43,615 nucleotides of DNA, from positions 1 through 43,615 of the forward strand of contig JALAIB010000034.1 of NCBI GenBank assembly GCA_023645945.1, in the 5' to 3' direction. A program made the translations under genes and the position numbers. This DNA is from Diploschistes diacapsis (lineage: Eukaryota). Positions 1 to 43,615 of the stretch are shown piece after piece (position 1 is the first letter of the stretch; every line of letters starts with the position of its first letter). A model generated the notes under the pieces. The model searched no databases and was not told the origin of the DNA. It saw only the letters and a program-made list of their open reading frames with translations.

Positions 1-200
1 AAGTTATTGAGATTTCTAAATATTACCCTAAATTCCATAAGCAGGGGTGTGGAGATGCAATCCCCACAAATAAAAAAAAGCAGGGGTTTGGGGGTGCAAC
101 CCCCAATAAACCTACCCAGTTTTTTAAGCCTAGATTTTTTACTTAATACTTACTGCTTCGCTTAGGAACTTAAAAGGCGACATCATGTTGTCGCCAGACA
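1..200. repeat. AT-rich degenerate repeat or mobile-element end with tandem hairpin units
   Basis: Two imperfect direct copies (39-74 and 78-110) of AAGCAGGGGT-stem-TGCAA-stem-AATAAA, plus the inverted repeat GGCGACA..TGTCGCC (176-195). TpA-rich context at the window edge. Confidence 0.5.
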
Positions 201-377
201 CATGATATTACTTGTTCCTGCCAAGCTATTGCTGATCCTATTAAATATTCGTTGATCACATATGCGTGCTTCCAGGCATTACCATTCAAGCTCATTTCTT
301 TATATAAAGTCTCGTCATGTTCAACTGCAAACTACAGCAGGACATCTGTTCTAATAACCATTACTGTCAGAGTTTCG

Positions 378-1919
378 ATGTATAGATGTTCAGCGCCTAA
401 TCTTTGCTTAGCAGATCAGCCTACCTCTGCCCCTGCAGCCTGTTTACAGTCTTCTTCGATTCGAGAAAGCGCGCGCCCAGAAGAGACGAAAGAATCAAAA
501 GAGCAGGAACAGCAGCAACAATTACTATCGCCGACAGCGAGCAACTCAATTGAACATAAGAGGAAAAGATCGTTATCTCACAATAGCCGTGAAAAGCACG
601 ATCCTGATTACAAGAAGTTGAAGAGTGCTCCTCGGACGCCGGACAGCCTCAAGGTAATCCTTGACGATCCAGTCGCGCACTGGGCTTCAACCAACTACTG
701 GCCGCCAAATTTCAGCGAAGAGGGCCGCAAGATGTCCTCCGAGCCATCAAAAAAACGAAAGAACCAATCTGAGTCATCTACTACACGAAGGAGCGAATCT
801 GATTCCGCTTCTAAACAAACACGCGAGGCACTTCACCGCTTTGGTATTATCTCCCAGATGCAACAACATGGCATCATCATGGCGGCTTCAAACCTGATGA
901 AAGAGGAGAGCCGCGAACTCTGCAACAAGCTATTAGAAGGAACTCGATCACCCGTCAGCTATCCCTGCTTTCCTGTTGAAAAGTTGTTCGATGTTCTCGC
1001 ACGGCTTGAAGACGCCAACGAGCCGAGAATCCAAAGGGATATATTACCTTGGGTTGTGCCTTCCGTCGAAAACCTTCATTTCTCTGGAGAACCAGGCTTA
1101 GCATTCATCAGAGAAGAGCTTTCAACCGACTGGACAGGATGTGCAACAATGGGGGCAACCCGTCCCAAACCGGATTATGTGGCTGGGTTGCCCGAAAAAG
1201 CTTTTAGCAGAGATGAGCTTGACATACTGAAGAAATATGCTACACCTACCAGACCTTTCCGATTCACAAATGAGCTTTGTTTTCCATTCCTTATTTGTGA
1301 GGCCAAAAGTGGAGAAGTAGGCTTGAATCGAGCGAATCGACAGAATTTACATAGCGCTGGCATCGCCGTCAGGGCTCTTATCGAGCTGCATTGGGCCGCT
1401 TATGAACAGGACGATCCTCATGTACCATACGGCCAAGTACTTGTTTTTACCATATCTCACAACCATAATACAGTGGACATCTACGGCCACTTCGGCATGC
1501 TTGCCGGCGATGGTGCTGGCAAACTCGAAATTTATCGCCGTCAGATTGCCCTATATAGCTTAAGCTTGAACGAAGGCAGAGATCGAAATAAATCTTATAA
1601 CTTCGTTTATAATGTTTACCAACAATTCGTTCCTCAACACTTAGCGAGGATCAAGGAGGCTGCGAAACAAATGTTCGAAAAGGAAAAACGGGCTGGGGCG
1701 TCAACAGGAGAATCTAATATGACACGGGCAAATACACAGCTGATGCAGAATGCAGAAGATCCACCTCGACAAAGCAGTGATGCCTTCTTGCGTCCTGGAA
1801 CACCCCCTAGTTTTGTTATCGAACGCCGGGAGATGAAGGAACAGATGGAAGCCATGAGGAAACTAGTGGATGAGCAAAGCAAGCTTATTGCAGATCTTAG
1901 AGCCTCCGGGAACTTGTGA
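378..1919 (+). CDS. Fungal PD-(D/E)XK-like domain protein (DUF7924-type)
   Basis: Long ORF with motifs RPKPDYVAGL, FPFLICEAKSG, ANRQNLHSAGIAV and FTISHNH..YGH typical of this fungal family. Basic NLS-like clusters and a C-terminal coiled coil. First in-frame ATG at 378, TATA-like TATATAAA at 301; start uncertain. Confidence 0.75.
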   Translation: MYRCSAPNLCLADQPTSAPAACLQSSSIRESARPEETKESKEQEQQQQLLSPTASNSIEHKRKRSLSHNSREKHDPDYKKLKSAPRTPDSLKVILDDPVAHWASTNYWPPNFSEEGRKMSSEPSKKRKNQSESSTTRRSESDSASKQTREALHRFGIISQMQQHGIIMAASNLMKEESRELCNKLLEGTRSPVSYPCFPVEKLFDVLARLEDANEPRIQRDILPWVVPSVENLHFSGEPGLAFIREELSTDWTGCATMGATRPKPDYVAGLPEKAFSRDELDILKKYATPTRPFRFTNELCFPFLICEAKSGEVGLNRANRQNLHSAGIAVRALIELHWAAYEQDDPHVPYGQVLVFTISHNHNTVDIYGHFGMLAGDGAGKLEIYRRQIALYSLSLNEGRDRNKSYNFVYNVYQQFVPQHLARIKEAAKQMFEKEKRAGASTGESNMTRANTQLMQNAEDPPRQSSDAFLRPGTPPSFVIERREMKEQMEAMRKLVDEQSKLIADLRASGNL

Positions 1920-2049
1920 GATAAGGAAAACAAGACATCATTGCATGAATTCAGAACATGTATCCAAGCAATTAACCAAGCTATAACATGAGGGCATCAC
2001 TCACAAGGTTCAAGAGAACAGGTGAACATGAAAGCGTGTTATTCCACTT

Positions 2050-4125
2050 CTATTTACTAGGTCCTCCTCCGCCCAGCTGTGCCTTGTTGTTTCCCGGTCC
2101 TCTGCCAAGGATCGCCTTGATGTTCATACCTTGAGCATTAGGGATCTGATTCAACTGCCCAACTGAACCCGTTGGAATCTGAAAGGTATTTCCAGCTAGA
2201 TGTTGCTCATCATATACAATGGTGTCATTGCTAGCCTCGACGTTTCTCGAGTAAAGTTCCGTGTTCACCCCTCCCCCAAGGCCGACGCCGCCGAAATTAA
2301 ACTGCTGCGCGGTGGTCCCGTAGCTGTAGGACGCGTTGGCGGCCGAGAAGTATTCTGCCGAAGCCTGTTGGGTGGTACTGAGCTGCGAGCCGGCGAACTG
2401 TGGCAGATTAGGGATACTGATTGTCTGTTGTCCGAGTGGCAGCGAGCCTCCCCCAACAGGGAAGATTACTGGCGAAGAAGAGCCCGATACGTTAAAATTC
2501 TGAACACCCTGCGGGAAAACGGACGGACCAAGTGTGAGGAGGTCCTCGCCACGCGAAATTGTACCGTTAATGCCGACGGATGTTGAAGTCTCTGCATAGG
2601 AGGAGTTCACGACCAAAGGATAGTTATAGGTATGGTAATATCCGTAGCTCCCAGCGTCCATGGCCGTGGTGTTCTGTGAAGTCAGTTGGACCAGACCTTG
2701 GTTGGACAACTGGTTGTAGTTTTCATAATTGAGACTCTGTGTCCACGAAACGGGAAACGAACCAGCAGATGTCCTGATGGTGGAGCTAATTGAAATCTGC
2801 CGTTTTGCGGTGGTAGAGTATGTGAGGGTTTCGTTGGCTCCAGTAGCGTTTTGAGTGACTGCAGACGAAATGCTGAACGCCGGAGCCGGAGCGGATATTG
2901 TAGGATGGGTTCCGGTTGTATGAGCCCCATTCTTATCCAGGAAGAGGAAAATGGTTCCTGAAACGAGCCAGTATGACCCGGGTATTTCGGCTATGGAGGC
3001 ATGTCCCTTTCCATCATCATTGAGCGATGCGACCCTAATCTCAAAGGTGTGAGAGGCGCCGTTGAGGAGAATGGGCAGTAGAGGCGTAATGTCGATCTCG
3101 GATTGTCGAAGATCGAAAGCATCAATACCGACTATTGGCCTATTCGAGATAAGTCAAGACGAGCAAACGGCAGGGCAAGTCATACCTCCAAAATCCCGGT
3201 ACAATCCCACCAGTGAAGATGATGGGGAAAGGCCAAGCTACTCCAACTAATTGCCCATCGATCAACAATTGCACCTCCCTCCAGGTCCCACTGCCGAGCA
3301 GAGATCCGGTTGTGTTCGCAAAGGTATCAACATCCGAGTTGAAGACATTTGAATACCAAAATTCCTCGTCGATCTGACCGCAGTAAGCAAGTGAGACCAC
3401 GGCGCGCTCCACATTGTTTGGTAGGGTGTAGGCCGTGCTCGCGTTCTGGTTGGGAATTTGGAATACGCTCCCGAGGTTGTTTGCAGAGCTTTTGGATGAA
3501 ATGGGAAGTATAGTATCTGCCGTTGCTGGAGAGTCGGGTATGGTAAAGAAGGTTGCAGTCAAGGTAGTGTTCAAGATGCCAGTATACGTTGAGTCAACCA
3601 CATTGTCGATGTCGAAGATGATCTTCTGGGGCTCGTGCCATAGCACATTGTACTGCTGCATCTCCTTGACATACATCCAAACGACGCCGTCTATGGTCGG
3701 CTCCGCTGTCGAGGTTCGGAAGACTTCGGTGTCTCCGAGATACATGAAGCCAAGGCGATCGAACTGACGACCTTTGACGGCTACGGTAAAGTTCATCGTT
3801 ACTCGGTTGAACGAGCAAGGCGGTGGAGTATAATTGCCTAAGGAGTCAATGCAATTCTCCAGTATCAACCACCACCCATGAACTTACCAACAAATGGCGT
3901 CCCATAGCTGTTCGCAAAGTCGTACTGCATTAAGGTCTTCGTATATACGCAGCCATACTGGTTGCTTGGCCCGGACGGTGTCAATACGGGCTCATAGACT
4001 TGAAAGTCCGTAAGGACACCAGAGCCCGGGGCGCCCTGACGCTTTACCAACGCATTGTCAGGCGCCGATGCTTGAGCTCCAAAAGCCGCAAGAGCAAATA
4101 CGCACAGCTGGAGGAAGGAAAGCAT
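2050..4125 (-). CDS. Secreted peptide-N4-(N-acetyl-beta-glucosaminyl)asparagine amidase A (PNGase A family)
   Basis: Three exons (4125-3888, 3837-3186, 3139-2050) joined by GT-AG introns 3838-3887 and 3140-3185. Signal peptide; motifs FANSYGTPFVGNYTPP, GRQFDRL, FRTSTAEP, EEFWYSN, WPFPIIFTGGIVPGFWRPIVGIDAFD. Confidence 0.93.
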
Positions 4126-4779
4126 ACTGGGTTTCTCGAGCCAGTGCCGTAGGGAGCAGGCCCAAGATCCCTAATGCTACCGTGAGTAAACTGCAGAAGA
4201 TGAGTCGAAGCCACGCACCTGCGAGAGCAACTTCAAAGGAACGACGAGATCTCATCTTGACTTTTATTCCTCCGCAACTCAAAGCTCCACAACAAGCTAA
4301 AGAAATCAAAGTCGCTAGCTAGAAGCCGTATCTCATCATGAAACCAATGAGGGGGGAGCAAGCCCGTTGGAGCTTCCATTTGCGGCAAAGGCTGTCTGCA
4401 CCCGGATAAAGGTCGATCTTAAGCATCATCATTCTTACTACCCCGGTTTTAGATAGAGCTCGATGGTAAGTTCTAGCTCAAGTTATCGTGACATTTTTAT
4501 TTTATTGTCCGAAAGGCCCGGCATATAAATGTATCCCTCATCAGTCTTGGGATCTTTTCGCAGTGTCACGTTATCCCCGAGTTTCCCAATCATGTACAAA
4601 GGGTTTATGCCCCTGTTCCCTACAGTTATCTACTACCATGGAGGATCTTATTGAGTCTTCTCTATCGTTTTCCTTATGCTGATGGAAATGCTCCTGCGTC
4701 GCCTCAGCACTCTAATATACAAGAAATCCCTTCATCAATTTCTCTTGCACAATGTTCATAGTGGAAAGCTCTGTTTAAG

Positions 4780-5110
4780 AGACCTTACATCCAGCAGAAA
4801 GACGCCGGGTGGCTCCCCCTCTTCTCGCGATATAATGGAATCGAGATCGTTAGCATCAGATACCGGCTTAGCACTTCAGGGAATGCTACTGTCAAACAAA
4901 TCTCGATTAAGCTATTGTTGCTCGACTAGCCACATCTTCTTGCTGGTGTCTAAATTTTTCATTTGTTGCTACATATCTGCACTGGGTGCCAGAAGTCGTG
5001 GCCCAGCGAAAATAGCAATTACACCTGTAGACTTTGCATGGGCTTGGAATTTTTCCAAGAAATACCTCAAGTATATCCCTAGCTCCGATTCACTACATAA
5101 CAGTTTTCAT
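4780..5110 (-). pseudogene. Possible degenerate coding relic of unknown family
   Basis: The minus frame mirroring the 147-aa + ORF reads protein-like (KLLCSESELGIYLRYFLEKFQAH...EEGEPPGVFLLDVRSLKQSF) but is interrupted by TAG/TGA codons compatible with C>T changes from CAG/CGA. Confidence 0.3.
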
Positions 5111-5327
5111 GAGGTTTGAAGCTGGTTTGAGCCCAAGATCAGAGAATCAAGATTGATAAGTTTGGTGACAAAGGCGCTTGCTGTACGCTACGCTAGGCCG
5201 CAACTTCTGACATGTAGCCTTGATCCTCACTCACCCGCCATCGAGCATGAAACGGCAGTAAGAACTCTCTCCCTTACAAGCCAGATCTGCACAGACATCA
5301 CACACTCTCCTGGGTTCTGCGGCCACC

Positions 5328-6635
5328 ATGGACCTATTGACGTTTCAGTTGCGTAGTGAGATCGCCTCACTCAGAATCCAGCTAGCGGCGGCTTTCAAGG
5401 AGAAGGCAACCGCGGAGCAGTCACTGCTGTATGTGGTGAAACTGCTGGCTGGAAACTCATTGGAGCCGCGATGCTGCTCACATAGTCTCGGCCATGGCGA
5501 AGACCCAATCCCAGTCGCTGAAGAACGGCACGATGCTCCCACCAAGGACGCCGTCGATATCGCTCCAGAAGGTGAGTCAGCAGATCGTCACCTTGAACAT
5601 GGCATCCTCGATGCGCCGCCTAGACTAGACTTGCCAATCCGGGGACTTAGAACTGCGCACGACGGAGAGTCCGAGCTGCTTGGCCCTTTGCTTTCCCTAG
5701 CGCCAAGTACGCAGCCCACAACCGACGCCATTCATTACGCTTCGTTCGCGTCAAACCGGCAGTCTCCTACTGAATCGTTCAGTACCCCTAGCTTTCGATC
5801 CAACGAGTCTGGCCAGGTTTCAGGTCTCGACGGTGCAGTTCCACCTCCTCGCCGCATTGCTACGAGGCAGCTCCAATTGCACGGTACCGCAAATCAACTG
5901 TCCTGGTACCGCGACCGTGCGCTTCCCACCTACTTCATCCACGGTCTTCAGTACAAAGTCCTCTGTGCCCCCCAGTGGGCTTTTCGCTGCGTTGTACTCA
6001 CCGGTCTGCCCTCCAAAGTAAATGTGTCGGGTCTTCTTAGCAAGATTCGTGGTGCAACGGTAGTTTCTTGTCGGCTCATGGACACGACTCGAATCACGAA
6101 CAAATCCAGTGCTTTACTGAGGTTCAAAGACGAATCGGAAGTACAGGATTTTGTTCGGCACACCGCAAAGCATCCTTTGGTGTTCTTTGGACATACGGCC
6201 AGGACTGCACTCATTCAGAAGCCCTCCTATCCTTTATCCGAAATTTTGCACTACAAGATCTTTTTCGAAGACTACACGCGGTGCTTGAAGATTGCCAGGT
6301 ACGCGGAAATCAACAGCCGCAAGGTTCCTGAAGCATGCCTGCGGTCGAAGATCTGGGCAAGTGTTGCGGTTGCACAAACCATACTTGGCCCGGATGGAGC
6401 ACTCTCCATTGATTTCACATCGATCCAGCAGGCGAGCAATGCCTATGATTATCTTCTGGAGTGTGGCGTACCCATAGCCGACTTATCATTCGCACCTGAC
6501 CCTTGCGCTCAGCCATTTCGGAAGCACTCCGGCTCCTTTGAGGAGGTCTTGGCAGAACAAGGGTTTGATGCAGGAATGAGCTCAGAGGATAGTAAGAAAA
6601 CACCCGAGGGCAGCGAAGATTCTGCGGCTGAGTAA
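5328..6635 (+). CDS. Fungal RRM-like nucleic-acid-binding protein
   Basis: 435-aa single ORF with an N-terminal coiled coil and two degenerate RRM-like units (RCVVLTGLP..IRGATVVS..SALLRF; TRCLKI..SIDFTSIQQA..FAPDPC). Confidence 0.7.
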   Translation: MDLLTFQLRSEIASLRIQLAAAFKEKATAEQSLLYVVKLLAGNSLEPRCCSHSLGHGEDPIPVAEERHDAPTKDAVDIAPEGESADRHLEHGILDAPPRLDLPIRGLRTAHDGESELLGPLLSLAPSTQPTTDAIHYASFASNRQSPTESFSTPSFRSNESGQVSGLDGAVPPPRRIATRQLQLHGTANQLSWYRDRALPTYFIHGLQYKVLCAPQWAFRCVVLTGLPSKVNVSGLLSKIRGATVVSCRLMDTTRITNKSSALLRFKDESEVQDFVRHTAKHPLVFFGHTARTALIQKPSYPLSEILHYKIFFEDYTRCLKIARYAEINSRKVPEACLRSKIWASVAVAQTILGPDGALSIDFTSIQQASNAYDYLLECGVPIADLSFAPDPCAQPFRKHSGSFEEVLAEQGFDAGMSSEDSKKTPEGSEDSAAE

Positions 6636-7071
6636 AGACAGAGAAACGAGAGAAGGGCAATTTGGGGCATGGCGGTTCGATCATATCTGCTTGTCGTTAA
6701 TCTACTAGACTACATACATGCTTAAAACAGCAGCAAGGAATATGAAGCATTTTTACCAAACGATCCCGGTCGTCCCGTCTGTAGTCATGCCAAGCCAAGC
6801 TATGACGGCGTGGAGGATCCAAAATTTGAAGAAACGCCCCCAGAACTCACCCTCGGGATCCGCTAAGCTCACTTCTGTGAAGATCCCGACGTAGTTGGGG
6901 GCTTTCCTGATAGTGAAAGAACTGCCGTGCACACGAGGGCCCGTAGGGTGAGGGGAAGGATTGGACGCTGACGCCCAAGACGGCAGGTGTTCCCATGCTA
7001 TATAGAACCGCATAGAGTCCGCAACTTTCATCTGCTGCCGCTCCATTTAGAGTTTGTTCCTTGCAGCTGCC

Positions 7072-8746
7072 ATGAACGAGAAAGTCGGCACACAGCTAAG
7101 TGCTGGAAATGAGTCGCCTCCGCTCCGTGATGTGGAGAAGGAGGCTATCGTCGGCAATAGCTTTCGCGACCTTCCGCCAGACCCGGACGCAGGGCTGAGC
7201 GAGGAGGAAAAGGCCAAGATAGACAAGAAACTGGTGCTGAAGCTCGATCTGAAGCTTATACCCTGGTTATGTTTGCTCTATCTTGTAGCTTTCCTTGACC
7301 GTAAGTCGCATTGATATGCAGGCTAGCGCGACTAATAACCCCCCAGGAACGAACATTGGCAACGCAAAGCTCGCGGGCCTGCCAGAAGCCTTACACTTGT
7401 CATCGAGCGGCTCCCAGTACAACACGGCGCTTTCCTTGTTCTTCATCTCCTACTCGCTCTTCGAACCCGGAACCAACGTTCTTCTCAAGCGCCTTCGACC
7501 GAGCGTCTTTCTGCCGGTGACGATACTCATCTGGGGCGTCTGCATGACTTGCATGGGCTTGACGTACAACTTCTCGGGGTTAGCGGCAGCGCGCTTTTTC
7601 CTAGGGCTGGCAGAGGCTGGGCTGTTTCCGGGCGTCAATTACTACTTGAGCTGTTGGTATAAGAGAAGCGAGTTCGGTCTTCGCGCGGCCATATTTTTCT
7701 CCGCTGCTGCCTTGGCTGGTTCTTTCGGTGGTTTGCTTGCCTATCTTCTTGAGAAGATGGATGGCATTGGGGGGAAAGGTGGTTGGGCGTGGATTTTCAT
7801 CATCGAGGGTCTTGCGACTATCTTGATCAGCATCGCCTCTTTCTGGATGGTCCACGATTTCCCAGATGACGCTACGTTCCTATCGGACGCAGATAGGGCC
7901 AGAGTAATTCGTCGTTTGAAACTCGACAAGCAATCCAGCGCCGAACACGAACAGTTCAAGATGGAATACTTTTGGGCGGCAGTCAAAGACTACAAGACAT
8001 GGCTGCTAAGCATTGTGTACATGGGGGCCGATGGTCCACTATACGCTTTCTCCTTGTTTTTGCCAACCATTATTGCGAGTCTAGGGACTTACTCGACGGT
8101 CCAAGCACAATTACTCACCATCCCACCATATGCTGCAGCGACCATCTTAACGGTTGCGGTTGGCTTCATTGGCGATCGCACCAAGGCTAGGGGCATTTGT
8201 AATATAGCAGTCTCGCTCCTGGGTATTATCGGCTTCTCAATGCTGCTCGGGGCAAAATCAGGTAGGTTGCTGATACTTCATATTCTACGAGGCTGATGAT
8301 TCGCAGCTGGTGTACGCTATGCGGGAACATTCCTGGGGGCGCTTGGAATATATCCGTGTATACCGAATACCGTATCATGGGGCAGCAACAACATTGAGGG
8401 CGTATACAAGCGAGGCATTGCCATGGGTATCTTCATTGGCTGGGGCAACCTCAATGGCGTCGTCAGCAGCAATATCTACCTCCCATCCAACGCACCGGGA
8501 TATGAGATAGGGCACGGAGTTGTCCTAGCCTATCTGGTCCTTTTCTTGTTTGGGGGCAGTATCTTGCAGACCATCCTTCTCCGTCGTGAAAATCAGAAGA
8601 GGCTATCGGGTAAACGGGATTACTGGGTGCAAGGCAAGACACATGAGGAAATTGAGCTTTTAGGGGACAAGAGGTACGTAAGAGCCCCGTCCCGTCGTAG
8701 GTTCCCACTCATGGTTTGCAGACCCGACTTTTTGTACGTAGTGTAA
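7072..8746 (+). CDS. MFS transporter, anion:cation symporter (allantoate/nicotinate permease-like)
   Basis: Four exons; introns 7301-7346, 8262-8306 and 8674-8721. Motifs LDLKLIPWL..FLDRTNIGNAK, RFFLGLAEAGLFPG, WYKRSE..R, GWAWIFIIEG, NIEGVYKRG and C-terminal GDKRPDF. Confidence 0.95.
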
Positions 8747-9911
8747 GCTTTAGCTAGTATATAGACATATGGTTGGACATTTCCTATCCGAAGAGGTTAT
8801 GAAGGCTGAATTGAATTGGGTTCCCTTGAAATTGTGCCATATTGTCAGCGACCACAGATGAAGAGCCTGCACACCTCATGCCTGTCAATGCAAACCATCA
8901 ACAAGTAATCAATGGGCACAAACGAGTATATGGAAACTGAAAAGCTTAGACTCAAGCGCTTGATAGTCTATTGTTTTTTTTTTTTTTTTTTTGACTGCAT
9001 AACTTACCAATCTGCCAGCAAAATGCCGCACTTTTCCATCCAGACCAGTCAGCGGGATTTTAGGGAAAGCTCATGCCGAGTTTCCGCTGAGGGCACAGCT
9101 AAGCTTTGTACCAATACTAGCATCTCGGCCAAGAATCTGTAGGTTAGTGAACTACAAGTTAAAGATGGCAACAAACGAGGGAATAATGAAGGAATCCGTG
9201 CACAGAGAAAGGTTTTCCTTTCCGCCTTCCCTCGTCCTAGAGGGATTTTCCTGTCAAGTGTGTCGAAAACAGACAAAATCCTCTTGAATTAAAATACAGT
9301 TGGAAAGCAGTTTTCCGCACTAGGCCAGGTTCGGATAGCTTCCTCATCCCCGGCAGTTTGACGCTTTCACGCTCCACTCCGACTTTTTTCCTGTCAGACT
9401 CTCCGTCTCTCTTCCACTTCACCTCGCAAGACTTCAATCCAATTTACCTATTGCTCTTCGTTACGCGCGCGCTCTTTGGAGTCCTTGATAGCCAATTGTG
9501 TCCGAGTCGCACCTCCCACAAAGCTTGCGATTGTAAGTCGTCAAATTCTCGTTAATACATCCATGGCAAACGTTCCCGCAACAGAAGCTTTCCCCACGTT
9601 CTCGGCATGTTTTGGTAGTGCATCGAACCAAGACGGTCAAGATTTAAAACCGCCTTGAGGCTTCTGTCACTGCGAGGAAAGACTTGGATCGTTATTGCCA
9701 GTCTTATGATCGCTTTTCTTCCTCCCATGCCTCACCTGCGGTTGCTAACCCGTTGCAAAGCTTGCCAGATAACTCCCGGGTCTACCCTCCCTCGGTCTTT
9801 CGCAAATCGTCACCTCCTCCCACAAAGGGGTATGACAGAACCACCACCTCCGCTCCCCATGCGCTTAAGGTTTAACCAATTTGTTCCAGGCCAATACTTC
9901 CCTCGATCGAA

Positions 9912-10124
9912 ATGCCTGCCCTCGACTTCTCCCAGATCCTCCCCCGCGAGAGCTCCCGCATGCTGCAAAGGCGCGGTGTCGCAGCATGGCCGGGCCAAAA
10001 CGCCGGCGTCATGGTCGTGTTCTGCATCGTCTTCGTAGTCGCCGTCGTTCTGCTCGGCCTGCTCATCTCCAAGAAGCTTGCAGCACGCAGGGAGCGCAGA
10101 GAGAGGATGAACGCTCACAAGTGA
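9912..10124 (+). CDS. 70-aa single-pass membrane microprotein
   Basis: ATG in an AAATG context and strong GC3 bias. One TM helix (GVMVVFCIVFVVAVVLLGLLI) followed by a positive-inside tail (SKKLAARRERRER). Resembles small uncharacterised Pezizomycotina proteins (from memory). Confidence 0.7.
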   Translation: MPALDFSQILPRESSRMLQRRGVAAWPGQNAGVMVVFCIVFVVAVVLLGLLISKKLAARRERRERMNAHK

Positions 10125-11323
10125 TGGAGGGGAAGCGGGGGGAGCATGTTGGTTTCGGGTGCGAGGCAGGGCGGGCGCGGTCGTGAGCGGTAATGCCAGA
10201 GCTTGACGGGCCAGTATGCTTTATGGAGTCGCCCCGCCGTGCGAAACAGGATCTTGCGAAAAAAGGGAAAACGGGTTCGGATACTTGTGACCGTTGTACA
10301 GATCCGTGGTGGTCGAGTCGAGCGGGTTCAACTTTGCATTATAAAAATCTATCAATTCGGCCAAGGAGTGACTTGTCTTTGCCCTTGGGAGGAGAGAGCT
10401 TTCGGAGGTAGAGAACTTCCAATCCCCAATCCCCACCCTAGCCGTTTTGGACAGATAGTTGCTTCGTCTCGAGTCCTTCGTGTGGGCCCACCACCCCCTT
10501 GAATAAGTCACCCACCAACTCTGTTCGGAGCTTGGCGGTTCAAGCCAGACGGAGTCCTCCAGCTTCAAGCACTATACAGTCCATGGGATCTTGTCGTTTT
10601 GCTCCAAACGTTTGAAGACTTCGAAGGCCTCTGATGTGCTTCGTTTCGCGGTCCCAGCCGCGAGAGGTGATGAACATGTGCACGCAACGTCGCTCATCAG
10701 CATCGTATGTTGCCTGCCTACCAACGTTGGTTGTTTTCCTCGCTTCGAATCGGGGAGGTGGTCCCGCCCAATAGTGCAAGCACCCGGTCATTAATCGTAG
10801 AGGCGTTTCGGGGGCAGCGTTCCACTCGGCCGGCTGCTTCTCGATGCAGACTGCAACTGTGGATTGCGAGGTAAAGCAATCGGCTGCTTGAAAAAGAGGA
10901 CGACCGTGAAAGAAAGTTTAAACATTTACTCTTTTTGTTCATCTCCTCGAGATATTACATGAGTGATACATGAAAACTATGTACATGGAAAGGGATGCGC
11001 CACGATGCGCCTGTGGCATGCTTCGCCAGCCGAACATACCGCGTCTTGGCCTCCCAGATGTGATCGTCAGAGCTGTCGGTTTATTATTGCTCCGTTTTAT
11101 ACATCCTTCACCACAATCCTTGTAACCGTTCCTCCTCCCGGGTATCTTTTTGCCCCTGATGAATGCTCCATGCGGGAATTGCCCAGCATCTGGGATCTGG
11201 AGAACCGAATCTCGTAAAAAAAAAAAAAAAAGAGGACGTCAAGGAAATCGTAAACTCGGACGTCTCAACCATCATAATGCGTACTAATATAATCTTCGAG
11301 AAGAGTCTGTCCCCCCGCATCCG

Positions 11324-12359
11324 TCACCGCCCTTCGCCAACCGGTGTCTTGGTCAATCTCCGGCTTGGTGGTCTCATAGGTGGTGCTTCTGACGCTGGGC
11401 TCTGCACCCCACTCTCGACCTGACTGACTCTTGTTGCCTCCTTGCCCTTCCCGCCATGCGGTCCGACTTCGGTCGTCGTGTCGGTCGCGCTCAGGGGACT
11501 TCCTCGATCCGGCCTGACGTATGATGGTCCCGGACCCGCTCCAAAATCGTGGACGCTGTGCTGGCCCGGAGCCCATTGGCTCATTTCCGGGTGACTTGCT
11601 GTCCCGCGAGCAGGCGCTGTGGAATCACCGTATTCGCGATGGTTCTTGTGTCGACGATACCAAAGGGTCCCGCCCACGCCAATGATCACAAAGGCGACCG
11701 CGAGAACAATGAGCATCAGGACCCATTGCCAGTGATCATGGAACCTGGGTAGAAGATCAGCAATCATGTAGTAGTGACGGACAACAGACAGCGAAAAATG
11801 GTGAACGTTCGCGTCGATGGCACGCTAGACAGACGCCAGGTACGTACCATACAGGAGGACTTTCAGTAACATATTGGTTATCGCCATCGTCCGCCCCCTC
11901 ACCATTACTGGCCTCGGTAGCACCCGTGGCCCCAGCACTGCTTGTCGTTGTAGCCGGGGATGTATTCGCTGGAGGTGGCGTAGTGGTGGTGGTTATTGTC
12001 GTAACCAGGGTCGTGTCCAGAGTTGCAGCCGTTGCTGCCGGCACTCCACCATCGTTTGCACAAAAACCGGTGTACCACGCTTCAATGGTGCCGAAATCGG
12101 CATCGGTACATTGTGGCGCACAGGCGTTGGCGTTGGATGTCTTGAGTAGCTGAAGAGACGAAAATTGACAGAAGCAGGTGTTCCATGAGGCCTGCACGGC
12201 CGAGTCGGGGTTGCAGGCTGCAAGGGCTTGTTGAAAGATGGGGCACTGGTAGAGACATTGAGGTTCGGCGGCGGGAATAATGGTCTGACCTTGCGAGGCG
12301 ACGAGTGGTGAGAGCGACAGAAGCAGAAAGACTGCGAGAAGGCTACATAAGTAGATCAT
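11324..12359 (-). CDS. Single-pass membrane protein with an 8-Cys CFEM-like ectodomain and Ser/Thr stalk
   Basis: Signal peptide, 8-Cys domain (QCLYQC..AC..CFC..CAPQC..FC) and a T-rich stalk. Intron 11745-11847 joins to WFHDHWQWVLM, a TM helix, RRHK and a cytoplasmic tail. Confidence 0.85.
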
Positions 12360-13570
12360 GGTAGGATGGAGTAAGCAGTCGAAACGTTGACGTGACGAAT
12401 GCGTCTTTGTTTCATCCGATCACGAGTCGTGGTGAGCCCACTGCCGCGATGGTGAGCGTAACCTTGTCTTCATTCGCGACGACCTCGTTCTGAGCCTATG
12501 TCGACGAATTTTTGATGTTAACCAAGTCGTCCGCTGAAGAACATGGTGATGAAGGATGCAGGATGGTCGGTGGCACGGTGACGGTTATGAGAGCGAACCG
12601 AACTTCCAGACCCGGCGAATGATCAGTAAGTATTATCATTCAAGGGGGAAAAAGTAAGTTACGCGAAATGAGTAGATTCAATTATTATTGGTAATTAGCC
12701 TTGTGTGGCAGGTGCTGGGTGAGCGATGGGGCGAAATGCTTGAGTGCTTCTTGCCAGGGGCAAAGGACGAAGGAGGAGGCATGTCCGGCGGAGATGCAGA
12801 GCTTGTTGGGGCTTAGCGTAGAGAGTGCCGCTCCTCCTTTTTCCTTGCTGCTGTCCCGGCGGTGGCGCAGCGCGTGCGCAGAGCCTTAGTTAGATTTTAA
12901 GAAAAAACATTTCCTCCTACAGCTTTATACATCCTTTGCTGTTGTTCCTCCATCGAATCTTTGTTCTGCAATTTTAGAGCCCTTACTCGAGCAACAGGGG
13001 AAAGGGTGGAATGATCGAGACCGTGGCACGAATTTACGCCGCCTCTGCTGCTGCTTTAAAAAGCCCACGTTGCTATCTGCAAGGCACGAGCCGTTGTTCT
13101 TAGCACCACACAGCATGGGCTCGAGGCTGCACGAAGTTGGCGCCTTACGTTCGCAGCATGCGAGGCGGCGTCCGGTGCCGCTCTATCGAAACGTCAAGAA
13201 ATCAGTATGAAGATGTCTTTCTACTTCAAGAATCACTGAATGGGACTTCAACCGAAGCCTCGGTTATGTACAGTTTTCGTTGTACTTGAGTATCTCGCGT
13301 CCTAAACAAAAGAAGTTCAACTTCCCTCTTAAAATTTATGTACACACCACTCATGCTATTGTTTTCTCGACGTATGGGTATCATAATTCGCTGCATCTGT
13401 AGCCCGGCTTTATCGTTGTCGGGACTCTCAAGGCATAACGGTAGAATGTTGATGCCGGAAAAAGTCCAGGCTTCCATAAAGTTTATACTTGGACCGTCTG
13501 ATGTAATGTCGACGATACGAAAGATTTTAGTGTAAATGCGGAAAATCTAGGTTTGTCATGGAGCTCTTCG

Positions 13571-15063
13571 CTACGAGCCATATAATTCCGGTATTCGTCG
13601 GCCGTCCTGGCGCGACGGCGTCCTCGCCCGACCCTTCTCCGCACGGATCCCACTTGTTTTACGAACTGGCAAGTCGGACAAAGCAATGTCGCCGTCGTCT
13701 TGCTCGCTCGCCTTTCTTGAGTGTTGAGAGTAAGAAGAGTAAATCGTGGTCTGATTGCCCCAGTGTTCCGTGTCCGCGGGCAACTCGTTGATCGGGTATC
13801 GGCTCGTGAAACTGCCGGTCCGACTCTTGCTAATCTTGGAGGTGGGATAAGGCTTTAGGGACTGAATTGGAGATCGAGAGCGAGTCTTCGTGGTATTCGT
13901 ACTCTTGTTGGCGGTGCGTCTCTTCCGCCACACCCACAACGATCTCATTATTGGCAGGCATGCAGAGACGACGGCGATGGACGGCTCGACGCTTGTCCAG
14001 ATACCCGGATTGACATAATTCCCTAGAAACAATCAACGCTTGGAGGTGGGTCAGAAGTCAAGTCCGACGTACAAGTGATATCATCTTGCGCAAGCTTGGA
14101 GAGCACAACAACTCGGGCAATAGAAACACCAATGACGCTGCATCAAATCAGTCTGGCGCATGCGCCTGGACCTTCATCCCAACTTACAAGGTGCCAAGCC
14201 CAAAGACGGCACATAATGCATATCTATGCTTCTTCTCGATCTCCAGCGTCCAGATCATTGGAAGTGGAAGGCAAACAATGATGACGTTCAAGAGGACGTT
14301 CGGGACGCCGGAACCGATGAAAAAGGGAACTAGACTGATGCATCTGGACGGGGTGCCGAGATTCCACAGGCCAGATATTGGAACGCACTCCGCGAGAACA
14401 ACAATTTCGATGGCCAGCAGCCAAAGGGTCACCAACGTGGTACTGACGCGCAACGCAATCCGGAACTTTCGCTCGGTGAAGATGCGGGAATAGAAGAGGA
14501 GAATCGAGTATTTTGTGGCGGCGATGGAGAGTGTGTACATGGTCTCGTAAACATAGCTAAAGAGCATGAGCTACCATATATCGATGATGATGGGGGATTT
14601 TTTTCTTACAAAAGTTCGAACCAAGTCTCGGCGACAATGATTCTCTCTGAAAAGTCCGGGATTGATGACGCGTGTTTGCCGAAGCCATGATATGTCGCTG
14701 CTCTTCGTCAACTACGTATGCAGTCAAGAGGGATTAGGAAACCGACAGATGATCATTGCTAGACATGCTCCCCAGGATAATATCTGTGGAATATCAGTAC
14801 ATAAGGCCCTAACCATCTTCACCAAGACCAACAAGTGCCAGTAGCATTGCCCAGTCATCCCACCAAATACCGGCCCGTGAGAGGTATCGAGCAATAAAAC
14901 GTAGTATGACTGCTACGCTTGAAAGCGCTATGAGGATGCCGCTCGTTGTCAAGATTCTAGGTACTTGGGTATCGTTGAGATCGGAGCCAGGAGGAGTGAT
15001 AATGGCGAGGATCCCTCCACCTTGCTCAACGATACCGTTGTCGGGATTGATCGCCGCCGCCAT
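13571..15063 (-). CDS. Pth11-like fungal rhodopsin-domain integral membrane protein (no CFEM domain)
   Basis: Six exons; GT-AG introns 14784-14832, 14698-14746, 14557-14609, 14138-14187 and 14023-14072. Motifs LRFIAR..WWDDW, GFGKH, KYSILLFYSRIF, ECVPISGLWN, LPLPMIWTL and WTSVEPSIAVVSACLP. Confidence 0.92.
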
Positions 15064-16259
15064 GGTGAAAGAACGTTTCCAATGAGCAGCGACAGTGCCT
15101 TTTTTTTTGGAGCTAAAACTCTAGACCAAGCTTCCTATCCACGAAGCCGACATGTCGACTGCAAGGCAGCGAACAGTTGATAGCAAGCTCCAAAACGAAC
15201 AAAGCCAGAGATACCAAAAACGGGACGCTACAAGACTCGCCAGTGTTAGGTTAGGGATGGCAGAAGCTCGAGATGGGTCGACAGAAGATAGCAAAGCACA
15301 TGGAGGAAGGAGTAAGTTACAAAATACAAGATGGAAGGCGAATGCAAAGGTGGGAAGGAAAGGTAGCAGGTAGCGGCACGAGAGTAGAGTACTTTTCGGT
15401 CGAGGTGATAACGCAAGAAGTTGAATGATAGATGGCGAGCTAGTAATGTTTCTAAGGATAGGAAAAAACCACTTACAATAATACAATCCATTACTAATTT
15501 AGGTACGTCCGTTTCTACTACCTTAGTCTACCTACGAAGTGACCCCCCAGAACACAGGGTTGGAAAAGAAGGCCCAACGTGTCCTTTCACTGGGAAGACA
15601 TATGGTAACCCCCCTGTTCTGGGGTTTACTTCGTAGGTATGCACCTCGGCTTTTCAGAACCAGGCAGGTGTTCAGACGTAGACGGATAATTGCGAGTACA
15701 TGTATATACTCGGTGGAAACGGAAGTGAAGAGTCGACGAGCTCTGCGTTGGTTGGTACACGAATGGGCCGCCAGTCTCACCGTCAGAAGTTTTGCTGCGA
15801 GTCTGCGACAAAAGCCCACGCCCACGCGATGGCGGCTGCCACTAATGCAAAAGGAGAGAAAGGTGCATGTTGGTTTAGCTGCGCATCATATCATATGTGG
15901 GGTACGATGGTTGGTACATCAAATTCAGTATTAGTTATTAGTTATCAGCTGTACCCCCGGAGCTGTCCGTAACATACGTAACATACGGCCACTACTACTA
16001 CGTTGTACCTTTCTGTAGTAATGCGCAGCCAGGTCCGTGGCCCATTGAGGGGTCCTTCGCCGGAGAAGAGCAGCAAGAGTCATCAAGAGTGAAGTTAGAA
16101 CTGTACTCTCTGTACTTGCATTGTTATATCTACTATCATTATCAATCCCGTCCAGCCCAGCCACGCGAGCACAGGGGGATTGCTGCACAGAGCACCTTGT
16201 CCCAGTGCAAGGGTTTATTTATTCTGACGCTGTAGGAACCAGGCAATTTCTTTTGCTTG

Positions 16260-16282
16260 GGTGAGAGTGAGAGTGAGAGTGA
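16260..16282. repeat. (GTGAGA)n microsatellite
   Basis: gtgagagtgagagtgagagtga seen directly. Confidence 0.7.
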
Positions 16283-17163
16283 TAGTTAGTCCTTCCATTA
16301 TTATGTAATTTATGTGTTCCTCTGTTCCAGTTTGTGCCAGTTGTTTCAGCCGAACCATGAACATGAACAAATAGAGAATAGTGAACGAGTTGACGTTCAG
16401 CCTCAAACGGGACCGACCTTCCCACAATAGACAATAGACATCAAAAAGTTGCCTCGGCCCAATGATGTGACGCTTCTGACCCCCCGTCCCACCACCACGA
16501 GTTCACGAGAGGTTGCGGTACCAGGGCAAATTCGAAGTTGGCATGTTCAGCCACTCTAGACTTTCAACGTCTTGTCAACGATGGGTCTCTCCGAAGATCT
16601 CACGTTTCAGAATGGTCGGGTGGGAAACGACTTCTAAAAACAGACATTGGCCAGAACTTCAAGAACGACGATAGTGAGTGACCCACCCACGTGGCGTGGC
16701 GAGCACGCTTTTCCAACACGCTAGATAGTAGTATAAAGTATTTACGAGCCTCCCTCTGACGCCACTTTTATCCCTCCTCCCTCTTCATTATTATTATTCG
16801 AGCCAGAGGTAACTTCACTAACCACGAATGGAGGGTGCCATCCACATCGTTGTACCAAGCTGTCACTCCTCTCCCCCAAACCTTTGTGCCTTCTACTTTG
16901 CACGACTCTGAATTAACGTGAATAGATAGACAGATAGATAGATATATGATGGATTGCATTGCCAGCTGAAGCTGCATTACCTTTGTACACAAATGATTTG
17001 CCGTAAAAATTCCCCCGAGCCCTTGGAAGAAAACCGGGCCACACACACAAGCATTTAATTAATAAACGTAAGCCACACTAGCTACACAAGCCACACCACA
17101 CCATTTTTCCTATATAAACATTGTTCCCACCCGACCGTAGCGTTTAGTTTTGCATTCATTTTC

Positions 17164-17215
17164 TGTTCCGCAGCTTTTGTCCGCAGCTTTCTTGTCCGCA
17201 GCTTTCGATCGAAAG
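17164..17215. repeat. Three tandem TCCGCAGCTTT units ending in the 14-bp perfect palindrome CTTTCGATCGAAAG
   Basis: Seen directly; palindrome at 17202-17215. Confidence 0.65.
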
Positions 17216-17308
17216 TTTTCTATCGCAGATGATCGAAACGGGATGATTAGCCGTCTTAGGAATAGGCCTGGAATAAAGAAAAAAAGGTCTGCCAGTAGCC
17301 TGTCTTCA

Positions 17309-17719
17309 TCATGCGACCATGCCTATATATACATATATATGCAATACATTCACCAAATCTTCCATTGTCTGGCACCCGTTGGGTAACAGTGTTGTAATCA
17401 TTCCCCCATCAGCAAGTCTTCTCTTGGAGCCGCTCTCATCCTTATATGTCTCCAATGCCACGACCATCTCATGTAAGCAATACATGTAAGCAGTATAGCC
17501 ATCTTGAGTCTGTTCTCCGGGGTCTACTGCGTGTTTGACGTAGATCAAATGGCCAGTACATTCGGCTATTAGTCTTCCTTGGACTATAATCTTGTGAAAG
17601 CACCTTAAAAGGTACTGATTAGCACCTGTGCAAGAACGACCATGTAGAGCAACTTCTGGCCGCATTGTCATCAGGAAAGTGTCCATTGTGGTTATGATAG
17701 ATCTAGTTAAGGAGAGCAT
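17309..17719 (-). CDS. Hypothetical 136-aa orphan protein
   Basis: ATG-initiated ORF with globular-like composition and no recognised motif. It begins only about 80 nt after the stop of the upstream RlpA-like gene. Confidence 0.3.
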   Translation of the reverse strand: MLSLTRSIITTMDTFLMTMRPEVALHGRSCTGANQYLLRCFHKIIVQGRLIAECTGHLIYVKHAVDPGEQTQDGYTAYMYCLHEMVVALETYKDESGSKRRLADGGMITTLLPNGCQTMEDLVNVLHIYVYIGMVA

Positions 17720-17799
17720 TCATGTATGTGATAAGATGGCACCTTTCTTCGCTATCGGTCTTAAGTGATCAAGATAGATAGCCTCATGTCGCCGGATTA

Positions 17800-18556
17800 T
17801 CATGGCGTTGGGGTAGGAGAGAGCCACGCCCATGTGACGGTCACCCTTCCAAGGCTCATATCGGCGAGTTGTTGGAACGCGCCTGGGCTGACATCAAGAT
17901 CAGTTGGCTGGCATCCCACGCCTAATAGGTTAACTCGGGCATACTCCTAATGAGATCATCGAGAGTAGCAGAAACTTACATCTGTCGACCACAACTAAGT
18001 CAATGCTCCTTTGAGTATTAACAGATTCGTCAAACCTCTCCGCACGGAGTTTCAGTCCACAGAGGGGATTGGCATTTGGGTTTGATCCAGTGGACTCGCT
18101 ATCGAACAAGAAATGGCTCACGGACACTATATTATCGGTATCACTTGATGTCACGCCGCAAGCTCCGAGTCCAGGACCATAGTAAGTCAGATCGCCTGTA
18201 AACTGTTGCGTATCCGATGGGAGTGGTAAGAATTGAGTTGAGTACCTAACAAAACATTATATTAGTGTATTATACTAGCCTAGAAACCATGGGTCTCGCC
18301 TATTTCGAAGAGACGGGCCAACAGCGAGTCCAATGACAAGGGTCAGTATGGCGACTAAGCTAACACCAAAGAGCAGAAGAAAAGTCGTTCTGCGTAATCC
18401 AAGGTATCTCCGGTGTGCTGGCATGCAACTCTCGAGGAAGGGTACTGCAATGAATCGATGAAGACTACTGCGCTGTCCAAAGCGATCCTCCTTCGTACCT
18501 CTCTCGGGAACCTCCCATTCCGGCAATTGAGTTTTAACCGTCTGCATTTCTGGCAT
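17800..18556 (-). CDS. Membrane-anchored RlpA-like double-psi beta-barrel (expansin/Asp f 7-like) protein
   Basis: N-terminal TM helix, then FTGDLTYYGPGLGACG, NPNANPLCG and VVDRCVGCQPTDLDVSPGAF..GRVTVTWAW. Introns 18246-18299 (GC donor; alternative GT donor at 18287) and 17922-17979. Confidence 0.9.
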
Positions 18557-18902
18557 TGTGTTCAACGCTCACCAAGTTAGAGACCGCAGCAGACCGGTAC
18601 GTGGAGAAATTGCTAAGAAGGCAGAATTTCGGCATTGCACAATCAGGAGAGTTGGAAAAGACTGAAGAGAGCCAAGGCGCTCTTTATATTCCTGTCACCT
18701 TTGCAACCCAGACGTGTGTTGCTATCTTGATGGTCGATACATTGCATCTGTGCATACATGTAGGGGGCTTTAGGCGCTTCACAAACCCACAGTCAGCCAA
18801 TCGGCGTAACTGTTCATCTAGCCTAGATGACTCATCAAGAGCTTTTATGGCGGAAATTCGCGCAAAGGATGAACTTCACATCTCGAGCCGCGCATCTCGA
18901 CA

Positions 18903-19760
18903 ATGCTGTATAATTCTTCCAGCTGCCTGCGGACAGCCACAGTAACTTTTCGGCTCTCTCCATTACAACAAGCTCCGGCATGGAACAGCTCCAAGTGCCT
19001 TACTGTACAAGCTACTGCCAAGCACCAAGCACGACCTCTGTGCACGAGGCTCACTTGCACTCAGAATTCACCCTCACAAACAGCTCCACCTCATATCAAA
19101 TCATTAGATCGCTCCGCTAGCTTACCGAAACCATCAATCACCCGCTTCGTTTCCACTTCTGCTTCCCCATCAGCAACCGCCAATGCAACGGCTGCATCCT
19201 CCACTACCCAATCGTCCCAGTCGCTGACTTGGGATGGCTACCTCTCCCTCCGCCAGAAGCGGCGGTACTACAACATCATTGCATCATCGCTGACTGCACT
19301 TGCCTCATTCACGGGTGGTGCCTCTTTCTTACTCACACAGGATATCGAGAAGATATCCGGATTGATGTTCGGTCTTGATCCATTCATGGGCATGGGCATC
19401 GTGTGCGTCGGATTTGGAGCCACTGGCTGGTTGATTGGACCTTTTGCCGGAGGCTTTGTATTCAGACTTATGCATCGACGGGTTGCGGGGGGCATGCAAA
19501 TTGTTAGTTGACCCGCATTCTCGTCTCGTCTTCTTCCATGCTCTGTGTGGGCTGTTCGTGCTAACAGGCCTTCAATTTCTCAGAAAGAAAGAGATTTGTA
19601 CCAGCGCATAAAGAAATACCGATGCGATCCTACCAGCCAGTCGGTGCAAAATCCTGTTCCAGACTATTACGGCGAGAAGATTTTCTCGGTGAAGGGCTAT
19701 AGGCAGTGGCTGAAGGATCAGAGAGCCTATAGGAAGAAGAGGGAATCCTTGACTGCTTAA
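18903..19760 (+). CDS. PAM17: Mitochondrial presequence translocase-associated motor subunit Pam17
   Basis: Presequence-like N-terminus; LTWDGYLSLR, GLDPF and GWLIGP. After intron 19503-19583: RCDPTSQSVQNPVPDYYGEKI..YRQWLKDQRAY. Confidence 0.95.
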
Positions 19761-20367
19761 GGTTATAGAGCAGGAAGTATCCCAGCATCTGGGTCATTGC
19801 CGGCAATCCAAGTTGCCCGAACATGGACTTGCCAGAGTTATGGAAATTTAGGGCACAGGACATCGCCGGAAGGAAGTGAAGCATAACAATCCGATGCGTG
19901 ACATCTACAGCCGATGGTATATTTATTGTTTCCATGCGCGAGCAGGCAAGCGGATAAAGGGAGCAAAGGACAACGGGCATGGCGCTCGTGAATTCAGAAG
20001 CTATGGATGTAACAAGATAGGAGTCATCTTTCAGCAATCATAGTCACCCCTCCTGCAGAGTCTCAAACAGAGGTTCCAAAACCTACATTTCATAGGCCCA
20101 ACCATCATGCTGTGCCAGGATAGTAGTATTGCATAACCCGGATGTTGGTGTCATAGCCCAGGTCGACAATTCGTCGCCTTTGTCCGCCCTGCCAGCTCAG
20201 CCTGCCCTCAGTTGACAGCTCGGAAAAACTGTTGCTGCTGCTATGGCCTGTCAACCGTATGGCAACGATGGTCTGACTCGATTCTGATTCGCTAGGACGG
20301 TAAACCAAGCTCCAAAGCCAAAAGCAAAGACGCTTATCAACCCAATCATGTTCCGCTGTGCGCGACC

Positions 20368-21125
20368 TCAGGTCGTCAGCTTGACATAGTTCCTCAGAGC
20401 CTTCCATCTGGCCGACAAGTCCGCAGCCTCTTGGGTCTCATGAACCGCAAGTTTCTCTTCTGAGCCAAGTCCCCCCTCCATTCCATCCATACCTACCGCA
20501 TCACCTCCTCTCAATCCCGCCAGCACAGCCAGATTCCTTGCAAACCTTTCCTTCTCCGCACTTTCCACCTTCGCCCTCTTTTTCATGGCGCCGGGCCTAC
20601 TCCGCAGGCTCTTGCTCGGTCTGGAGACACGAACCTTGACTCCATCTATATCCACCGTCCTGGTTGCACCAGCAGCCGCTCCCCCACCCGTTCCTCCGTT
20701 CCTGGCGCCAGCAGCCGCCTCTCCTTCGCCCGGGTCGGTGGAAGTCGGCAATGCATCCGCAAGCGAGGACATGGTGGAGAGCAGCTTCTCACTTTTGGCC
20801 TTGCTTTCGATGCCGTTCTTCCCCGTTCGCCGGCGCCGGAGCCGCTTGGCGATCCCGCTCGAGCCAGCTCGGGTTTTGCCCAGGCGAGTTAGGAGCGCGT
20901 GATGCTTCTTCGGGCGCCTGCGCTCCTTCGTGCCGCGCGTGGCTGCCGTTTGCCGAGCGAGCGGGAAGATGCTGGTGCTCGGGTCTGGCGCACGAGAGGC
21001 TCTTGCTGTGGCTGTCGATCCGGAGGCGGAAGCGCGCGCTCGGATCGAGCTGCGCTTGCGGAAAGGTGCCTACCGCGATGGTTAGCTGGGCGCGTTTTAG
21101 ATGCCTGGAAGAACAGATATACCAT
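20368..21125 (-). CDS. SLX9: Ribosome biogenesis protein Slx9 family
   Basis: ATG-only coding exon 1 (21123-21125); intron 21070-21122 (GTATAT..GCTAAC..TAG). Exon 2 gives MAPFRKRSS..KKHHALL..SSLADALP..SRPGAMKKR..EKERFARNL..RWKALRNYV. Confidence 0.8.
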
Positions 21126-21707
21126 TTTGGGAAATAGGGGGCTACCCTCTAGTTTATGTACTGCAGCTGACGGGCCTCGCCGGGTCTTGTATCTTGCTCG
21201 AGCTGCGTGTTAAAATTCTTCCTGGTAACTTTTAGAAAATGTAAGAGAACCAGTATTTAAAGCCGTCGTTTTTGCCATGTATTTTCATACCGTCAAAACG
21301 TTCGTTCCCCTTTGCCCACGCAATTCTCATCTGAAGACTTTCCTGGTTGCGGCGGAAGATGGTACTAATTCGCTCCTACAGGCTCCCTAGCTACAATAAA
21401 TCACCTTTGATCTGCTCCCTTATATAATATAGAATGTTCCAATTTTCAGCAACTGTTGAAGGTTGATGTGTGACAAGCATAAAATTCATTGTACCGCCAA
21501 GGCTTGATAAGGAGAACTGATCTACGCTCGTTGATTTACTAGATTCAATACAATTCAATCATACCGGGAAGGGATTCAGAGTGCAGTTTCTCTTGGTAAG
21601 GCCCTATCTTCTCGATCCCCACTATCACTCTACGGAATTACTCGTCGTGGTCTCTAGCCGGCTTCGCAAGGCTCGACTACTCCAAGCCCGGCACAGTGAT
21701 ACATGTA

Positions 21708-22782
21708 TCATCCCGTTGTTGTCAACGCCGTGACATGGTACGCAAAGTTCACGTCAACAATCATGCCATAAACATCGTCTCCGAAAACATTAACGTAGTC
21801 AATAGTCTTACCGCCAAGTAGATGCGAGTGGTCAGCAATCAGAAATCCCACGCCGTAGCCGTTGGGACATCCAACGAGAGCCTTTCCATTGTCATCGTCC
21901 TCCGTTTGAAAGCTTTTGCCGGGCCACGCTGAGTAGTCTGATTGACCCATAACAGTTGCCGCAACGTTCTCGGATACTGGGTTGGTTACCGAGTGGTGAA
22001 TGATCCATTCGAGCCGCTGCAAGCATTGCTGCACATTCTGCCCAGCAACGGTGCACGCCCGTTGATACACTAGAAATGTATAGTCCGAGAGTCGACTTAG
22101 AGGTGGCGTGCTTGCAGGTGTTGCGCCTGGTGCTACAAGAGGTTTCTTAGGCGAGGCAGCAAAGTCAACAATGATCGCACCAGCGACTGGATTAGCCCAG
22201 ACTATGTATGAGGCCGTGAAAGCAGGCGTCAGCCATGGTTCTTTGTACTGAAAAAATGGTAAGTTAAGACTGAGAGAGGGGAATCAAGCGGCAACCTAGC
22301 TTAGGCGCACTGACCGAATTCTTGAACTCTTGGAAGTCTCCTTGATGCCATCCCTGACTGCTCAATACACCTCCGAGTCCATATGGAAAACCATCATCCA
22401 GGTTTCCCGAGTATGGTCCCCACCCAGAGCTGGCTATCTGAGAAAATTGTGTGTAGGGTGTGCCCTCGCTCATGCCATACTGTATGATGTCTAGGACGCA
22501 ATAGCCTTCAATGATAGCCTAGGGTGGTGCATTAGATCAGCAACGCTTCCCAATCCGGATCGCATCCAGTCGACATACCTCTTTGAATGTTGTTACTGCC
22601 CGCTTTGACAGATGCTCAAGTCGATTTTCCGTTCCATTACTGACAAAATTCGCTGGGAATGCCTTGATGCCGTCATGTGGTGAATATGCGTAAGCCACTA
22701 GGATGCGAGAAAATTGTGCAAAGACGGTCATAAGAGCAAAGTACAGGATTAGGACATGAAGTCCACCTTGCTTCCTGCTCAT
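21708..22782 (-). CDS. Uncharacterised secreted protein
   Basis: Three in-frame exons (introns 22519-22578 and 22248-22314). Hydrophobic leader and a KR (Kex2-like) site. C-terminal motifs PLSRLSD, WPGKSF and GKALVGCPNGYGVGFLIADH..LGGKTI resemble a fungal family of unknown function. Confidence 0.8.
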
Positions 22783-24257
22783 GCTGACTTAAGTACGCAG
22801 AGATATACCGCGAGTTCTAGCTGACGTTACCAAACCAGTGATAGGCGGAGCACATCTCAATACCGAGCATCGACTGCATTTGACTGGTGCTTGTATCGCA
22901 GGATACATTTTAGGAGAGTAAATAAATTCAGGTCAGAAGTACGAAAGGTTAGAGGAGGGTCTATGGGTCATGCCAAACTCGATGCTCTCATTGTCTGAAC
23001 ATACTAAATCGTTTATAAGTAACTGAGAAGTAAAGGAAAAGGAAGATATAAACTATATTTTATGCGAGACTATGGACTTACAAAAAGTTATACTATAAAT
23101 CAGAATTTTTGTTGACTGGTTGTTCCATCTGATGTCCTACTGATTGAGTGATGGTTGCTCACTTTAGCCGCGTTTTCAGCTTCTCAATATTGTCACAGGA
23201 GTCTCGTGCAAGATATACTCATTCTCCCTTATTTGTAGACACTCTGGGCTTGCCTTTGGAATACCATAACAGTAAGGTGCTGTCAACTGGGCCGAGCAGT
23301 TAGACATCCTTGTTCTTTGTTGTGAGAACCTTCATAGCCGTTCAATACCAACAGCATGCAAGTTCATCCTTTTCAAATAGGGTTCGTCCGATACTCAGAA
23401 AACATATCTCACAGCAAATATTCTTATGAAGCCTCTGGAGAGTTCGAAAACAGCATCGAGAATACTAGGATCCATCTTCTGCGAGTAGCCTTCAGGGGCG
23501 CCAGTCTCCAGTCAACGAGTGAGAAGCTTAATCGCAATTTATGCAAAGTCCTTGTATCCAGCGTTGTTCCCCATACTCCGAATATACTACCTACAATCAT
23601 TAGCCAAGCGGACGCGCTGACGAGGCGACCAGCGTTGAGCTTCGCATCCAGGGTTCGGGAGCCTTTGGTGCCCATAGTGACACTATCGTGAGAAAATTGT
23701 GATAGCCCGCCCTGAATATGTGATAGTAAAGCACTTCTTGTAAGTAGTTGTGGTATAAGCCGTGGCTTTTGCTTTGCAAAATGCGCGTCTGAATGTCCAC
23801 GCCGTTATATAGTACATCGCGATGCTTGACGGACAAGAAGCAGAGACCACATCAATCGAAACGTAGAGTGACGGTAAGCAGCTTAACAATCCTCTGAGCA
23901 ATATGCAGACCGAGGGAGGTAACTGCGATGCATTGTAGCTGGAGGTTTATTCGTAGCTAGCGCATACCAACCAGCATAGGAGCTACTTTTCAGAGACTTT
24001 CAAACTGGCCGTAATTCGACAATTTACTAGCCAGAGCAATGAGCGAACTCGTAGTGTATTGAGTACAGTAGCTAAGATAGCTTCTGGTAAAATAAAGCTC
24101 TAAAAACAAACCAAGTAAAGATTCTCAGAAGAGTTGTATCAATGATGGGGAAAAGTACTCTACAGGTTTTAGAAGATAAATGCAGGTTGAATGACTAATC
24201 GGAATATGAGGGCTTGATGCCATCAGAGCTCGAGATACGGTTGCTTGACCTTGCGCG

Positions 24258-25943
24258 ATGGCACTTTCGTCTCGGATTGACGAACTGCAGCTGCAAATAA
24301 TTGAGCATGAGCGCCTGGTACAAGGTTTGAAAAGAGAACTCGCGCAATTGCAACTCAACGCATCCAAGAGTACTACATCAAGAAACGTCTTATCAAATGT
24401 GTCGACTACTGCTCCTGCGTCTCAGTCGTGGCAATGGCCACTCGAGGCTGAGGAGTATAAGCGTTATGGACGACAATTGATACTGCCAGATATCGGGCTC
24501 CAGGGTAAGTTCATTATGGGCCCAACTCTTCATAACCATTTCACGATTTCATACTTTCGTAAGGCCAACTCCGTCTGAAGTCCGCTTCAGTGCTCCTTGT
24601 TGGTCTCGGAGGTCTCGGGTGTCCGGCAGCGTCCTATCTCGCTGGCGCCGGCGTAGGAACTCTTGGCCTGATGGATGGCGATACGGTCGAGCTTTCTAAT
24701 CTGCACCGACAAGTTCTCCATACGACCGAGCGGGTAGGGAAGCTCAAAGTAGAGAGCGCCCGTGACGCCTTGCAGGCGTAAGCAAACAACCACCGTCTGT
24801 CCACCACATCTGAGTACTCTAACCTCAACTAGTACTAACCCTCTCGTCTGCTATAACCTGCACACAACTCACCTCAACTCATCAACTGCCCTGCAATCAA
24901 TGGCACCTTATGATCTTATCCTTGACTGCACCGACAGCCCAGCCACACGCTACTTGATCTCCGATGCCGCAGTGTTGGCCGGCAAACCGCTCATCTCCGC
25001 CTCCGCCCTGCGTATGGATGGGCAGCTGCTCGTGCTCAACCATCCCCCAACTCCTCCACTCAATCAAAGACGTGCAGGGACTAGCTACGGTGGGCCATGT
25101 TACCGCTGCGTCTTCCCCAAGCCCCCACCCGCGGACGCCGTGCTTTCGTGTGGAGAAGGGGGTATCTTAGGTCCCGTGGTGGGCGTCATGGGTGTATTGA
25201 TGGCTCTGGAGGCGGTGAAGCTGTTGACTGGTGCAGGCTCGGCTGCTGTTGAAGCGTTCCGAGGACATATCTCACCTTCAATGGACCTTCCGGTTGGGCA
25301 AGCTCGTGACCACAGCATGCTCATCTTCTCCGCCACTTCTTCGCCGCCTTTCAGGAGTATCCGGCTCAAGGGCAAACGTGCGGGATGCATAGCCTGCTCA
25401 CCAACGGCAACTGTAACCGCTGAAGCGCTGGCGTCGGGTACTCTGGACCATGTAGCATTCTGTGGACTGCGAAATCCAATCCAAGTCTTGGGAGAGGCAA
25501 ACAGAGTCAACCCGGAGAGGATCAAGGTTTTGATAAATGAGGCCAATGCCGAAAGGGGTTCGAATGGACAGATGAAACAGAAAGATTATGTATTGTTAGA
25601 CGTACGAGATGAGGCGCAGTTTGGGCTTTGCGCGCTAGATGGAAGTATCAACGTGCCGTGGGCTGTCCTTGATGGATTGAAAGAGCAATCCCCTATAAGC
25701 AGTGGGCAAACGTGTTCCTCCGAACTAAAATGCCAAAGAAACGATCCGCTTTCAGACTTGCGAAAGGAAGCTGCGGATCACAAAGATATCTACACTATTT
25801 GCAGATTTGGCAATGACTCGCAGCTCGCTGTCGAGAAGCTTCAAAAGCTAGGTTTTGACACCGGTAGCAGGCGAGTTCAAGATGTTCGAGGAGGGTTCAA
25901 AGCTTGGAAGCAAAAAGTCGATCCTGACTGGCCCGAATATTGA
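24258..25943 (+). CDS. UBA4: Adenylyltransferase and sulfurtransferase Uba4/MOCS3
   Basis: [47 protein letters not shown], CxxC, rhodanese CRFGNDSQ and VDPDWPEY. Introns 24505-24563 and 24778-24832. Confidence 0.96.
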
Positions 25944-26220
25944 TAAAGGAAACGCGCAGCAAAAAGGGCCTAAGGCAAATGAATGACAGTGCACAAGGCT
26001 GCTAACATCATAGCTGCTCGCCAGTGTATATTACTAGCAGAATCTATGGCGCTCACGGACGGCGGCCAGACCGGACTTCTATAGCAAGCACTATAACCGA
26101 TCTGATCTTGACCCGAACACCGTGCTAATGCGACATACTCTTCGCTGAAAATATAATATGCACAATGAATAATAACGAAATAGATCCTTCAAACAGCCTC
26201 GGCGCTTGAAATCGAATGGT

Positions 26221-27243
26221 CTAACTCTCCTCACCGACGCTCCTTTGAGGCACGGGCGGATAATCAAAAAGGTCTTCCAAATACGCGCTTGGAGCCCGTC
26301 CATCACTTTTTGCTCCCAAGCTCGCAGTGCTCAATCCTGCCATACTCGATCTTCCATACGGCATATCCGCTGGCGTACTAGCAGGGTTCAATAAAGGACT
26401 CGGACCTGGGCTGATTCCGCCAACCGATAATGGACGCGAGAACCTTGTAGAGCTTTGTGGTCGGTAACCAGTTTGTGGTCGACTGCTCGAGCCATTTGTG
26501 AAATCGAGCATGGAGATTGGCCGACCGTCGCCTGCAACACCGCCTCCGTAACCACTGTTACCAGCCGCGTAATAGCCCGATGGCAGATATGTGGAACCGC
26601 GATTACCAGCTGCACTCGACCGTCCAGCAGTAGCGGTTGTATTAGCCGTTGGCGAAAAGAACAGACTCGATCTGTTTGCTGGTGTGTTGTAACCCAAGTC
26701 CTTTTTTCCACTTCCTGTCAAAGGATCCAAGCTCAATTCACTCCCACGACCGTAGGAATAGAAGGGAGCATTGGGCTTCTTGAACACGCTCGCACCCTCC
26801 GCACCGAGCTTCTGAAGCTTTGTAAAAGCAGAATATGGTCCCCTTCCAGCATTTGCGCGCTTGATGTTCCGGTAAATGTTCCACGATATGAGCCCACGCC
26901 AGGCTAAGACAATGAGAAAGAAGAATCCGATGATAGCACCGGCACAGATGAAAACAAAGTTGTTGGGAAGGGGCGATGTTTGCATGTACGGGGCCATTTG
27001 TGTCGGAGGAACAGATGGGGAGGGAATCGGGATGCTAGTGCTGATAGCTGGAAAGGAAATTGAAGGTTTTGCAGACGATCCTGAAGTTGTTCCTGCGGCA
27101 GAAGAGCTGTCGGTCGACGACGGACCTGCCGTTGTCGTTGTCGAGTCTGAAAGCGCTGGGAAGGATTGTGAGGGTTGTTGGGCGGAAACGGTGGTAAAGA
27201 GGAAGGCAGCAGCTAATAATGCTTGTCGTAATCGCGGCAGCAT
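26221..27243 (-). CDS. CSI2/PRM5-like single-pass membrane protein
   Basis: Signal peptide and S/T stalk, then VPPTQMAPYM..P..VFICAGAIIG TM, SLFFSPTA, YLPSGYY and RAPSAYLEDLF. Confidence 0.82.
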   Translation of the reverse strand: MLPRLRQALLAAAFLFTTVSAQQPSQSFPALSDSTTTTAGPSSTDSSSAAGTTSGSSAKPSISFPAISTSIPIPSPSVPPTQMAPYMQTSPLPNNFVFICAGAIIGFFFLIVLAWRGLISWNIYRNIKRANAGRGPYSAFTKLQKLGAEGASVFKKPNAPFYSYGRGSELSLDPLTGSGKKDLGYNTPANRSSLFFSPTANTTATAGRSSAAGNRGSTYLPSGYYAAGNSGYGGGVAGDGRPISMLDFTNGSSSRPQTGYRPQSSTRFSRPLSVGGISPGPSPLLNPASTPADMPYGRSSMAGLSTASLGAKSDGRAPSAYLEDLFDYPPVPQRSVGEES

Positions 27244-28280
27244 TTTGGAAATTGATCAAGGCTTTCGATGCCGAGCTACTGAGGTCTATGCCTAGGTCGT
27301 ACAAGGTTTGCTGCGAGTATCCGCTATCGTGTACGTGGATGCAAGGCTGGATGTGCAAGGAAACTTGAATCGTGTTTGAGGGCCGTCTTCCAGAAGAATC
27401 TGCTGAAGTAACCTGGTAGTTTAAGTGAAAAAAGAGGACAACGACCAGCCAAAGGATGTACAAAAGAAGGACAAGTAACAAAAACATTCGTCAAAAAAGC
27501 AACCTCATGGAATGTACAGTGTGGCACTTCGCAACGCCTCTCTCCCAGGTCGCTCGTAAAGGGATGAGGGCGTGATCACTTAGTGCGGCCCGGCATCTTT
27601 GTTTAGTAGAAATGATCACTGGCAGGGATTACTTACTGCTGTCGGAGATATGGAGATATGGAGATACGAGGTAACATCGTTAATCTATAAAGCCGGCGCT
27701 ATGACCGATAAAGTTCCGATTGCGTTCTGGGCACCCTGAGTGATTCGGTTATGCATTTATCTGCACAGCAAAAGCATTGTACGCTACCAAACAGCCGCTC
27801 ATACCCCGGCAGGCCTTCAAGATTATGAAACCGGCTTCTTTAGGTTACCAAAAACTGACGTACCGCTCGCATTTGTAAAGACATCTATCACAGAGCCATG
27901 TGTAGTCGCTGGCCTCGAGCGTTAGGGTACCCGCCTGGAACAGTATACTATACTAATATTCTACCCAAATGTCTTGGAGACTTGTGTTGATAGATAGTAT
28001 AGTTCACAGCGGATTTTAACTGAGCTTTCGAAGCTCGTCCAAGCTCGTCCTCCTGATCTTGACAATGAGCATGACAGTTGAATCTTATGTAGACCCAGTT
28101 GCTGTGACTGTTTTACGCCCAATAATCAATTTTTGAACCCTAAGCGAGATCACTAGCCACGTTCCGAGAAGCTGAAAAGATTGCACCTGGAGTTTCTCTA
28201 CCTCACGGTCTTAAATTGCCCATAATTTCCTTAATCAGGATCAAATCGAACTTCGGGTACTGCGCTGCCTTTTGTACAAG

Positions 28281-29099
28281 ATGGGTGTTCAAAAAAGGAC
28301 CAGGAAGTTTGCCCAGGTAAAACGCATAATTGGGCAGAGGGACGCAAGATTGTATGAGTAACCAAAAAATACTTTACATTGAATGAACTTGCTGATTCGT
28401 CTTAGAAAGAAGAACCAACAAAAGCAAGAGCAGAAAAGCAAGAAGCAAGCCGAAGGGGGCGAAATCGTGCGACATGTGTAAGCAGTCTACTTCCCCTGTA
28501 GGCACGATAGAAGGCCATCAGAACTTAACTCTTTCTACAGACCACAGGTCTCCTCGGCCATGTTCTTCCAGTACAATACCGCGCTTAAACCGCCTTACAA
28601 CGTCCTGGTCCGCTCTTTCTCTTCGCTTTCTCTCACCCTTTGCCCTCCACTTTCCGCTGCTGACCCGACCCCAGGTTGACACGAATTTTATCAATTTTAG
28701 TGTTCAGAATAAGCTAGAATTACTGACCACTATGATGAACTGCCTTTACGCCACTTGCAACCCAATAATTACTGACTGCGTTATGGCGGAATTGGAGACT
28801 CTGGGCCGAAGTTATAGAATTGCCCTGCAAATAGCAAGGGATGAGCGGTGGGAGCGAATGAAGTGCGATCATTCAGGAAACTATGCGGATGATTGGAAAG
28901 TCTCCGATCCAATTTCATGTCGTTTGCTAACTGGATGATCAGTATAGTCGATAGAGTTATCAAGAATCCGGTGTATTTGGTAGCTACGAACGATAGGGAC
29001 TTAAAGCGACGCATTCGGAAAGTACCTGGAGTTCCGATTATGAGTGTTGCCAAGGGCAGATATGTTATTGAAAGACTGCCCGACGCGCCGGAGAAGTAA
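28281..29099 (+). CDS. FCF1: rRNA-processing PIN-domain nuclease Fcf1/Utp24
   Basis: MGVQKRTRKFAQVKR, FQYNTAL.PPY.VLVDTNFINF, ITDCVMAELE, YADDC, VATND..LKRRIRKVPGVP and ERLPDAP. Introns 28352-28405, 28478-28540, 28608-28674 and 28896-28942 (the last is GA-AG). Confidence 0.95.
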
Positions 29100-29320
29100 G
29101 GAACTCTAAGAAACATCATGCATGCATATGGGGCCCGAACAAGAGAAAGAGAGAGAGAGAGCTATGTGATTCAAAAATGCAAGATGCAGCTTAGAAAGCG
29201 CAAGATACCCTCGACCCACCGAGCCAATAGTCCGTTGCCTTCAACCCACTCCAGAACTCCGATAACATTTACAGATGCTGAAGTCATCGCTATACGTACA
29301 ACATTTACGAGCTCTATCTA

Positions 29321-30435
29321 TTACTGTTTTCTTTGTGCGGCGGGTCCATTCTCCTTATCAAAGGCACCGTATGAGACTTGCAAACTCTGGAGAGCATTGA
29401 TCCCAACATATCCGATTGATAGGAGGAAAAACATGGTAAATAGGCCCATGAATATGCCTATGTTCATCAGTTTTGCTTTGCGATAGTACCGCATTACACG
29501 ACTTACCTGGTGTGAAATACTGGTATCTCTCAAACAATGGACCATCGACCAAAGTGATATTACCATTGGCCTGACGTGATGCGACACCGAGATCCCGTTT
29601 CATATCCATATGGACTGAAGACATTGAATTATCCATCTCGTAGGTGGCAGGGTTTTCGACATGTAGAGACTGCTCAGCTGTGGGTGAAGACGTGGTGTAT
29701 AGAACGGTTAACTTTGATTCGTAGGGCAACGAGTCGAGGAAATTGTTCAAAAAGAGGTCTACAAAATCGAGGCTATTAACCAATGCTCATGATGATTACC
29801 TTATATTGGATGACGTTGGGTACTGGGAAGTATACCGTTCATCCTCAGTCCCTCTCCTCTTTTGCCCATGGAAAACGGAGACGCGAAATCAATGGTGACG
29901 ACCTGCGGCTTGTTGGAACTGGCGACCACAGCATCGAAATACCCAGCTGGTGATGTCAGTGCCAATCACTTTGCTGTGGTAGTCGTACTCACTTGAGGCG
30001 TCGATTGCCAATAACTCAGCGCCACACTTCCTCTGAAGCTGCTCGACTAACGCCGAGGGCTCAACATGGCCCTTCACCTCTGCTACGTGACCCTTTGATT
30101 TTACCCTCTTGTTGCTGCTCATCCACTCCTTCAAGTGCGGCGTCGAGACCACTTCGCTGTAGTCGATCAAGGAAACGCCGGGCTGTTGCGCAATCACGTA
30201 GATATCTGAGCTACATTTCGATAACTCAGATGATAGTGACTGTTGTATCGCAGATGCCGTAGAGAACCGCGACGAAGTAAAGGATATTCTATGTCTGTTA
30301 GACAGCGGTCCTTTGGATGTGTTGGAACTGGCCAGCATACTCATTTGTGGAGAAAAGCAGGAAAGGAGAGGTGTCTTTGAAGGCGTGAGCGATAGCTATT
30401 CCAAGGACCAAGGTCCAAAGGCGTAAGACAGCCAT
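29321..30435 (-). CDS. BIG1: ER protein BIG1 / V-ATPase accessory Ac45-VOA1-like
   Basis: Signal peptide followed by FKDTSPFLLFST, CSSDIYVIAQQPGV and a C-terminal LFERYQYFTPGIFMGL TM plus LQVSYGAFDKE. Introns 30289-30340, 29947-29992, 29759-29835 and 29458-29506. Confidence 0.85.
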
Positions 30436-30660
30436 GATTTCTGATGCCTGGCTTTGTGCGTTCTGGATGTTGAATTAGGAAAGATAACCTGTCTCTCCTT
30501 GACGTCTACTAGGTAGGCTTGGCACATCATGATGGAGAAACGCTACGCCACACGCCGCAAGCTTCAGCCACAACTTCTATAACTTTATTTCGCACGACCT
30601 GAAAATCATAATGAAGCGTTACACCACTCTAATTCCATCCTCCATCTACGCCTTTTTGCC

Positions 30661-31380
30661 ATGGGGTCAAGCTCATTGAAGCGCAAGCGTGCAGCTCAGC
30701 CTGAGGAGATTACTTTCGATTTCGCTGCACGCCAGGACTACCTTACGGGCTTTCATAAGAGAAAACTACAGCGAGCAAAGCACGCCCAGGAAGATGCGGC
30801 AAAGAAGGAGCGCGAGGAACGAATCAGGGCAAGAAAGACAGTACGTGCGAGATCTACGCGGTAGGCGGATTTCACTAAGTTTCTTTGCTAGTTACGTGAG
30901 GAGAGGCAGGCACGGCTGGAAAAGCACATTGAAGCTGTTAACGGAATGACTGGGAAGATTGGTAGATCTTCAGAAGATGAGGCTAGCGAAGAGGGAGAAT
31001 ACAACAGTATCGAATGGCAAGGCTCTGAGCAGCCTGCTATTGTGGATCGTGAAGATGAATTTGTTGATGAGGACCGTCATACTACGGTCACGGTAGAAGC
31101 TGTGGATGTAACTCGGCACGGTCTCGAGAGGGTGCCACGGGAGGACGAAGAGGACGCTAGCGAGGATGAGGATCAGAACGGTCGAGACGCCAACAGAAAG
31201 GCCTCGATGCAGCCTGTGGAAAAGGCCAAACGCATTTGGACAAAGGAGAATCCTCATTCAGGCAAGAAGAAGAAGCGGAAGAAATTCCATTATGAAAGTA
31301 AGAAAGACCGCAAAGTTACGCAAATACAGCAGAGAAAGGGCAATCGAGAGAAGGCAAGGTCGAGGAGGCAGCAAACCTAG
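30661..31380 (+). CDS. RRP17: Ribosomal RNA-processing protein Rrp17/NOL12
   Basis: EITFD..ARQDYLTGFHKRKLQR; intron 30841-30891; TTVTVE and KKKRKKFHYESK. Confidence 0.93.
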
Positions 31381-31566
31381 CACGAATGATTATCATGAAT
31401 AATTCACTTTAAGATGCACGTACGCCTACTTCGCATTAGAAGTTCTAGTAACACACCTTCAAAGTAGTGAGTTGCTCAACGGAAGAGCTCAAGCCAACAA
31501 CTCCAACAAGGATCTCCTAAAGCCCATTGCACCTTTCACGCCTCAGGTAGGTTGCTTGATCACCCC

Positions 31567-32189
31567 TTACAGAGCGCCAATTTCAGCTTGGAAATCAGCG
31601 AATTCTTTCTGGATCGCCTTGTGCTTTTCAGCGAGCTCATCATATTTCTTCTCCCAATTGTCCCGTTCGTGTTCCAGCGCCTGTACTTTGCGTTCAAAGT
31701 GACCGGCCTTGATATCTGTTTGGCGGAGTCTATGCAAACAGCTTATTAGTATAATTATTGACAGCACTTATCGCGAACGCACTTTTCATTTGTCTCCCTG
31801 AGGTTCTTATCTGCCTCCTCGGCCTCGTCTTCAAGGATCTGCAGCCTTCTTTGCAAGGCTTCATTCTGTGTACTGTGATGAGAATGCTCATCAGCCTCTG
31901 ACTTCGCTGTCTTGCTTTGCCCCTCCAGACTTTCGACCTCCTTTTCGAGCAGTCCATTACGGTGTGTAAGGGAGGTAATTTCTTGCTCTTTGGCCAAATT
32001 CTCCTGCTCTAGTGTCTTAACCTTGGCAGTAAGCTCCTCATTCTTGCCTATTGCATCTTCAGATTCAATGCGAAGCTGCTCCATCTTCTGTACAGGCTTC
32101 AGTAATCCACAAGCAAAGCCGACCGTCTCGGTTCGCGTGGGAAAGACTGCTCAACGTACCTTCTTGATTCCTTCGAGATGGGCCGACAT
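31567..32189 (-). CDS. TPM1: Tropomyosin
   Basis: Three exons (introns 32088-32159 and 31730-31782). KVKTLEQENLAKEQEITSLTHRN, RRLQILEDEAE and KAGHFERKVQALE. Confidence 0.94.
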
Positions 32190-32570
32190 GATTGCGATGT
32201 GGAAGTGGGGAGTTTTAGGTTCGAGGATCCGAAGAAGGCAGAGAAGGAGGAGAGTCGTTTGATCTCTCTAAGGTATGGGCAGCTGTATAATTCGAAGTAT
32301 GTCGTTTCCAGCGAGCTGATTGTTGGCGTTGCTGGGTGGATGTGCGTTGTCGGACCGTTGCGGCAAGGGTGGGATATGGGGGGGGTCTCTTTGATCCGCG
32401 GGGGCAGGGTCTTTGAGCATGATTGGCGAATCCTACCCCAAGCAACCGCTAACCAGCTAAGAGTAAACATTCGCTTATTTCAACTTTCTAAACCTTCATC
32501 AGCTCCGATAAAGGTATCTTAAACCTTGAAGCCATCAAGCGTTACAAAACCAATTCACAAACGCTTCATC

Positions 32571-34025
32571 ATGGCCAGTATTCTGGCTCTTCGGGATCAA
32601 GAAAACTTGCACCACGCACACCAGACAACAGCCGCCGCAAAACCGCTTAATCAAGGAAGCAGGGCGCTTGCTCCGAAAACGCCAGGTAACAGAGTTGCAA
32701 AGACTCCTTTTAAGCTCCCGTTGAACGACGAGAATGGTATTGATGCAGCAAAAGCAGGCTTGGGAAAGGGTAAGGTCAATGGGAGTCTATTCACCGGGGC
32801 CAGTAAGGCATTCGGAGAAAGGAACGCTTTTGTCACACCTGTCGCTCCAAAGACGCGAGCTCCCCTCGGGCAAAAGACGACCAATGCAAAAGCAAGGCCG
32901 TTCCAAACCCCTGCGCCACTCCAAGAAGATACTGTTCTAGACAAATTGAAGCCAAAGAGTGTATCAGTGCGAAAGCCGAAACCCAAGACTTCTCACGCCG
33001 AACCCGTCAAAATTGATGTGCTCGATACAAGAGATGAAGAAGAACCGGAAATCGAGTACATGCCACCGCGACCGAAGGATCTACCCGATCTCCCCGATGA
33101 TATAGACGCGAATCTGGACTTCTCCATGTTCGCAAACAATGGGGCGCGACGCGACTTCATCCATCACCTCAATCACCACAAGGGCTGGGATGGACTGAGT
33201 GCGGTAGAGCGGGACGAGATCAGAGCCAAGAGGGCCGAAGAAAGAATAAATGCGGAAAACGAGGCGTTCGCAGATTATATTATGGACGGCGATCCTATTC
33301 CTTGCCTTCACGACCCAGAATGCCCGACACAGGACTGCAAGGACGCACCAGCAATCAGGCGTGAAGCCAAGGCCAAGTACGAGCAAAAGCTAGCGGAAAT
33401 AGACGAGCACTTCAAGTCTCTCCCCCCTCTGGGGCTCGATTACCTCGCGAAGCAGCCATCTGCAAAGAAACAAATCAACATCACGAAGGGGCCAACGGAC
33501 GAAGTTTCCAAGCGAGCCGCATTTACTTTGTCAATGCCCAAACCGAAAGTTCCTGGTCCAGCGAAAGCTTCAGCCAAGAAGCCCTTTTCCTCTCAAGTGC
33601 CTTCCGCGCTCGTCTCACGGCCCAAAAAGCCAACTCACCCACCAACGAATCCCTCCACGATGCGCCACGCGGCCGCAGTGGCAGCTTCTCATACAACGAT
33701 GGGTTACTCCAAAGGTCGCGCTACCTCTGCATCACTCCGCAAAGCCCAAGGTCCCACACAGGCGGGGAATGTCTCAAGTAGGAAAGAAATTAGACCGGAT
33801 CCAAACAGTCTCTCTCCGGCAGACTTCATGAAGCAATACGGTGAGCCGAGGTTCATGACGGAGATGTGGATCAGGTGCAGGAGCCAGGGACTGATCAAAC
33901 TACCTGGCGACGAGGACAAGGTGGAGCAGCAGGAGTCTGCCATGGGAGGCCCAGATGGGCTGGCGGCGGATGACTATTTCAGGGAAGAAGCGGAGCGGGA
34001 CTTCGAGTTCAAGATGCCGTTCTAG
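32571..34025 (+). CDS. Probable securin (separase inhibitor)
   Basis: Disordered protein with an N-terminal RDQEN, D-box RAPLGQKTTN and a separase pseudo-substrate-like EPEIEYMPPRP motif. ATG at 32571. Confidence 0.7.
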   Translation: MASILALRDQENLHHAHQTTAAAKPLNQGSRALAPKTPGNRVAKTPFKLPLNDENGIDAAKAGLGKGKVNGSLFTGASKAFGERNAFVTPVAPKTRAPLGQKTTNAKARPFQTPAPLQEDTVLDKLKPKSVSVRKPKPKTSHAEPVKIDVLDTRDEEEPEIEYMPPRPKDLPDLPDDIDANLDFSMFANNGARRDFIHHLNHHKGWDGLSAVERDEIRAKRAEERINAENEAFADYIMDGDPIPCLHDPECPTQDCKDAPAIRREAKAKYEQKLAEIDEHFKSLPPLGLDYLAKQPSAKKQINITKGPTDEVSKRAAFTLSMPKPKVPGPAKASAKKPFSSQVPSALVSRPKKPTHPPTNPSTMRHAAAVAASHTTMGYSKGRATSASLRKAQGPTQAGNVSSRKEIRPDPNSLSPADFMKQYGEPRFMTEMWIRCRSQGLIKLPGDEDKVEQQESAMGGPDGLAADDYFREEAERDFEFKMPF

Positions 34026-34631
34026 GTGTTGATGGGATCTCTTACGGGCCCGTCTATTGTTTTCAACTTGCCACAGTCCACAAGACCATGGGCCTTAACC
34101 TCCTTAAAGGGCCCATTTTACTTATATTTTGCCTTTGCAAGGAAATAGGCGGGATTGATCTGGGCTTTCGGCGAGACTGATACGAAGCACTTTTTCAAGT
34201 GCTCTCGTCACAAAGACAGAGGTGAATTATGTTACGCTTCGCGGCCGGCTATAGGATTAGACATACAAGGGAAAGCATTGGGCTTGAGGCAGGGTTTTTG
34301 GGCAAGTTCAAGCATGTATGAGTAGAATACCTCTTGCCTCCATAGGATAGCAATAAGTTCAACCGAGATCGACATGTTCACTTCATCAAGGCTAATACAG
34401 AGTACATGTATGCGAGGATTCTGCAAGAGCTAATTAGCTGAGTTTGTAATCTTAGCGCTTTGGTCTCCTGCCCATCTAACATTCATGTCCATGTAGACAC
34501 GTGAGCAAAAGGTTGTATGGATTGTACCGTAATGAGCAACATGCTCGACTATCAACGATGCCTGGACGCCGCGCTGGATGATTGCTCTTGAACGCTGTAT
34601 CCGCTTTCCAACTTCGACAGCAATTGGCTTC

Positions 34632-36948
34632 TCATCCCCATTTCATCATAACAGTCTGCTTGCCTTTCTTTCCTTTTTTGCTCGTTTTCGCTCTCCCTTC
34701 AGCTTCAGCTTCAGCTTCACCTTCATCACCACTCGTCACCCCACTCAGGTTCCCGCTGTTCCCGCCCGACGCCCAAGGGTTTGCAGGCGTGGATGACCTG
34801 CTGTCCCACTTGACGGCGCCATGATGTAGGCCCACCATGTGCGTACTTGGTTTGGCAGTGGCAGGCAACGCAGGGAAGGCTTCCGGCCCACGGGCTGTAG
34901 ATGCAAAGGAAGGTGTAGCACGAGCATTTGACTGTGGTTGAAGGGACTGAGATGGTGTAGAGGACTTCCAAGGTGCGGCACCTGCCCGGCTACCGACAGT
35001 CCGACTGGCTGAAGCAAGGGAGGGAAACGGGTTTGCGGACGATGATGATGGCGCGTCTTCCACGCCAGCCCAGGCTACCTCTCTGTTTGCAGCGGAACGT
35101 GAAGATTGCGCGGTCGAGCTTTTGAGCTTTAGTATGCGCCGACCGCCACTCGTAGTGATTGGGGCTGTCGCCGCAAGTTCACTAGAAGGACCAGGGAGTG
35201 ATGGGTAGTCTTCGTGAATGGCACGCCAGTCATGCCAAGCTTTGAGGAGACCAGCCTTCTTTGTCTCGTTCTCATAAATGTCTGCAAGCTCTTTGATGAG
35301 TTTCCCCAAGTCGGAAGACGAACAGTCAAATAACGTAAAGAAGCTGTCGATCATCTCGGATGCCGTTATTGCAGAGTTACGATAAGAGGAAACGCGGTTT
35401 CGAAATTCGGTAATCTTACGAGGGTCGTTCTTGAGGATATTGGACGCACGGTCTAAAACAGCATTATGCTGTATTCTGCGTGCTTGCTCTTGGGGGGTAA
35501 GATTTCCGTCATTCACTGTCAGATTCTCAAGCTGAGGCATTGGATCTGGCGGTTGGTGACGAACTTGCCTATTTTCTTGGGGCCGTTGGTTGAGCGTCAT
35601 TGTGCCGTTTGCCAGTCCAGAAGCTGGAGATTGACTACTTTGAACTGCTAGTCCACGCTGATAAGCCAGCTCGTCTCTTCGCAGGGGTTGGGCGGAAGAA
35701 GCCGGTAAAGGCTCGGCATTCGGATCCCTTCCTCGCCCTCGTCCCCCTCTTCTCCCTCCTCGAGGCTCCGTATAAGGGGTTCTGTAATCAAAGTTTGAAA
35801 TGTCCACGATTCGAGCATCACGTCGTGCGTCTTTCGATAAGCCGTTCGGATGGGCTTCTAATTGATGCGCTTTCAGATCCATTTGAGAGGCAAAGACAAC
35901 GAATTTTTTGTCTAAACATTCCTTCTCAAGGCAAAGAAAGTGGTCTTTGGCGTAATGCTTCTCTAGTGCATTGTAGTCGAGGTAATATTGCGGTCTCCCT
36001 CCGCTTGACTGCCTTTCACAGATATGGCACTTTTCATGTGCGTCTCTGCAATGCACGTAGAGCTCATCATCGCCGTAGAATCTTCGCGCACAGAATCCAC
36101 ACTCTGGATGGCCTTTGAACCCGCTCTGGTCAACAGCGCCAGGATTATCATCGCCAAATTTCTCGTGTTTCCGAAGCTCTTGCTGTGTGAATAGCTCATG
36201 CTCGTGTGTGAAGACCTTCTTGTTGCGAGTACACAGGTCACACATCATCTTGTGATGAGCGTGTCGAACGTGCCGGTGGAGGTCCGGCCATCCCCGACAA
36301 GCCATGTCGCAACTAGGGTCCGGGCAGTTATATTGCAGAAGCAGGACGGTGTCCCCGTAGATCTCCTGCTTCTCATATTTAATCCCTAGTGTGTCATCCG
36401 TCCTCTCGATATCTGCATCCACAAAGTCCTCGAACCTTTTAGCCGAGTCATCTGTAAAGATCACATACTTTGCTTCTGTCTGATTGAGTTTAGTGCTGAA
36501 GTCTAATGATCTAGATCGGAGCATAACACACCCTACAGTGAGCGCAACCTCGGTTTTTGTACAGCGCTCTCATTCTTAGTCCACAGATATGGCAGGTTCT
36601 GTGATTGCATGGTGCGATAGACTGATGTACGACGGGCGAGGCGCAGATGAAGCAGACCTCCGCCTCAACTTCCCCGTCTTGCTCGGCTCGGTCTGCGATT
36701 GATTCCGCAGCGTCATTTCGCTGAACTGCGGGGGGCGCTTGGATTTGCACATCACTGCGAGGCTCCGTTATGGATGAAGCGGTTGCAGCAGGACGGCTTT
36801 GGAAGCTTGCTGTAATACCACGACTGCCACGTCCGCCGCCGCGACCTCTGCGCACTCCCCTGGGGCCGTAACTTCTGTAAGAAGCGTGTGTTCCTCTCGA
36901 GCTGCTGGGAGGCTGCTCTTCCTTTCCAATCTCCACCGGCAACGCCAT
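34632..36948 (-). CDS. HEL2: RING-type E3 ubiquitin ligase Hel2/ZNF598 (ribosome quality control)
   Basis: RING CFICA..CNHRTCHIC..CAHCR; intron 36480-36531; C2H2 array (CDLC, GHPECGFC, CHIC) and a C-terminal FPAL/KKGKKGK tail. Confidence 0.95.
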
Positions 36949-37847
36949 AACCAGCCGACCCTGCTCAAGCTGGAATGTATAAACTGCACGAGAGCTATGA
37001 AGAAGATGAGCGGATAGTCAGACTGCTTGGTGCACAGACGAGCAAATATGAAATCTTAGAGCGTCAGTGCGTTTATCCAGAGACCAGCGAGGACGAGGGG
37101 CAGATATCACAAGATTGTAACGTGGGGAGGCTCTCTCTCACCACAATTCTATATCTAACTTAGAGGTTAACGAGTGTTAATAGATTCTTAAGGTAACTTT
37201 TGAAGTTTACCCATACTCTATGAGAATCCTAATGAAGACTATGGAAGATTTTCCTACTACTAATACCCAAGGGTTTTTGTCCTAGACTCTAACTAGGCAA
37301 ACTGTGACTCACTCCTCACATCAGGAGAGACCACCGGTAACGTTGAAATTGGAAACTATTTGATATGTCAGTTTAGTTTCAGTACTGGCACAATAATGCA
37401 GTATTGTTGGTCTTTTGGCTATGTGGCTTAGCGGTACATCACACTATCGTGATCGCTTAGGTTCATTTATACTATCTTCGTGAGATTTTGCGACTAGTGA
37501 TTCTGCACGTTCAACTCATCTTATAGTCCTAAATACCTTAGCATTATTTTCCATTTCACCCCTGGGCGCAGAGAATAAGCTCAAGCGCATCCAGGAAGTG
37601 AAAATGTTCTAGAAGCTCGCCGCTTGGGTGTCAAAGCAACCAGCCCAGAGTGAAAAACCACATACAAACAAACAAATCAGCAGACCTAGAAGACTATCTG
37701 CTCTATCGCCGTTTCTGCCCGTTCCTCTACGTTTCCCTTAGTCCTGCCCCCAAAAGATTGCCAGTAGCTTGGGCTATGGCTTTAGGACCTGACTGTCGCT
37801 ACCCATATTTGGGCCAAAAAGTCAATCCAACTCCCGTATTCTGTTGA

Positions 37848-39116
37848 TCAAGCATATTCAGGAGGTAGTTCTTCCTTCTCAGCCAGTGGAATTAATCCAC
37901 TGTAACCCACTGATTCTTCCCATGTCGGTAGGCTGCCGTCCGAACCTTGCGGCCTGAGTGAAGGCCTTGCACCAGTTCCTGGAGGGTTTTCAGCATCCGA
38001 AGCGTGGCTTGCTAAGAGGGCAACGGGAAAGATTTCGAAATTGGCTTTGAACTTTTCTTTCACACATTCGATTGCACCTTGGATCTTGACTGTATATGCC
38101 CTGGCAATGTTGAACGTGGCAAAACTCTGTACCGAGTCTTGAGGCACAAGTAAGTTGAGGTGTAGCCGCAGGTCCGTGATGTCCTCTAATGGAAGACTGC
38201 CATTAAATTTGCCCAACTCGATGACCCTAGTCCAAGACGAATGTGATGCTGGTAGATACTTGGTCCCGTGATAATTCTCGACGTGGCCACGAAGTCCCGT
38301 TAGTGATTCAAGCTTGACGTTCAGCGACTTGATCTCCACCAAAGGATGACGCTGGACTGAGCCTGCCGGCTTATGTTGGACACTAATGAATAGAGGAATA
38401 GGCTGGCCAACGACAACAGCTTTCGGTATGCTCATCAAAATTCTAAAGGCTGCAGATGGCAGAGAACTCGGTTTCAAGGTCGTCAATAGCTTTTCCTTGA
38501 TGCTCAAGGACCTCTTGGTGTCGCCAGCCCCATCTAATAGTGGCGTCCGAGCTTCAAAGTCGCAGCCCTTAGTCACCATCTTCCAGTTTGGTACGGCATC
38601 TATCCTGTCCGGTTGAAAGTTAATGAACTTTCGGGCTTCAAGCTCCCCACTCTTGAACAGGTTTGATCGGGACTTTCCATTATCGATGGAAACGTAGATC
38701 CCATATGTTATTGAACAAGTATCTTGGGAAGACGCTGTATCCTTCTTCGCAACAGTAAACGTGGGAGGCAGTAGTTGGATCGGCTCGTTAGTGTAGAGAC
38801 GACTTGGTTCTTGAAAAGGGGAATGATGCTCATCGGAGGTATCAGGGAGAACAAAGTTGAATGGCCAGCTGTTAACCTCTTCTCGTAGCGTCGTTGGTTC
38901 TTGAAGCAACTTGATATTGCGCTCAATCAGGCAAGACTCAGCGCTATGAAGTGAGTTTAATTCAGGCAACCCAAAACGACACTTTGCTAAGCCCTTCAGA
39001 GATACGGTGATTTGTTGCGCGTAAACAGGCTTCGTGTGGCTGATCCTGACGACACCCGATACGTCGTCGCCTGCTTTCCATATCTGCCGCGGCTCTGAAA
39101 ATTCAATATCCAACAT
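37848..39116 (-). CDS. Alpha-arrestin-like protein
   Basis: Arrestin-N fold cues (GDDVSGVV, ITVSLKG..K, WPFNFVLP, LPPTF), SFATFNIARAY and a C-terminal PY motif LPPEY. Confidence 0.85.
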   Translation of the reverse strand: MLDIEFSEPRQIWKAGDDVSGVVRISHTKPVYAQQITVSLKGLAKCRFGLPELNSLHSAESCLIERNIKLLQEPTTLREEVNSWPFNFVLPDTSDEHHSPFQEPSRLYTNEPIQLLPPTFTVAKKDTASSQDTCSITYGIYVSIDNGKSRSNLFKSGELEARKFINFQPDRIDAVPNWKMVTKGCDFEARTPLLDGAGDTKRSLSIKEKLLTTLKPSSLPSAAFRILMSIPKAVVVGQPIPLFISVQHKPAGSVQRHPLVEIKSLNVKLESLTGLRGHVENYHGTKYLPASHSSWTRVIELGKFNGSLPLEDITDLRLHLNLLVPQDSVQSFATFNIARAYTVKIQGAIECVKEKFKANFEIFPVALLASHASDAENPPGTGARPSLRPQGSDGSLPTWEESVGYSGLIPLAEKEELPPEYA

Positions 39117-39793
39117 TTTCGGATTTCAACAGACAGACTCCTGTCAAGCTCGGAAGTGAGAACACCTACTTTAGATTCTTCCACAGAGAATGATCTCCTC
39201 ACCTTTTAGTCGCGTTTGTAAGCTGCTCAGCCTCACTTAGTGGATATCCGTTGCAAGATCTGCGACCGATATGTTGGCTGAACACAAACTTGAAGCAGAT
39301 TGTAGCTAGAGCTAGCCAGTATACGCGAGAAGCAGTTCAATTAGATACGGGACTTTTGAAGCGTCTCACCTAGGGAATAAACAAGAGGAGAGATTGATGG
39401 CGTCCTAGAAGCCGCTCCAAAGTACCTCCCAAACACATGAATGACAATACTGTCGTATCTCACCAACAATGGATCGATTCAGAGTTATATGAGGCACTGA
39501 TAGGTGAACATTGAGCTGGTATTCCTCGTAGTATACTGGGATTTGGGAGAATATTGAATGCATGAAAGAACAAACGGCTCTGAGACTTTCCGTTAAAAGC
39601 AGCAGGACCAATCAGGCCCTGAGGAAGTAAAAATGCAGAGCGATTCCGCCGAGCTAACGGCGATCCGAGATCTACCCTAAATCTTCGACCTCATCGACTT
39701 CAAAAATAGCAACATCTCTCCAATTAACACTCCGCTCCCTTATCACGTTCGTTCAATTCCTGCGCTCTTCTATTCTACTCCGATACAAGCAAG

Positions 39794-40981
39794 ATGTTGG
39801 TAAGATCAGCTTTGCGTACCGCACGCTCGGCTGGCCGCGCGAAGACCGCAGCACAAGCGGCCAAGGTAGCTACGACATCACGGCTGTTCCCAACCTGCAC
39901 TGTATTGACATCTGATTGCAGCGCTTTTTGTCCAACAATGCATCGTCAGCTTCTTCGCAAGCTTCGATGATAGCTACTGCCTGCGCTACGGCTGCTGTCG
40001 CGACCGGATCAATTGGATGGTTCTACTACGCTTTCGGGAACGAACTATATGCCATGACGCCTCAAGAAGAAGGGTAGGCAGCATCTTGAGCGCATCAGTA
40101 GGTTCTCGACAGAGACTAAAGGACCTCATATAGCCTTCACCCAACGCAATACCCTTGGGAACATACGAAATGGACAAAAACATTTGACCACCAGGGGTAA
40201 TGCCGATCTCGCATTGCACGAAGGTGTCAACTTACAGTTCACTAGTCTTCGTCGAGGCTTTCAAGTTTATCGTGAAGTCTGTTCATCCTGTCATTCTCTC
40301 GGTCGAGTTCCGTGGCGTAGCTTTGTCGGCGCTCTCCATACAGTCGATGAGATGAAGGCCATGGCAGAAGAAAACGAGTATGAGGGGGAACCAGATGACC
40401 AGGGCGAAACAACTAAACGGCCAGGCAAGCTGTCCGACTACATGCCTGCGCCGTACAAGAATGATGAAGCAGCGCGTGCCGCCAACAACGGAGCTCTGCC
40501 ACCAGATCTAAGTCTAATGGTCAAGGCTCGACATGGGGGTTGCGACTACATTTTCTCTTTATTGACTGGATATCCCGAAGAGCCGCCAGCAGGCGCTATG
40601 GTACAGTCTGGTCTCAACTTTAACCCGTATTTCCCCGGCACTGGTGGGCTCCATTCGTTGTTCCTTCCATTGGATGTTTCGTTAACCTTCTTTGCAGGCA
40701 TAGCCATGGCACGTGTATTGTACGATGGACTTGTCGAGTACGAGGATGGCACACCGGCTACTACGTCTCAAATGGCCAAGGATGTTGTGGAATTCCTTAA
40801 CTGGTCAGCTGAGCCTGAGATGGACGACCGTAAGAAGATGGGTATGAAGGTGTTGCTTATCACTTCAGTTCTTTTCGGCTTGAGCATTTGGGTTAAAAAA
40901 TACAAGTGGTCGAACATCAAGACGCGGAAACTGGTTTACGACCCTCCGGTCAACAAACCCGCAGGGCCACTGCAACGCTGA
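39794..40981 (+). CDS. CYT1: Cytochrome c1, mitochondrial
   Basis: Bipartite presequence; GLHPTQYPW, heme motif CSSCH, PPDLSL, IAMARVL and a C-terminal TM. Introns 39866-39921, 40074-40133, 40197-40245 and 40644-40697. Confidence 0.97.
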
Positions 40982-41768
40982 GAAGCATTTCTTTTGTTAA
41001 ATTCCGTACTAGAGCATTCGCGAAAACTGCAGAAAGGGGCCAATGAGACATGGCTGCACTGGGCCAATTCTGCATCGTGTGAAACTAATGTATCTATATA
41101 CTGATTCTGAGAGCACTTCACTACTTGCGATAGCCACGTCCGCTTCCGCTGCCGAAGTTGAGACGAGACATGTATCCTCAAAATCAACGATGCTAGAGAT
41201 ACTTACTTTTTATCCACACCTTTATAGCGTAAAAATGGAACCACATGAAGCTTTCCTAGATGGCCAGTGCAAGAAGTGTACCGCTAAAAGTATACCGTTC
41301 AAAGGATTTCCTGCAACGATGAAGACAGAGACACCACAAGACAAGACCTCAAGATTGATATCCGGCAAAGTGTTATTAATTAAGATAGCTATCTAGTTTG
41401 CATGGACGCTTTGCTGCACGCTTCGCACTATCACCAAACTCATCAGCCTTTACAGGAAGAAAAAGAACCCCTATATATAAAAACGTAGAGAACATCGGGC
41501 GCAAGCACAACAAACCACCCCCAAAAGATTTCATCGAGCTATAAAAACATGATGTGGTTAACAATTTTGCTTCATCCTCTATTGCCAATCGAATCGACTC
41601 GATCCAATTATGCAAGGATTCGGTATGTTTATCATTTCAAATTTCAACTACTATTGTTAATTGAATTATTGGTACTATTCATATATGCTCTCAGATTCTG
41701 TAATGACTTTCAGTCTTTCGATGCCTGCAGTGCTCAAGCAATTGCCGCCCTTCAGTGCTGCTGAAGGT

Positions 41769-42427
41769 TCAAGAACCCTTGTTGAAGATACTGAGAGTCA
41801 CAGCGGCACAGTTTCCGCCCGTGGGAACGCCAGAGGCAGTCGCAGCATAGGCGAGAGAGTATACCGAGTAGGAAGTAAGGTAAGAAGTCTGGCAGCCTGT
41901 GATTGTATGAGTTAGTGGATGGAGTTTTGAAAGGGCCTTTGGTAGTCTCTTCAGACTTCTGCCTGTCGCTGCCATATGACTTTGGAGATTGCGCCAGGCT
42001 CCTTAGACATGCGTGGATACAAAAATATTCACCGTGAGACGGTATACGCACCGTAGATCGTATTGTTCCCAAAGATCAAAGTCCCGTTCTTTTGCGAGAA
42101 CCCTTTCGTTCCGGACGCCCCAAGTTTGCCCACGAGCCAGTCGCCTCTTTCCTCGGGCACGATGACCGGATAGCCTTTGCTGTTGCCACCGGCAAAGTAC
42201 AGCTCAGTGTTGTTCAGGTAAACGGCGGCGCCGTAAAAGGTACCGTCGTGAGGATCGTTGAGCACCGTGTAATTCTGGCCATCCTCGCTATGCAAAAGGT
42301 TCAGATACTGCCCATTCCAGTCCACGTAGAATATCGACGATACAGCCCTGGTATGGAACGCGAGCGGCTTTGAGAAAGCGACTAAGGAGAAGATAGCGAA
42401 AAGTGCAATAGACAGGTGTGAAAACAT
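41769..42427 (-). CDS. Small secreted protein with two Cys (cell-wall or effector-like)
   Basis: Signal peptide MFSHLSIALFAIFSLVAFS. Intron 41897-42051 (GTGCGT..CTAAC..CAG) joins TIYG to CQTSY...GGNCAAVTL. N-glycosylation sequons present. Confidence 0.75.
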
Positions 42428-42725
42428 GTTGGTAAGATACTGGTACAGTAGTAGCAAGGGCAAGCAGCAACAGTCAGAGCGCGGATGAAAAGGTGGTTTC
42501 CATGCAGAGACAACGGGATGCTCTCCATATATGGTTGATGCTACAGCATCGTTCCTTTCAGTGGCACGTGGGGTGCTACCAATCAAGGACGGAACGAGTG
42601 AAAGGTTCCATTGCAGGTGGAGATTTAGACCAATGCGGACATGAAGTAGTATAGTACGAACTTACAGACGTTGCACCAGAGAAGTTGTCAGCCATCAATA
42701 TCAAGCCGGAGACAGACGCATCCTG

Positions 42726-43112
42726 TTGGACACATCTGGCATTTCTTTAACAGTGATACTACTCGCAGTTTATGCAACTTTCATGTATGGCTTTTGCGTG
42801 GCTTTGTGTGGCTCATTATGCGCCATCCAAATCGCGCGCAATACTTTTTATATTGCGCACAAGGTGCAGAAACGAGTAGGAGATGGGGTGCAACATGCAT
42901 TTTGGGATATGTCCAGACATGGGTGTATGCCCCCTGGATATGTCTTTTGCCAGAGCTCATACGGCGAGGACATGACCAACAACAAGGACTTGTGGAAAGA
43001 AAGGTCACGGGTCACGTGTAGCACTCGTAGCACTCGGGCCGAAAGCTCCAGCTCATCTGGTCCAATTTGTGTGAGAGAGCCCGAACCGACTCGGCCCGAA
43101 GATGATTCCTAA
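42726..43112 (+). CDS. Hypothetical protein with a hydrophobic segment (start unresolved)
   Basis: Frame open from about 42645 to 43112 with one TM-like stretch, but no clear upstream ATG or exon. Confidence 0.25.
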   Translation: MDTSGISLTVILLAVYATFMYGFCVALCGSLCAIQIARNTFYIAHKVQKRVGDGVQHAFWDMSRHGCMPPGYVFCQSSYGEDMTNNKDLWKERSRVTCSTRSTRAESSSSSGPICVREPEPTRPEDDS

Positions 43113-43200
43113 GCGAAGCGCAGGACTATAGTTGCAGATTATGGGCGCGGAAAAAAACGTAGATAAGAAATTAACTCCGAAAGTAACAGTCAATGGTTCA

Positions 43201-43381
43201 TCTACTGCTTTCATATTTATTACTTTTGAATCTATTGCTTTCGCACCTACTGCTTTCGAATTTACCTGCTTTTAAACCTACTGTTTTCGTATCTATTACT
43301 TTCGATTCTACTGCTTTTACACGTATTATTTTCGTATTTATTGCTTTTAAATTTATTATTTTTAAATCTATTACTATTGAA
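43201..43381. repeat. 15-bp minisatellite, about 12 degenerate copies, in an AT-rich RIP-like edge
   Basis: Units such as TCTACTGCTTTCATA, TCTATTGCTTTCGCA, CCTACTGCTTTCGAA and TTTATTATTTTTAAA; differences are mostly C>T and G>A. Confidence 0.85.
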
Positions 43382-43615
43382 AGTAAAAGTGGGATAACTA
43401 AATAGGCAGTGAATAACTAGTGATACTGATAGCTTGCATACATGTTATGATCTCTATCTCTACAACGTAGACACGAGGTATTTATCAAGGTAGGTTTGGT
43501 CTCTGGTAAAAGAGGAGTATGGAAGAAGAAGAAGTAGAACGGTAACAGGTCTATACTGATCTCTAGAAAAATTGTTATTTAATAATAAAAGTAAACTAAT
43601 ATAGATTGATCTCGA

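Follow-up and report, generated by a model that had tools for sequence, protein, structure and literature searches.

We propose that the FCF1/UTP24 gene in the stretch of DNA analysed here (the window, 43,615 nt in full) carries an intron with GA-AG termini, and that this intron, at 28896-28942, would be genuinely spliced as a U2-type intron, often enough to provide functional Fcf1/Utp24. On the sequence evidence set out below, we give this reading a probability of roughly 0.7. A GA-AG intron inside the ADDC motif had been pointed out in a preliminary description of the same DNA, and its coordinates, the GAAAGT donor, the GCTAAC and CAG motifs and the length of 47 nt were all confirmed in the sequence.

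The gene is, judged by homology, a member of the Fcf1/Utp24 family of PIN-domain pre-rRNA endonucleases and is colinear with it over the full length. This identity, already given in the preliminary description, is borne out by matches to the Pfam Fcf1 family (PF04900), by homologous proteins and by solved Utp24/FCF1 chains. In the available text of two studies, Fcf1/Utp24 is an essential endonuclease acting at the pre-18S rRNA sites A1 and A2, which is known for yeast and human only (PMC4914098, PMC5895043). Translation of the five-exon model (Table 1) gives a spliced coding sequence of 588 nt, that is 195 aa and a stop, with zero internal stops or frameshifts; 195 aa is also the usual length among named lichen-fungus Fcf1 proteins. 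Exon 4 (28675-28893) matches profile positions 1-52 of PF04900 at 50.5 bits and exon 5 (28944-29096) matches positions 55-99 at 45 bits, each above the curated cut-off of 21.4 bits. According to the available part of the structural study, the S. pombe protein has Cys103, Cys132, His134 and Cys142 as zinc ligands and Asp70, Glu107, Asp140 and Asp159 as catalytic acids (PMC5895043). With residue numbering mapped through chain 5yz4_A (10-82 for exon 4, 84-131 for exon 5), exon 4 carries the equivalents of Asp70, Glu107, Asp140, Cys103, Cys132 and His134, and its residues D2, C35, E39, C64, H66 and D72 occupy alignment columns that are invariant, the window included. The first D of YADD corresponds to Asp140, and the D of VATND, in exon 5, to Asp159, the fourth catalytic Asp. 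Once the GA-AG segment is removed, the predicted protein has all four acidic residues and all four zinc ligands of the Fcf1/Utp24 of the 90S pre-ribosome, and differs from it only by lineage-specific substitutions such as INFS after DTNF. This INFS, encoded within 28675-28700, is found in human and yeast, whereas LSHT stands there in 105 of the 121 retrieved homologues, which are mostly from filamentous ascomycetes. Other ribosome-biogenesis genes recognised by Pfam lie within 11 kb of one another and of FCF1 (28281-29099, plus strand), namely SLX9 (20371-21069, minus strand) and Nop25/Nop12 (30583-31377, plus strand), an arrangement that may be due to chance. Long open reading frames (ORFs) with no Pfam match at E <= 0.001 are present at 5262-6632 (plus strand, 457 aa), 26224-27255 (minus strand, 344 aa) and 32523-34022 (plus strand, 500 aa).

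Table 1. FCF1 gene model, signals of intron 4 and junctions used for comparison (window positions, except for the last row, which gives positions in the loci named).
Feature	Position	Strand	Description
FCF1/UTP24 gene	28281-29099	+	ATG to TAA; five exons, four introns, 195 aa
FCF1 exon 1	28281-28351	+	exon model
FCF1 intron 1	28352-28405	+	54 nt, GTATGA...CTGAT...TAG
FCF1 exon 2	28406-28477	+	exon model
FCF1 intron 2	28478-28540	+	63 nt, GTAAGC...TTAAC...CAG
FCF1 exon 3	28541-28607	+	exon model
FCF1 intron 3	28608-28674	+	67 nt, weak donor GTCCGC...CTGAC...CAG
FCF1 exon 4	28675-28895	+	VDTNF...YADD and TG of Cys codon
FCF1 intron 4	28896-28942	+	47 nt, phase 2, GA-AG termini
FCF1 exon 5	28943-29099	+	T of Cys codon, then IVDRVIKNPVYLVATND...LPDAPEK, TAA
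Intron 4 donor hexamer GAAAGT	28896-28901	+	GTAAGT with A at +2; exon G at -1 (ttgGAAAGT)
Intron 4 branch-site motif GCTAAC	28926-28931	+	branch A 28930, 12 nt before acceptor
Intron 4 acceptor CAG	28940-28942	+	sequence reading
FCF1 introns 1-3			GT-AG, homology-constrained
PNGase A (two), ThiF/Uba4 and Nop25 junctions			GT-AG, homology-constrained
Pam17 intron	19503-19583		81 nt, phase 0, GTTAGT...GCTAAC...CAG
Cytochrome c1 introns	40074-40133, 40197-40245		GT-AG
Intron of loci L016 and L019	1722-1776 in each		TG/GTGTGT...CTGAC...TATAG/C; L016 and L019 near-identical

The joint between exons 4 and 5 is closely constrained by the protein. Exon 4 ends with ...TAT GCG GAT GAT TG, its last base at 28895, and exon 5 starts at 28943 with T ATA GTC GAT AGA GTT; the codon split between them, TG/T, encodes the zinc-ligand Cys (S. 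pombe Cys142). When both exons are placed on solved chains, they are separated by exactly one residue (5jpq_d, 60-132 and 134-183; 5yz4_A, 10-82 and 84-131; 7mq8_SL, 71-143 and 145-191), and this single residue is the Cys of TG/T. Excision of 28896-28942 does restore YADDC-IVDRV, as had been claimed, in an open 195-aa frame. Since G28895 equals G28942, an intron with GG...CA termini at 28895-28941 would give an identical mRNA; no shift of the boundaries yields GT. Outside +2 the donor is consensus, and it is accompanied by a branch motif, a YAG acceptor and a fungal-type length, the other introns of the window measuring 46-81 nt and containing CTRAY-like motifs. The earlier judgement that branch point and acceptor are strong also held, with CTAAC 12 nt from the intron end and CAG at the end itself. 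These signals are not due to chance, because five of the six donor positions agree with GTAAGT at the one joint that the protein requires and CTAAC lies 12 nt before CAG.

U12-type introns have a donor of the form /RTATCCTT and a branch site like TCCTTAAC; the donor GAAAGTCT and the branch region TTGCTAACTGG of intron 4 match neither motif, and a U12-type assignment was rejected. A-to-I RNA editing at +2 was rejected by reasoning, since it would give GI, which is read as GG and not as GU. Elsewhere in the 43.6-kb window, sequence matches to introns 1-4 do not exceed 14 nt, so that the near-identical copies expected of an introner-like element are absent there; the four introns show no notable structure.

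All in-frame GT, GC and GA excisions ending in AG, as well as AT excisions ending in AG or AC, were enumerated near intron 4, and each product was scored with a profile built from 117 full-length homologues. Of all enumerated isoforms, the GA-AG form ranked first, at 366.2 bits, and retention of the intron scored 258.8 bits. The preliminary description had stated that retention stops early, which translation confirms: the retained reading ends ...YADDWKVSDPISCRLLTG and meets a stop codon at 28936-28938, 161 nt short of the normal one. The protein is thereby destroyed, as retention costs both a zinc ligand and a catalytic Asp, the Cys142 codon being split and Asp159 lying in exon 5. The sole protein recorded for the contig is the read-through ORF with this same end.

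How could such a donor be used? We propose that the +2 mismatch is offset by consensus bases at -1, +1 and +3 to +6, by the CTAAC branch site and by the CAG acceptor. The U1 and U6 snRNAs might still recognise the site through the G on either side of the junction (-1 and +1) and the AAGT that follows at +3 to +6. With the conserved U1 5' end, the donor of intron 4 can form six pairs around a single A mismatch, and its potential pairs outnumber those of any of the GTATGA, GTAAGC and GTCCGC donors of FCF1. The bases that U6 would read, +4 to +6, are consensus at the GA donor. In classical mutagenesis of yeast and mammalian introns, a U-to-A change at +2 permits the first splicing step and blocks exon ligation, which counts against splicing at GA. 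The second splicing step, at which such mutants fail, should be favoured by the shortness of the intron, by a perfect CTAAC close to its end (12 nt) and by the CAG acceptor. The available text of a splicing survey in human cells also raises the possibility that U1 is recruited to a non-canonical site nearby by a GT at +5/+6 (PMC6280755).

A special case of a real GA-AG intron, raised in the preliminary description, is conceivable though unlikely: intron 4 may act as a rheostat on ribosome biogenesis, with inefficient splicing throttling FCF1 output and retained transcripts, bearing the early stop, being degraded by NMD. In its favour, U1 pairs less well when +2 is A, the protein can be made through the GA site alone, retention leads straight into the stop codon at 28936-28938, and intron 3 of FCF1 also has a weak donor, GTCCGC. 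Against this idea, every signal of intron 4 apart from +2, in the donor as well as at the branch site and the acceptor, is optimal, which suggests compensation rather than tuning. In addition, a natural GA allele of the Trema SYMRK gene is reported as fully functional in the available text (PMC10668435).

The preliminary description had called for a comparison with other Pezizomycotina to see whether the GA donor is conserved at this position. This comparison was run, and the GA donor was not conserved: 78 of 80 related metagenome loci have an uninterrupted Cys codon (TGY) and no intron there, and the other two, L016 and L019, contain a GT-AG intron of 55 nt that shares the codon and phase of intron 4. 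Their intron indicates that the position is bona fide, though rare. Thus the one other lineage with this intron position among the 80 loci uses GT, and the +2 A of the window probably stems from a T-to-A change in an intron that this other fungal lineage has, with GT, at the same place. L016 and L019 represent a lichen-type fungus whose Fcf1 is ~94% identical to the Lasallia and Umbilicaria proteins. The presence of an intron in the zinc-ligand Cys codon of these two loci, and its absence from other lichen-fungus loci, make the position polymorphic among lichen-type fungi. A search of 213 proteins for ORFs ending ...ADDW, a sign of the same intron, found the window's own ORF only. As regards the other introns, many related loci are, like the window at intron 2, interrupted just before PQVSS. 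The position of intron 3, between L and VDTNF, is uninterrupted in 79 of the 80 related loci; L031 is interrupted 6 nt downstream. Because introns 3 and 4 are both rare among relatives, the FCF1 of this lineage can be said to have two rare intron positions.

The protein itself is distant from those known. Among named proteins, those that match exon 4 best come from lichen-forming Lecanoromycetes (Loxospora, 82%; Lepraria, 79%). The core of the window Fcf1 does not exceed 82% identity to any homologue, whereas lichen-fungus Fcf1s are 93-99% identical among themselves. The cytochrome c1 of the window has 75-81% identity to named fungi of several classes. Because cytochrome c1 is also distant, we read the Fcf1 divergence mainly as a lineage effect and not as decay; judged from these two proteins, the window probably comes from a lineage without close sequenced relatives.

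Three different studies provided contigs that were aligned to the window at 80% likeness: a lichen metagenome (X1, the probable source of the window), a run with a coded organism label (X2) and a rock metagenome (X3). The X2 contig covers 28618-29131 at a word depth of 99.2 and has 9 differences and no gaps. Eight of the 9 differences are listed, none of them at 28896-28901; the ninth lies near a contig end, because only differences away from contig ends are listed. The X3 contig (28659-29024, depth 5.3) has 6 differences, all located outside 28896-28901, and its intron 4 is identical. A contig from a further dataset, X4, spans 28901-29051 and is silent on 28897; X5 and X6 shared almost no sampled words with the window and were left out of the contig comparison. 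The six runs listed in a search for this DNA (X1-X6) include no RNA run. The X2 and X3 haplotypes are 1.6-1.8% diverged from the window. GA at 28896-28897 is real DNA in three distinct haplotypes, as seen in assembled contigs, which drop rare variants and could hide a minority T allele.

The differences among these haplotypes bear on whether the gene is still functional. Eight of the 11 coding site/allele differences among X1-X4 are synonymous (P(>=8 of 11) = 4e-4 for a synonymous-site fraction of 0.215), in a test of 11 events only, to which exon 5 contributes 2 events at one variable site. That site, 28946, is four bases into exon 5 and has three alleles, each of them an Ile codon: the window reads ATA, X4 reads ATT, and both X2 and X3 read ATC. 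The three nonsynonymous differences, Q33H, T88N and T89S, all fall in variable positions. Listed indels among the haplotypes occur in introns 1 and 3 only, X2 having 4 substitutions and 2 indels in intron 1. The median identity to 73 full-length homologues is 0.824 for exon 5 versus 0.767 for exon 4. The synonymous excess, the restriction of indels to introns and the conservation of exon 5 at the level of exon 4 argue that FCF1 is under purifying selection while carrying GA; for the same reasons, the pattern of a disabled copy is absent. At 28616-28617, X2 has two short contig variants of different depth, distinguished by single-base deletions in the intron 3 pyrimidine tract, which suggests a length polymorphism within the sample. 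A (GA)n microsatellite occupies 29133-29168 in the 3' flank of FCF1, and the X2 and X3 contigs break there.

These observations can be set against the possibility that the gene is a young pseudogene, in which a T-to-A change at the donor disabled the copy and another FCF1 elsewhere supplies the function. We consider this improbable. The donor is indeed GTAAGT with one change, the protein stands unusually far from other lichen-fungus Fcf1s, and a paralogue below 80% nucleotide identity would escape the contig comparison. However, GA is common to three haplotypes whose coding differences nonetheless show the synonymous excess, the 588 nt have accumulated neither frameshift nor stop, and exon 5, which would be untranslated in a disabled copy, is at least as conserved as exon 4. 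The divergence is matched by that of cytochrome c1 in the same window. Moreover, a close second copy of FCF1 is absent from the X1 and X2 assemblies at 80% likeness, where one X1 contig and only X2 contigs of at least 95% identity match.

A different question is whether GA in FCF1 is isolated. The window could come from a lichen-associated ascomycete lineage whose spliceosome tolerates A at +2 at appreciable frequency, which on our analysis would be a rather remote prospect. Among homology-constrained junctions in the window, 10 are GT-AG and one, FCF1 intron 4, is GA-AG; the GT-AG solution for Pam17 fell outside the coordinate-bounded search because the Pfam alignment runs into the intron. 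This proportion of one in 11 constrained junctions is compatible with a frequency of well under 1% and with one of up to tens of percent. A de novo census that joined long ORFs, with the donor dinucleotide left free, found GT no more often than other pairs and was uninformative; a second census, with the pattern GNRNGY, counted distinct donors of GT 14, GG 13, GA 8 and GC 6, a spread no better than noise. The window gave no matches in Rfam and tRNA scans and thus no snRNA gene. In the copepod Eurytemora affinis, GA and GG together make up ~12% of introns, and several percent in Oikopleura, according to the available text of the sources; in the window, by contrast, 10 of 11 constrained junctions are GT-AG. 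The literature covered reports no fungal lineage with percent-level GA donors.

Still less probable is a main product made from canonical sites. Excision of 28900-28964, in frame and with GT-AG termini, would give a protein of 189 aa reading YADDWK/NPVY, in which CIVDRVI is removed and W inserted. This form scores 338.0 bits, 28 below the GA-AG form, and it loses the invariant zinc-ligand Cys, which follows YADD in all 118 homologues with a readable motif; the sole W at this place belongs to the window's own read-through ORF. The excised segment would have to encode C-IVDRVIK in frame by accident; IVDRV follows the Cys in 46 homologues. Its signals are poor as well, with the donor GTCTCC and a branch site 34 nt from a weak AAG acceptor. 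The best GT-AG alternative by score, a 38-nt excision at 28919-28956, reaches 343.5 bits, 23 lower than the GA-AG form, and inserts unrelated residues. Joining the GT at 28900 to the acceptor of intron 4 reads TAT AGT CGA TAG, with the stop as the fourth codon, in agreement with the frameshift and stop noted earlier. Finally, an error of assembly, as the preliminary description had considered, or of sequencing, with A written at 28897 for a true GT, deserves almost no credence: the donor is one base off consensus and the window probably stems from the X1 sample, but the contigs of two other studies, from different haplotypes, show no difference there.

Brackenridge et al. (2003, EMBO J 22:1620) reportedly refer in their title to GA as a 'dead-end' splice site. 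The U2-type GA donors of vertebrate FGFR1-3 are efficiently used, as stated in the available portions of papers that cite this work (PMC6280755, PMC5714493, PMC7072748). Those sites are alternative and, by the same partial accounts, are said to depend on a canonical GT six nucleotides upstream, whereas the FCF1 GA would be the only productive site and GT is absent from the 10 bases upstream of it. In an RNA-seq study of Fusarium graminearum, GA-AG is named among the 0.31% 'other' donor-acceptor pairs of 2604 introns inspected (PMC3577648, available text). As F. graminearum is a filamentous ascomycete, this listing implies that ascomycete spliceosomes can use GA.

One close parallel is in a plant. 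Intron 12 of SYMRK in Trema orientalis is a GA-AG intron, and GA-AG introns make up ~0.01% of annotated plant introns, according to the accessible part of the report (PMC10668435). As in FCF1, a single natural GA donor sits in an otherwise canonical conserved gene and is required for the full-length protein, and it is read as a one-base change of an existing donor. In Trema, on the other hand, the GA allele derives from a GC donor and is polymorphic within a single population; SYMRK function was shown experimentally, whereas that of FCF1 is inferred from selection. In Eurytemora and Oikopleura, too, conserved proteins depend on constitutive GA donors for their full length, and those of the copepod are mostly in lineage-specific intron positions, much as the position of FCF1 intron 4 is rare; both likenesses are drawn from partial texts. 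No report of GA-AG in lichens or in FCF1/Utp24 was found in a limited literature collection. GA-AG introns are therefore rare but already documented, and FCF1 is a further example, one that does not open a new class of mechanism.

For annotation, the practical consequence is that gene callers limited to GT and GC donors will truncate or mis-model FCF1 here. For the biology of the gene, the placement of the intron leaves little room for error, as it splits a zinc-ligand Cys codon beside a catalytic Asp and any mis-splicing kills the enzyme. If splicing is confirmed, a filamentous ascomycete would be using a naturally occurring and apparently constitutive GA 5' splice site in FCF1, a gene that is essential and probably present in a single copy. 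The site would then offer a clean natural test, in fungi, of how much the rest of a donor can compensate for a change at +2.
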